Part shown: in pieces, positions 1-48,388 of the stretch
How positions within the stretch are numbered: position 1 is the first letter of the stretch
How the letters are laid out: every line of letters starts with the position of its first letter
From: an uncultured Candidatus Saccharibacteria bacterium
Lineage (GTDB): Bacteria; Patescibacteriota; Saccharimonadia; Saccharimonadales; JAGQNJ01
Length of the DNA stretch: 48,388 nt
Assembly (NCBI GenBank): GCA_964577565.1
Contig: CAZNZL010000004.1
Coordinates: forward strand, 1 to 48,388
Direction: 5' to 3'
Program-made: the position numbers and the translations under genes
Notes under the pieces: model-generated
Told to the model about the DNA's origin: nothing
What the model saw: only the letters and a program-made list of their open reading frames with translations
Database searches by the model: none

Positions 1-6
1 ATATAT

Positions 7-35
7 ATTATACTATTATTTCTAATTTTAAGCAA
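7..35 (-). promoter_or_regulatory. sigma70-type promoter firing out of the left edge
   Basis: Minus strand TTGCTT-17 bp-TATAAT. Confidence 0.5.
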
Positions 36-136
36 GGTGAAGAATGTAAGTTAATACAGTATTTTTAAATGACTATTATTGCTTAAATTAAAAAAGACCT
101 AGGGTGGGGCTCCTTTAATCGAATGACTTCCATTAT

Positions 137-171
137 GGTCGGGTTGGGTCAGGTCAGGTCGGGTCGGGTCG
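137..171. repeat. Pentanucleotide tandem repeat, 7 units GGT(C/T)(G/A)
   Basis: GGTCG GGTTG GGTCA GGTCA GGTCG GGTCG GGTCG read directly. Confidence 0.9.
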
Positions 172-308
172 AACATACGCTACACGAACTGCTTAATCAT
201 CTGTGGAATACTCAGACGAAGCCAAAAGTATCCTAGATGATTTACGAAACGCATGTAAACCAAAGAGCGATAGAATTAAATTAAATCTAAAGGTTGTACT
301 CTAAATAT

Positions 309-935
309 TTATATAGCCACAATACCTGAAGTAACTATCTCGTATTTAACCCCATCATTTGTAATGATAGCTTGTTCGTCGGTGTATTGAACTATGTTAA
401 TTGAGTCTTTGTTTTCGGCGATAAACTTATCAAAAACAGCCTTGTATTTCTCTTTTCCTACATGAGGTAATGGGAAAAACTCCAAGAGCCCAAGTCCTTC
501 AAATGACTCTAATTCAGGTGCATCATCAGGATCATCTATGGTTTTTACTGGCTCAATAGACTTAGCAAGCAAAACAGCACCAGCACTTTCACCAAAGTAG
601 GGCATACCCTCCTTTACCTTTGTTCTTATTAGTCCCATTAATTTGTTTTTATATAGCAAGTGGAGTAGGTAAAAAGTGTTACCGCCAGCAACATATAAAC
701 CGTCAACTTGATCTAACTTACTTAATAATATTTGTCTGTCATCTGATGCTAAATCTATTTCTACAAGTGTAATGCCTAGACCTTTTAATCGTTGTAGTGA
801 TTCTTCAACGAAGTATGGGTTCTCGTAAGTATCTCCTGCGTTTGGTATGAATCCTAATGTCCTGTTTGGCAAAGCCCCGTCTTTGAGGGGAGCTTTAACT
901 GCCTCCAAACCTTTTGAAAGACACATTATGTACAT
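309..935 (-). CDS. Peptidase E (S51) / type 1 glutamine amidotransferase-like protein
   Basis: FIPNA, YVAGGNTFYLL, GESAGA nucleophile elbow, LPH. Confidence 0.85.
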   Translation of the reverse strand: MYIMCLSKGLEAVKAPLKDGALPNRTLGFIPNAGDTYENPYFVEESLQRLKGLGITLVEIDLASDDRQILLSKLDQVDGLYVAGGNTFYLLHLLYKNKLMGLIRTKVKEGMPYFGESAGAVLLAKSIEPVKTIDDPDDAPELESFEGLGLLEFFPLPHVGKEKYKAVFDKFIAENKDSINIVQYTDEQAIITNDGVKYEIVTSGIVAI

Positions 936-1042
936 GTATACATCTTAGCACTCTTTAGTATTGGACAAATGACCCAAATCATGTCGCACAATCAACTGTG
1001 GAAGAAATGAGAACACCTCTGTTAAACAGAGGTGAATTATAC

Positions 1043-1228
1043 TGGTCGGGGTTACAGGACTCAGTCACCTTCGGCGGCCCCGTCGCAACATCCTTCAAAA
1101 CAAGTTTTGAGGAGTTGACTCCCTTGCGAATAGCCACAGGCTATTCTCACCTCTGACCTCTGCGCGGTCACAGTCATAGGCTTGTATCTCACCAATTCAA
1201 AAGCCCGCTTTAATGCGGGCCCTTGAAT
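1043..1228. repeat. tRNA-Pro-linked structured repeat with duplicated tRNA 3' end
   Basis: 1043-1062 identical to 1229-1248; internal hairpins incl. GAATAGCC-ACA-GGCTATTC. Confidence 0.85.
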
Positions 1229-1305
1229 TGGTCGGGGTTACAGGACTCGAACCTGTGACCTCGCGGTCCCAAACCGCGCGCGCTAGCCAACTGCGCCAAA
1301 CCCCG
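1229..1305 (-). tRNA. tRNA-Pro (TGG)
   Basis: Cloverleaf CGGGGTT...CGCGG-TTTGGGA-CCGCG...GGTTCGAGTCC...ACCA with encoded CCA. Confidence 0.97.
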
Positions 1306-1352
1306 AAACAGAGGAAATTATACTGTATTCCTCTGAAAATTTCTAGTACTTG

Positions 1353-2867
1353 CTACTTCGCAAACTCGATGGCGCGAGTTTCTCGAATCACATTTACTTT
1401 GATTGTACCAGGATACTGCATCGTTGACTCAATCTTGGTAGCAATATCACGAGCCAGTTTAATAGCAGTAAGATCATCAACAACTTTAGGCTTTACAAAC
1501 ACACGTACTTCGCGGCCGGCGCTAATGGCGTATGATTTTTCGATACCTTCAAAACTATTGGCTACGTTTTCAAGCTCTTTCATACGCTCAATGAAGTTTT
1601 CGGCACTGATGTTACGAGCTCCTGGGCGCGCGGCACTGATCGCATCTACGACGCGTACGATTAGCGCTTCTGTCGTGGTGGCCTCGACATCATCGTGATG
1701 TGCCTCAGCGGCATGAGCCACCTCTTCTGGTGCACCGTATTTACGCAAAATCTCGCCGCTTATGTGATGATGTTTGCCCTCAACTTTGTGTGTCAGCGCT
1801 TTACCAATATCATGTACTAGCGCAGCATATTTGGCCGTTTTAACGTCTGCACCAAGCTCTTCAGCCAAAATACCGGCAATATGAGCCATTTCAGTACTGT
1901 GTTTAAGCACATTTTGGCCATAAGACGTACGGTATTTTAGTTCACCTAAAATTTGAAGGATCTCTTTTGGCATACCGATGATGCCCACCTCACGGGCAGC
2001 ATCTTCACCGGCACGCATCACATCTTTTTGGACGTTCTTTTGTGCTTTTTCAACCACCTCTTCAATACGACCAGGGTGTACTCGGCCATCCTTCAACAGC
2101 ATTTCCAGCGCTTGGCGAGCAACCTCACGGCGAACGGGATCAAAGCTGGAAAGTACAATGTAACCTGGTGTGTCATCAACCATAATGTCTACACCGGTAG
2201 CTCGCTGTAGGGCCTGTATGTTACGGCCCTCTTTACCAATAATGCGACCCTTCATTTCTTCGTCTTCAAGTTTGACGCTGGTAATGGTGCGCTCAGCCGT
2301 TACTTCACTAGCCATACGTTCCATAGCAGTTACGATAGCAGTGGCTGCTTTTTCTTCAGCAAGGTCCATGGCTTCGTTTTGTAGTTTGGCGACTAACCCC
2401 GTTAAGTCACCCTTAATATCGCGCTCGGTCATTTGCATGAGTTTTTCGGCGGCTTCAGCTTTGGTTAACTTAGCTACTTTCTCGAGCTTTTCTTGTTGCT
2501 TGGTGCGAATCTTGCGTATTTCTTCTTTTAAGGCCTCGACTTCATCCTCGCTTTTACGTAAGGCTTCGGTGCGCTTATCGAGCGAGTCCAATTTTTTGTC
2601 AAGGGCCTCTTCGCGGTCAAGCAATCGTTGCTCAATCTCTTTAAGCTCACGGCGGCGTGATTGTTCTTCTTTTCGTGCATCTTCTGCCAGCTTAGCAGCC
2701 TGATCACGAGCCTCCTGCACAACTTTACGAGCCTCTTTTTTAGCTTTGTCTATTTCTTTTTGGGCTGCTTCTTCAGCTCTGCCGGCTTTGGTGCGTGTGA
2801 TAATCGCGTTGCCGCCAAAACCAATAGCAAGACCCGCCACAGCTAGTACTATGGTAAGTGGATCCAT
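1353..2867 (-). CDS. rny: Ribonuclease Y
   Basis: N-terminal TM, coiled coil, KH (GRIIGKEGRNI), HD (LVHDIGK), C-terminal IRETRA. Confidence 0.97.
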   Translation of the reverse strand: MDPLTIVLAVAGLAIGFGGNAIITRTKAGRAEEAAQKEIDKAKKEARKVVQEARDQAAKLAEDARKEEQSRRRELKEIEQRLLDREEALDKKLDSLDKRTEALRKSEDEVEALKEEIRKIRTKQQEKLEKVAKLTKAEAAEKLMQMTERDIKGDLTGLVAKLQNEAMDLAEEKAATAIVTAMERMASEVTAERTITSVKLEDEEMKGRIIGKEGRNIQALQRATGVDIMVDDTPGYIVLSSFDPVRREVARQALEMLLKDGRVHPGRIEEVVEKAQKNVQKDVMRAGEDAAREVGIIGMPKEILQILGELKYRTSYGQNVLKHSTEMAHIAGILAEELGADVKTAKYAALVHDIGKALTHKVEGKHHHISGEILRKYGAPEEVAHAAEAHHDDVEATTTEALIVRVVDAISAARPGARNISAENFIERMKELENVANSFEGIEKSYAISAGREVRVFVKPKVVDDLTAIKLARDIATKIESTMQYPGTIKVNVIRETRAIEFAK

Positions 2868-3067
2868 TGGTTTTTCCTTTCTGTCCCTTAATGACGCCCG
2901 GCTGGCAACATCACTTTCACTTCATTAGTTACGGCCAAAAGCGTTATAGGGGTGTTCAATCAATAAAATTACAAATGCGGATTGGTTCCCAAAAACACGT
3001 AATCCTAACCAAAGTATACTGCACAAATTACGATTTTGCTACGCACTCTTTAGTATAATTACGCAAA

Positions 3068-3457
3068 TTATTTTTTTGGCTGGGTTATTCGGGCCGGCCG
3101 GCCATATGCGGGCACGGCAATACCATCAGTTTTGCCTTGTTGTAACAATGTAATGCCGGTCTGCTGCCAAGCCTCGTTTGTAGTACTCACAATTGGAATA
3201 CCCAGACTATAGGCAAGAGCGTTGCCAACACTCATACCAATACGCAACCCCGTAAAGCTACCCGGACCCTTATAACAAACCAAACCTGTTATATCACTCC
3301 AGTCTTTGTGCTGCTTGTGCAGTAGCTCTTCGATTTTTTGATGTATCGTCTCTGCCAGCTGACGATGAGCTTGCCATGTATAAGCTGCAACCTGTGTGCC
3401 GCCGCTCCATAACGCCAGTTCAGCCTCGGGCTTGTCAGTTCTTATAGTAAGGATCAT
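3068..3457 (-). CDS. tsaB: t6A biosynthesis protein TsaB (short form)
   Basis: GPGSFTGLRIG motif; adjacent to tsaE. Confidence 0.9.
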   Translation of the reverse strand: MILTIRTDKPEAELALWSGGTQVAAYTWQAHRQLAETIHQKIEELLHKQHKDWSDITGLVCYKGPGSFTGLRIGMSVGNALAYSLGIPIVSTTNEAWQQTGITLLQQGKTDGIAVPAYGRPARITQPKK

Positions 3458-3918
3458 GCAACACCTTTCAGTAAATATGTACGTGATTCAGAGGCAGTTA
3501 TCTCAAGTAACCGTATATCATGGGCCTCAACCTTTATGTGTATTTGCAAGCGCTCGTCGGGCAAGACATGCTTAACAATCTCTGACCATTCAACCACAAT
3601 AACAGAAGAGGAGTTAAAAATTTCTTCTTCTATTTCGTGCTCAATTAAACCGGCTTCTGCTAGACGATAAAAATCAAAGTGCACAATATCAAACGCTGGG
3701 GCTTTATACACTTTGCTAATGGTAAACGTGGGGCTAGAAACATGGCTTGTACTGCCCGCACCTTTTGCCAAACCACGAACAAAGGTGGTTTTGCCGCCAC
3801 CCACGTCGCTTATCAGCTCAATACATTCCCCGCCTGTTAAGTTTTTACCAATGGCTGTACCAAGCGCTATCATCGCCTCGGCAGAATCAATTTGTAACTT
3901 GTTGGTTGATGTTGACAT
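3454..3918 (-). CDS. tsaE: t6A biosynthesis ATPase TsaE
   Basis: GGGKTTF, VSSPTF, HFDFYRL, VVEW. Confidence 0.95.
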   Translation of the reverse strand: MSTSTNKLQIDSAEAMIALGTAIGKNLTGGECIELISDVGGGKTTFVRGLAKGAGSTSHVSSPTFTISKVYKAPAFDIVHFDFYRLAEAGLIEHEIEEEIFNSSSVIVVEWSEIVKHVLPDERLQIHIKVEAHDIRLLEITASESRTYLLKGVA

Positions 3919-3987
3919 TAGTTTTATTCTACGGTGTTAAACAACAGAACTGCAAGCAACTTTTTTATGGTGGTTTATAATGGGGTT

Positions 3988-4503
3988 ATGTTAACGCTCG
4001 GGCAGCAATTATCTGGCAAAAATATCATGAGCCTTCGCATTGGCAAACCAATAGGCGTGACTGACCAGGCAATTATTAACCCCAACAATCTTAAGATCGA
4101 GGGGTGGTATGCCACCGATCTTTCAGATAAAAGCCAGGCTATTTTACTTTCGCTAGATGTGCGCGAGATTCTGCCGCAAGGTTTTGTTGTTAATGATCAC
4201 GAGGCTTTGAGTAACCCGCATGAACTTGTTCGCCTTAAGGAGATTGTCGAGTATAAATTTACTTTGATTGGCAAACCTGTCGTAACTACCAGTAAAAAGC
4301 GTCTCGGCAAAGTTAATGATTATGCGTTTGAAAAAAATGGTTTTTTTATACAAAAGCTGTATGTCAGCCAGTCAATTTTAAAAAGTTTTAGTGGGGGAGG
4401 GCTGGTAATTGACCGGACTCAAATAGTTGAGATTACACAAAAAAGAATAACCGTTAAAGAAGCCACGGTTGAAGAGCCGGCCATAGCGCCCGCAGCTGCT
4501 TAA
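3988..4503 (+). CDS. Tandem PRC-barrel domain protein
   Basis: IG.VTD.IINP.NLKI and LIGKPVVT..KRLGKVNDY PRC-like patterns; ATG 3988 chosen because TATAAT lies 6 nt upstream. Confidence 0.75.
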   Translation: MLTLGQQLSGKNIMSLRIGKPIGVTDQAIINPNNLKIEGWYATDLSDKSQAILLSLDVREILPQGFVVNDHEALSNPHELVRLKEIVEYKFTLIGKPVVTTSKKRLGKVNDYAFEKNGFFIQKLYVSQSILKSFSGGGLVIDRTQIVEITQKRITVKEATVEEPAIAPAAA

Positions 4504-4520
4504 GCGTCCTGCTGTGTGTC

Positions 4521-4745
4521 CTTTCTAAAAGAACCAAAGCTTTCAACACCTTTTGTATGGCCAAAAGGTGTAACTAAAACTTTCAGAACTCTTTCGCTCG
4601 CTTGTTTCACAAGCTATCCAGCGCCCTTCTTTTTGCACTCAACCAAAAAGAAGGTCGCTTAGAGGTAACGAAGTTACCGAAGCGAAACAGCTTGTGAAAC
4701 AAGAGAGTGAAAGAAATAGGAACGAGGTTTGGTTCTTTTTGAAAG
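4521..4745. repeat. Nested palindromic (MITE/REP-like) element between convergent genes
   Basis: Terminal 18-bp inverted repeat (17/18) plus four internal stems. Confidence 0.8.
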
Positions 4746-4747
4746 AA

Positions 4748-5353
4748 CTACTCCTCTAATTGAGCTAATACCTCTTTAACATCACCATAACTAAAACCTT
4801 GTCTTATTAAGTAGGCCATCAGCTTTTCATTATCTTGATACCGTGTTTGTCGGCGTTTGCGCTCAATTAGGTCACGAAGCACGTCCTGTTCACTCGTCTC
4901 GTCTTCTTCTAAAACAAGAGAAATAATATCTTTGGAAATTTTCTTTTGTTGTAATTCTTGCGACAATCGGCGTTTGCTAACTGGCTTTAAAAGGCGCCGG
5001 CTTTCCACCCATGAAGTTGCAAACTTTTTATCATCAAGTAGTCCCCTATTACTTAACATGTTAAGTATATTTTGTATAATGTTGTGTTCATAACCTTTTC
5101 GTTTTAGGTATTGCTCCATCTCCCAGACACTTCTGGGCCGTCGAGCTAACAGATCTAAAGCGCGCATGTACGCCTTATCCTCTGCTGCGGTGTCTTGTAT
5201 CTTTTCAAATTCTTGTTTATCAAACTCTTGGCCAATGCGTAAACCTTGTAGTAATAATTCATGCTCGGATAAGCTAAATGAATATTTGCCATCAATATAA
5301 ATAGAATAGCGACCTTGCCTCTTAACCTGCTGTTTGATATCAGTTATTTTCAT
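4748..5353 (-). CDS. recX: RecX regulatory protein
   Basis: ALDLLARRPRS..E..QYL, LDDKKFA, YLIRQGFSY; downstream of recA. Confidence 0.92.
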   Translation of the reverse strand: MKITDIKQQVKRQGRYSIYIDGKYSFSLSEHELLLQGLRIGQEFDKQEFEKIQDTAAEDKAYMRALDLLARRPRSVWEMEQYLKRKGYEHNIIQNILNMLSNRGLLDDKKFATSWVESRRLLKPVSKRRLSQELQQKKISKDIISLVLEEDETSEQDVLRDLIERKRRQTRYQDNEKLMAYLIRQGFSYGDVKEVLAQLEE

Positions 5354-5862
5354 GAATAGAATTGATTTATTACATCTCTAAGTCCATCTGTTACGCTATC
5401 AGGATCTTTTTCTAGCATATCTTTTATTTCTTTAAGCGAGAACCACCTTAATTCAGATACTTCCAAGGGTTCGGGATGCATTGCGGTATCTCGATCAATT
5501 ACTGCTCGGTATGTTGGATTAAATCTCTTCAGGTGTAAATTCTTATACGTTCGGTCGGTCGAATAGCTACCTAGATACTCTAGCTTCGCTGCCTCAATAC
5601 CGGTCTCTTCAAAGAGCTCTCGTTTTGCAGCTGTCTCATTTGTTTCACCAGAATCTACGTGACCGGCAGCAGAATTATCCCAACAGTCCGGATAAACACG
5701 CATACCTTTTGCGCGCTTTTGCAGTAGAATATTGCCATTATGATCTTCAACCATCACGCGAGCTATGCGATGATATAACCCCTGTTGTTGAGCCTCTAGC
5801 ATTGGTGCTTCACCAATCGGATTATCTTTATCGTCTACAATTTGAATCAACGCCTCAGACAT
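5350..5862 (-). CDS. NUDIX hydrolase (IDI-like subfamily)
   Basis: Nudix box GHVDSGET..AAKRELFEETG; HR..V, LLQKR, WD.S.AGH. Confidence 0.88.
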   Translation of the reverse strand: MSEALIQIVDDKDNPIGEAPMLEAQQQGLYHRIARVMVEDHNGNILLQKRAKGMRVYPDCWDNSAAGHVDSGETNETAAKRELFEETGIEAAKLEYLGSYSTDRTYKNLHLKRFNPTYRAVIDRDTAMHPEPLEVSELRWFSLKEIKDMLEKDPDSVTDGLRDVINQFYS

Positions 5863-5920
5863 ATTTCGCTTCGATCGCTCCTCGTTTTTATATTACACCT
5901 TATTTTTACTGCTTGGCATT

Positions 5921-6424
5921 CTAGAGAATAACATCTCGAGATTCAATCGAGGCCCATCTTTCAGCATCTTCAATTCTTTTTAGGTCAGCCTGAAACTCCT
6001 CTTCCTCTGCTTCTGTAACAGCGGAGTCGGCTGCAACTTCTTCTGGTGTAAGTTCCCTTCCAGGATGTCGCATTAGACGGATAAGGCTACCATCCCCGCC
6101 CTCATCACCCGCTCCAACTTTGAGATGATCACTACTCCCCATTGAAGCTAATCGTTCGGTTTGTGATGATCTACTTGGTCTTTGATCATTAAGATCATCA
6201 ATCAATAAGCCCTCGTTACGCAACTTGACTTCATAGAGAGCAAGTACCGCCATTAATTCAGAAGGGGTAAATTCCCGTGTCTGCTCATCCATTTCTTCAG
6301 TTGCAACCGTTTGGGAATACAAACCTTCTATCAATTCAGTCCTGACAGAGGCTATATCAGGCTCGTGCTCGGTTCGCGATGTTGTTTGCTCGGGACCTCT
6401 ACCTGCGGGATTTTCTTGTGCCAT
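5921..6424 (-). CDS. Hypothetical acidic protein
   Basis: 167-aa ORF co-oriented in recA-recX run, 3 bp after upstream stop. Confidence 0.65.
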   Translation of the reverse strand: MAQENPAGRGPEQTTSRTEHEPDIASVRTELIEGLYSQTVATEEMDEQTREFTPSELMAVLALYEVKLRNEGLLIDDLNDQRPSRSSQTERLASMGSSDHLKVGAGDEGGDGSLIRLMRHPGRELTPEEVAADSAVTEAEEEEFQADLKRIEDAERWASIESRDVIL

Positions 6425-6427
6425 ATG

Positions 6428-6895
6428 CTATTCCCTACTTGTAGCTTCCTTTTCTGGTGGTAGCTCCTCGCCTGACTGCCGTATTGGATGAACTAAACTC
6501 TCGGTTTCTCCATCATCATCTGTGGCTGGAACCCAAATACGACCACCTTCTTCTCCCTCATCTCCAACTTTTACAAACCCACTAACCCCGGGCACTTCTA
6601 GATTGCTGCGCGCAAATCTCACCCCTTCAGGACTTCGTATAACAGAGACAGCACGTCGAATTTCTACAATACCAGATTTTCTGACAACTTTTTCGCCCCT
6701 GTAAGAACCGTGCCTTGTTTGGCTTGTAACCAAGCCTTGGTGTTCTACGACAGGGTCAAGCAGTGAAAATACCCTTGAGGCAACACGCCTAGCTCTACTC
6801 ATATCTTCAGGGTAATGACGTTCCGTACCATATCGAGGCCGTTTAGCGTGAAGCTGTTTTAGATACTTTTCTTTAATGCGCGACTTGGCTTCCAT
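6428..6895 (-). CDS. Hypothetical protein
   Basis: 155-aa ORF starting 3 bp after recA stop. Confidence 0.65.
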   Translation of the reverse strand: MEAKSRIKEKYLKQLHAKRPRYGTERHYPEDMSRARRVASRVFSLLDPVVEHQGLVTSQTRHGSYRGEKVVRKSGIVEIRRAVSVIRSPEGVRFARSNLEVPGVSGFVKVGDEGEEGGRIWVPATDDDGETESLVHPIRQSGEELPPEKEATSRE

Positions 6896-6898
6896 ATG

Positions 6899-7924
6899 CT
6901 ACTCCTTGTTGGCGGCTTCGGTTACTTTTTTGGCAACCTCTTCCATAATTTTTGGATTATCCTCTAGATACTTCTTGGCGGCTTCTCTACCCTGCCCGAT
7001 TTTTTCACCGTTATAGGCAAACCAGGCACCAGATTTTTCAATAATATTGTGATTCACTGCAAGGTCAATCACATCACCCGAGCGAGAAATGCCCTGATTG
7101 TACATGATGTCAAACTCGGCCTCTCTAAACGGCGGCGCAATCTTGTTTTTAACAACTTTGACCCGGCAATGATTACCAATCACTTTATCGCCCTGCTTAA
7201 TTTGAGAGGTTCGGCGAATATCCATACGAACAGAAGCATAAAACTTGAGTGCATTACCACCGGTCGTAGTCTCTGGATTACCAAACATAATACCAATCTT
7301 CATTCTGATCTGGTTGATGAAGATTACCGTAGCTTTAGACTTGTTAATAACACCCGTTAGCTTACGTAGTGCCTGGCTCATGAGTCGTGCCTGCAAGCCC
7401 ATATGAGCATCGCCCATATCGCCTTCGATTTCTGCTCGTGGCACCAAGGCCGCAACCGAGTCAACTACTATGAGGTCAACTGCGTTCGACCGAACCAGCG
7501 TTTCAGTAATCTCAAGCGCTTGCTCGCCGTTATCGGGTTGTGAAATCAGCAGATTATCAACCTTAACACCAAGGCGTTTGGCGTAGGCAGGGTCAAGGGC
7601 ATGTTCGGCATCAACAAAGGCTGCGGTGCCGCCCTGCTTTTGAATCTCGGCAATGGCATGGAGTGCCAAGGTTGTTTTACCCGAGCTTTCAGGACCATAA
7701 ATTTCTATAATCCTCCCCTTTGGCAAACCACCTCCAAGCGCAAGATCAAGCGCTAGGCTACCGGTAGGAATGGTTTCTACCACGGTTTTATGGGCTTCAC
7801 CCAAACGCATGATTGATCCTTTACCGAATTGCTTTTCTATAGTGTCTAGCGCCAGATTAAGGGCCTGGCTTTTGCCACTTGTTTCTTCGGTTGAAGTTTT
7901 AGCTGCAGCTTTTTTATCTGCCAT
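6899..7924 (-). CDS. recA: Recombinase A
   Basis: [25 protein letters not shown]; start MADKK at 7924 preceded by purine-rich RBS. Confidence 0.99.
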
Positions 7925-8122
7925 TACATTATCCCCTTCTCCACCTCTTTTGGTGTCCTTATAATAATACCTTTTACTAGCCACGTACAGTAAGAAATTT
8001 AATCTGGTTATGGCTATCGAACTTCTATATAATGGTAGTAATTATGGGCCCCGTTAAAACCAAGACAAACAAAGCCATTACGAGCAATGTGTCACAACCC
8101 TTAATTAAGGAGCTGTAACGGT

Positions 8123-9937
8123 ATGCGCTTATCCGATGCACTGGTTGAAAAACTTCTTCAAAAGACCGCCAAAGTTACAGACGAGCAACTTGCAGTCCTT
8201 AAACAACAAGGAGCCTCAAGCAAACAGCCACTACAAGACCTTGCTATAAGAAATAACCTTATTAGCGACAAGGACCTAACCAAGCTGTACGCTGAAGAAA
8301 TTGATATTCCGTTTATTGATGTAAAGCCTGCTGAGATACCGCGCGAAACCCTGCAGCACATTCCAGAACGAATCGCCAACCAATACCGGGTTATCTTGTT
8401 TGATATCCAACCTGACGGCACCAAGAAGGTTGCCATGGAAGACCCGGATGATATAGAGGCCATTAACTTTTTACAAAAGCAATTGGGCGGCAAGGTACAA
8501 GTATACGTTGCTACCAGGGCTACCATTCAAGCCGGACTTGATCAGTATCGAGGTAGTATTAGTACCGAGCTTACCAAGGTAATTTCAGGCGACGATAAAC
8601 CAGAAGAAGAAGCACCAGAGCAAGTCGCTGCAGAAGATCTGGCGGAGGATTCGCCTATTGCCCAAACCGTTAATTTAATAATTGAGTATGCAATCAAGGC
8701 TGGAGCCAGCGATATCCACATAGAACCCAGAGAAGATGTGGTACTTATTCGCTACCGTGTTGATGGTGTTTTACGAGAAGCAAACCGTTTACCAAAAAAA
8801 GTTACGGCTGCACTGGTATCTCGCATTAAAATACTGTCCAACCTTAAAATCGATGAGCGCCGCGCCCCGCAAGACGGTCGCTTTAAAGTTCAGGTTTCTG
8901 GCCAGGTATATGCTCTGCGCGTCTCGACTCTTCCTATTATGGACGGCGAAAAGGTAGTGATGCGAATCTTAGATGAATCTACCAAGGCGCTTGAGTTGCA
9001 GGACCTAGGTTTTTGGGATGGCTCTTTAGACGCCATCAACCGGGCTATTGTGCAGCCCTACGGCATGATTTTGGTTACCGGGCCGACTGGCTCGGGTAAG
9101 TCTACCAGCTTATTTAGTATATTAAGCACCCTAAACAAACCATCAGTCAATATCTCAACCGTTGAAGACCCCGTAGAGTACCGTATTACCGGCGCCAACC
9201 AAACCCAGGTTAACCCAGTCGCCGGCATGACGTTTGTAAACGGCCTCCGCTCTCTTTTACGTCAAGATCCAAATATTATCATGGTTGGTGAGATTCGTGA
9301 CGGAGAAACGGCCGACCTCGCTATTCAAGCCGCCCTCACGGGACACTTGGTGTTTTCAACGCTTCATACCAACAATGCCGCCACTTCTCTGCCGCGCTTA
9401 CTCGATATGGGAGTAGAGCCGTTTTTAATCGCCTCGACCATACGTGCAGTAGTCGGCCAGCGTCTTATTCGTAAACTTTGCATTGAATGCCGCGAAAGCT
9501 ACACGCCAGACGAAGCTACGCTTACCAAGGTGCAAGAAACCTTTGGTATTGATAGCCCAGAAAAACTTTCTTGGATACACTCACTCGAAAAGCGCGCCCG
9601 CGACGCCGGCATCGGTAAGTTAAGCTCGGTCAAAAAACTGCAAGAAAGCAATGAACTTTCAACCACCGAGACTTCTATTAGACGACTCTGGAAGGCTCAC
9701 GATGGCGGTTGTGATGCTTGTAATCACGTTGGCTATAAGGGGCGCATGGGTATTTATGAGGTGCTGGAGACTACTAATGAAGTTCAGAAGCTCATTGTTA
9801 GTAACACCACTAGTGATGTTATTCAAACGCAAGCTATCCGCGACGGCATGTTGACAATGCAAATGGACGGCTTTGTAAAAGCCCTGTGCGGCCAGACCAG
9901 TATTGAAGAAATCTTACGAGTAACGCGAGAAACGTAA
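8123..9937 (+). CDS. pilB: Type IV pilus assembly ATPase (PilB/GspE family)
   Basis: ASDIHIEP, GPTGSGKS, LRQDPNIIMVGEIRD, TGHLVFSTLH, CxxC...CxxC, GYKGR. Confidence 0.93.
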   Translation: MRLSDALVEKLLQKTAKVTDEQLAVLKQQGASSKQPLQDLAIRNNLISDKDLTKLYAEEIDIPFIDVKPAEIPRETLQHIPERIANQYRVILFDIQPDGTKKVAMEDPDDIEAINFLQKQLGGKVQVYVATRATIQAGLDQYRGSISTELTKVISGDDKPEEEAPEQVAAEDLAEDSPIAQTVNLIIEYAIKAGASDIHIEPREDVVLIRYRVDGVLREANRLPKKVTAALVSRIKILSNLKIDERRAPQDGRFKVQVSGQVYALRVSTLPIMDGEKVVMRILDESTKALELQDLGFWDGSLDAINRAIVQPYGMILVTGPTGSGKSTSLFSILSTLNKPSVNISTVEDPVEYRITGANQTQVNPVAGMTFVNGLRSLLRQDPNIIMVGEIRDGETADLAIQAALTGHLVFSTLHTNNAATSLPRLLDMGVEPFLIASTIRAVVGQRLIRKLCIECRESYTPDEATLTKVQETFGIDSPEKLSWIHSLEKRARDAGIGKLSSVKKLQESNELSTTETSIRRLWKAHDGGCDACNHVGYKGRMGIYEVLETTNEVQKLIVSNTTSDVIQTQAIRDGMLTMQMDGFVKALCGQTSIEEILRVTRET

Positions 9938-9940
9938 GCA

Positions 9941-11158
9941 ATGGATCAGTTTACCTATACCGCCAAAAAAGAAGGCAAAACTATAACCGGCCGGCTTGAC
10001 GCCCCTAGCAAAGAAGCGGCAATTACAAGCTTACGCAACCAAGGTATTCACCCGCTTGTTGTCAAAGCAGAGAACAAACATTCACTTGGCGCAAAATTGT
10101 TGTCTCGTAAAAGAGTACCCCTCAAAGATTTAGCCATTTTTACCCGGCAGCTTTCTACCATGGTTTCTGCTGGTGTACCCCTAAACCGAGCCCTTGCTAC
10201 CTTACAATTGCAAGCACCTAATAAGTACTTTAAAAAAGTTATTGGCGATATTGGGAAGCACGTCGAAAGCGGTCTGCCACTCGCAGACGGTTTTGCTAAA
10301 CACCCTAACGTTTTTTCAGACGTATACGTTAACATGGTAAAAGCTGGTGAGGCGGGCGGCATATTAGACGAGATCTTAAAACGACTGGCTTCTCAAATAG
10401 AACGAGATAACAGCATGCACAAAAAAATCAAAAGCGCTATGACGTATCCGACCGTCATTTTAGTCGTTACGGTTATTGCATTTTTTGGGATCATGGTTTT
10501 TATCATGCCTAAAATCAGCACCATATTAACCGACCTAGGGGGTGAAGATGCCGAACTGCCTGTGTATACCCAGGCTATGCTTGCGTTGAGCGATTTTTTA
10601 AGAACTAACGTACCGTTAATCATTATTGGCGGTGCGGTTGTGCTCTTCTTGATCAGGCGCTATATCAGAACCCCAAAAGGCAAACATCAGTTTCACGCCT
10701 TGTTACTTCGATTGCCTATCATTAAAACAGTTGTCATTAAAGTAGCCATTGCCCGGTTTGCCCGTACTTTTGCATCGTTGATGGCCGCTGGCGTAGCAGT
10801 GCTCGACGCGCTAGAGGTAACCGGCGCAGCCATTGGCAACAAAGTGATTGAAGGTGAGCTCCTCAACGCCGCTAAAGAAGTTAAAAACGGTAAGCAGTTG
10901 TCAGAAACGCTCGCCAAGGGGACGCACTTTCCGCCTATGGTTTCGCAAATGCTGGCTGTGGGTGAAGAAACTGGACAAATTGATACCATCTTAGTTAAAG
11001 TGGCTGATTTTTATGAAGAAGATGTGGCGGCGACGGTTGATGGTCTCAGCTCAATTATTGAGCCGATTATGATCATTGTTTTGGGTAGTGTGGTCGGTCT
11101 TATTGCCGCCAGCGTCATGGGCCCTATTGCCTCGCTCAGCAAAAACATCGGCGGCTAA
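9941..11158 (+). CDS. pilC: Type IV pilus platform protein (PilC/GspF)
   Basis: FTRQLSTMVSAG, GEAGG.L, AMTYP, GEETG, IIEP. Confidence 0.93.
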   Translation: MDQFTYTAKKEGKTITGRLDAPSKEAAITSLRNQGIHPLVVKAENKHSLGAKLLSRKRVPLKDLAIFTRQLSTMVSAGVPLNRALATLQLQAPNKYFKKVIGDIGKHVESGLPLADGFAKHPNVFSDVYVNMVKAGEAGGILDEILKRLASQIERDNSMHKKIKSAMTYPTVILVVTVIAFFGIMVFIMPKISTILTDLGGEDAELPVYTQAMLALSDFLRTNVPLIIIGGAVVLFLIRRYIRTPKGKHQFHALLLRLPIIKTVVIKVAIARFARTFASLMAAGVAVLDALEVTGAAIGNKVIEGELLNAAKEVKNGKQLSETLAKGTHFPPMVSQMLAVGEETGQIDTILVKVADFYEEDVAATVDGLSSIIEPIMIIVLGSVVGLIAASVMGPIASLSKNIGG

Positions 11159-11226
11159 AAGCCTGTGGAGGCGGTTGCGTCATCACGTAGGAATATCGGC
11201 TAGGAAATAACAGATTAAGAATGGGC

Positions 11227-11255
11227 TTGCCTGCCGTTACACTTATGGTTATAAT
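11227..11255 (+). promoter_or_regulatory. sigma70-type promoter of major pilin
   Basis: TTGCCT-17 bp-TATAAT. Confidence 0.6.
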
Positions 11256-11328
11256 TGGGCTCAGCTAGACATCTACGTAAATGTCTCGTCAAATAGATAA
11301 GCAAATAAAACAAGGAGGGTGGGTCCTT

Positions 11329-11793
11329 ATGACTTCACTAAACAAAAAACAACAAGGTTTCACTATCGTGGAGCTCTTAATCGTGATTGTCGTTATTGGT
11401 ATCTTGGCAGCTTTGGTCATCACAACCTTTAATGGCATTCAACAGAAAGGTCGTGACACCGAACGGCAAACTGATATTAAGGCATTGCATGGTCAGCTCG
11501 AGGCGTACTATGCGCAAAATGGTCGCTATCCAACACTTACCAGCCTTAATGATGCAACCTTTAGAAGCGACAACTTAAAGGGTCTTGACACTGAAGCTTT
11601 GCAAGATCCAAAAGGTTCAGCAGCTACCTTAGTTGGCGCTCCCGCTGCCAACTCTTATGCGTACGCAGCAACACCAACTGACTGCGATAACGCCGATGGT
11701 GGTACTGACTGCACAGGCTACACGTTAACTGCCACGCTTGAAGGCCAGATTGATGGCAGTGGCACCTACACTAAGACCAGCCTTAACAACTAA
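11329..11793 (+). CDS. Type IV pilin (probable major pilin)
   Basis: Class III signal KKQQG|FTIVELLIVIVVIGILA, C-terminal Cys pair, AAGGAGG RBS, own promoter and terminator. Confidence 0.92.
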   Translation: MTSLNKKQQGFTIVELLIVIVVIGILAALVITTFNGIQQKGRDTERQTDIKALHGQLEAYYAQNGRYPTLTSLNDATFRSDNLKGLDTEALQDPKGSAATLVGAPAANSYAYAATPTDCDNADGGTDCTGYTLTATLEGQIDGSGTYTKTSLNN

Positions 11794-11809
11794 TTGTTGT
11801 TAAGCTCTA

Positions 11810-11841
11810 AAAATAACCCCGCGTATAAGTGGGGTTATTTT
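11810..11841. terminator. Intrinsic terminator after pilin
   Basis: AAAATAACCCC-loop-GGGGTTATTTT. Confidence 0.8.
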
Positions 11842-11907
11842 AATTTGCATCTCTGTTATAACGAACATCAATGCTATACTACCTTAAGACGCTAGTGCTA
11901 AAACAAT

Positions 11908-12984
11908 ATGATGAATTCTATGTATTTTTATAAAGACTTACCGCTGTTTGGGCTTGATATTGGGTTTCGTAACATTAAAGTTATGCAGCTTCACGCAAAG
12001 AAAGATAAAGCCTCCTATAGCGTCGTTGGGTATGGCCGTACCTCATACGAAGAAGCGTGGATAAAAAAAGGTGAGATCGTTAACTTTGAGGGCGTTGCTG
12101 CAGCTACCAAAAAGTTATTTGATGAAGGTTTAACGGGCAAGATTACAACCAAGCGTGTCGCCTTTTCGGTGCCCGGTGCCTATACATTTTCTCGTATTAT
12201 TAGCTTGCCAAAAGAAGTTAGCGAAAAAGATACGCATGACGCTATCCAAACTGAGATGCAGCAGTATCTACCCTCCCCGATTGAAGAGTTGTATACCGAT
12301 TATTCGATGGTGGATTCGTTAAGCAATGAACGGCGCGTTCTCACGGTAGCCGTTCCGCGCACTATCATTGACTCATACATGAAGTTTGCAAACATCTTAG
12401 GGCTTGAAGTAATTGCCATAGAACCTTCAACTGGCGCATCTAACCGGCTATTTAGCATGACAGACCAGCACAGTGTTCCCAGTGTACTCATAGACTTTGG
12501 CGCAACTTCAACTGATATCACTATTTATGACAATAATTTAGTGGTTACCGGAACTGTTACCGGAGGTGGTGAGCACTACACCAACGCCATTATGCAAACG
12601 TTGAATGTAACCGAGCAAGAAGCGCATACTATTAAAACGCGCTATGGGCTAAATTTAAGTAAAAAACAAGCCGAGATTCGTGATGCTATTAAACCTTTCA
12701 TTGAGGAGCTCACAAAAGAGATCAAGCGGATGATTCGCTACTACGAAGAGCGCGTCAATGACCAAAACAAAAAAATTGGCCAAGTAGTTACGTTTGGCGG
12801 CGGCGCTAACATTCCTGGTCTGACTGACTATTTAACCAACGCCCTACGTTTGCCGGTACGGTCATGTGACCCCTGGTCTACTATTACCTTTGATCACTTA
12901 AAACCAATACCCTTGGCAGAATCGGGTCTTTATGTCACCACTGCCGGCTTAAGTCTTATCGACCCCAAGGAACCGCTGTCATGA
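11908..12984 (+). CDS. pilM: Type IV pilus assembly protein PilM
   Basis: GLDIG..NIKVMQ, LIDFGA, FGGGANIPG actin-like motifs. Confidence 0.9.
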   Translation: MMNSMYFYKDLPLFGLDIGFRNIKVMQLHAKKDKASYSVVGYGRTSYEEAWIKKGEIVNFEGVAAATKKLFDEGLTGKITTKRVAFSVPGAYTFSRIISLPKEVSEKDTHDAIQTEMQQYLPSPIEELYTDYSMVDSLSNERRVLTVAVPRTIIDSYMKFANILGLEVIAIEPSTGASNRLFSMTDQHSVPSVLIDFGATSTDITIYDNNLVVTGTVTGGGEHYTNAIMQTLNVTEQEAHTIKTRYGLNLSKKQAEIRDAIKPFIEELTKEIKRMIRYYEERVNDQNKKIGQVVTFGGGANIPGLTDYLTNALRLPVRSCDPWSTITFDHLKPIPLAESGLYVTTAGLSLIDPKEPLS

Positions 12985-13577
12985 TAAATTTATTGCCGAA
13001 TGATTACCGAGAGTCACTACGATACGCCCGCAAAAACAGCATTTTACTAAAGTGGCTCACCGGGGTTGTAATAATAATGTTGCTGGCAAGCGGCACGATT
13101 TTTATTGGGCGAGCGTACCTGCAAATGGAGGCCAAGCGCTTTGATAATCTAAACAAAGAAACACAAGCTGAGCTCCAAGCGCAAAACATAGAAGAAACGC
13201 TTGATAAAGTTCAGAACATTTCCGACAATTTAAAGCTCATTGTTCAGGTTTTGCAAAACCAAGTTATATTCTCTGAACTTATTAAACAAGTAGGGGCGGT
13301 TATGCCGCCGGGTACCATCTTATCTGACATTGAGATCTCTGAGGTACAGGGCGGTATTGATTTAACCGCTCGATCAACCGACCAGAATACGGCAACGCAA
13401 ATTCAGATTAATTTAACGGACCCTAAAAATAAATTATTTGATCAAGTTGATATCGTAACGGTCACCTGCGACCCAGCCGTCGACCCAGCGTACCCGTGCC
13501 GCGTAACCATGAGGGCTCTCTTCACTAAAAATAATCCATTCATGTTTATAAATAACCGCAAAAAGGAGGAGTCATGA
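12981..13577 (+). CDS. pilN: PilN-like protein
   Basis: N-terminal INLLP motif, TM, coiled coil; follows pilM. Confidence 0.85.
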   Translation: MINLLPNDYRESLRYARKNSILLKWLTGVVIIMLLASGTIFIGRAYLQMEAKRFDNLNKETQAELQAQNIEETLDKVQNISDNLKLIVQVLQNQVIFSELIKQVGAVMPPGTILSDIEISEVQGGIDLTARSTDQNTATQIQINLTDPKNKLFDQVDIVTVTCDPAVDPAYPCRVTMRALFTKNNPFMFINNRKKEES

Positions 13578-14212
13578 CCGTTAAACGCACCTATTTCATC
13601 ATGCTCGGACTACTTGCATTTAGCGGCATCGTTTTACTTGCCCTGCTTTACCTTGGCAATCAGCTTTTGGCTAAAGAATCGGTGAAGCTTTTAGACTTAA
13701 AGGCCACCAATCAGGTACTCGAAATGCAACAAACCGAGCTTATCAAAGCCCAGAGCGACATTAGAAAGTACGCTAACCTTGAAGAAATTACACAATCAAT
13801 TGTGCCCCAAGATAAAGATCAAGCCAGGGCTGTTCGTGAGGTCATTGCCCTTGCGCAAGAAAGTGGCGTCGGCGTGACATCTATTACTTTCCCTGCTTCA
13901 AACCTGGGCACAAGAACTACCCCTTCACCCCAATCTGACGGCAATGCTGCCCAAACTGCTCCTCAAACCAGTAACCCATCCATTAGCCAAGCAAAACCCG
14001 TGCAAGGCATCAAAGGACTTTACCGCGTTGAAATGGCCGTTGTTTCGCCGCGCAACCAAGATTATTATGCCTTTTTAAACTTCTTATCTAAACTAGAGAA
14101 GAACCGACGCACCGCACAAATTTCAAAAGTACGAATCGAACCTGAAGCTTCAAGCGGAAGCAGTTCGGCAGTTAAATTTAACTTAAGCATTAATATTTAT
14201 GTAAAGCCATGA
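13574..14212 (+). CDS. pilO: PilO-like protein
   Basis: TM + coiled coil, Y..FL..LEKNRR; position after pilN. Confidence 0.7.
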   Translation: MTVKRTYFIMLGLLAFSGIVLLALLYLGNQLLAKESVKLLDLKATNQVLEMQQTELIKAQSDIRKYANLEEITQSIVPQDKDQARAVREVIALAQESGVGVTSITFPASNLGTRTTPSPQSDGNAAQTAPQTSNPSISQAKPVQGIKGLYRVEMAVVSPRNQDYYAFLNFLSKLEKNRRTAQISKVRIEPEASSGSSSAVKFNLSINIYVKP

Positions 14213-14508
14213 AGATAGATAAAGCCCTCTTTGAAAAAATCCAAAGCAAATTAGTAGCGTTTGCCACTGCCTATGCTGTCTTTATTTTTATTGTCGGCTC
14301 ACTACTGGTGCTTAGCTTCTTTGTATATCGCATCAACTCACTCGCCAACCAAGAACCAAGCGAATCTGCGATTGCCGAAAAGGCGGGAGAAAGCCGACCA
14401 GCCACCATTGACAAAAAAGCAGTAGAAAAAATTCAAGAACTACAATCAACTAATGTTGAGGTTAAGGCTCTCTTTGACCAAAATCGTGATAATCCGTTTC
14501 GGGAGTAG
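14209..14508 (+). CDS. Small membrane protein, PilP-position (C-terminal RDNPF)
   Basis: TM helix, RDNPF motif, ATGA overlap with pilO. Confidence 0.65.
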   Translation: MKIDKALFEKIQSKLVAFATAYAVFIFIVGSLLVLSFFVYRINSLANQEPSESAIAEKAGESRPATIDKKAVEKIQELQSTNVEVKALFDQNRDNPFRE

Positions 14509-14509
14509 T

Positions 14510-15127
14510 CTAGTTACCAAACTTGGTAAGATTGACTTCATGCGAGCTAACTATCGCCCGTGAGTAGGTGTACGGGTCGGGAATGTAGGTAAATGTATAG
14601 TTTTGCTGCTCGCCAGCCGTTTCAATAACCAGCGTGCCGTAATTAAAAATGTGTGCCAAGATGCCTTTTTGGGTAACTGTAACGTCTTGAACATCACCAA
14701 TGCTTAATTGGGAGATTTTACGGTTAAATAAGGTCAGATACAAGACTTGGGCAATTTTTTCACTAGTTACAAAAATAACATTATTCACGTATAAGATTGC
14801 TTGGATAGTCATAACGATCACCGCTCCGACAATAAGCACAAACCCAAGGAGCGCAATAACGCCCCGCGCTGAATCACCCGATATGCCGGCGCCATCAAAT
14901 GCAGACGAGAAGCCAGCACTAAAACCGACTACATACAGCATGAGCGCAAATAACAGCACAATACTCAAGCCGGTAAGGTAGATAAAAAATAAGCCGATGG
15001 GGTGTTTTCTAATCTCTGTAATAAGCACTTCGTCTTTGTCAAATTCGATAAATTTGAAATACTTACGACCAACGTATGACAGCTTGGCATTGGTTTTTTC
15101 GTCAATCTGCGCTTCCATTTGTACCAT
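14510..15127 (-). CDS. Bacterial PH-domain (bPH_2-like) membrane protein
   Basis: IRKHP, two TMs, VQDVTV.QKG..AHIFNYGTLVIETAG. Confidence 0.8.
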   Translation of the reverse strand: MVQMEAQIDEKTNAKLSYVGRKYFKFIEFDKDEVLITEIRKHPIGLFFIYLTGLSIVLLFALMLYVVGFSAGFSSAFDGAGISGDSARGVIALLGFVLIVGAVIVMTIQAILYVNNVIFVTSEKIAQVLYLTLFNRKISQLSIGDVQDVTVTQKGILAHIFNYGTLVIETAGEQQNYTFTYIPDPYTYSRAIVSSHEVNLTKFGN

Positions 15128-16158
15128 TATAGCAAAGACGGTTGCGCTTGGTCGGTATTCGTATCTTTGCCCAAATGCTTATAGGCCTTAATGGTGACCT
15201 TTCGGCCGCGTGGCGTGCGCTCCAGTAACCCGATTTGCATCAGATACGGTTCATGAAAGTCTTCTATGGTGCCACGCTCTTCAGCTATTAAGGCCGCAAT
15301 CGTATCTACGCCCACTGGGCCACCGCTGTAACTTTCTATAATCGCTTCCAGCATTCTGCGATCGGCTGGATCGAGCCCAAGCTCATCAATCTCCAGTAAT
15401 TTTAAAGCATTACTGCTGATAGCATGGTCAATGATACCATCGCCATTAACATCGGCGTAATCACGAACGCGTTTAAGCAGACGATTAGCAATTCGGGGTG
15501 TCAGGCGCGCACGGTGAGCCAGTTTCTTAGCCGCTCGGTCATCGATTGTAACATTCAAGATTGTGGCAGCTCGTTTGATGATTTGAGCGATTTCTTCAGG
15601 CGTATAAAATTCAAGCCGGTGCGTCAACCCAAAACGATCTCGCAACGGCGCTGCCAATGAACCTGCCTTTGTAGTTGCGCCAATAATGGTAAATTGTGGG
15701 AGATCCAGTCGTAGACTCTTAGCGCTTGGACCCTTGCCAAGCATGATATCTAGCTTAAAATCCTCCATCGCACTATAAAGCACTTCTTCAACACTACGAT
15801 GCAAGCGGTGAATCTCATCAATAAATAAAATATCGCCGTCTTGTAGGTTGGTCAGTAAGCTTGCCAGGTCGCCCGCACGCTCGATAGCCGGGCCGCTTGT
15901 TACGCGAATCTGTGCTCCCATTTCATTGGCTATGACCGTGGCGAGCGTGGTTTTACCTAAACCCGGCGGGCCATAGAGCAGTACATGGTCAATGGGTTCG
16001 CCCCGCTTTTTGGCAGCATGAATAGCCAGTTTTAGGTTTTGCTTAATGCGCTCCTGGCCAATGTAATTCGCAAAATCATGCGGGCGCAAGGTTATTTCAA
16101 GCTCTTGCTCGTCAGGCGTTTCGTCTAAACCAGTGTTTACTATTCGTTCAATCGCCAT
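15127..16158 (-). CDS. ruvB: Holliday junction helicase RuvB
   Basis: [40 protein letters not shown]. Confidence 0.98.
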
Positions 16159-16736
16159 TATTTACCTTTCAGCGCTAGCCGTATTCGTTCTTCGGTAGGC
16201 TTTTCTTTATCTACACCATCGAGCGCCCGCTGCGCATCAATGTCACTATAACCAAGCGCCATCAAAGCTTGGACTGCTTCGTCACCTGCATTTACGCCAG
16301 AGCGGCCAATAATGGCCTCTGCGCCATCACCAACCGGTGCACCAACTTTGTCTCGCAGTTCAACTACAATTTGCTCAGCAGCGCGCTTACCAACCCCTTT
16401 AGCAGTTTGAAGTACCTTGACCTCACCGTTTGCAATTGCTGCACGCACGGTGTCTACCGGGCCGATATCAAGCACCGCTAAGGCTACTTTTGGACCAACG
16501 TTTTTGACACTTAAGAGCTGTTCAAAGAGCTCTTTTACCTCAATCTGTTTAAAACCATACAAATCATGTGAATCTTCTTTAATATGTTCGTGTATGTATA
16601 GCTTTACGTTGTCTTCGCTTGTTAAGCTGCCGTAATCACTTACGGGCGTCAATACACCATACCCAACGCCGTTAACGTCTATAACTACTTGTGAGCCAAT
16701 CTTTTCGGCAACTCTACCAGTTAATGTCGCAATCAT
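16158..16736 (-). CDS. ruvA: Holliday junction binding protein RuvA
   Basis: [39 protein letters not shown]. Confidence 0.97.
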
Positions 16737-16744
16737 CTAAACCA

Positions 16745-17215
16745 TTATCTCATACTCATGCTGCAACAGATAGCGGCAGCTAAGGCATCGGCTGCATCGT
16801 CAGGTTTTGGTACGTCTGGCAAGCCCAGAATAACTTTTACCATTTCTTGAATTTGTTTTTTTTCGGCCTTGCCGTACCCCGTAACCGCTTGTTTAATTTG
16901 CAGGGGTGTAAACTCATATAAGTCGAGATTATGTTGTTTGCCCAGAAGTAATACAACGCCTCGCGCTTGCGATACGCTCATAGCTGTCGTGATATTACGA
17001 ATAAAAAATAACTTTTCAACTGATAGCGCCTGTGGTTGGTGTTCTTTAATGAGTTGTTCTAGTTCTTCATAAATAGTAAAGAGGCGATCACTATCAGCCT
17101 GCTTAACAGGCGTTCGTATAACGCCGGCATCAACCAAACTAGTTTTATTTTTAACTATGTCAATGACACCAAAACCTAGAATGCCGGTTCCCGGGTCAAT
17201 TCCCATTATTCGCAT
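16745..17215 (-). CDS. ruvC: Holliday junction resolvase RuvC
   Basis: MRIMGIDPG, VEKLFF, QARGV, DDAADALA; start moved to ATG 17215. Confidence 0.97.
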   Translation of the reverse strand: MRIMGIDPGTGILGFGVIDIVKNKTSLVDAGVIRTPVKQADSDRLFTIYEELEQLIKEHQPQALSVEKLFFIRNITTAMSVSQARGVVLLLGKQHNLDLYEFTPLQIKQAVTGYGKAEKKQIQEMVKVILGLPDVPKPDDAADALAAAICCSMSMR

Positions 17216-17228
17216 ACTAATAAGTATA

Positions 17229-18779
17229 TTACTTTTTAAGCTTAAGCCGTAGGCCGCTAAAGAAGTTCCCGATTTCTTGCCGATATTCGTACGCACCGTA
17301 GCCAAGACCGGCCACTGCTAGTAATCCAAAAATTGCATAGCCAACTGGTTGGGCGTTATTTTGAGCTTGCTCTTTGCTGCTGGTTGAAGCAGTAGATGCA
17401 CCGGCGACTTTGCGACACCGATTGGTTTCTGGGTTGCGCTCCTGGCCTGGCTCACAAGCTTTGAGCGAACTAGACGACGTAGCTACTTTTCGGCAACGGT
17501 TTGTTGCAGGGTTACGTTCTTGCCCGGGGCTACAGGGCTTTAAAGAGGTCAGGCCATCAGCATCTAGCTTTCTGCATCGATTCGTCTCTGGGTTTCTGAC
17601 CTGGCCTGGTTCACACGGCTTGAGCCCATCGTCTGTCTCAATATTTTTACACCGATTAGTCTCAGGATTACGGAATTTACCCTCGGGGCAGGGTTCGAGT
17701 GCTTCGTTTTTAGTATTTGCTGTCGTCACCGTTGCCGTAGCTACATTCGCTTTGCTAGGGGTAGGCGTCGTCGTAAGTTGCCATGAGCTACCAATATATG
17801 CCCAGGCTTCATCATCACTTAAATCGGCGGGGTAGGTAACGGCCTTCTCAGTTGTTGCACCAATAAGCTCCACCGTTCCCCCACTTGCATTTGGCAATAC
17901 TAGTCCATAAAAGGCCTGATACCCTGGCTGCATAGAGCCACTCAATTGCTTAGTACTCGACCCAATTTTTAATGAGCAACCATCGAGCACAACACTCGAA
18001 GCTAGTGGGTTGTAGAGCTCAACATATTCATTACCAGTGTCTGTGCCTGACGGGTTAGGCACAATCTCAGTTATCTCAAGCGCTTCACACGGCAAGACGG
18101 GTGTGTTTACTAGAAAACAGGCATCACCCTGCTGCTGATACCCGGCTGGCACGGTTGCTTGCACCCCCTCAAGGTTATTACATACATCATCCGTGGGATT
18201 TTCTGTTGGATCGTCTGACTTTATTGGGCTGTCTTCAAGCGTGAAATCTTCAAGATTATTATTGGTATCTATTGCATACCCCGCGCTATCAAACCACCGC
18301 TTAAGGCTCTTCGTATTGGGCGGGATTGCTGCCGGCTCGCCCTCAGCACATAGCGGCAGGCTTGTAGCGCTTCCCCAACCTACCACATCAATTACAGCCG
18401 AGTCAGAACGAAGCCGCAGGGAACCACCTGTATTGTCATTCATTGGTATTTCGACCACTTTTCGATCCTGGGGAGCCAGTATGCCGTCAAGCAGTGCCTC
18501 TTTTACATTGGTGCTGTCAACTTGCTTCCAGCTAACCACAGTGCAATCGGTAAGCTTTGCAGCGGGTTTTGCATATTCGAGGCGCCAGTTAGCAAGGTCT
18601 ATCTCATTATCACTATCGTTATAAATCTCTACAAACTCGGTTGGCTGGTTTGGAATTGCACCCCCAAGCTTTATGACCGTAATAAGTATAGTATTGTTTG
18701 TTTCAGCCCTCACTACTATCGGCACTAGTGCAGTCAGTAGTGTAATGATTAAGATTGATATTTTGACTCTCAACCCCAT
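17229..18779 (-). CDS. Surface protein with two lamin-tail-like domains, four Cys-rich repeats and C-terminal TM anchor
   Basis: Signal peptide; EFVEIYN..IDL..W.L and ITEIVPNP.G.D..EYVELYN; CxxGxxRNPxTNRC x4. Confidence 0.8.
   Translation of the reverse strand: MGLRVKISILIITLLTALVPIVVRAETNNTILITVIKLGGAIPNQPTEFVEIYNDSDNEIDLANWRLEYAKPAAKLTDCTVVSWKQVDSTNVKEALLDGILAPQDRKVVEIPMNDNTGGSLRLRSDSAVIDVVGWGSATSLPLCAEGEPAAIPPNTKSLKRWFDSAGYAIDTNNNLEDFTLEDSPIKSDDPTENPTDDVCNNLEGVQATVPAGYQQQGDACFLVNTPVLPCEALEITEIVPNPSGTDTGNEYVELYNPLASSVVLDGCSLKIGSSTKQLSGSMQPGYQAFYGLVLPNASGGTVELIGATTEKAVTYPADLSDDEAWAYIGSSWQLTTTPTPSKANVATATVTTANTKNEALEPCPEGKFRNPETNRCKNIETDDGLKPCEPGQVRNPETNRCRKLDADGLTSLKPCSPGQERNPATNRCRKVATSSSSLKACEPGQERNPETNRCRKVAGASTASTSSKEQAQNNAQPVGYAIFGLLAVAGLGYGAYEYRQEIGNFFSGLRLKLKK
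17405..17695 (-). repeat. Four intragenic C-x2-G-x2-RNP-x-TNRC repeats
   Basis: PCPEGKFRNPETNRC, PCEPGQVRNPETNRC, PCSPGQERNPATNRC, ACEPGQERNPETNRC. Confidence 0.9.
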
Positions 18780-18879
18780 AGATGAGGTTTAATATATACC
18801 TGTCTTTTTGATTTTCCAATAAATAAGGCACATATACCCTTAGTGTAGGTAGTGTATGATTAATGTTACAATTTATATT

Positions 18880-19338
18880 ATGTCCACACACCGCCATGAC
18901 GGGAATCTGTCTACCTATGACGAGTCCTGGAATCTATCCAAACCACACTTTATAGTTGATGGTCAGTTCAGCCTACCAGACATAGACAATTTTGAGGTCC
19001 ATATATACGACAATGTTAAATCAGGGCATATGAGTAGTAGTGTTAGTGAATTTGACGAACACCCTAGTATTTACTGGCTTATACCCCACGTTATTGCTCA
19101 GGGAAGGCATCACCAGTCAACATCAAAGCACCCCGACCACTTAGCTCGTCTAGCTCAAGGCCACACGGAGGTATATCAACTTGACAATATATACGAAAAG
19201 TTAGATAATGTTAGTTGGTCTGCAGTTAAACCCAATCATAGTATGGTTGTGCCCGTATTTTACCCTTATGATGGCAGACCAAATAAAGCTATTAGCTTTT
19301 ATATCGTGCCCAACCTTCATGGAAGGCAAATTGGATGA
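18880..19338 (+). CDS. IS passenger gene 1, hypothetical (possible toxin/nuclease)
   Basis: His-rich 152-aa ORF; TACAAT 7 nt before ATG 18880; overlaps next ORF (ATGA). Confidence 0.7.
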   Translation: MSTHRHDGNLSTYDESWNLSKPHFIVDGQFSLPDIDNFEVHIYDNVKSGHMSSSVSEFDEHPSIYWLIPHVIAQGRHHQSTSKHPDHLARLAQGHTEVYQLDNIYEKLDNVSWSAVKPNHSMVVPVFYPYDGRPNKAISFYIVPNLHGRQIG

Positions 19339-19622
19339 AAATGAATAAACTTTTAAAGAAACCCAACGACTGGCGTGTTGCGTATAGTCCATATGTCGAT
19401 ACTCTGCATGTTTATCGTGACTTGATAAACAAAAAATCAAAAGAGGAGCTTATAGATAAAGACTATGGAGACTATTTTATTATTTTTGAATCCGATACAC
19501 GTAAGCCACTTCTATTTGAAATGAAATCAGCATCGAGCATATTCGGTAAGATTGATAATATGGATAAAAAGACTATAATTCATAAGGTAGAAGGGTATAT
19601 CAAAAATCATGGACAGCAATAA
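19335..19622 (+). CDS. IS passenger gene 2, DUF2283-like protein
   Basis: YSPYVDTLHV...GDYFIIFE...PLLFEMKSAS resembles DUF2283 pattern (YD..aD.lYi...GiEi..AS). Confidence 0.6.
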   Translation: MKMNKLLKKPNDWRVAYSPYVDTLHVYRDLINKKSKEELIDKDYGDYFIIFESDTRKPLLFEMKSASSIFGKIDNMDKKTIIHKVEGYIKNHGQQ

Positions 19623-19872
19623 ACCAGTCAGAATAACAAACAGTATCCCCGCTATTGTTGCAGACGGACATGGTATTGGTATTAATAATGAGAACAGCGT
19701 TGCTAACCTATTATTCATACAAATAAACCCCAGTCAAAAACCAGAAACAGAATCAAAGGAACTAGAAGGTAGCGTCGTGTCTAATATCCGCCTAAGCCTA
19801 GAGCAACTAGAGAAATTGGGGGCAGATATTCAGAAAACGGTTGTAGACTTTAAGGCATCGAAAAAAAAATGA
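19609..19872 (+). CDS. IS passenger gene 3, DUF3467-like protein
   Basis: LLFIQ...VVSNIRLSLEQLEKL...IQKTV resembles DUF3467 pattern. Confidence 0.6.
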   Translation: MDSNKPVRITNSIPAIVADGHGIGINNENSVANLLFIQINPSQKPETESKELEGSVVSNIRLSLEQLEKLGADIQKTVVDFKASKKK

Positions 19873-19964
19873 ACAAAAAGGATAAACAGGGAAATTCACT
19901 ATCAAAAGATGAGTTCTTTAAGGTCTTGAAGAAGGTTTCTCGCAAGACGAAAAGCAAAAAGTAA
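19869..19964 (+). CDS. 31-aa basic small protein (IS passenger 4)
   Basis: MNKKDKQGNSLSKDEFFKVLKKVSRKTKSKK; ATGA overlap with previous stop; below ORF-track cutoff. Confidence 0.55.
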   Translation: MNKKDKQGNSLSKDEFFKVLKKVSRKTKSKK

Positions 19965-20028
19965 GGGTAAGCACAATTTTACAACACATAAACTATTGTC
20001 TCAGGGGTAGGCATGTGTATAATTATTC

Positions 20029-20184
20029 TTAATCGGGATGCGATCGCTCCTGAGGGACTGAGGCAAAGCAACAAGTTGAGATAGTGCCCTTCATTAGACC
20101 GAAGGAAAAAGTTTTTAAACGTTTATTCTGCACTATCGCCTCATAGCCACATTAGACCTAGGACTGTTAGAGCCTAGGTCTTTT
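20029..20184 (+). ncRNA. Predicted structured small RNA A
   Basis: TTGTCT-16-TATAAT at 19996-20023; stems TGAGGC/GCCTCA, GATAGTGC/GCACTATC, CCTTC/GAAGG; terminator AGACCTAGG/CCTAGGTCT-TTT. Confidence 0.55.
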
Positions 20185-20206
20185 GCGTTACCGAATTTTT
20201 ATACCA

Positions 20207-20305
20207 ACAAAAAACCCCACAATAAATGTAGGGTTGATTGCTTCTTAGACCGAAGGAAAAAGTGCAAGCACACTTCGGAAAGTATGCCGACAAGCTATGC
20301 TTGCT
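20207..20305 (-). ncRNA. Predicted small RNA B, partly antisense to RNA A
   Basis: TTGCAT-18-TATACT at 20340-20311; 5' hairpin; 19 nt complementary to 20094-20112; terminator AACCCTACA/TGTGGGGTT-TTTT. Confidence 0.55.
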
Positions 20306-20421
20306 CTACTAGTATATACACACAAAGTCCGCATATGCAAGCGACTTTATAACTTTTTGTTGACACTTATGCTATCTGTTAACAGGGGTAAAATTACTTA
20401 ACATGTAAACTAACGTATCGC

Positions 20422-21306
20422 TTATGGTTTTGCTACATTACCGAGTATAGACCAGAACATCGGTTGAAAGTCATTGCGGTGGCTATACCTAAATGCATAT
20501 TCATCTGCATAGGCTTGTAGATACTTTGGGTCTACATGGCGGTAAACACCCTTAATACCCCGTTTCATGTTTGACCATAGGTTCTCAACGTTCTGAGTAT
20601 GGGTTGTACCCCTCACATAGTCGCCCTGACTGTGGTTAATGGTCTTATGGGTGTAGCCTTGCCAGTATAAGTTTTTATAGACGCTGTACTGGTCTGTGTA
20701 GACCGTTGCATCCTTCATAGAAACGCTTGCCTCGATAAAAGGAAGCATAGCTCTATTAGTGGACTTACCGATATGTTTTACCTTGGCTTTGCCGTCACGT
20801 TGAACCACACCAATGATAGCTTCACCTTGGTGTTTCCAATTAGGGACTTTTGAACTTGCACGACGCCATTTAGGGTTTGGTCCTATGTATGCTTCATCAA
20901 TTTCGACGTCGCCAGTTAAATTAGTATCGTCATCATCAGCCATCATCTTTCTAATTTGGTGGAACATGCGCCATGCCGTCTTATACGTTACGCCTAGCTC
21001 TCGCTCTAACTGTTTTGCGGAGATCCCTGCACGGGTAGAAGCCATGAGATACACAGCATAGAACCATGATGTAAGAGGCGTTGTGGATTTATGGAAGATA
21101 GTGCCCGCTGTTGGGTGTACGTGATGACCGCACATTTCACATGACCAAGACTTACGGGTCTTCATTCTGTGGTGCGGGGTAATCTTTTTGTCTATCTTAC
21201 AGTAGATACCGTCTGGGTACAGATACTCTTTAAGCCACACTAAACACGCTTCCTCATCGGGGAAGTCGGCACGGAAGTCTGAGATAGTGTACTTCATCTG
21301 TTTCAT
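20422..21306 (-). CDS. IS1595-family DDE transposase
   Basis: N-terminal Zn ribbon (CEMC), TAGTIFH, GISAKQLERELGVTYKTAWRM HTH, VEIDEAY, YTDQY, HTQNVENLWS, YLQAYADEYAFRY. Confidence 0.95.
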   Translation of the reverse strand: MKQMKYTISDFRADFPDEEACLVWLKEYLYPDGIYCKIDKKITPHHRMKTRKSWSCEMCGHHVHPTAGTIFHKSTTPLTSWFYAVYLMASTRAGISAKQLERELGVTYKTAWRMFHQIRKMMADDDDTNLTGDVEIDEAYIGPNPKWRRASSKVPNWKHQGEAIIGVVQRDGKAKVKHIGKSTNRAMLPFIEASVSMKDATVYTDQYSVYKNLYWQGYTHKTINHSQGDYVRGTTHTQNVENLWSNMKRGIKGVYRHVDPKYLQAYADEYAFRYSHRNDFQPMFWSILGNVAKP

Positions 21307-21312
21307 ACTTCC

Positions 21313-21341
21313 ATTATACACCCCTGTTTACCTACTGTCAA
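21313..21341 (-). promoter_or_regulatory. Consensus promoter of transposase, -35 within TIR
   Basis: TTGACA-17 bp-TATAAT, 6 nt before ATG. Confidence 0.85.
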
Positions 21342-21369
21342 GGGATAAGTGCCATAAATAATGTAAATT

Positions 21370-21735
21370 TTACTTCACGTCAATATTGTTATGCTTATCT
21401 TGATTACTGAGCTTAAGAATTTTTATAAGATACAGCAATATTGCAATCCAAATTGCATAGAATACAATATTGAATAGTATTGGCCAGTAGTTCGTTTTAA
21501 TCTGAATGCCCTCTTGCTGTAGCGCCTCAATATAGGCAGTAGTTTCATACGTTACACCAAACGGATAACCACGATAAGTGCGTGGCCCAAATGTTACACA
21601 TAACGCTACACCACTATCAGAACTTATTACCCCACACGTTTCGGTTCGCTTATACAAAAGAGATATAAGTGATAAAGCGATAGCAAGTATTACAACCATA
21701 CATGTAATACGCCTTTTACCCCGAAACTTTTTCAT
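21370..21735 (-). CDS. Hypothetical two-TM membrane protein
   Basis: Two hydrophobic helices around Cys pair and RGYP; ATGA overlap with yebC. Confidence 0.7.
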   Translation of the reverse strand: MKKFRGKRRITCMVVILAIALSLISLLYKRTETCGVISSDSGVALCVTFGPRTYRGYPFGVTYETTAYIEALQQEGIQIKTNYWPILFNIVFYAIWIAILLYLIKILKLSNQDKHNNIDVK

Positions 21736-22442
21736 AATTCGAAGTTTACGTGAGTATTGACGACATCGTCAAGCTCTTCGAGCGCATCCATTAAACGTGC
21801 AATCTTGCCTTGAGTTGCTTCGTCAGTGACTTCTACGATATTTTGCGGTTGATACGTCAGCTCCGCTTCAATAACCTCAAGCCCAGCCGATTGCAAATTA
21901 TCGCGTACCGCGGCAAGCTGCTTGGGGTCAGTAAAGATGATCATTTCACCATCTACCTCTTCTGCATCTTCGGCGCCGGCGTCAATGATCTGTAAGAGTA
22001 AATCTTCTCCGCTACCACGCACTCTAATAACACCTTTACGTTCAAATTGGTACGCAACCGATCCTTTTTCTGCAATGCTACCGCCGTGCTTATTGAAGGC
22101 AGTTTTTACAAACGTGTGCGTGCGATTAGTGTTATCCGTGGCACATTCAACCAAAATACCAACCCCACCTGGGCCGTAGCCTTCGTACATGACTTCTTGA
22201 ATTTGGTCACCGCCAAGCTTACCAGAACCACGATCAATCGCTCGTTGAATATTATTTGCTGGCATGTTGGCTGCTTTAGCTTTATCTATAGCCAAACGCA
22301 GGCTGAAGTTCATATCTGGATCTGCTCCGTTTTTAGCGGCAATAGCGATTGCGTTGCCAAGCCGCGTAAAAACCGCGCCGCGTTTAGCGTCTTCAATTGC
22401 CTTACCACGATGAATCTTTGCCCATTTACTATGTCCTGCCAT
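21732..22442 (-). CDS. yebC: YebC/PmpR family protein
   Basis: MAGHSKWAKI, YEGYGPGGV, TDNTNRT, LEELDDV. Confidence 0.96.
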   Translation of the reverse strand: MAGHSKWAKIHRGKAIEDAKRGAVFTRLGNAIAIAAKNGADPDMNFSLRLAIDKAKAANMPANNIQRAIDRGSGKLGGDQIQEVMYEGYGPGGVGILVECATDNTNRTHTFVKTAFNKHGGSIAEKGSVAYQFERKGVIRVRGSGEDLLLQIIDAGAEDAEEVDGEMIIFTDPKQLAAVRDNLQSAGLEVIEAELTYQPQNIVEVTDEATQGKIARLMDALEELDDVVNTHVNFEL

Positions 22443-22468
22443 CAATTTCTCCTGTTTCTTATCTGTTA

Positions 22469-23932
22469 TTATACCATATTTTTGAGACGATGTAATTCTA
22501 ACCGTCGCCGCTGCGAGATAAATAAGGCGTAACTTATAACTGCTATCAAGATATATAAAACCGTCATTTGCGTTGACGTAATCGAGAATGGTACATTGGC
22601 AAACGGTATTCGGCTGAGTACTTCAGTAAATGAAAGTACGTAATCTAGTGTTAAGCGCGCCGGCACCACCAAAACACCACCAAACACAATAGGGCCAATC
22701 ATGCCGTATAAACCTGCCACAAGACTGGCAAGCATTGCTAACGGAATCATCGGCACAACCAGTAGATTTGCAAGTACACTAATGATTGACAAGCGCCCGA
22801 ACACAAATAGAATTATTGGCAACGTACAAAGCTGAGCAGCCAGGGTTTCAGTTAATGTTTGTGGCAGCAGTTTATCGTGTAGTTTCGGCTTAAATAACCG
22901 TTGGTGCAGCAAAGGCGCAAGCACTAATACCCCGAAAAAGGCTGTAAATGACAAATACCAACCTATGCTTGACCATAGGTATAACGGATTTATGCCAGCT
23001 GTTAAAGAGGCAGCCAATAAAAGTAATACGGTAGGCTTGATGGCTCGCCCAAAATACCACATTACCAAACCAATAGAGCTAACAACTGCCGCTCTAATAA
23101 TTGATGGGCTTGAACCAGTCAGCAGCAAAAACACCAAAATTAAAGTAATTGAAACCACCATTGCTTGATAGCGTGAGCGGCGTTCAAACAAGCGCTTTGA
23201 CGCGTTAATGATAATCGTAACGTTGTACCCCGATACCGCCACAATATGTATGAGCCCTACTATAGTCAACTGATTTTTGAGCTCTTCAGGCAAAGTGTTG
23301 CGCTGCCCAATTAATATGCCAAGCGCGAATGACGCCATAGGTTCAGGAAGGGCATTTTGTAAACCAGCAGAAAACTCTCGCCGTGCTTTATTGACAAAAG
23401 AATTGTCTTTTTTAATCGACGAAATTTGGGCAAATGAAACTCCTGCAACGTTATCACCTCGTTTCGGAAACATTTTGCCCGTTACCTCTACGGTATCGCC
23501 CCGGTAAACCATCGGAACACCAAAACCTTCAATCTCAAGATTACCCACCAGTTTGGCAGGATGGGGCTTGATTAACTGAATATTGGTTGCAGAAAAAATA
23601 AGTTGTCTTCGCTCGCTATAAACAGAATCTTCACGTGCGGTCACGCGTAGCGTAATTGGCCTACCAATATATGTTTGGTACTGATCAACTCGCTCATCAA
23701 ATGCAGAGCCTCGCCATATGCCAAGCAACAAGGCAGCTACTATCAATAAAACAAAAACAGCGCCGTTTTTACGCTTCAATAAAACATACAGCCCAACTAG
23801 GCCTATACAAAGATAAACAATAGTCGTTTGTAGAGCAGTTAAACTAAGCCGCGGTAACGCCAAGCCAAGTAAGAACGTTACTAGAATAATTGACAGTAGA
23901 GTAGTGCGCCTTAGCTGATATCGACCAAACAT
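22469..23932 (-). CDS. comEC: ComEC/Rec2 competence channel (no beta-lactamase domain)
   Basis: GLIHIVAVSGYN, SPSIIRA, GWYLSF, NLLVVP; multi-TM. Confidence 0.92.
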   Translation of the reverse strand: MFGRYQLRRTTLLSIILVTFLLGLALPRLSLTALQTTIVYLCIGLVGLYVLLKRKNGAVFVLLIVAALLLGIWRGSAFDERVDQYQTYIGRPITLRVTAREDSVYSERRQLIFSATNIQLIKPHPAKLVGNLEIEGFGVPMVYRGDTVEVTGKMFPKRGDNVAGVSFAQISSIKKDNSFVNKARREFSAGLQNALPEPMASFALGILIGQRNTLPEELKNQLTIVGLIHIVAVSGYNVTIIINASKRLFERRSRYQAMVVSITLILVFLLLTGSSPSIIRAAVVSSIGLVMWYFGRAIKPTVLLLLAASLTAGINPLYLWSSIGWYLSFTAFFGVLVLAPLLHQRLFKPKLHDKLLPQTLTETLAAQLCTLPIILFVFGRLSIISVLANLLVVPMIPLAMLASLVAGLYGMIGPIVFGGVLVVPARLTLDYVLSFTEVLSRIPFANVPFSITSTQMTVLYILIAVISYALFISQRRRLELHRLKNMV

Positions 23933-23979
23933 CTTGACGCCATAATACGTAGCTAGCGGTAAATAAACAAAAGCGCTAT

Positions 23980-24276
23980 TTAGCGATACATTAACACACC
24001 CGCAACAATCAAAAAGTCAACCATAAACCACAACACCTGCGTAACAATAAATGGACGAAGTTTATGAACAATCCCGTACAGCAGAAAAATAAGTCCAAGC
24101 ACCATAAAGCTAAACCATGTCCACAAGGATATTCCAGAAACATCGCCAGTTGAGTAGATAGCAATTACCTGAGGTACGGCCGTCAAGGGGTGAATGATAG
24201 CAGCGCCACCCATTAAGCGATCAATGACGGTTACATTTTGTTTTTTATTAATGTGTTTGTATATGCGGTATACCAT
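23980..24276 (-). CDS. PQ-loop / SemiSWEET-like transporter
   Basis: AVPQV..IY....VSGISLWTW, three TMs, 98 aa. Confidence 0.75.
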   Translation of the reverse strand: MVYRIYKHINKKQNVTVIDRLMGGAAIIHPLTAVPQVIAIYSTGDVSGISLWTWFSFMVLGLIFLLYGIVHKLRPFIVTQVLWFMVDFLIVAGVLMYR

Positions 24277-24360
24277 TCGCCTAATTATAGCAAAGCGGTC
24301 AGCAACTTAAGGTATAGTCGTGCAACAAAGCTATAACAATATTTTGGCTTTCAGCATTAA

Positions 24361-25560
24361 TTAACGCGGTACAAACGTAAATGCATAGCCAATCTGACCA
24401 GCACGGCCTGCGCGCCCGATACGATGAATATAATCTTCGTATTCGGTAGGTGCTGTGTAGTTAATGACATGGGTAATATCAGCTACGTCAATACCGCGAG
24501 CAGCTACATCCGTGGCCACAAGAATAGTAACATCATTATTCTTAAACTTGTTTAAGGCACGTAAACGTTGACCCTGTGTTTTGCCGCCATGCAGTGCCTC
24601 TGTTTTGAATCCTCGCTCAGAAAGTGTTCGATGCAAACGCTCGACGCTACGCTGCGTTTCATCGAAGACGATTGCCTTAGAAACGCCACGTTGTAGTAAC
24701 AGGTCGTGTAAACGATCGAGCCTGTCTGTGTTGTCATAATAACGAACCACGTCTTGATTAACACTTTCGCTGGCTTTATTCGACTTAATGGCTACACTAA
24801 TTGGGTCATGCGTAAACGTCGTGATTAAACCGCGAACCCGTGAATCAATTGTTGCCGAGAAATAAAACGACTGTCGATCATCATTGACATTACTCAAGAT
24901 CTCTTTCACGTCATTCACAAAACCCATATCAAGCATGCGGTCAACCTCATCTAAAACAACCATGTTGAATCTTTGCAGTTTTAACGTACCGCGTTTTAGA
25001 TGATCTTTAATACGGCCGGGCGTTCCAATGACAATTTGAGGGTTGTAGCGCAGGTCGCGAAGTTGGGCGCCCATACTCGAACCACCTATAAGTAGAGCTC
25101 CATTAAGACGGCTGCCGATTGCCAACTGTTCGCATTCTACTTCGATTTGCTGTGCCAGCTCTCGGGTTGGCGCAATAATGATAGCTGCTGAAGTTTTATC
25201 AGTAATAAGGCGCTGCAACACCGGTAATGCAAATGCTGCCGTCTTGCCGGTACCCGTACCCGCCATGCCAATTACGTCCCGCCCCGCAAGGCCGGCGGGA
25301 ATCGTTTGGTCTTGAATGGGCGAAGGTGTTTGATAGCCCTTTGCTTTAAGATTTGTTTTTAGCATATCTATAAGCGCAAAGTCATTAAAGCTATGCTCAG
25401 GAACATATACTTCAGCCTCGATTGACTGAGCTTCGGCTATAAAGCGCTCAGGGTTAATCGTCTTGGCATTTTTTTTACGATTGTTTGTTGATTTATTAAA
25501 GCGTGATCGTGAAGTTGGGCGCTTTGTAAACTTCGTACGAGACGAATAAGAATAAGACAT
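24361..25560 (-). CDS. DEAD-box RNA helicase
   Basis: PSPIQ, GTGKT, PTRELA, TPGR, DEVD, SAT, ARGID, HRIGRAGR. Confidence 0.96.
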   Translation of the reverse strand: MSYSYSSRTKFTKRPTSRSRFNKSTNNRKKNAKTINPERFIAEAQSIEAEVYVPEHSFNDFALIDMLKTNLKAKGYQTPSPIQDQTIPAGLAGRDVIGMAGTGTGKTAAFALPVLQRLITDKTSAAIIIAPTRELAQQIEVECEQLAIGSRLNGALLIGGSSMGAQLRDLRYNPQIVIGTPGRIKDHLKRGTLKLQRFNMVVLDEVDRMLDMGFVNDVKEILSNVNDDRQSFYFSATIDSRVRGLITTFTHDPISVAIKSNKASESVNQDVVRYYDNTDRLDRLHDLLLQRGVSKAIVFDETQRSVERLHRTLSERGFKTEALHGGKTQGQRLRALNKFKNNDVTILVATDVAARGIDVADITHVINYTAPTEYEDYIHRIGRAGRAGQIGYAFTFVPR

Positions 25561-25703
25561 AGAATCCTTTAGTTTTTAGTTTGTAAACGATTGCTAGCAT
25601 GAATCGAGTGCAAACTTCCAACCCGGATCAATTAAAACAATATATCAATTATAGCATATGCATAATTACATGTCAAACTTCAAGAGTAGCTGTGTCTTGA
25701 GAG

Positions 25704-26300
25704 TTAATTTTTGTTACCACGGTGGAGTGACAATAGGCCAAGGTAAATATGACTCTTGCCATCATTGGTGATTCTTACGGTAAGGTCATCTCGACCCCAT
25801 CCGGTAAAGTACCCAGTACAGTACTGTCCATATTTACCCCAGCGCTCAACACCAAACGAGTCACTTCTATGTACTCTATCACCCGAAAAAGATATTCCTT
25901 TATCTTGGATGATTGCAATTTTCATTTTTCCTGAAGCTGCCTGGTTAGATACTCGCCCAGTAACGCAGGCATAATATTTCTGATCCTTTGTTATACCACC
26001 GGCTTTCCAACGAACACTATCTCCGCCATTGAGACGAGCGACATATTGACCTTGTTTACCGTTGATATTTTTACTCTCGGGTACTGGTACCACTGGATTA
26101 CCCAGCTCATGTACTGCTTTAAACTTGACTGTTGTCGCTGCCGCGCTTTTATATGTAAAATATCCGGCACCTAAAAGTGCAATAAATAAAATCGAAATTA
26201 AAAAACGCACTCGAGGGGATTTGAAATTAATGTTTTTTGAAACCAAAAAACCCTTGTTAGTTGAACTTTTTTTATGTTTGGTTTTGCTTTTTATGGCCAT
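25704..26300 (-). CDS. Hypothetical membrane-anchored/secreted protein
   Basis: Basic N-terminus, TM, beta-rich domain with Cys pair. Confidence 0.7.
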   Translation of the reverse strand: MAIKSKTKHKKSSTNKGFLVSKNINFKSPRVRFLISILFIALLGAGYFTYKSAAATTVKFKAVHELGNPVVPVPESKNINGKQGQYVARLNGGDSVRWKAGGITKDQKYYACVTGRVSNQAASGKMKIAIIQDKGISFSGDRVHRSDSFGVERWGKYGQYCTGYFTGWGRDDLTVRITNDGKSHIYLGLLSLHRGNKN

Positions 26301-26446
26301 TATTAACCTTTCATATTGTTAATACTTATGGTAATAATATCATACAGTTTATATCTTGAAAATTTTTATTTAAATAATGCTGGTAGTGTACGCTCGTAAA
26401 TATGGGGGTAAGATGAGAGTTACTGCAAGTACTATTAGTATAAGCT

Positions 26447-26770
26447 TTATTTATTGCTAGTTAGTTTGCGGTATTCCCGGTAAAAGTCTTCTCTGTCCGC
26501 CTCGTCTAATACTCCTTCTAGTGTATGTCTGTCAATGTCTTTAGTGGGCGAACCAAAGCGGATACCGACTGCATCTACCAATGCAGCGACTTGCGAGTCA
26601 GAAAGCACGTCTAATAGTTCTTGGAAATGTTTCATTTCTTCCGGACCCGCATTGCCGCAGAAAGCATTTGGGCTATGAAATTTGGAGTGCGGTTCACTTG
26701 GAGTAGAAAATATCTCTTTAGCCGTTTTACCAAAGATTTTCTTCACTAGATCATTATTATTTTTTACCAT
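26447..26770 (-). CDS. Hypothetical protein
   Basis: 107-aa ORF downstream of tRNA-Lys repeat. Confidence 0.6.
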   Translation of the reverse strand: MVKNNNDLVKKIFGKTAKEIFSTPSEPHSKFHSPNAFCGNAGPEEMKHFQELLDVLSDSQVAALVDAVGIRFGSPTKDIDRHTLEGVLDEADREDFYREYRKLTSNK

Positions 26771-26852
26771 GATTATATTGTAACCCCAATAAACAAGCCG
26801 TGAAGCGACCTAAGTTCATATTTTCTTATTAGGGTCATCTGTAGGATCAAAT

Positions 26853-27050
26853 TGGAGGGCCCGTCTAGGGACTCGCCCACATTCTGCGGGCCCAGAACTT
26901 CTACCTTGCCAGCATAGCTGCCAGGTGAAGATTCTCTTGCAGAATGCCACAGGCATTCTTCACCCATGACACCCGAGGAGTGTCCTGTGTTCGCAATCTC
27001 AACGAGTCTTTCCAATGAAAAAGCCCGACATTGCTGTCGGGTCTTTTCAT
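26853..27050. repeat. tRNA-Lys-linked structured repeat with duplicated tRNA 3' end
   Basis: TGGAGGGCCC..GGGACTCG copy at 26853-26875; hairpin AGAATGCC-ACA-GGCATTCT shared with tRNA-Pro element. Confidence 0.82.
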
Positions 27051-27127
27051 TGGAGGGCCCACTGGGACTCGAACCCAGGACACCCTGCTTAAAAGGCAGG
27101 TGCTCTAACCGGCTGAGCTATGGGCCC
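27051..27127 (-). tRNA. tRNA-Lys (TTT)
   Basis: GGGCCCA...CCTGC-CTTTTAA-GCAGG...GGTTCGAGTCC...TCCA. Confidence 0.97.
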
Positions 27128-27130
27128 TCG

Positions 27131-27276
27131 TCAGAACCGACGGTCGCCTTCTGCGAAAGTTTATAAACTAACTTTCGTTTCACGCTCTAGTCGCTTCTTC
27201 CTCTCAGTTTTTTATCCAGTCGAGTCGGCCGTAGCCGCTCCTTGGGATAAAAAACTGGGTTAAAGAAACAATCTGA
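27131..27276. repeat. Palindromic element in tRNA-Lys leader
   Basis: CGAAAGTT/AACTTTCG and CAGTTTTTTATCC/GGATAAAAAACTG stems; TCAGA...TCTGA ends. Confidence 0.6.
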
Positions 27277-27443
27277 TTGAAGTGTGACGTACTTACACTA
27301 ATTAACCCGTTTTTGCGGTCATTTTTTAAGAATGCTTTTTCCGAATTTATGACGAGGAAATATTACAGTTAAACAAGGGTATATTATCTCTGAAAATGTA
27401 AAAAAGTCAATATGGTTATTTTAAATATGCTATCATAAGCAGT

Positions 27444-28061
27444 ATGGGTGTATCAAAACCAACACAGCCCAGCGTTTTTAGCGCCAACAGTAAAAACATC
27501 AAACGATTTCAGTTATCACAGCGGTTCGGTAATCTTACCGTATTATTAATTATCGGTATTCCTTTGGTTCTTGCAGGGGTGGCATATAGTACCTATAGAC
27601 GAATAATAGCTCCGCCTGCAGAAGAGGCTATTGCAATAAATGATGCAGCTACACCGCTTGACCCGAGTCAAACCGTTAATGACCCCTACCTCACGATTGA
27701 CCCAACCACAGGTGCCCCAATAACAAGCGACACCCCCGCCGGCACGACACCATCAAGTCCAGCCCCAGCACCGGGCGGCGCACAACAGCCTGCTTCTAGC
27801 GCAATGCCAGAGGGCGTAGTAGTTGCTATCAACTCTATTGAAGCCAATGGCGTAAAAAACAACCCTTACGTTGCCGTTGATACATCGGGCTTGCCTGACG
27901 GGGTCGCGATATCAATTGACCGAGGTAGTTGGACCCAAAATGGCCCAAGCGAGGGTACCGTCAATGGTTATATAGACTACTATGGCCAGCCACTTGGAGG
28001 CTCATTAACGTTTACCGATACGGGCGGAACCTGGAAGGTAACGAGCTACTCGCTGCGCTAA
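27444..28061 (+). CDS. Hypothetical membrane-anchored protein with Pro/Thr-rich linker
   Basis: Single TM, low-complexity linker, C-terminal beta domain. Confidence 0.75.
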   Translation: MGVSKPTQPSVFSANSKNIKRFQLSQRFGNLTVLLIIGIPLVLAGVAYSTYRRIIAPPAEEAIAINDAATPLDPSQTVNDPYLTIDPTTGAPITSDTPAGTTPSSPAPAPGGAQQPASSAMPEGVVVAINSIEANGVKNNPYVAVDTSGLPDGVAISIDRGSWTQNGPSEGTVNGYIDYYGQPLGGSLTFTDTGGTWKVTSYSLR

Positions 28062-28094
28062 ACAAGCCTTATTACCTTCTTGCAAAACAATGGT

Positions 28095-28583
28095 CTATTT
28101 TTTATGTTTTTTATCTTTTTTGCTTTTGTTTTGATTAAGCCATAGTAGCAACACGCCAGAGACAATTCCGCCAATCAGAATAGCGGATTCATATTGTTTT
28201 AGCGTATCCCAAGCAACGTTACTCATTAATTGCTCACGCATGCCACCCGGAATAAACGGCACAATCAACAGAACAGCCAGCGCGCCCACCGCTGCACTTG
28301 GAACCACATTAAAAAACAGCTTTGATGAATGAACCGAGCCACGTAAAAATAAAGCGCTAAATAAAGCAGGTAATACAATCATAGCGATAGCCGTAACTGC
28401 TCGACTAAGATCACCGTCCTTTATAAAGCTTGTCAGCACCAGGCTTGCTTCACCCCCTAGTTGCGTAGCCAAAACGCTGCCCGCACATAGGCTAAAGAAG
28501 ACAACTGCTCCATTTGTCTTAATGAGGAGTAAAAAGATCGCAATCAGTACAGCGACACCCGCTACAATAAATTCATACGGCAT
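28095..28583 (-). CDS. Hypothetical multi-TM membrane protein
   Basis: About five hydrophobic helices, Lys-rich tail. Confidence 0.75.
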   Translation of the reverse strand: MPYEFIVAGVAVLIAIFLLLIKTNGAVVFFSLCAGSVLATQLGGEASLVLTSFIKDGDLSRAVTAIAMIVLPALFSALFLRGSVHSSKLFFNVVPSAAVGALAVLLIVPFIPGGMREQLMSNVAWDTLKQYESAILIGGIVSGVLLLWLNQNKSKKDKKHKK

Positions 28584-28607
28584 ATGCTTAAATAATACCA
28601 CGCCTCG

Positions 28608-29093
28608 CTAGAACGAAGCTTGATCGCCCACGGTAATACTATTGGCTTTCACGCCACCATTTTTTATCTCTAACACATACCGGGCTTCTGTCTCAGGGCA
28701 AAAACTCTCAGGATACGATTCTGGTGCGGCATTTTCTTGTATATGCACCACTTTCTTGTTCTTGTCTAGCCAGATCATATCAATCGCAAACTGCATGTCC
28801 TTCATCCAAAAACAGTACACGCCGTCGCTGTCAAACTCAAACAACATACCTTCACTATCATTGAGCCGATCTCGGCCGCTAAGACCCTGTTGTCGTTCTT
28901 CAGGAGAATCGGCAACGGTAACGGTAAAACGTTTTCCGTTGATGGTAACGGTGCGATCATTTAAAAGGCTAAAAAATACTGCGCCAAGAAGAAGCACGAT
29001 AGCCGCCAGGCAAAGCGAGATAATAACAGAAGGGCTAGCTTTAGGCGCCGACGCGGTCTTTGCGTCGCTGTTTTCGGGCGTTTTGTTCGACAT
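28608..29093 (-). CDS. DUF192 family protein
   Basis: VADS.EER.QGLSGR, GMLFEF, FWMKDM.FAIDMIW, YVLE. Confidence 0.9.
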   Translation of the reverse strand: MSNKTPENSDAKTASAPKASPSVIISLCLAAIVLLLGAVFFSLLNDRTVTINGKRFTVTVADSPEERQQGLSGRDRLNDSEGMLFEFDSDGVYCFWMKDMQFAIDMIWLDKNKKVVHIQENAAPESYPESFCPETEARYVLEIKNGGVKANSITVGDQASF

Positions 29094-29126
29094 ACTCTAT
29101 TATTTTAGCAGTATACGATAACAAAA

Positions 29127-30440
29127 TTATGAAGCTGCTTTTCGCTTTTGAGTAATCACTTTTATTTTGACGTTCTGCTCCACGCGCCGTATATCTGCCA
29201 GTACACGTGACCGGCTTTTATTGAACAAGACGAGAGTGAAAACAGGATCGTCACCATTGCGTGCAAAGTCGCACATTTCGCCAATCTTTTTGTTAACCTC
29301 TATTCTCGAGAATGATTCCAGTTTTCGAATCTTATTTATGCCTTCAAGACTTTGAAGCTTCCCTTTCTTGCGGGCGTAAAACTGCATGACAACACTAAAG
29401 CCTCGGACCTTTTTGGTCAATATTGGCTTTCGAGGAATTCTAATGAGCATATCATTCAACGAGTGGTCTATGCCGTATGAAAGGTTATACATTTCATGGC
29501 GGAAGCCCCCTATTCGTGGGCCTAATTCTATAATCTTCCAGCCATCTTCGGTCTTCATAAGTTCGATATGACACGTCGTACTTCTGAGACCAAGGGCCTC
29601 GACAGCTTTTTCGGCCACTCTACGGGCGTTTTCGATCTTGTGAGGCTTCAGTATCACGGGGGTTATACGCAAATAACCAAAGAAGTCATCATAACCAACA
29701 GACTTGCCAGTTTTTACATGCACCAACGGCGTACTATACGTAACCCCACGTTGATTAACATAAATATCGGTCGAAAACATCGCACCTTCCATAAACTCTT
29801 CGACTAAGATTTGAGGTTCGCCTCTGCCCTTTTTCTTTTTATAAATTTGATTAATTTTCTTAACTGTATTTTTAAGATTAGATTCTAGTTCTTCGCGGTG
29901 ATAACACAGTGTCACCAGTAAACTAGCAGCTAGTCCTGCAGGCTTGATTATTAACGGAAAACCCACTTTCTTTTCAATTTTGTTAAGCGTCTCCTCACTC
30001 GCATCATGCACGACTAGAAACTTGGGTGAAATATTTTTATCATGGGTTCGAAGCATTTGCCTCATACGAATTTTATCCGTTGTCCAGTCTAGGGATAGCT
30101 CGGTAGGTGTATTGATGTAAGGAATGTGTGGAATCGTTTTCTTAAATAAAGGTATGTTCTTTTCTGCCCGGCAGGTTGCTGCTAAAAGTCGATCCTTAAA
30201 GGGAGCCAACGTCTGCTCAATAGCCACATGTGAAGAGAAGTCACAATAAACAATCTTTGCCCTTGAATCAGTGGCTAGCTTTCTTTTTGCGCCCGGGTCA
30301 GTAAAATCAAGCAGCACAAGTGGGATGATTTTTTTATTCATACTTTTGCCCAATTTTAATAACGCCTCTTTTTGAGAGGTCAAATATGATCCTACAAAGA
30401 GGAACATGTCTCGTTCTTGTGCTTCGTAAAAACCTGGCAT
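29127..30440 (-). CDS. ATP-grasp domain protein (L-amino-acid ligase-like)
   Basis: TDKIRMR, FPLIIKP, LVEEFMEG, HIEL, IIELGPRIGG. Confidence 0.85.
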   Translation of the reverse strand: MPGFYEAQERDMFLFVGSYLTSQKEALLKLGKSMNKKIIPLVLLDFTDPGAKRKLATDSRAKIVYCDFSSHVAIEQTLAPFKDRLLAATCRAEKNIPLFKKTIPHIPYINTPTELSLDWTTDKIRMRQMLRTHDKNISPKFLVVHDASEETLNKIEKKVGFPLIIKPAGLAASLLVTLCYHREELESNLKNTVKKINQIYKKKKGRGEPQILVEEFMEGAMFSTDIYVNQRGVTYSTPLVHVKTGKSVGYDDFFGYLRITPVILKPHKIENARRVAEKAVEALGLRSTTCHIELMKTEDGWKIIELGPRIGGFRHEMYNLSYGIDHSLNDMLIRIPRKPILTKKVRGFSVVMQFYARKKGKLQSLEGINKIRKLESFSRIEVNKKIGEMCDFARNGDDPVFTLVLFNKSRSRVLADIRRVEQNVKIKVITQKRKAAS

Positions 30441-30518
30441 ACTTAAACTTAAACGTAAATTGATAAAAAATACAACAAGAAAAAATCCTGTTGTTCGTCT
30501 TATAAAATATCACTAATA

Positions 30519-31538
30519 TTAGCTTTTGTCAATGGCCGCTAGGTAATCCAAGTAATAATCTATTACCCTATTTTGCTCAGGACTAGCGAGGTCATCATAA
30601 TGAATAAGTGAGGGGACATTATTGACCTCAATTATAACCGGCATTAATGCCTCTACTTTGTCATCCTTATGGGGCAAGTGCTTAACCATAAAGTCCACCC
30701 CGCAGACGGGTAATTCTAAAATTCTCGAGACAACCTCAGCCCACTCAATCATGAATGACGGTATGGAATCTTTAATATTTTTTCTCTCGCCTCCCATTCC
30801 CACATTTGCAACTCCAACTACTTGCACAAGCTCACCGTTAGGTGGAATACTGCTCAATTTCTCTTTGCCAAGATATTGGTCTGCAAGTTCTAGGGGTATC
30901 TTGTTTAGTTTTGTCGTGTAGTTTTCGCCCCGGTGGTTATTCGTATTAGCCTTAGTAATCAATTGTTCGGTGGTCATTACGCCGTCACCCATCACTGTCG
31001 CTGGTACCCGGGTAATCGCATCAACGTATTTATGATTGATGCAAAGGATGCGCACATCTATACCGCTTAGTTGCTGCTGCAGCAAACACGAACCCTCACT
31101 GACTAGATTAGCGTTTTTAACTGCAGCTTCAGCTTCTTTAACACTTGTAATGCCCACTGTTATGCCACGACCGTGCGCTGAGTCCAAGGGCTTCACCACT
31201 ACCTGGCCGTGTGCTTTGATAAAGGAATGTACTTGGTGTGCATCAAACGTATCTTGAGATTCTATCAGCAATTCAGCAGGAACAGGTAGCTGATGCATTG
31301 CTAGTAACTGATTAGTTATGTACTTATCTTTCGATATTTTACTTGCTGCCAATGACATTGTAGGGGGCGCTGCACTAAAAATTTGTATGGGTTTAGTACG
31401 GCCGGGAATACGCAATAAATATAATCCGGGATTTGTTTTGAATCCAGTCACGTGCCACCCGCGTTTCAGCGCGCGTTGAATAATTAAACGAGATGTTAGC
31501 TTTCGTATAGATAGGTCTATATCCTGATTGAACTCCAT
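30519..31538 (-). CDS. Cyanophycin-synthetase/GshF-like ATP-grasp protein (no Mur ligase domain)
   Basis: KDK..T..LL, VVKPLDSAHGRGI, RVPATVMGDG, AN...GG, CGVD, IEVN..PS; start MEFNQ 31538. Confidence 0.82.
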   Translation of the reverse strand: MEFNQDIDLSIRKLTSRLIIQRALKRGWHVTGFKTNPGLYLLRIPGRTKPIQIFSAAPPTMSLAASKISKDKYITNQLLAMHQLPVPAELLIESQDTFDAHQVHSFIKAHGQVVVKPLDSAHGRGITVGITSVKEAEAAVKNANLVSEGSCLLQQQLSGIDVRILCINHKYVDAITRVPATVMGDGVMTTEQLITKANTNNHRGENYTTKLNKIPLELADQYLGKEKLSSIPPNGELVQVVGVANVGMGGERKNIKDSIPSFMIEWAEVVSRILELPVCGVDFMVKHLPHKDDKVEALMPVIIEVNNVPSLIHYDDLASPEQNRVIDYYLDYLAAIDKS

Positions 31539-31575
31539 CAATATATTGTATAATGTTTTGATGTTATTATCAAGT

Positions 31576-31692
31576 TTATTGGGCGTGTTGGACGCGGATG
31601 TACACCAGTACAATAATGCCAACTAACAGCGCAAATAACATAATTAACATGGGAATGAGCCCATTTTGATCGTGTTTTACAGCATGTTTCAT
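31576..31692 (-). CDS. 38-aa pilin-like microprotein
   Basis: MKHAVKHDQNG|LIPMLIMLFALLVGIIVLVYIRVQHAQ: class III-like leader plus hydrophobic helix. Confidence 0.55.
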   Translation of the reverse strand: MKHAVKHDQNGLIPMLIMLFALLVGIIVLVYIRVQHAQ

Positions 31693-31738
31693 ATTCGGCT
31701 TACATTTAAGCACAAAAATTAAACGACAAAAAGATTTT

Positions 31739-32395
31739 TTACAACAAGGGGTTCTCTGAGTCGCTGGCTGGGTTAACAGCGTGCAAGGGTATAGCCTCAA
31801 TAACAACCCTGCCATCTGCGTTGCCATTTAATGAGCAGCTATATAGCGTAAGTTTAGCGTCACTGCTGGGTTCTTCGATTTTTATCGCATCGGGTTGAAC
31901 ACTATAGATTTTTTTAATCTGATACTTGTACCAGGTACCCTCAAAGTAGATGTCGACCATGTCTTCGTTTTGCAGTTTATCAATATGATAAAACGGCGAG
32001 CGCTCCATGGTTTGGTTTGGGGTTGCGCCGAGCCTAAAACGGTGGGCGCTTAATATAAAATTGCCGCCTTTTACCGGGTCACCCCGTTCAGGAAAGCGAT
32101 GCCAGGCACCGCTTTCAAGAGTTTTTTCGGTCTCACCGGTATGAAACGGTACCAATAGGTTAATACGTTCAATTTTTATAAAATTTTCTTCAGATTTGAC
32201 TAGGCTGTCTTCGGTGTAGCCAGCTGCTACTGCCGGTGACACAAGAACATCAGGGGATTGCAGCAACACAAACAAATAGCCTCCGGCCAAGAACAAAATA
32301 GCAGCGATAGCTAGGCTGAGCGGTTTGCGCCTGCTTCTCGCCTGCTTAGTCGGTACTTCATCAATGTGGTAGTACGATTTTTTTCTTCCAAACAC
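31739..32395 (-). CDS. Sortase
   Basis: N-terminal TM, LSAHR, LTLYSC, GR catalytic triad; GTG start inferred. Confidence 0.88.
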   Translation of the reverse strand: MFGRKKSYYHIDEVPTKQARSRRKPLSLAIAAILFLAGGYLFVLLQSPDVLVSPAVAAGYTEDSLVKSEENFIKIERINLLVPFHTGETEKTLESGAWHRFPERGDPVKGGNFILSAHRFRLGATPNQTMERSPFYHIDKLQNEDMVDIYFEGTWYKYQIKKIYSVQPDAIKIEEPSSDAKLTLYSCSLNGNADGRVVIEAIPLHAVNPASDSENPLL

Positions 32396-32473
32396 GTGTC
32401 TTCTATTGTACCGAACGCCTTTGGGTGAGTACAAGTTCTCGTCAATATTCGTCTAAAGTGCCATAATATAACC

Positions 32474-33250
32474 ATGAGTGAAGAGCTTCGACGTCCACAA
32501 TCCGAAGAAGAACAAGCCGGCATGTCATTTGTTTTGAACGTCGCTAATGATGTAGCGCGACGTCTATGGAGAGCCGAGAAAGCAGTCAATGAGGATGAAA
32601 AATCTGGGCTTGCAACTGAAACAAGATGGCGGAGCGAGCTTGCTAGATCGGTTGAATCACTCAACGATAACGATACGGTTGTGGTAATGGTCGGTGACCT
32701 TAATGGCTTTAAGGCTGTTAACGACGCCTTGGGCCATCAAGCAGGTGACGAGCTGTTAGGAATTGTAGGCGAAGCTTGTAAGCAAACCTTTAGCCGATCT
32801 TCTGACCATCTCTCACGGGGAACCCGTGACGCTTCTGTTCATGAGCAGCGTGGAGACATTGCTCGACTTGGTGGTGATGAGTTTGGTTTTTTCTCAGTTA
32901 TTAAAGAAGATGGTGGAGCTACTGATCATAAGCGCAGCAATAGCGCAACCGACATGGTACAGCAGCAATCCGTACGATTAAACCAAGCAATTACAGCGCT
33001 AACGGAGGGCACCAAGTTTGAAGCTTTTAAGGTCAGTATGGCAATAGGTGGTGTCTCATACGACCCAGACCTCGATAAAACACCTGCTGATACGTTTGTG
33101 CGGGCGGATGCAAAAATGTTTGAAGTAAAATACAAGGACAAAATTGACCGGATAACTGAAGAAGATAAAATTGTTTTGCGGCGAATAATTCCGTACTTAG
33201 AAGGTCTTGGCGCTCGGGTTGAAGACTGGCTAAAAAGCGCTGTATCTTAA
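32474..33250 (+). CDS. GGDEF domain protein (diguanylate cyclase)
   Basis: DLNGFKAVNDALGHQAGDELL, ARLGGDEF, ADAKMF..K. Confidence 0.92.
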   Translation: MSEELRRPQSEEEQAGMSFVLNVANDVARRLWRAEKAVNEDEKSGLATETRWRSELARSVESLNDNDTVVVMVGDLNGFKAVNDALGHQAGDELLGIVGEACKQTFSRSSDHLSRGTRDASVHEQRGDIARLGGDEFGFFSVIKEDGGATDHKRSNSATDMVQQQSVRLNQAITALTEGTKFEAFKVSMAIGGVSYDPDLDKTPADTFVRADAKMFEVKYKDKIDRITEEDKIVLRRIIPYLEGLGARVEDWLKSAVS

Positions 33251-33252
33251 AC

Positions 33253-34353
33253 TTAGAAGAAGCGGGATTTTTTGTTATCTTTAAACTCTTTGAGTAGTTC
33301 TTGCTGGCGTTTACTTAATTTAGTCGGCGTCTCAACGTTTACGGTCACAATGTGAGCGCCACGTGATTTACTCCGTAGATGCGGTACGCCATGTCCGCTT
33401 AATTTGAAATCGGTACCGCTTTGCGTACCCGCTGGCACCTTCATGCGAACCGGACCATCAACGGTATCCACCTCGATTTCAGTACCCAAAGCAGCATCTA
33501 CCATATGTACCGTTTCTTCGCTTAAAATCAGATCGCCTTCGCGCGTAAATTTCTTATGAGCTTTAACTCTGATGCTTACGTATAAATCACCCTTGGGCCC
33601 GTTTGCTACTGCTTCACCGTGGCCACTCAACCGTATGGTAGCTCCATCATCAATACCGGCTGGCACTTTAAGCTTAATTTCTTGAGTTTGACGCTGTACG
33701 CCACTGCCACGACAAACGCTGCAGACTTTTTCTGGTATTTTACCGCTCCCCTTACACCGGTCACAGGTTGCAGCTTGCTGAATATTACCCAAAATAGTGC
33801 GCATAACCCGCACTGTTTGGCCGGCTCCGTCACAAACCGGACAGGTCTTCATTTCATAACCCGGCTCAACCGTAGTGCCCTTACAATGCTTACATTTATC
33901 GTTCAAATTGAGACGTAGTTCAACCTCTGTGCCAAAAACAGCTTGTTCAAACGAAAGATCTAGTTGTGTCTGTACGTCATTACCGCGCGCTCTACGACGC
34001 TGACCACCGCCTCCGCCGCCGCCAAAAAAGCTACCAAAAATATCACCAAGGCCAAGATCACCAAAATCAAAGTTGATGTTCTGACCGCCTGCGCCGCCAA
34101 AGCCAGCAAATGGATTGCCACCATCACTGGCCGCACTACTGCCAACACCAGCATGGCCAAATTGATCATAGCGCTGGCGCTTTTTATCGTCTTTTAAAAC
34201 CTCATACGCCTCGTTAATCTCTTTAAATTTGGCTTCATCACCGCCCTTATCGGGGTGGTGTTCAATGGCTTTGCGCCGAAAAGCTTTTTTAAGCTCATCC
34301 GCGCTGGCGTTTTTGCCTACACCTAAAACCTCGTAGTAATCTCGTTTACTCAT
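33253..34353 (-). CDS. dnaJ: Chaperone DnaJ
   Basis: J domain HPD, G/F region, four CxxCxGxG-type motifs. Confidence 0.98.
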
Positions 34354-34622
34354 AGTTGACGATTGCTTATTTCAATTTCTATCGAATCAAAAAGGTCAGA
34401 CACAGTATCCTCGGATATCCCGTACTCCCCAGAGATTATCCTCAGTAGATCTTCATAGTCAAACGGACACTCGTTAGCCAGACCTAGCATATAACTCGCT
34501 GCTCTCTCAATACGTTCATCACGAGCAGCTAGCCTGGCTGGATTATCATCATGTTCTAGCCAGAAATTTGAATTCCATTCCATTAAACTTAAGAATTCCC
34601 GTTTTATATCACTGCTTGACAT
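34350..34622 (-). CDS. Hypothetical protein between CIRCE promoter and dnaJ
   Basis: 90 aa, TAAAAT 7 nt upstream, stop overlaps dnaJ ATG. Confidence 0.65.
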
Positions 34623-34632
34623 AGCTCATATT

Positions 34633-34659
34633 TTAGCACTTTAAGTACGAGAGTGCTAG
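34633..34659. promoter_or_regulatory. CIRCE operator (dnaJ unit)
   Basis: TTAGCACTT-N9-GAGTGCTAG. Confidence 0.85.
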
Positions 34660-34688
34660 ATTTCATCAGTTATTTCATTGTTTTATAC

Positions 34689-34889
34689 TTAATCGAGCGG
34701 TAGTTCTTCAAACAATCTTGTGAGTCTTAAGACATCGTCTTTGGTCATGGCATCGGCTACGGCATCTATGCGTCGTCGCTGTTCTGGTGTGAGAGCGACG
34801 TAGGTTTCTTGTGATGGATGAGCGAAATAGGGGATATCGCTCAAGTCATCAAACAAAGCTTCCTGCTGATCCGGTCTCTCATTCACCAT
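34689..34889 (-). CDS. Hypothetical small acidic protein
   Basis: 66 aa with GAGGAGG RBS. Confidence 0.6.
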   Translation of the reverse strand: MVNERPDQQEALFDDLSDIPYFAHPSQETYVALTPEQRRRIDAVADAMTKDDVLRLTRLFEELPLD

Positions 34890-34954
34890 CTAACCTCCTC
34901 GAGAAAATATACTTACCCTATACTTAACATGTTAATTATTAACTTGTTAAGCAT

Positions 34955-36892
34955 TTATTTCTCTTCCTTGTCCGCCTGTTCGTCATCTGACGAATCGACG
35001 ACTTCGCCTTCTACGGGCTCGTCTTTACTAGACTTCTTGTCATTGGCGTCTGTATCTTCAGAAGACGCATCTTCTTCTTTTTGAGCCTGCTCATACATTT
35101 TGGCGCCAATTGGCATTAACTTATCGGTCAGTTCTTTAACTGCCGCTTCAATGGCATCTTTATCAGCTTTGTCGTCACCGGCTACTTTCTTGGCAGCCTC
35201 GACGGCTTCATCAAGCGCCTTAACATCGTCTTCAGCTAATTTGTCTTTGTTATCAGACTTCATTTTTTCTGCCTGGTAAATGGCACTGTCTAGCTGGTTA
35301 CGAGCCTCGACGACTTCACGCTTTTTCTTATCTTCTTCGGCGTGCGCTTCGGCCTCTTTGGCGGCTTTTTCTACCTCGTCTTTATCAAGATTGCCGCTGT
35401 TTTGAATCGTAATGCTCTGTTCTTTGCCAGAACCCTTATCTTTAGCGGTTACGTTTAAAATACCGTTAGCATCGATGTTAAACGTCACTTCAATTTGCGG
35501 TACACCACGCGGAGCTGATGGAATGCCGTCAAGCACAAATCGGCCAAGACTCTTGTTGTCGGCCACCATCTCACGCTCGCCCTGCACCACGTGGATTTCA
35601 ACCTGCGGCTGGTTATCGGCCGCCGTACTAAAGACCTCGCTCTTACTGGTTGGAATGGTTGTGTTGCGCTCAATCAACTTGGTGGCTACACCACCCAAGG
35701 TTTCAATACCTAGTGACAATGGCGTTACGTCAAGCAACAGCACATCTTTAACGTCACCCTGCAAGACACCGCCTTGAATGGCAGCGCCAATGGCCACAAC
35801 TTCATCAGGGTTAACACCTTGCATGGGGTCTTTGCCAAAGACTTGCTTAACCTTTTCAACTACGGCTGGCATGCGGGTCATACCACCGACCAAAATCACC
35901 TCGTTGATGTCGCTGGCGCTTAGTTTGGCGTCTTTAAGCGCTTTTTTGCATGGCTCTGCAGTCTTATCAATCAACTCTTGTACTAGTTCAATTAATTTGG
36001 CACGAGTTAGCTTATATTCAAAGTGCTTAGGACCTTCGGCATCCGCAGTCAAGAATGGCAGATTAATATCAGCAACTTCGGCGGTTGAAAGCTCTTTTTT
36101 AGCCTTCTCGGCCTCTTCTTTTAGGCGCTGCATGGCGGCTTTGTCGTTTTTAACGTCAATCCCATTCTCTTTTTTAAATTCATCAACAAAGTGGTTCACG
36201 ATGCGCATATCAAAGTCTTCACCACCAAGGTGAGTGTCACCGTTGGTAGAAAGCACTTCAAAGACGCCGTCGCCAAGGTGAAGAATAGAAACATCAAAGG
36301 TACCACCACCAAGGTCAAAGACGGCTACTTTTTCTTCTTTGCCTTTTTTATCAATACCATAAGCCAGAGCTGCCGCTGTTGGTTCGTTAATAATACGCTT
36401 GACCTCGAGGCCGGCAATTTTACCTGCATCTTTGGTAGCCTGACGCTGTGAGTCATCAAAATAAGCCGGAACGGTTATAACCGCCTCTGTTACGGGCTCA
36501 CCTAAGAATTTTTCGGCATCGGCCTTGAGTTTTGAAAGAATCATGGCACTGACTTCTTCAGGACTGTATTCTTTGTCAGCCATTTTGACTTTTACGCCCG
36601 TACCGCTTTTAACGATTTCGTACGGCATGAGTTCGATGTCTCGCTGCACTTCTTTATCATTAAAGTTACGGCCGATCAGACGCTTCACCCCAAAAATAGT
36701 GTTTTTTGGATTGGTGACTCGCTGGCGGTTAGCCACTTGACCCACCAAACGTTCATTGTTTTTGTTGATAGCAACGACGCTTGGCGTGGTACGATTGCCC
36801 TCGCTGTTGGCTATAATTTCTGGCTTGCCAGACTGCATGACCGCCATGGCTGAGTTAGTTGTACCTAGATCGATTCCGATAATTTTACCCAC
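34955..36892 (-). CDS. dnaK: Chaperone DnaK
   Basis: [33 protein letters not shown]. Confidence 0.99.
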
Positions 36893-36911
36893 TTTGTTCT
36901 CCTTTCACTAT

Positions 36912-37100
36912 TGCACCGCATTGTACAGCTGTACGAGCAGAGCTCTACACTCCTACGCTGCTTTAAGCGCAGTGCAGTGTCAGAGCTCCAGTACTCGCGG
37001 TAACGTACTTACCTGTACGTCTTTGCTCCGTGCTTCGCTTTTCCGCGCACTGCATCTTCATGCAATACCGAAAGAAGCTAAAGCTTACCGATGCGGTACA
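36912..37100. repeat. Palindromic repeat in dnaK leader, homologous to lepA insert
   Basis: Ends TGCACCGCAT...ATGCGGTACA; core 36977-37051 with ACGTAC-loop-GTACGT aligns to 41035-41108. Confidence 0.8.
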
Positions 37101-37119
37101 TTTATATTTTTAAGAAGTG

Positions 37120-37146
37120 CTAGCAATTCCAGGATTAGAGTGCTAA
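37120..37146. promoter_or_regulatory. Second, degenerate CIRCE upstream of dnaK
   Basis: CTAGCAATT-N9-GAGTGCTAA. Confidence 0.6.
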
Positions 37147-37167
37147 AGCAATTCTATCATACAAAAA

Positions 37168-37194
37168 TTAGCACTCACAAGTCAAGAGTGCTAA
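37168..37194. promoter_or_regulatory. CIRCE operator (dnaK)
   Basis: Perfect TTAGCACTC-N9-GAGTGCTAA. Confidence 0.96.
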
Positions 37195-37307
37195 TACTAC
37201 ACCCTGGTTGATTTAGGGTAAAATAAGCTGACTATGCTCAATTGTTTGTAGTGGGTCCAAATCCAACTTTATGCTGATGGTTCAGTAGAAACGTATAACT
37301 ACCGGCT

Positions 37308-37400
37308 TTAATTTTTACGTAAACCGCCTTTTTGCCATTCGGCCCAAGACTTACCAGTGGCTTCTTTAAGCCTTTTTTCTGAGATATCATTGACTGCCAT
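37308..37400 (-). pseudogene. Truncated DUF4287-like fragment
   Basis: MAVNDISEKRLKEATGKSWAEWQK then early stop; ATGKSW.EW resembles the DUF4287 N-terminus. Confidence 0.45.
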
Positions 37401-37421
37401 TACTTTAATAATAACACTGCT

Positions 37422-37652
37422 CTATAGGTACTTCTCGTCCGGCAATACAACTTCAACCGGCTTTTCGGATAATGGATTGAGCGGTGCATGCTGATTTTCT
37501 GTTGCGATACGTTTTATGAATTGAGGCCCGCTACCTGGTATGTCTCTATACAGATATATGCTACATAGCTCATTGATAATCAATTTCGCGCACATCGTCT
37601 CGGACTCGCCAGCCAGAACCGGACACCCAGCGCAGTTAATAAATTCTGACAC
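37422..37652 (-). CDS. Hypothetical Cys-containing small protein
   Basis: 76 aa, CxxC plus two more Cys; GAGG RBS 6 bp after upstream stop. Confidence 0.55.
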   Translation of the reverse strand: MSEFINCAGCPVLAGESETMCAKLIINELCSIYLYRDIPGSGPQFIKRIATENQHAPLNPLSEKPVEVVLPDEKYL

Positions 37653-37658
37653 AACTGC

Positions 37659-37982
37659 TTATTCCTCAACACTATAATGTCTTGCTAAATCTCTCGGGAC
37701 CATAATTGCATCAGAAGCAGAACGTATAACCACCCATTTTGGGCATTCACCGGCTTCGATAGTGGCTACGCACGATTCTACCGCATCGCTGATTGGCTGC
37801 AAGTCTGGTTTGCTTCGGTATTTATCAACCTCCGCTGGGTCACCTTCACCCAACAATAATGAGAGGCGCAGCTTTATAAATACTTCTTGGCCACTAGAAT
37901 CATTCACACCAACAGTGCCCGGAAACGCTTCAAAGCGAGCTCCTAATGTGGACGGGTCAAGATGTTCACACTCTATTGCCAT
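37659..37982 (-). CDS. Hypothetical protein
   Basis: 107 aa, TAATG overlap with grpE stop. Confidence 0.6.
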   Translation of the reverse strand: MAIECEHLDPSTLGARFEAFPGTVGVNDSSGQEVFIKLRLSLLLGEGDPAEVDKYRSKPDLQPISDAVESCVATIEAGECPKWVVIRSASDAIMVPRDLARHYSVEE

Positions 37983-38452
37983 TACTTAATCCGCTTTACT
38001 TTTACCATGGCATGACGAATAACGTTATCACCGAGTTTGTAACCCGCCTGCAGCTCTTCACTGACCACTTCTTGATCACCGTCACCATCCTCCATGCCAA
38101 CCGCTTCATGCAATACGGGGTCAAACGGTTCGCCGACTGTCTTGATTCGCTCTACCCCTATATCAGTTAGTGTTTTTTCAAACTGCTTGACTATTGCATT
38201 GACCCCTTTTATGTAATCGTTGCCTGCTAATTCTTTGGGTACGTGCTTTAAGGCACGTTCAAAGTTATCGATGACCGGCAGTAAATCTTCCACCACGCCA
38301 ACTTTAACCAACGTTTTAAGGCTAGCTATCTGTTCTTCGTGACGACGACGTACATTTATAACGTCGGCTCGTTCGCGTTGCAGGGCATCAGTTAAATCAG
38401 CTATTTGCTGTTCTAAAACTTCAACTTCTTCTGTCTTTTTCTTTTTAGGCAT
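37982..38452 (-). CDS. grpE: Nucleotide exchange factor GrpE
   Basis: LLPVIDNFERAL, FDP.LHEAV, GYKL...VIRHAMV. Confidence 0.96.
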   Translation of the reverse strand: MPKKKKTEEVEVLEQQIADLTDALQRERADVINVRRRHEEQIASLKTLVKVGVVEDLLPVIDNFERALKHVPKELAGNDYIKGVNAIVKQFEKTLTDIGVERIKTVGEPFDPVLHEAVGMEDGDGDQEVVSEELQAGYKLGDNVIRHAMVKVKRIK

Positions 38453-39149
38453 ACATAGTCTCCTCTAGGGCGTGGCCCGCGCGTCGAACCAATGTCATGA
38501 CGTCACGGTAACTTTGCCGGGTTGGGCCCAAAACCCCTATATAACTACGGTCAGAATAAGGGCTTCGAAAGCGGCTGACAATTAACGTACAACCGGCGCT
38601 ACGCCCAATGGGGTTTTCTTGGCCAATATAAACGCTTAATGGCTCATTGGGGGCAGCCTCATAGAGCCACGGCTCGAGATTATCAAGTAAACGCGCTACT
38701 TCACGGACCTGGCCGCTATTCATAAACTCTGGTTGTCCGAACAAGTTAGATAGCCCACTCATATAAAGCTGATCGCCGATGGTAGCAAGGCCTAAATTAT
38801 GCGTTAGTTCAACAAGCGTATCAACGGCATTGCGAATAACGCGCTCTGGCACACCGCCTTGCGTAACTCTCGTAGCAAGTGCTTTCTCAGCACGGCGCTC
38901 TGCGGGTGACTCATCTTTATCGCTGAGGTTATTAACGTAAAAACGGTAGCCTTTATCAGTCGGAATACGCCCCGCGCTGGTATGAGGGTGGGTAATGTAG
39001 CCAGCTCGCTCTAACTCGGCCATTTCTGCCCGAATCGTTGCTGAAGAAACGCCAAATACTTTAGCCAACAAGCTAGAACCAACCGGGCTGGCTACCTCGG
39101 CATATTGTTCGACAATGGCTTGCAAAATTTTCTGCTGACGTGCGGTCAT
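38445..39149 (-). CDS. hrcA: Heat-inducible repressor HrcA (short form)
   Basis: PVGS, SSATIR.EM..LE..GYI..PHTSAGRIPTDKGYR, GVLGPTR. Confidence 0.95.
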   Translation of the reverse strand: MTARQQKILQAIVEQYAEVASPVGSSLLAKVFGVSSATIRAEMAELERAGYITHPHTSAGRIPTDKGYRFYVNNLSDKDESPAERRAEKALATRVTQGGVPERVIRNAVDTLVELTHNLGLATIGDQLYMSGLSNLFGQPEFMNSGQVREVARLLDNLEPWLYEAAPNEPLSVYIGQENPIGRSAGCTLIVSRFRSPYSDRSYIGVLGPTRQSYRDVMTLVRRAGHALEETMYA

Positions 39150-39183
39150 ATAACACCTTACTTAATAATTTTAGTGTACTCGT

Positions 39184-39210
39184 TTGGCACTCAAACGTCA
39201 AGAGTGCTAA
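39184..39210. promoter_or_regulatory. CIRCE operator (hrcA)
   Basis: TTGGCACTC-N9-GAGTGCTAA. Confidence 0.92.
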
Positions 39211-39248
39211 ACATTTACATTCTTATGCTTTTCTTCTATAATTACTAT

Positions 39249-39872
39249 ATGGATAATCTAAATAAAAACGACGTGAATAGTGTGCGATCTTGGCTAGGCA
39301 GCGGGTCAATTAATATGTTTGGAAGACCCTTCTCAGGCAAAGACACTCAAAGCAAACGCCTAGCAACACTCTTTGAGGCTTCACTGATTGGCGGGGGTGA
39401 TATTGTACGAGCCAATTTAACCACCCAAGAAGTCGTAGAAACCAATAATCAAGGCAAGCTGATCCCTCAAGCTGCGTTTTTAGAACTAGTTTTGCCGCAC
39501 TTTCAAAAACCAGAATTTGAATCTCACCCTTTGATACTTAATTCGATTGGGCGCTGGCACGGTGAAGAAGAGTCGGTCATGAAAGCGTGCGAATCATCAC
39601 AGCATCCGCTGAAAGCCGTGATTCACTTAGATATTCCCGAACAAGTTGCCTTTGACCGCTTTGACGCCTCGCGGTTACGCCTTGATCGTGGCACAAGAAC
39701 TGATGACCAAAAAGCAGTGCTAAAAACGCGCCTGGATGAATTTAAGCACAAAACACAGCCTGTACTAAACTTTTATAAAGACCGGGGACTACTTATAACA
39801 ATTGATGGCACCGCTCATGAAGATAAAGTAACGGCGAACATCCTTGAAGCTCTGAAACGCTTAGCTCGCTAG
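39249..39872 (+). CDS. adk: Adenylate kinase family NMP kinase
   Basis: FGRPFSGKDTQ P-loop, G.LIP, R.DD...RL.EF...T.PV; start MDNLN 6 nt after TATAAT. Confidence 0.8.
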   Translation: MDNLNKNDVNSVRSWLGSGSINMFGRPFSGKDTQSKRLATLFEASLIGGGDIVRANLTTQEVVETNNQGKLIPQAAFLELVLPHFQKPEFESHPLILNSIGRWHGEEESVMKACESSQHPLKAVIHLDIPEQVAFDRFDASRLRLDRGTRTDDQKAVLKTRLDEFKHKTQPVLNFYKDRGLLITIDGTAHEDKVTANILEALKRLAR

Positions 39873-39879
39873 GCTAACC

Positions 39880-39939
39880 CTAATCACGCTTGAGTAGGAC
39901 GGTAAAGGCCTCGGCAGGGATGTCGACGGAGCCGAAGCG
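39880..39939 (-). repeat. Duplicated, synonymously recoded last 20 codons of lepA
   Basis: 54/60 identical to 40023-40082; all six differences silent. Confidence 0.95.
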
Positions 39940-39945
39940 GCTATA

Positions 39946-40018
39946 ATGAGACACCCTTGCAGGGTTTCTCACCAGAGCCGGGCAAAATGACGCGACATTT
40001 TGTCGGGCTGCTCTTCCC
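39946..40018 (+). repeat. Hairpin element E, copy 1
   Basis: ATGAGACACCCTTGCAGGGTTTCTCA...GGGCTGCTCTTCCC; inverted copies at 41985-42054 and 42128-42197. Confidence 0.9.
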
Positions 40019-40022
40019 TTCT

Positions 40023-41969
40023 TTAATCACGCTTGAGTAAGACCGTAAAGGCTTCAGCTGGGATGTCGACGGAGCCGAAGCGTTTCATGCGTTCTTTACC
40101 CTTCTTTTGTTTTTCAAGCAGTTTTCGCCGACGAGTAACGTCACCCCCGTACAGCTTAGCCGTTACGTCTTTACGGAACGAGCTGATGTCTTCTCTTGCA
40201 ATAAATTTGCCACCCACTGCAGCTTGCAGCGCAACTTTAAATTGCTGGCGGGGAATGACCGATTTTAATTTTGCTACTACCTCACGGCCCAAAGCTTGTG
40301 CTTCGCTGCGATGAACAATTATCGCTAAAGCATCTACTGGTTCTCCGGCCACGTAGAACTCTAATTTAACTAAATCTTCCGGTCGATAATCAGCCAGCTC
40401 GTAGTTAAACGAACCGTAGCCGCTGGTAACGGTTTTAAGCTGATCGTAAAAATCTGTCAGTAAATTAGCTAGGGGTGCCTCAAATGTCAAAACCGCTAGT
40501 TCATCAACGTATGATACATTTTTTTGCAAACCTCGTTTGCTTGATACCAGCTGAATCACTGCCCCGACAAAGTTTTTTGGCACGACTACTTCACCATTAA
40601 TCCATGGCTCCCTGATCTCTTCAATCTTTGACACTTCTGGTAGGTCTGCTGCTGATCTAATATCAAGCTCTTCACCGCTTGATAGCAAAACATGATAATC
40701 AGTAGAAGGATTGGTAATGATAAGGTCGAGGTTATATTCTCGCTCTAGTCGTTCTTTAATAATCTCCATGTGTAGCAAACCCAAAAAACCAATACGCACC
40801 CCAAAACCAAGCACCGGTGAGTTTTCGGGGCTGAACTGCAGGGCAGAGTCAGACAACGCTAGCTTTTCGACCGCCTCTTTTAAAACGTTATAGTACTCAT
40901 TGCTCGTCGGGAAGAAACCAGCATAGACAAATGGCTTGACATCTTTATAGCCAGCCAACGGCACAAGCTCATCGTCGCCAGGGCCTGCTGATGAAGTGGA
41001 TTCACCACTCTGTCCTGTCTCTTGGACTATTGCTGTGTCAGGTTCTGTAGTGCTCGCGCGACGTACCTCAAGTACGTCTTGCTCCGCGCTTCGCATCTTC
41101 CTTGCACTAGCCTCAAGCGAATGAGCTTGCCGCTTATTAATAAACTTGGTTAGCGTGACGGTATCACCCACTTTTGCTTCACGCGTACTCTTAAGGTTGG
41201 TGACAATGTAGCCAATTTCACCCGTTGCCAGTTCAGGCAACGCAATCATGTCTGGTTTTAGTGCCCCCACTTCGAGCGCAATGCCATTTGCGTCCGTAGC
41301 CATCATGTTAATTTCGTCATTTTTCTTTATAGCTCCATCAACTGCCCGTACGTAGAGAATTACCCCACGGTAATCGTCGTAGTAGCTATCAAAAATGAGC
41401 GCGCGTGTGTGAGCGTTTGCTTTACCTCGCGGTGGCGGAACCTTGCTTACGACAGCCTCCAGCACGGCCTCAACACCTTGACCCGTCTTGGCAGATATTT
41501 CTAAAATATCCTCTCGCTTGCAGCCAAGCAAAGACATTACCTCTGCGCTCACCCGCTCGACATCAGCGGCAGGCAAATCAATTTTATTAAGCACAGGAAT
41601 AATCTCTAGATCCGCAGCCATTGCAAGGTACACATTGGCAAGTGTCTGAGCCTGAATACCTTGAGTAGCATCAACCACCAAGATTGCCCCCTCGCAAGCC
41701 TCAAGACTTCGTGAGACTTCATAACTAAAATCGACGTGCCCGGGTGTATCAATAAGATTGAGTTGGTGGTCTTTATAGTTCATACGCACCGGTTGCAGCT
41801 TAATGGTTATACCTTTTTCGCGCTCAAGATCCATACGGTCAAGCAACTGCGCTTTCATAGCCCGTTTTTCTACCGTTTTGGTTAGCTCAAGCAATCGATC
41901 AGCAAGGGTCGATTTGCCATGATCTATATGCGCAATAATACAGAAGTTTCTAATTTTACTCTGGCTCAC
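40023..41969 (-). CDS. lepA: Elongation factor 4 (LepA) with internal in-frame insertion
   Basis: IRNFCIIAHIDHGKSTLADR, DTPGHVDF, NKID, GFLGLLH, YGGDVTRRRKLLEKQK. Confidence 0.98.
   Translation of the reverse strand: MSQSKIRNFCIIAHIDHGKSTLADRLLELTKTVEKRAMKAQLLDRMDLEREKGITIKLQPVRMNYKDHQLNLIDTPGHVDFSYEVSRSLEACEGAILVVDATQGIQAQTLANVYLAMAADLEIIPVLNKIDLPAADVERVSAEVMSLLGCKREDILEISAKTGQGVEAVLEAVVSKVPPPRGKANAHTRALIFDSYYDDYRGVILYVRAVDGAIKKNDEINMMATDANGIALEVGALKPDMIALPELATGEIGYIVTNLKSTREAKVGDTVTLTKFINKRQAHSLEASARKMRSAEQDVLEVRRASTTEPDTAIVQETGQSGESTSSAGPGDDELVPLAGYKDVKPFVYAGFFPTSNEYYNVLKEAVEKLALSDSALQFSPENSPVLGFGVRIGFLGLLHMEIIKERLEREYNLDLIITNPSTDYHVLLSSGEELDIRSAADLPEVSKIEEIREPWINGEVVVPKNFVGAVIQLVSSKRGLQKNVSYVDELAVLTFEAPLANLLTDFYDQLKTVTSGYGSFNYELADYRPEDLVKLEFYVAGEPVDALAIIVHRSEAQALGREVVAKLKSVIPRQQFKVALQAAVGGKFIAREDISSFRKDVTAKLYGGDVTRRRKLLEKQKKGKERMKRFGSVDIPAEAFTVLLKRD
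40975..41143. repeat. In-frame palindromic element inside lepA (boundaries approximate)
   Basis: About 55 extra residues between VGDTVTL and LAGYK; GACGTAC-CTCAA-GTACGTC hairpin; homolog upstream of dnaK. Confidence 0.8.
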
Positions 41970-42197
41970 AAATTACCTCCGACCGGGAAGAGCAGCCCAC
42001 GAACGAATTTATTTCGTTCCTGGCGCGATGAGAAACCCTGCAAGGGTGTCTCATAAGCGGAGCGCTCAATATGCGCAATAATACAGAAGTTTCTAATTTT
42101 ACTCTGGCTCACAAATTACCTCCGACCGGGAAGAGCAGCCCACGAACGAATTTATTTCGTTCCTGGCGCGATGAGAAACCCTGCAAGGGTGTCTCAT
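41926..42197. repeat. Perfect 129-bp direct repeat x2 (lepA start + leader + element E)
   Basis: 41926-42054 identical to 42069-42197, 14-bp spacer. Confidence 0.95.
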
Positions 42198-42226
42198 TAG
42201 AGTATAACAGAGGTAGAAAACAATTC

Positions 42227-43816
42227 CTAGAAAGGAACACGGATCGGTTTGAGAATTATGTCACGTGCTTTTGCATAAACTACACGAGCTTGCTCGAGAC
42301 CAAACATAAATGACACAACGACATGAGTCAAAAATGTCGTGCCGCCAATAATAAACAGCTTGGTTCCCAACACCGCAATACCTCTATCAGAGATTTTTAG
42401 CGGTAGCAGCGACACCGCAATAAACGCAGCCACCATACTAAAACCGGTAACTGATATAATTTTGAAACTACTTGACCAAAAATAGCTATCAAATATTTTT
42501 CGATCACGGATAATCATAATGAACATTAAGATAGCGACCTCGGTTACGGCAGTGATTGATTGCGCCATAGCCAGCCCGGCTATACCGTACGAGTCACGAT
42601 CTGCTAGGGTAAAGGCAAGGTAAATATTTAAACCGATGGCAAAAATTGATACGTACAAAGGTGTCTTTGTGTCTTTGTAGGCATAGAAATAGCGCGAAAA
42701 CAGGGCGTAGACAATACGGGCCACTATAGCAGCCGTTAAATACCCAAATATCAGAGCCACTTCTGGGGCAACATCACCAAAAATCAAGCGAGCAAGGTAG
42801 CCGCGTGTAAAGTAGCCAACAATCGCAACTGGTGCAGCTAACCATAACATAGTGAGTAAAATTTTAACAAAATCTCTTCTAAACAGGTCAGGCCGGTTCT
42901 GTGATAAACGGTCAATTAAGCGCGGAAACGCCGCCGTAGCAATTGAGTTGCCAAGCAGCATTATTGGCACGTTCTGTAGCGTTGTCGCAAAGTTGTACCA
43001 ACTGACCGGACCAATACCAAGCGCTTGTGCTCGGTTAACCTCAACCACACTGTTAACTTGGTCAATACCTTGGTCGAGCGAGCGCGGAGGCAATTGGCGC
43101 AAAACAAATCTAAAATCCTCGCTCTTCCACTTAATAACCGGTCGATATTTAAAGCCAAGCCCAGTCAACCCGCCGAGCGCTACAATCAGTTGCAACATTC
43201 CACCGGCTAAGGCACCAACACCAAGTCCAATGACGCCAATGTTGTCTTTAAAAAGAAAAACCGAGGTAATAATGGCCAGGTTATAAAATAATGATGAGAT
43301 AGCATAAAAGAAGAATCGTCCATAGGTTTGCTGCAATGCCGTAACAATACCGCCAATGGCAAAAAAGAGCGGGTTTAACGACAATAGTTGCATGATAGTG
43401 ACTGCTTCTTGCAGATGATCAGGTGGTAAATTAGGGGCAAGCGTGTGCATTAATGGTTTGGCAAAGATAAATATAACTACCGCCACAAACAACATGGTAA
43501 TCGCCGCTACATTAATAAGACTGTTAGTAATGTCTCGCACCGCTTGTTTATTACCTTGCGCAATCTTATCAGCCAAAACTGGCATATATGCTACACCCAA
43601 AGCTCCGGCCGCAATCGTAAAGTAGAAAAAGTCCGGAATCACAAAGGCGGCAAAGAATGCGTCAGTTGAGCCAGCATCGTACACCGTAAAGTTAGTGCTG
43701 ATCAGACGGTTACGCAAAAAACCTAACGCCTGCCCCACCAGCGCTATCACAATAAGCAGCGTGGCTGCGCCGCCTAATGAAACCTTTGAGTTGGCACGAG
43801 AGAGTATTTTTTTCAT
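42227..43816 (-). CDS. murJ: Lipid II flippase MurJ (MviN)
   Basis: LGFLR, DAFFAAF.IPD, GAL..A..P, IATAAFP, FYA.KDTKTP; multi-TM. Confidence 0.92.
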   Translation of the reverse strand: MKKILSRANSKVSLGGAATLLIVIALVGQALGFLRNRLISTNFTVYDAGSTDAFFAAFVIPDFFYFTIAAGALGVAYMPVLADKIAQGNKQAVRDITNSLINVAAITMLFVAVVIFIFAKPLMHTLAPNLPPDHLQEAVTIMQLLSLNPLFFAIGGIVTALQQTYGRFFFYAISSLFYNLAIITSVFLFKDNIGVIGLGVGALAGGMLQLIVALGGLTGLGFKYRPVIKWKSEDFRFVLRQLPPRSLDQGIDQVNSVVEVNRAQALGIGPVSWYNFATTLQNVPIMLLGNSIATAAFPRLIDRLSQNRPDLFRRDFVKILLTMLWLAAPVAIVGYFTRGYLARLIFGDVAPEVALIFGYLTAAIVARIVYALFSRYFYAYKDTKTPLYVSIFAIGLNIYLAFTLADRDSYGIAGLAMAQSITAVTEVAILMFIMIIRDRKIFDSYFWSSSFKIISVTGFSMVAAFIAVSLLPLKISDRGIAVLGTKLFIIGGTTFLTHVVVSFMFGLEQARVVYAKARDIILKPIRVPF

Positions 43817-43914
43817 TAGGCGTCTGCTCCCTGTTGTTTATGGGCGCCTACGCCGGTAACGTACCCGGCGACACAATGAAAAAGAGTGGGTTTACTGTTT
43901 TTTATGCTGTTCAT
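43816..43914 (-). CDS. Putative 32-aa upstream ORF coupled to murJ
   Basis: TATAAT 8 nt before ATG; stop overlaps murJ start (TAATG). Confidence 0.4.
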   Translation of the reverse strand: MNSIKNSKPTLFHCVAGYVTGVGAHKQQGADA

Positions 43915-43966
43915 TTATGTTAATTATAAAGACGAAAGCTATCTGTCGCTAGCCTGAAAATTCAAT

Positions 43967-45835
43967 TTAGTACAAAGCTGCTGCTTTAGGCATTTGAGAG
44001 CCCTCAAGAATTTTATGCACATCATCTGCTTCTACGGTCTCGTGCTTAATAAGGGCATTCTTTAGGGCTTCTAATTTTGTCATATTGGCTTTAATTACAG
44101 CGCGCGCTCGGTTTGCTGCCTCAGTAATAAGGTTTTCGACTTCGTCATCAATGAGCTTAGCTGTTTCATCTGAGTACTGGCGTTCATGCACCATCTTCTC
44201 TAGCATTAAGCCTTCTTCTACATGAAAGACTTGATCGCGCAGCTGCTGGCCCATGCCTTGATTCACTACCATGTCGCGTGCCAATTCTGCCGCTTTTTGT
44301 AAATCATTGCCGGCACCGGTGGTGACGCGATCTTTACCGTAAATAACTTCTTCGGCAATACGGCCGCCCAGCATGCGAGCTAGTACATCTTTAAACTCAA
44401 TAATACTGTGGTAGCTCTTATCTTCTGGCGGGATAAACCAAGTTACGCCGCCCGTGCCGCCGCGTGGAATAATCGTCACCTTGTGCACCATATCGCTGTC
44501 AGGCAACACATGGCCGACAATAGCGTGGCCGGCTTCGTGGTAGGCGGTTAGCTCTTTTTCTTTATCGCTCATAATTTTACTTTTGCGTTCGGGGCCAATC
44601 GCTACCTTTTCAAACGCCGCCGTAACATCAGCTTGTGATATTTCTTTGCGATTATGACGAGCAGAAATAATAGCTGCTTCATTGGCAATATTAGACAGAT
44701 CAGCACCAGAAGAGCCAGCCGTCTTAGCCGCCAACGCATCGAGGTCGACATTTTTAGCAAGCGGTTTTTTACTAAAGTGCACTTTTAGTATCGCCTCGCG
44801 GTCTTTGCGATCAGGCAAGCTAATATTAACCCGGCGGTCAAAACGACCGGGCCTAAGCAGGGCTGGGTCAAGCACATCGGCACGGTTGGTAGCCGCCAAA
44901 ACGATAACGTTTTGACCTTGCTCAAAACCATCCATTTCAACCAAAATCTGGTTGAGCGTTTGTTCGCGCTCATCATGGCCACCGCCCATACCAGAACCGC
45001 GGCGGCGCCCTACGGCGTCAATCTCGTCCACAAAAATAATACATGGGGCGTTCTTTTTAGCTTTGGCAAACAAATCCCGCACGCGAGAGGCACCGACACC
45101 AACAAACATTTCCACAAACTCTGAGCCCGAGATACTAAAGAACGGCACGTTGGCTTCGCCAGCCACAGCCCGTGCCAACATGGTTTTACCCGTTCCGGGC
45201 GGGCCAACCAACAAAACGCCTTTTGGAATCCTGGCTCCGACTGACTCAAACTTCTTAGGGTACTTTAAAAACTCTACAATTTCTTCTAGGTCTTGCTTGG
45301 CTTCATCACTGCCGGCAATATCTTTAAAGATAACTTTGTCGCGCTCGTTACCATAAAGACGTGCCCTACTTTTACCAAAGCTCATGGCCTGATTGCCCTG
45401 GCCTTGGGCGCTGCGCAACATAAAGAACAGTACACCAGTAATAATAATGACGGGCAGTAACGAGGTACCAATCGTGAGCCACAACGAGCCCGAGTCTGAC
45501 GGTTTCTCATACGCAATTTCAACATCTTTACTCTCTAAGCCCTGATCTTGAATGCTTGAGCCGGGATCCTTGCGCGAGCTTTGGGTTGGTTTGTCCTCGC
45601 CTTTGCGCGTAACTGCTAGTTCATCACCCGTAATTTCAATCTTTTTAATCTCGCCGTTATTGGCATCATTTATGACCTGCGAAAGCGGTACTTGCTCTAA
45701 ATTACTTGGCTGGTTATAGGCGGCATAAATAATAAGGCCCAGCAAAATGATGAAGGCTACAAATCCCACTCCTTTAAAGCCGCGGTTACGGCCATAGTCA
45801 TTCTTCCCTGGTCTCCTGAATGGTTTTTTATCCAT
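43967..45835 (-). CDS. ftsH: ATP-dependent zinc metalloprotease FtsH
   Basis: Two TMs, [30 protein letters not shown]. Confidence 0.98.
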
Positions 45836-45859
45836 GTGTGAGTATTATACAAATTTATG

Positions 45860-46753
45860 CTAATCTTTGCTACTGTTTACCAGCGTTAACGTGTCAGGCA
45901 ATACGTCAATATAGGCATCTTTATACACGGGTATGCGCTTACCCGCGCCCAGACGTTTGGCATCAATGGTAATCCGTTCAATAAGTTTAGCATCAAAGTC
46001 TCGCAAATTATTTTGGCGTAACCAGTGGGCAACAAGTTCTTTGGCTGCGGCGTGCGGCAGGCTTACCAATAGCTTTTTATCAAGCTGTTTTGAATTCTTT
46101 TTTGGCAGCATGTCATTAAGAATGGCCTCAAGCTCACGATTAGTACGTCGCGCCGTGTCGTAAATGTGTAGTAGTTGTTTTTTTTGAGCCTCGGTTAACA
46201 GAGTGATAACTTTATGCCGGACATAGTTACGTACGTACGTCGTATCGCTGTTGGTTGCGTCTTCACGCCACGTGAGGTTGTGTTCTACCGCGTAATCAAT
46301 AAGCGCTTGTTTGGTGTCATTAAGTAACGGCCTGATAAGTTTTTGATTGCTAGTCAGCGATGATAAGCCTTTGCGGCCGGTACCGCGCAAAAGATTAATG
46401 ATAATTGTTTCAAGTACATCGTCCTGATGATGGGCTGTTACTATCGCATCAGCGCGGTAGCGCTGTCTCACCGATTCTAAAAATTCGTAACGCGCCGTAC
46501 GGGCTGCTTCTTCGCTTGCGCTAGGACCAAGCCTGGCTTTGGCCGTCTCAAATACCAAGCCATAACGCCTAGCCGTCTCTTCAACGAGCTTACGGTCTTG
46601 GTGCGAGTCAGAGCGAATGCCGTGATCAAAATGAGCAACAATTAATTCGGTATTACTTAACTTGTTAACTGTTAACATGTTAAGTAATACCATAGAGTCA
46701 ACACCACCAGACACGGCTACGACATACTTGCCCTTACTAAGTAATTGTTTCAT
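45860..46753 (-). CDS. tilS: tRNA(Ile)-lysidine synthase
   Basis: AVSGGVDS, HFDHGIR, EEAAR.ARY, TAHHQDD, RPLL, EDATN, RNYVRH; start MKQLL 46753. Confidence 0.95.
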   Translation of the reverse strand: MKQLLSKGKYVVAVSGGVDSMVLLNMLTVNKLSNTELIVAHFDHGIRSDSHQDRKLVEETARRYGLVFETAKARLGPSASEEAARTARYEFLESVRQRYRADAIVTAHHQDDVLETIIINLLRGTGRKGLSSLTSNQKLIRPLLNDTKQALIDYAVEHNLTWREDATNSDTTYVRNYVRHKVITLLTEAQKKQLLHIYDTARRTNRELEAILNDMLPKKNSKQLDKKLLVSLPHAAAKELVAHWLRQNNLRDFDAKLIERITIDAKRLGAGKRIPVYKDAYIDVLPDTLTLVNSSKD

Positions 46754-46770
46754 TGGTATAATAATAACAG

Positions 46771-47295
46771 ATGAAAACAATCTATTTTATCCGTCACGGC
46801 TTAAGTGAATTAGGCGTTGCCGGCAAACTGGCTGGCCGAATTGACACTCCCCTTGCGCCAGAAGGTAAAAAGCAGGCCAAAAAAGCTGGGCAACAAGCCA
46901 AAGAGCTTGGCGTTGAATATATTATCTCGTCACCGCTTTCACGCAGCCTGGAAACCGCTCGTATCATGGCCAAAGAAATTGGATATCCGCTTGATAAAAT
47001 AGAGGTAAACCCACTCTTTCGTGAACGAGATTTTGGCACGCTTGATGGCCAACCATACAAGCCGGGTATAAACTATGATCTTGTGCAAGGAGCAGAACCA
47101 ACGCAAACCCTGCTTGACCGCGCCGAACAAGCGGTGCAGTACTTACGATCTGTATCATATTCAAAAATTTTAGTCGTCAGCCACGGGTCAACCGGGCGGG
47201 CGTTACGCCACCACCTATACCCGCGTCAGCCGTTTCATGCGCCCATTAAATACGCTAATGCCGAGATTATTGAGTGGACGGTTAAGGACACTTAA
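46771..47295 (+). CDS. Histidine phosphatase family protein
   Basis: YFIRHG, SSPL.R..ETA, ERDFG, LVVSHG. Confidence 0.92.
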   Translation: MKTIYFIRHGLSELGVAGKLAGRIDTPLAPEGKKQAKKAGQQAKELGVEYIISSPLSRSLETARIMAKEIGYPLDKIEVNPLFRERDFGTLDGQPYKPGINYDLVQGAEPTQTLLDRAEQAVQYLRSVSYSKILVVSHGSTGRALRHHLYPRQPFHAPIKYANAEIIEWTVKDT

Positions 47296-47966
47296 AAATT
47301 AAGTGGTGTAAAGCGCGTGCTATTGCGAGCTTTTTCTTTATCTTTTAAGAGTTTATCGAATTTTTTCGGTGCGTACTGTCGGATACCTTCAACTGCAAAC
47401 AGCGCAATGTTTTCTTCTACGCGTTGCCGCTGTTCTCGTAATTGACTGGTTCTTTCTGTCAATAGGTCACTAGATAATGCAAGCATTATCTCTGACATCA
47501 CTAGATCTTCATGAGTCCCGTCATCTACTTGATGGCCCTGTTCCCTGCCTTGCCTATCATAATGAGCGGTGGTTAAAGAGGTGGTGTCTGCACTGACTAT
47601 AAGGTGGTGCACCGTTCTGCCTTCAGGATGTGCCACCGTTAACTGCCACTCGCAATCCGTTATGCCACAATCCTTTATACCATTGGCTTGAAACAAAAGG
47701 GTGCTAACACCCGGTAAACCGTTTTCATTATCGTACGATACGGGTATACCGTCGCTGGTCTTTCTATATTGTAGGATTACACCTGGCTCTAGGCCGTTTT
47801 CACCAAGTAGATCTAAATGTTCAAACCAGAATAGTTTACTAACTTGAGGTATATCTACCCCTGAAGCAAGTCCAGTTTCAATAGGCGCTTCAGTTTCAGG
47901 ACAAAAAAAATGACCCGATTCGGGTCCTTGCTCTAATAATTCGGCTTGTGTGTCTAGTATTGCCAT
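47292..47966 (-). CDS. Hypothetical protein
   Basis: Long ORF without recognisable motif. Confidence 0.65.
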   Translation of the reverse strand: MAILDTQAELLEQGPESGHFFCPETEAPIETGLASGVDIPQVSKLFWFEHLDLLGENGLEPGVILQYRKTSDGIPVSYDNENGLPGVSTLLFQANGIKDCGITDCEWQLTVAHPEGRTVHHLIVSADTTSLTTAHYDRQGREQGHQVDDGTHEDLVMSEIMLALSSDLLTERTSQLREQRQRVEENIALFAVEGIRQYAPKKFDKLLKDKEKARNSTRFTPLNF

Positions 47967-48034
47967 ACTAGGTTTATATTGTAGCAAGTTAAAATATAGT
48001 TTGGAAAGATTAAAATAAACAACATTTTTAGGCT

Positions 48035-48274
48035 TTAGGCTTCGATGTCGATTTTCTTCTCTAGCCTAATTCGTATGCGGTATTTTGCGGTTGGTATGGT
48101 TACCACTCTAAGGTGGTGCCAGAAAGTGTATTTTTTGACTGCGCCACTTTGTATCTCTGCCGCCATAAGCTCTAGCGGCCGTTTATGTTTACGGTAATCT
48201 ATATATGTGAGCACCAATCCAATACCAAGTATTACCCCGGCAGCTACTAACAGTGCTTGTAACTGGTCATTCAT
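48035..48274 (-). CDS. Hypothetical small membrane protein
   Basis: N-terminal TM then basic segment. Confidence 0.6.
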   Translation of the reverse strand: MNDQLQALLVAAGVILGIGLVLTYIDYRKHKRPLELMAAEIQSGAVKKYTFWHHLRVVTIPTAKYRIRIRLEKKIDIEA

Positions 48275-48388
48275 TCTACTGTAGTCTACCCCGTGACACT
48301 GATATCTGTAAACCTAGAAAGGTTATTTTTGTGCCCCTGCTGGCACCTCCACCCGTACCAGTGTCCCGCCATTCTCGGGTGACGTAAT

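Follow-up and report, generated by a model that had tools for sequence, protein, structure and literature searches.

The locus raises the question of what is encoded in a part of a mobile element that holds no long reading frame and carries the same 19 nucleotides twice. The window, the whole 48,388-nt stretch of DNA analysed here, is a contig (C4) of an 863-kb genome of an uncultured Candidatus Saccharibacteria bacterium (G000). It contains an IS1595-family element with a gap of 457 nt (19965-20421) between a 31-aa ORF and the stop codon of the transposase, in which no ORF of at least 60 aa is found. An initial sequence-only reading had placed two facing small-RNA genes in this gap. The element comprises the following features.

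18827..21353, no strand: IS1595-family element carrying the RNA pair (terminal inverted repeats and target duplication)
18827-18840 and 21340-21353: terminal inverted repeats of the element
18819-18826 / 21354-21361: 8-bp target duplication flanking the element
20422..21321, minus strand: IS1595 transposase, 299 aa (PF12762, E 4e-32)
18856..19872, plus strand: three cargo ORFs (160, 95 and 87 aa), outside the RNA module
19869..19964, plus strand: 31-aa basic ORF facing the transposase, frequent in this IS subfamily with the RNA pair present or absent

An ISXO2-like DDE transposase, terminal inverted repeats and a target duplication are all present, which places the vehicle in the IS1595 family; the closest named relatives of the transposase are mostly Candidatus Saccharibacteria records. 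We liken the vehicle to IS1595 elements with passenger genes, which we take to be those named 'transporter IS'. It shares with them the DDE transposase (PF12762), short terminal repeats, the 8-bp duplication and passengers, but one passenger here is a pair of predicted non-coding RNA genes, whereas the same slot in relatives holds unrelated protein genes (Fic, NYN, AAA_14/DUF4143, Replic_Relax) or ORFs without an assigned family. The three cargo ORFs gave no Pfam match over the cut-off. A motif like the 31-aa basic ORF occurs in L006-L009, L015, L016, L018, L023, L073 and L147, irrespective of the presence of the RNA pair, and was not found at the four pair loci outside an IS. A loose end at 21353, considered as a second insertion, was rejected, as it belongs to a different, related IS. 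The element lies about 50 nt before the start codon of a lamin-tail-domain protein with cysteine-rich repeats (17229-18779, minus strand). Several related IS1595 loci also deserve mention. The same slot in L008 (4877-5660) holds approximately 780 nt without a long ORF, with one 26-nt inverted repeat and no Rfam match, possibly another RNA cargo. A tRNA match (47 bits) lies just downstream of the transposase in L015 (2548-2618, minus strand), and in six more distant loci (L021, L026, L028, L031, L034 and L040) the transposase is followed by Replic_Relax genes, in three cases with a TrmB-like HTH protein.

The 19-mer, said in the sequence-only reading to occur exactly twice, once per unit, was indeed found at 20094-20112 and 20245-20263. 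Across 300 dinucleotide-shuffled versions of the gap, taken as 549 nt, the direct repeats reached at most 12 nt, and a repeat of at least 19 nt was present in 8 of 1567 genome windows of the same size, the one with the RNA pair included. Since both copies lie together on single contigs in two runs of one study, with no listed differences, the repeat is not a mis-assembly. A sediment run of another study covered most of unit A, with zero differences over 20052-20198. RNA data sets were absent from the sequencing runs listed for the locus, which carries no information on its expression. The predicted RNAs and their parts are listed below.

19996..20023, plus strand: promoter-like site of RNA A (10/12)
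20030..20184, plus strand: predicted RNA A, ~155 nt, with 5' hairpin, three-way junction, target domain and terminator (folding)
20033..20053, plus strand: 5' hairpin of A, the apex of which carries an 8-nt palindrome (20040-20047)
20059..20143, plus strand: long stem around the target domain of A, in which 20059-20064 and 20080-20087 pair with 20130-20143 (folding)
20089..20112, plus strand: target site in A (sequence match and folding)
20154..20184, plus strand: terminator-like hairpin of A with four U (folding; unlisted by the terminator scanner)
20311..20340, minus strand: promoter-like site of B (8/12)
20209..20306, minus strand: predicted RNA B, ~98 nt (folding)
20264..20304, minus strand: 5' scaffold of B, conserved and predicted to adopt either of two folds (folding and alignment)
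20241..20263, minus strand: variable guide of B, complementary to 20089-20112 (sequence)
20207..20235, minus strand: terminator of B (listed by the terminator scanner)

The proposed promoter-terminator units stood in part: the promoter of A and the terminator of B are on the scanner lists, while the promoter of B and the four-U terminator of A are on neither. Both units fold significantly better than shuffled sequences (z -4.06 for A, 20030-20187; z -4.76 for B, 20305-20205; 0/200 shuffles as good in each case). An addition to the earlier reading is that the pairing in the window reaches 23 bp with one bulge (20089-20112 with 20263-20241). Identity with an already known RNA family, which would have spoken against a new pair, was not seen in Rfam: the best score in the window was 29 bits against a gathering threshold of 41 (Trp_leader, over B and its terminator), and the seven homologous loci were without a match in Rfam 15 at E 0.05.

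These seven loci come from six genomes of four other Saccharimonadales families and from one metagenome contig, so that eight loci, the window included, represent five families plus the metagenome contig. Order-wide BLAST of 401 genomes gave matches in 14, three of which were true (G000, G649 and G521), and 11 short matches were dropped; L042 matched over the entire pair (73% identity, behind an IS1595 transposase) and L043 over the 5' part of B only. A metagenome scan with the B scaffold pattern returned 68 loci, of which one was true (L073) and 67 were dropped as chance. Covariance models of B yielded three true matches among 151 genomes of family f3, one of them previously found (L146 and L147 added), one among 150 genomes of family f2 (L167) and L159 in a class sample of 151 genomes, in which no true match came from other orders. 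In small families, true matches were found in 0/7, 0/26, 1/6 and 1/31 genomes, the last two previously found. Weak covariance-model matches (L148, L149, L152-L154, L156, L160-L166 and L168) were rejected, since they lack the scaffold and represent tRNAs, terminators or coding sequence. In 401 genomes searched by BLAST across the phylum, only one terminator-like match was obtained besides G000, and the module was not found in phage and plasmid collections. Among the Saccharimonadales genomes searched, about 1-2% carry it. None of the conclusions drawn here depends on the unpublished genomes G660 and G686.

In all eight loci, a site complementary to the guide lies at most 420 nt from B, inside a unit with a promoter-like site and a terminator hairpin. 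The search did not select for this partner site, because six of the seven homologues were matched through B only. The duplex between guide and target comprises 19-23 bp and starts at the first base past the B scaffold (8/8). Two pairs of loci share a guide, which leaves six independent guide types with 6-12 of 18 nt in common. Over the first 18 duplex positions there are zero non-pairs, and 15 of these positions show at least two Watson-Crick pair types; where guide and target differ by a single substitution (three cases), the pair is always G·U, and 1-nt bulges occur in three loci. Matching duplexes were calculated at -31 to -37 kcal/mol versus -9 to -23 kcal/mol for non-matching combinations of guide and A. 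Five loci are convergent (direct repeat in the DNA) and three tandem (inverted repeat); that the linkage is kept through this switch fits pairing in trans of two transcripts. The co-variation check proposed along with the two-RNA reading was passed, guide and target co-varying over the six types, and we regard the pairing of A and B itself as very probable. As judged from the sequences, both partners appear to be non-coding (no conserved ORF, significant folding), and the co-varying 19-23-bp complementarity in 8/8 loci would provide the antisense pairing expected of the type VIII class.

RNA B is 95-99 nt long across the loci and consists of the 5' scaffold, the guide and the terminator, with a promoter-like site (7-10/12) 4-6 nt before it in 8/8 loci. 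The scaffold (~42 nt, 60-91% identity) is the most conserved part of the pair. It can form either two short hairpins or one long stem, the two folds lying within 2 kcal/mol of each other in 6/6 copies tested. In an alignment of seven sequences, pairing reaches 98.7% in the two-hairpin fold and 95.7% in the long stem, with two compensatory columns each, and one scaffold position changes in all three strands together. The compensatory support for both folds that these seven related sequences lend is modest; the scaffold might perhaps act as a two-state timer.

RNA A is less uniform (135-156 nt). A promoter-like site precedes it in 8/8 loci (7-11/12) and the terminator hairpin is present in the free fold in 8/8. 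Three elements recur in the predicted folds: the 5' hairpin, the terminator and, enclosing the target domain, a long stem with interruptions. In the window, the predicted target consists of the loop (20093-20100) and the purine-rich 3' arm (20101-20105) of a small hairpin, followed by a 7-nt single-stranded flank leading into another small hairpin (20111-20120). In most copies the target likewise consists of loop and purine-rich 3' arm, and the second hairpin begins at the last two bases of the target in 7/8 free folds. The purine-rich arm is found in 8/8 copies, with purines at 8-11 of the last 12 nt of the target. Folding z-scores are -3.1 or better in six of the eight copies and -0.6 and -1.9 in the other two. 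The apex of the 5' hairpin carries a palindrome of at least 6 nt in 7/8 loci versus 11.6% of 1024 shuffled apexes, a feature spotted post hoc. It is a possible self-dimerisation site, reminiscent of the kissing-loop dimer signals in retroviral RNAs.

Identity between A copies (51-76%) is close to the aligner background. A covariance model built from two copies did not detect the other six significantly (best true match E 0.52), and its top match (L025, E 9e-4) skips the target domain. Homology of A therefore rests on position, shared architecture and short motifs, and is less firmly shown than that of B. An attenuator role for A was rejected, since the loci have no common downstream gene and the A terminator is predicted with or without B. 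Two further observations concern the surroundings of A. An extra ORF-poor, hairpin-like stretch between unit A and the small basic ORF in L042 (1900-2010) is perhaps a third RNA, and in L073 the 5' ends of B and A are alike (1140-1156 versus 1408-1424; 17 nt, 76%), a faint hint of common origin.

The sequences show two units, linked in 8/8 loci, with a matched and co-varying guide and target and no conserved ORF. For such a pair, the reading we favour, with a probability of roughly 45%, is an RNA-only addiction (toxin-antitoxin) module: A would be a toxic, structured RNA that B neutralises through strand invasion, and swapping of guides would set up specificity groups. A is favoured as the toxin and B as the antidote because the pair shows traits of addiction modules, namely a scattered distribution, transport as IS cargo, strict linkage and rapid joint change of guide and target. 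The same IS slot holding Fic, NYN and AAA_14 genes in relatives and the one non-IS copy of the pair adjoining a Fic/Doc gene count in its favour. Two other non-IS copies sit among ordinary-looking chromosomal genes, and of 26 neighbouring proteins scanned, 11 had a Pfam match, six of these to Replic_Relax, which is not a defence family. Several points count against the addiction reading: the B scaffold shows higher conservation than the supposed toxin A, which is surprising; the model built from two A copies missed the other six; two A copies have folds barely better than those of shuffled sequences; and an RNA-DNA hybrid would tolerate G·U pairs too.

In the proposed mechanism, the guide of B, which folding predicts to be mostly unpaired where it lies between scaffold and terminator, would first pair with the exposed loop and flank in the target hairpin region of A and then displace this hairpin and the next one. 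The resulting A:B duplex of about 20 bp would be a plausible substrate of RNase III, which was found in four of the five carrier genomes searched. Free A would be harmful, and the simplest route would be a block of translation initiation by its purine-rich Shine-Dalgarno-like arm, which B would cover; this mode of harm is a guess by analogy with the RNA toxin CreT. AAGGA or AGGAG precedes approximately 12% of 483 crudely called starts in the host. In the G000 assembly, 16S rRNA motifs were not found and ARAGORN gave no tmRNA, both genes being probably unassembled or divergent. B is assumed to be shorter-lived than A, perhaps timed by its two-state scaffold, so that cells losing or silencing the module would be poisoned by A. 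A joint swap of guide and target would let a new copy escape the resident antidote, and IS1595 would be one vehicle and not the regulated target. That all this amounts to a stand-alone, protein-free addiction family of Patescibacteria, with a structured, possibly self-dimerising RNA toxin and an antidote of scaffold and swappable guide, in at least six orthogonal versions and with no Cas, Hfq or peptide, is a more tentative proposal, which we hold to be possible.

Among RNA-only systems, SdsR/RyeA of enterobacteria (type VIII; PMC8610362) is similar in that it likewise consists of two small RNAs, one of which is here predicted to neutralise the other by antisense pairing. Those RNAs are described there as encoded on opposite strands of one locus, which makes their complementarity automatic, whereas the present units do not overlap and their match is maintained by co-evolution. 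No sequence or Rfam likeness to SdsR/RyeA was seen, no host mRNA targets were detected and Hfq was not found in the carriers searched. In an alternative with reversed roles, B would be the effector, an SdsR-like antisense RNA that blocks ribosome-binding sites of the host with its pyrimidine-rich guide, and A would be the antidote in the form of a structured sponge. The high conservation of the B scaffold and the purine-rich targets would suit this alternative, as would one 17/19 match to the target in the host, at the 3' end of an ORF that we take to be mscL-like (G000:C2:164708-164726). We nevertheless consider it unlikely. Against 710 host start regions the window's guide performed no better than shuffled guides (3/25 as good), and searches allowing up to 3 mismatches gave no third match in G521 or in the other genome that has the same guide; the single host match was accordingly rejected as a target and is probably due to chance. 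Moreover, the guides are too divergent to hold a fixed host target, and Hfq was not found in 5/5 carrier genomes (91-99% complete).

Alternatively, B might be an activating key, the binding of which opens the target domain of A and switches on a two-part device, such as a ribozyme, a scaffold for proteins or an RNA that self-assembles by dimerisation at the palindromic loop of A. The two-state scaffold, the guide beginning exactly where the scaffold ends and the palindromic apex of A are in line with such a device. We find it doubtful, as no catalytic or known motif was found in the Rfam scans and no guide-using protein family in the five carriers (Cas1, Cas12f/TnpB, OrfB and Piwi were searched for), while the fast turnover of guides is more easily explained by addiction specificity.

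The sequence-only reading had likened the locus to the par system (RNA I/Fst and RNA II) of the Enterococcus faecalis plasmid pAD1, and this likeness is partial: the convergent layout with a direct repeat was found in five of the eight loci. In PMC7472228, par is described with convergent promoters and complementarity via a direct repeat read oppositely, with a purine-rich site kept in a small hairpin until the antisense RNA binds and with repeats that differ between systems; the repeat sites are poorly conserved, give specificity and prevent cross-rescue. The locus differs from par in other respects: the present pair has a single 19-23-nt site where par, according to the same text, has two (DRa and DRb), separate terminators 20-36 nt apart in the convergent loci instead of a shared bidirectional one, and in three of the eight loci a tandem layout with an inverted repeat. 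Fst or another conserved peptide is also lacking. That RNA A has no Fst-like hydrophobic ORF, as the earlier reading had said, was borne out in all eight A copies, among which no ORF is conserved in length, frame or sequence. In the window, besides a 7-codon ORF, a 20-codon GTG ORF crosses the target, and it is not conserved.

These data bear on a third alternative, namely that A is a mini-mRNA for a type I or CreT-like toxin, the ribosome-binding site of which is masked by B as RNA II does in par. Its purine-rich arm lies in a small hairpin, like the 5'-SL of par (PMC7472228), and an AUG or GUG is found 4 or 8 nt before the 3' end of the target in five of the eight loci. With no start codon at that place in the window, L042 and L159 and no conserved or hydrophobic Fst-like peptide found, there is rather little to recommend it. 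The likeness to CreTA lies, by the account in PMC10097628, in a small non-coding RNA toxin with a Shine-Dalgarno-like sequence and hairpins, which served as the model for A toxicity, and in an antidote made of a conserved 5' part and a variable guide. CreT is stated there to need a Shine-Dalgarno site, a start codon and a hairpin, and since the start codon is present in the target of only five of the eight A copies, a CreT-like mode does not fit all of them. Furthermore, CreA guides a Cas complex to a promoter (PMC10097628), whereas the target of B lies inside the A transcript, Cas1 and TnpB were not found in the five carriers and B has no CRISPR-like repeats.

Derivation from, or action on, a phage RNA immunity system like that of P4 CI, with B directed against a phage leader or A serving as a decoy, is very improbable. 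P4 CI RNA does pair with separate, non-overlapping complementary sites (seqA and seqC), as set out in PMC4825925. In that account, CI is released by cleavage of the very leader that it controls and brings about early termination ahead of the replication genes, while B has its own promoter-like site, the A terminator is predicted irrespective of B and no common gene follows A. Exact matches in viral contigs were absent for three guides, and the one match of the window's guide lies in a contig without a sign of the module. Two scaffold scans of viral sequences gave 14 and 2 matches, none of which is a homologue.

Control of IS1595 transposition by the two RNAs, another role put forward in the sequence-only reading, was not supported and has next to no likelihood. 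In four of the eight loci the pair immediately follows an IS1595 transposase and its orientation is constant, which would agree with such control. The other four have no transposase or terminal repeat in contexts of 20, 20, 5.5 and 2.2 kb, the latter two being whole short contigs, and this makes the pair mobile cargo and not a transposition control. The B model found no B in 47 other fetched IS loci (approximately 34 of them IS1595), and the guide is without a match in the transposase region. Finally, a DNA feature (a protein site, a recombination scar or chance) with incidental folds hardly comes into consideration, because, despite exact repeats of at least 19 nt in seven other windows, the repeat is replaced wholesale between loci without losing its match, is direct or inverted according to gene orientation and deviates only by G·U or 1-nt bulges.

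The A/B pair is a real, undescribed two-RNA module, which resembles par and the type VIII systems in its predicted working but lacks the Fst peptide and shared terminator of par and the gene overlap of SdsR/RyeA. To our knowledge, small-RNA regulation in Saccharibacteria is little studied. The literature search, which covered mostly open-access titles and abstracts, gave no description of such an RNA pair. The same literature describes few RNA-only toxin-antitoxin systems (SdsR/RyeA and the Cas-dependent CreTA) and, as far as these sources go, none for Patescibacteria. If A is toxic, the module would add a structured RNA toxin and a protein-independent antidote with rewritable specificity to these systems; even if A is non-toxic, the co-variation defines two undescribed bacterial RNAs. 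The set of pairs represents natural orthogonal RNA-RNA switches of approximately 400 bp, which could serve as selection or control parts in Saccharibacteria.

Follow-up and report, generated by a model that had tools for sequence, protein, structure and literature searches.

An 87-nt structured core interrupts a copy of the 3' end of the tRNA-Lys(TTT) gene in the genome analysed here, and we consider it reasonably probable that this core is gene-less mobile DNA that folds as a single strand and is moved by an enzyme encoded elsewhere, with higher confidence in its mobility than in the chemistry by which it moves. The window examined was the whole 48,388-nt contig C4 of an 863-kb Candidatus Saccharibacteria genome, hereafter G000. 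If this reading holds, the core would stand for a family of tiny non-coding mobile elements present across the order, which delete two target bases and show neither inverted repeats nor target duplications, and the family would account for the mirror duplications at many Saccharibacteria tRNA genes. We found no description of the element in the literature searched, which lay largely outside subscription journals.

Organization of the Lys and Pro Units

Read on the tRNA strand, the Lys locus runs from the tRNA through a terminator, an inverted copy, a left arm and the core to a right arm ending in CCA. The intact target gene, tRNA-Lys(TTT), lies at 27051..27127 on the minus strand (ARAGORN; Rfam RF00005) and is followed by a bidirectional terminator-like hairpin (27015..27050), whose stem pairs down to the tRNA CCA and then TGG, and which was assigned to the unit from this base pairing and from its absence at the empty site of the congeneric genome G001. 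Next to it is a decayed inverted copy of the tRNA 3' half (26977..27014, plus strand), recognized by sequence comparison and position profile and containing the acceptor strand, the T-loop including the two bases replaced by the core, and the 5' strand of the T-stem. The left arm (26963..26974, minus strand) is a sense copy of the 12 nt preceding the T-loop with one mismatch, its last base being the G directly before the core, and the right arm (26853..26875, minus strand) repeats the tRNA 3' end in sense, running from C56 to CCA and carrying three edits. Between them the core (26876..26962, minus strand; 87 nt) stands in for T54-T55 of the tRNA copy; it was delimited by CM R1 (94.3 bits), covariation and junction mapping, and consists of three hairpins, H1 (26938-26962), H2 (26894-26935) and H3 (26876-26893), on the same strand.

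The second unit of the window belongs to tRNA-Pro(TGG), the intact gene of which occupies 1229..1305 (minus strand), and comprises a terminator-like hairpin paired to CCA (1195..1228), a decayed inverted copy of the tRNA-Pro 3' half (1166..1194, plus strand), a left arm (1150..1160, minus strand), an 86-nt core (1064..1149, minus strand; CM R1 91.7 bits) and a right arm (1043..1063, minus strand) that copies the tRNA-Pro 3' end exactly over 20 nt, the first base being changed from C to T. Every module that the original prediction had named at tRNA-Lys was found in its place between 26853 and 27127, including the hairpin at 27015-27050, which begins 5 nt ahead of the AAAGCCCG quoted as its start, and the module order proposed to be common to both loci is identical in the Pro unit (1043-1228). 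The shared core pattern given there has two exact matches in the 863-kb genome and none when reversed. A compensatory indel in the stem had also been proposed; since H1 is equally long at Lys and Pro in alignment A1 (see below), the difference is a compensatory substitution and not an indel.

The Lys unit is predicted to fold with z = -5.2 as RNA and -7.0 as DNA, with none of 200 shuffles as good, and the Pro unit as RNA (z = -4.2) likewise folds far better than shuffles. An independently assembled contig of sequencing run X1, which may be the source sample, covers 26873-27078 without a difference. The architecture also recurs in hundreds of further records, and both observations make an assembly artefact unlikely. 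A search with Rfam 15 over 26700-27300 found only the tRNA above a gathering score, and no family for the core.

The Core Family and Its Distribution

Alignment A1, comprising 81 of 95 distinct standard-length cores, showed changes on both sides in 25 of the 34 predicted pairs, and 95.8% of cells pair, a level reached by none of 500 shuffles and compared with 25-42% in slid controls. Core length across the family is 86-89 nt, and the fold is a five-way junction with 2-nt linkers. Orthologous Pro-GGG units in genomes G000, G001 and G028 preserve H1 through compensatory changes, which is more than would be expected of a dead scar and counts against that reading.

Model R1 detects eight copies in G000, six of which are linked to Lys-TTT, Pro-TGG, Pro-GGG, Val-TAC, fMet and Gln-CTG, the remaining ones being at a tRNA-Arg fragment split across the ends of contigs C7 and C1 and at a non-tRNA hairpin. 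Across the genomes searched, 43 of 61 (G000 included) contain matches, with 0-16 copies per genome; the 61 include one genome (G002) with no core, no Y1 gene and one long-frame GIY-YIG match. A phylum-wide sample gave matches in 2 of 151 genomes, both from the order of G000 (Saccharimonadales), and 66 of the 80 matches listed from the genome collection carry Saccharibacteria, Saccharimonadales or Saccharimonas in their titles. The other listed matches include Patescibacteria bins, one 'Parcubacteria' bin with two loci and one short contig of a 'Calothrix' bin. Two search patterns gave no match in viral contigs, nor was the core matched in phage and plasmid records. A related organism in runs X1 and X2 carries a Lys unit with a variant core.

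Association With tRNA Genes in Two Layouts

For a survey of position we examined, after removal of duplicates, 274 cores; many copies of the core lie at contig ends. Of the 213 cores flanked on each side by 300 nt or more, 174 are within 400 nt of an ARAGORN tRNA, compared with about 4% of G000 so placed, and this disposes of the generic dispersed repeat that had been named as the refuting case. The 192 tRNA-adjacent cores, representing 34 anticodon types, are oriented in the tRNA sense in 189 cases and antisense in three.

Two layouts were observed. In 103 cases the unit stands after the tRNA, in the order terminator, inverted copy, short left arm, core and long right arm; in 89 it stands before the tRNA, with a long left arm that often carries upstream flank too, followed by the core, a short right arm, an immediate fold-back and a spacer. 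Both are circular permutations of one molecule, namely arm-core-arm plus its inverted complement. A terminator stem paired to its base with an exact TGG occurs in 43 of 59 downstream units versus 4 of 85 unit-free tRNAs. The right arm matches the tRNA at 90-97% over the first 9 nt from the core and at 61-76% beyond 12 nt, and the left arm at 76-100% over 9 nt, so that the arms are best preserved beside the core, and the inverted copy is the most decayed part, its acceptor-stem portion matching at 20-59% in the position profile.

Two Target Bases Are Replaced at the Junction

Arms were mapped for 129 cores having a standard H3 and an adjacent tRNA, with gaps of 0-5 allowed. In agreement with the original proposal that one process makes units at different tRNA genes with arms following the local tRNA, 112 of the 129 mapped to their own tRNA and 17 remained unmapped, while about 14% of control trials mapped to a tRNA of another amino acid. 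Exactly two target bases are missing at 109 of the 112 mapped sites and three bases at the other three. The lost pairs (n = 109) are TT (53), GT (41), CG (9), GA (3), AG (2) and GG (1), and only one of them is identical to the core end. The base before the core is G in 271 of 274 cores, and the base after the gap is C or T in 107 of 109. Of the triplets before the core, GGG (149), AGG (70), GAG (28) and GTG (11) were the main ones among the 274, with others besides, and only the G at position -1 is fixed.

Of the 109 two-base sites, 94 fall into three T-loop registers; among those mapped there are also sites in the D-loop, at the D-stem end, in the anticodon loop and on the tRNA-Phe antisense strand. 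On inspection, insertions in the variable loop of tRNA-Val and in the non-tRNA hairpin obey the two-base rule too. The T-loop is hence one of several types of site, and the 94 T-loop sites could descend from a few founders.

Evidence for Mobility

In 9 of 11 pairs of closely spaced H1 matches, one core was nested in the H3 of another core, the other two being false pairs. All nine nested cores are free of duplication or mirror, and the outer H3 appears to be short by two bases as read from its pairing strand, no empty site having been seen. Since insertions thus occur without duplication or mirror, the mirror is not the primary event, contrary to what had been suggested for tRNA-Lys. A single spare tRNA copy can also carry two cores. 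At locus L273 (9600-9800), a full-length tRNA-Lys copy with perfect flanks is interrupted by a core identical to that of the unit 3.5 kb upstream, and an intact tRNA-Lys gene lies 3.5 kb away.

Empty sites were found in related genomes. The tRNA-Lys(TTT) gene of congeneric G001 is identical to that of G000 and has no unit, the terminator hairpin being likewise absent, and its flank resembles the flank found after the unit elsewhere; empty orthologous sites are also present in G008 and G018. From the best matches listed, 77 cores were extracted, 72 of which had a known target (14 genomes), and for 47 of these 72 the nearest core sits at a different tRNA of a different genome. Mean core identity stays at about 0.69-0.70 for pairs with and without a common genome or target, and permutations reached the observed genome effect in 44 of 1000 and the target effect in 247 of 1000 trials. 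No excised or empty form was seen in assembled contigs over both units, in which rare variants are dropped.

A conserved non-coding region ending in a hairpin (L192, 1100-1500) is a repeated non-tRNA target of the core, seen also at loci L006, L056, L126 and L150, and gave no Rfam match.

The Folded Strand

Among the core pairs, G-T (144) outnumbers A-C (24), indicating that the folded strand is the core-sense strand. The loops provide a clue as to whether this strand folds as DNA: in 67 of 81 cores the H3 loop is a GNA triloop closed by a covarying pair, and H2 has a loop of 2-3 nt closed by C-G; the H1 loop was set by the search pattern and so was left out of the loop counts. According to one report, GNA mini-hairpins are far more stable in DNA than in RNA and are found in single-stranded DNA priming and promoter signals (PMC13037366). 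The antisense insertions in tRNA-Phe and the non-tRNA hairpin also favour a DNA target. Since fold z-scores hardly separate RNA from DNA (-4.2 vs. -5.4), we infer from loops and targets that the core likely folds as single-stranded DNA.

Neighbouring Modules and Cargo

Abutting the 5' end of tRNA-Lys is a separate repeated module of about 130 nt from another family (27128..27259, minus strand), identified by motif search. Its motif occurs nine times in G000, in eight cases immediately ahead of a tRNA gene or a 5' tRNA fragment, and it is absent at the Lys locus of G001. Two ORFs after the Lys unit (window 26447-26770 and 25704-26300) had no Pfam match, and they may be acquired cargo, given this result and the different gene that follows tRNA-Lys in G001.

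A second core family was noted after the T-loop GGTTCG, with a terminator-mirror-arm layout, at Val, Phe, Asn (three copies), Arg and Ser-GCT; in G000 it lies on contig C1 at 346390-346240, 344450-344290, 114540-114215, 103720-103565 and 466330-466170, and on C2 at 115826-115655. Two near-identical Asn units of this family border cargo blocks of 9-11 kb.

The junction between CCA and terminator is the entry point of serine-recombinase islands and other cargo, which have a short repeat of their own and displace units; they share loci with the units and do not explain the core. The serine recombinase genes of G000 are located at C1 350222-351814, C1 121825-123300 and C2 120788-119121, and all three frames end in or cross the antisense strand of tRNA genes. 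A tRNA-Asn (C1 123286-123617) and a CAT-anticodon tRNA (C2 15493-16175) carry anticodon-loop inserts of 257 and 607 nt that look like group I introns. The units supply spare tRNA ends where cargo islands accumulate, and in this way they may shape gene gain in reduced genomes.

Search for a Mobilizing Enzyme

No enzyme gene was found in cis: there is no ORF within the unit and no recurrent mobile ORF beside the 274 cores, ORF clustering around 150 and then 274 cores returned syntenic neighbours only, and recombinase genes, none of them recurrent, adjoin just a handful of the 274. No long gene-bearing version of the core occurred among the matches listed of the 274 H1 matches. In G000 there was no match to a Y1 transposase, RVT_1 (PF00078), the IS110 domains (PF01548, PF02371) or Prim-Pol, and its recombinases consist of one XerC/D-like protein and the three large serine recombinases of independent islands. 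Model R1 gave two weak matches on 46 nuclease or recombinase loci, neither flanking the gene, and cores did not co-occur with Y1 across genomes (12/15 vs. 31/46, p 0.52).

The small GIY-YIG nuclease is our preferred candidate, a tentative choice. G000 has three such genes, one of which has the intact tRNA-Asn gene on one side and, on the other, a partly mirrored 5' copy of it interrupted by a hairpin. Relatives carry similar GIY-YIG elements at the 5' ends of other tRNAs, within RNase P RNA genes and at tmRNA. PMC2761285 describes 2-nt 3' overhangs for GIY-YIG enzymes, which would fit the 2-nt loss if a presumed cut of this kind precedes it. Moreover, a mini-hairpin linked to GIY-YIG genes makes up the H2 tip of one core. 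On the other hand, cores and small GIY-YIG genes co-occur weakly (22/26 vs. 21/35 genomes, Fisher p 0.049, the genomes not being independent), a small GIY-YIG gene is near the core at just 2 of 274 loci, both upstream of the tRNA and neither inside the unit, the core-rich genomes G021, G028, G016 and G057 have none, and GIY-YIG-linked inserts replace 0-10 nt and not two. The exact G|NN|Y junction rule makes the search for the enzyme testable.

Small GIY-YIG genes between a hairpin-interrupted 5' tRNA fragment and an intact tRNA were also seen at loci L035 (1450-1850), L155-L159, L176, L182 and L183, some of the reading frames terminating inside the tRNA 5' end, and by eye, L168 and L172 have such genes with inverted-repeat flanks inside apparent RNase P RNA genes.

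Proposed Mechanism and Alternative Explanations

For a core moved in trans, a nuclease encoded elsewhere would make staggered cuts 2 nt apart at G|NN|Y, with loss of the bases between them, and the folded core would be joined in. If dispensable DNA is hit, such as another core or a spare tRNA copy, the event would end there; if an essential single-copy tRNA gene is hit, survival would be possible only where repair retains an intact copy, and a fold-back, hairpin-capped intermediate would give rise to the inverted piece and the direct repeat of one arm. Duplication and mirror likely enable an essential tRNA gene to withstand a hit, and the two layouts would correspond to the same molecule entered through its 3' or its 5' arm. 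Whole units, terminator included, would then likely spread between strains via recombination in the tRNA arm. At some loci the terminator is a duplicate of a host one, at others it is new, suggesting that both primary and transferred units exist.

Alternatively, the whole folded unit might be active in a self-guided form of homing, in which the arms, as a two-part guide rewritten at each insertion, pair with the target strand, or with the inverted copy, so that the core is looped out opposite two unpaired bases as a scaffold for a nuclease or recombinase. The preservation of the arms beside the core, the reuse of few sites across 34 anticodon types, the fixed geometry with H1 about 73-97 nt after the tRNA, and the five-way junction with 2-nt linkers are consistent with this possibility, which we nevertheless regard as unlikely: insertions into cores and spare copies lack a mirror, the left hairpin is just 3-4 bp in several Ser units, some units match another tRNA allele instead of that of their neighbour (G008 Lys-CTT, L023, L255), truncation alone could explain the arm profile, and no partner protein was found. 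Quite unlikely, too, is a self-reprogramming version guided by DNA, in which the folded single strand would take arms derived from the last target as its two-part guide, the looped-out 87-nt scaffold would recruit a small GIY-YIG-type nuclease cutting two bases opposite the junction, and fold-back synthesis would rewrite the guide at each insertion. If arms do steer insertion, this would be a new programmable insertion system.

A benefit to the host in cis, with read-through RNA folding on the pre-tRNA, as the original prediction had envisaged, or mimicking the T-arm and so tuning processing, modification or decay, appears improbable to us. It would suit the sense orientation of 189 of the 192 tRNA-adjacent cores, the retained pairing (95.8% of cells) and the stable RNA fold, but the presence of the unit is patchy, with empty orthologous sites in G001, G008 and G018, decay is greatest in the acceptor-stem portion of the inverted copy (20-59% match), a terminator stands between tRNA and unit, antisense, nested and non-tRNA insertions exist, and the loops are DNA-like and not GNRA or UNCG tetraloops.

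Highly improbable is the reading of the unit as an attachment-site remnant, that is, an attP arm left at the end of an integrase-driven island after loss of its cargo. The direct repeat from T-loop to CCA, the frequent position of units at the borders of cargo blocks, and the three large serine recombinase genes of G000 that read into antisense tRNA genes can be cited in its favour. However, cargo enters at the CCA-terminator junction with a separate repeat of 6-12 nt, displacing the unit, and recombinase genes stand beside so few of the 274 cores. At an integrase crossover the overlap bases are retained or duplicated, whereas a deletion of two is not produced; D-loop, anticodon, antisense and nested sites would also be left unexplained.

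An H/ACA-like guide for T-loop modification was rejected, because the arms are mostly sense and the sites vary, as was a group II/III mini-intron (a GUGAG...AC look-alike), removal of which cannot restore the exon and which shows no conserved domain V triad.

Comparison With Known Systems

We compared the mobile core, as proposed above, with known classes of elements (PMC10690162, PMC3733652, PMC4383910). Like IS200/IS605 derivatives and the REP/REPIN-RAYT system, it is gene-less, has a hairpin at each end and no terminal inverted repeats (H1 starts at the left junction and H3 finishes at the right), leaves no target duplication at the junction, probably has a single-stranded DNA substrate, and forms inverted doublets with local amplification. 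It differs from IS200/IS605 in removing two target bases, excision of IS605 being described as scarless in PMC10690162, and in a target that keeps only a G and a pyrimidine and not a motif of 4-5 nt. REP sequences are, according to PMC3733652, palindromes of 20-40 nt with a GTAG or CGTC tag, whereas the core has 86-89 nt, three hairpins and no conserved GTAG/CGTC tag in A1. In addition, G000 has no cognate Y1 (HUH) gene and the Y1 loci gave no core match. RAYT-like Y1 genes of Saccharibacteria were observed at loci L195-L205, flanked by short palindromic repeats of their own that are unrelated to the core.

Unlike a MITE, the core has ends (TGAG and GTGAC/GTAGG) that are not complementary, each pairing within its own hairpin, and it makes no target-site duplication, two bases being lost in 109 of 112 cases and no duplication arising in nested insertions. 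With tRNA islands of the Islander type and tycheposons, the unit shares an intact tRNA and a displaced terminal fragment, a boundary at the T-loop, and arrays and cargo blocks at tRNA genes; it is distinguished by the lack of an integrase, the fixed structured core inside the displaced copy, the inverted copy, the 5' and 3' layouts, the 2-nt loss and the antisense and nested sites. Nor does the core resemble tRNA introns (group I, group II/III or archaeal BHB), since its removal leaves the tRNA copy 2 nt short and it is also inserted antisense, and it differs from IS110 with its bridge RNA, where donor and target share a conserved core dinucleotide: G000 has no IS110 domains, and the dinucleotide at the target sites is variable and removed.

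Tandem inversion duplications and inverted triplications formed by template switching consist of three partial copies, the middle one inverted, joined at hairpins. The unit is similar in that the middle of its three copies is inverted and decays, yet it is tied to a defined insertion, measures 100-200 bp only and occupies fixed recurrent sites. With GIY-YIG homing elements the core has in common its targets in conserved RNA genes, its 2-nt loss would fit their 2-nt cut geometry, and small GIY-YIG genes lie at tRNA, tmRNA and RNase P RNA genes of the same genomes; in contrast to those elements it is non-coding and not an intron, and its co-occurrence with them is weak. Single-stranded DNA initiation signals (the phage G4 origin, ssiA) and N4 hairpin promoters are, like the core, compact multi-hairpin DNA, and such signals carry GNA mini-hairpin loops including CCGAAGG, as stated in PMC13037366. 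The core differs in being chromosomal, multicopy and targeted to tRNA genes, and G000 has no Prim-Pol; the likeness seen is one of structure. On these comparisons, the core as we model it behaves like a non-autonomous element of the IS200/IS605 or REP kind, yet lacks features that define these, and likewise departs from MITEs, islands and introns.
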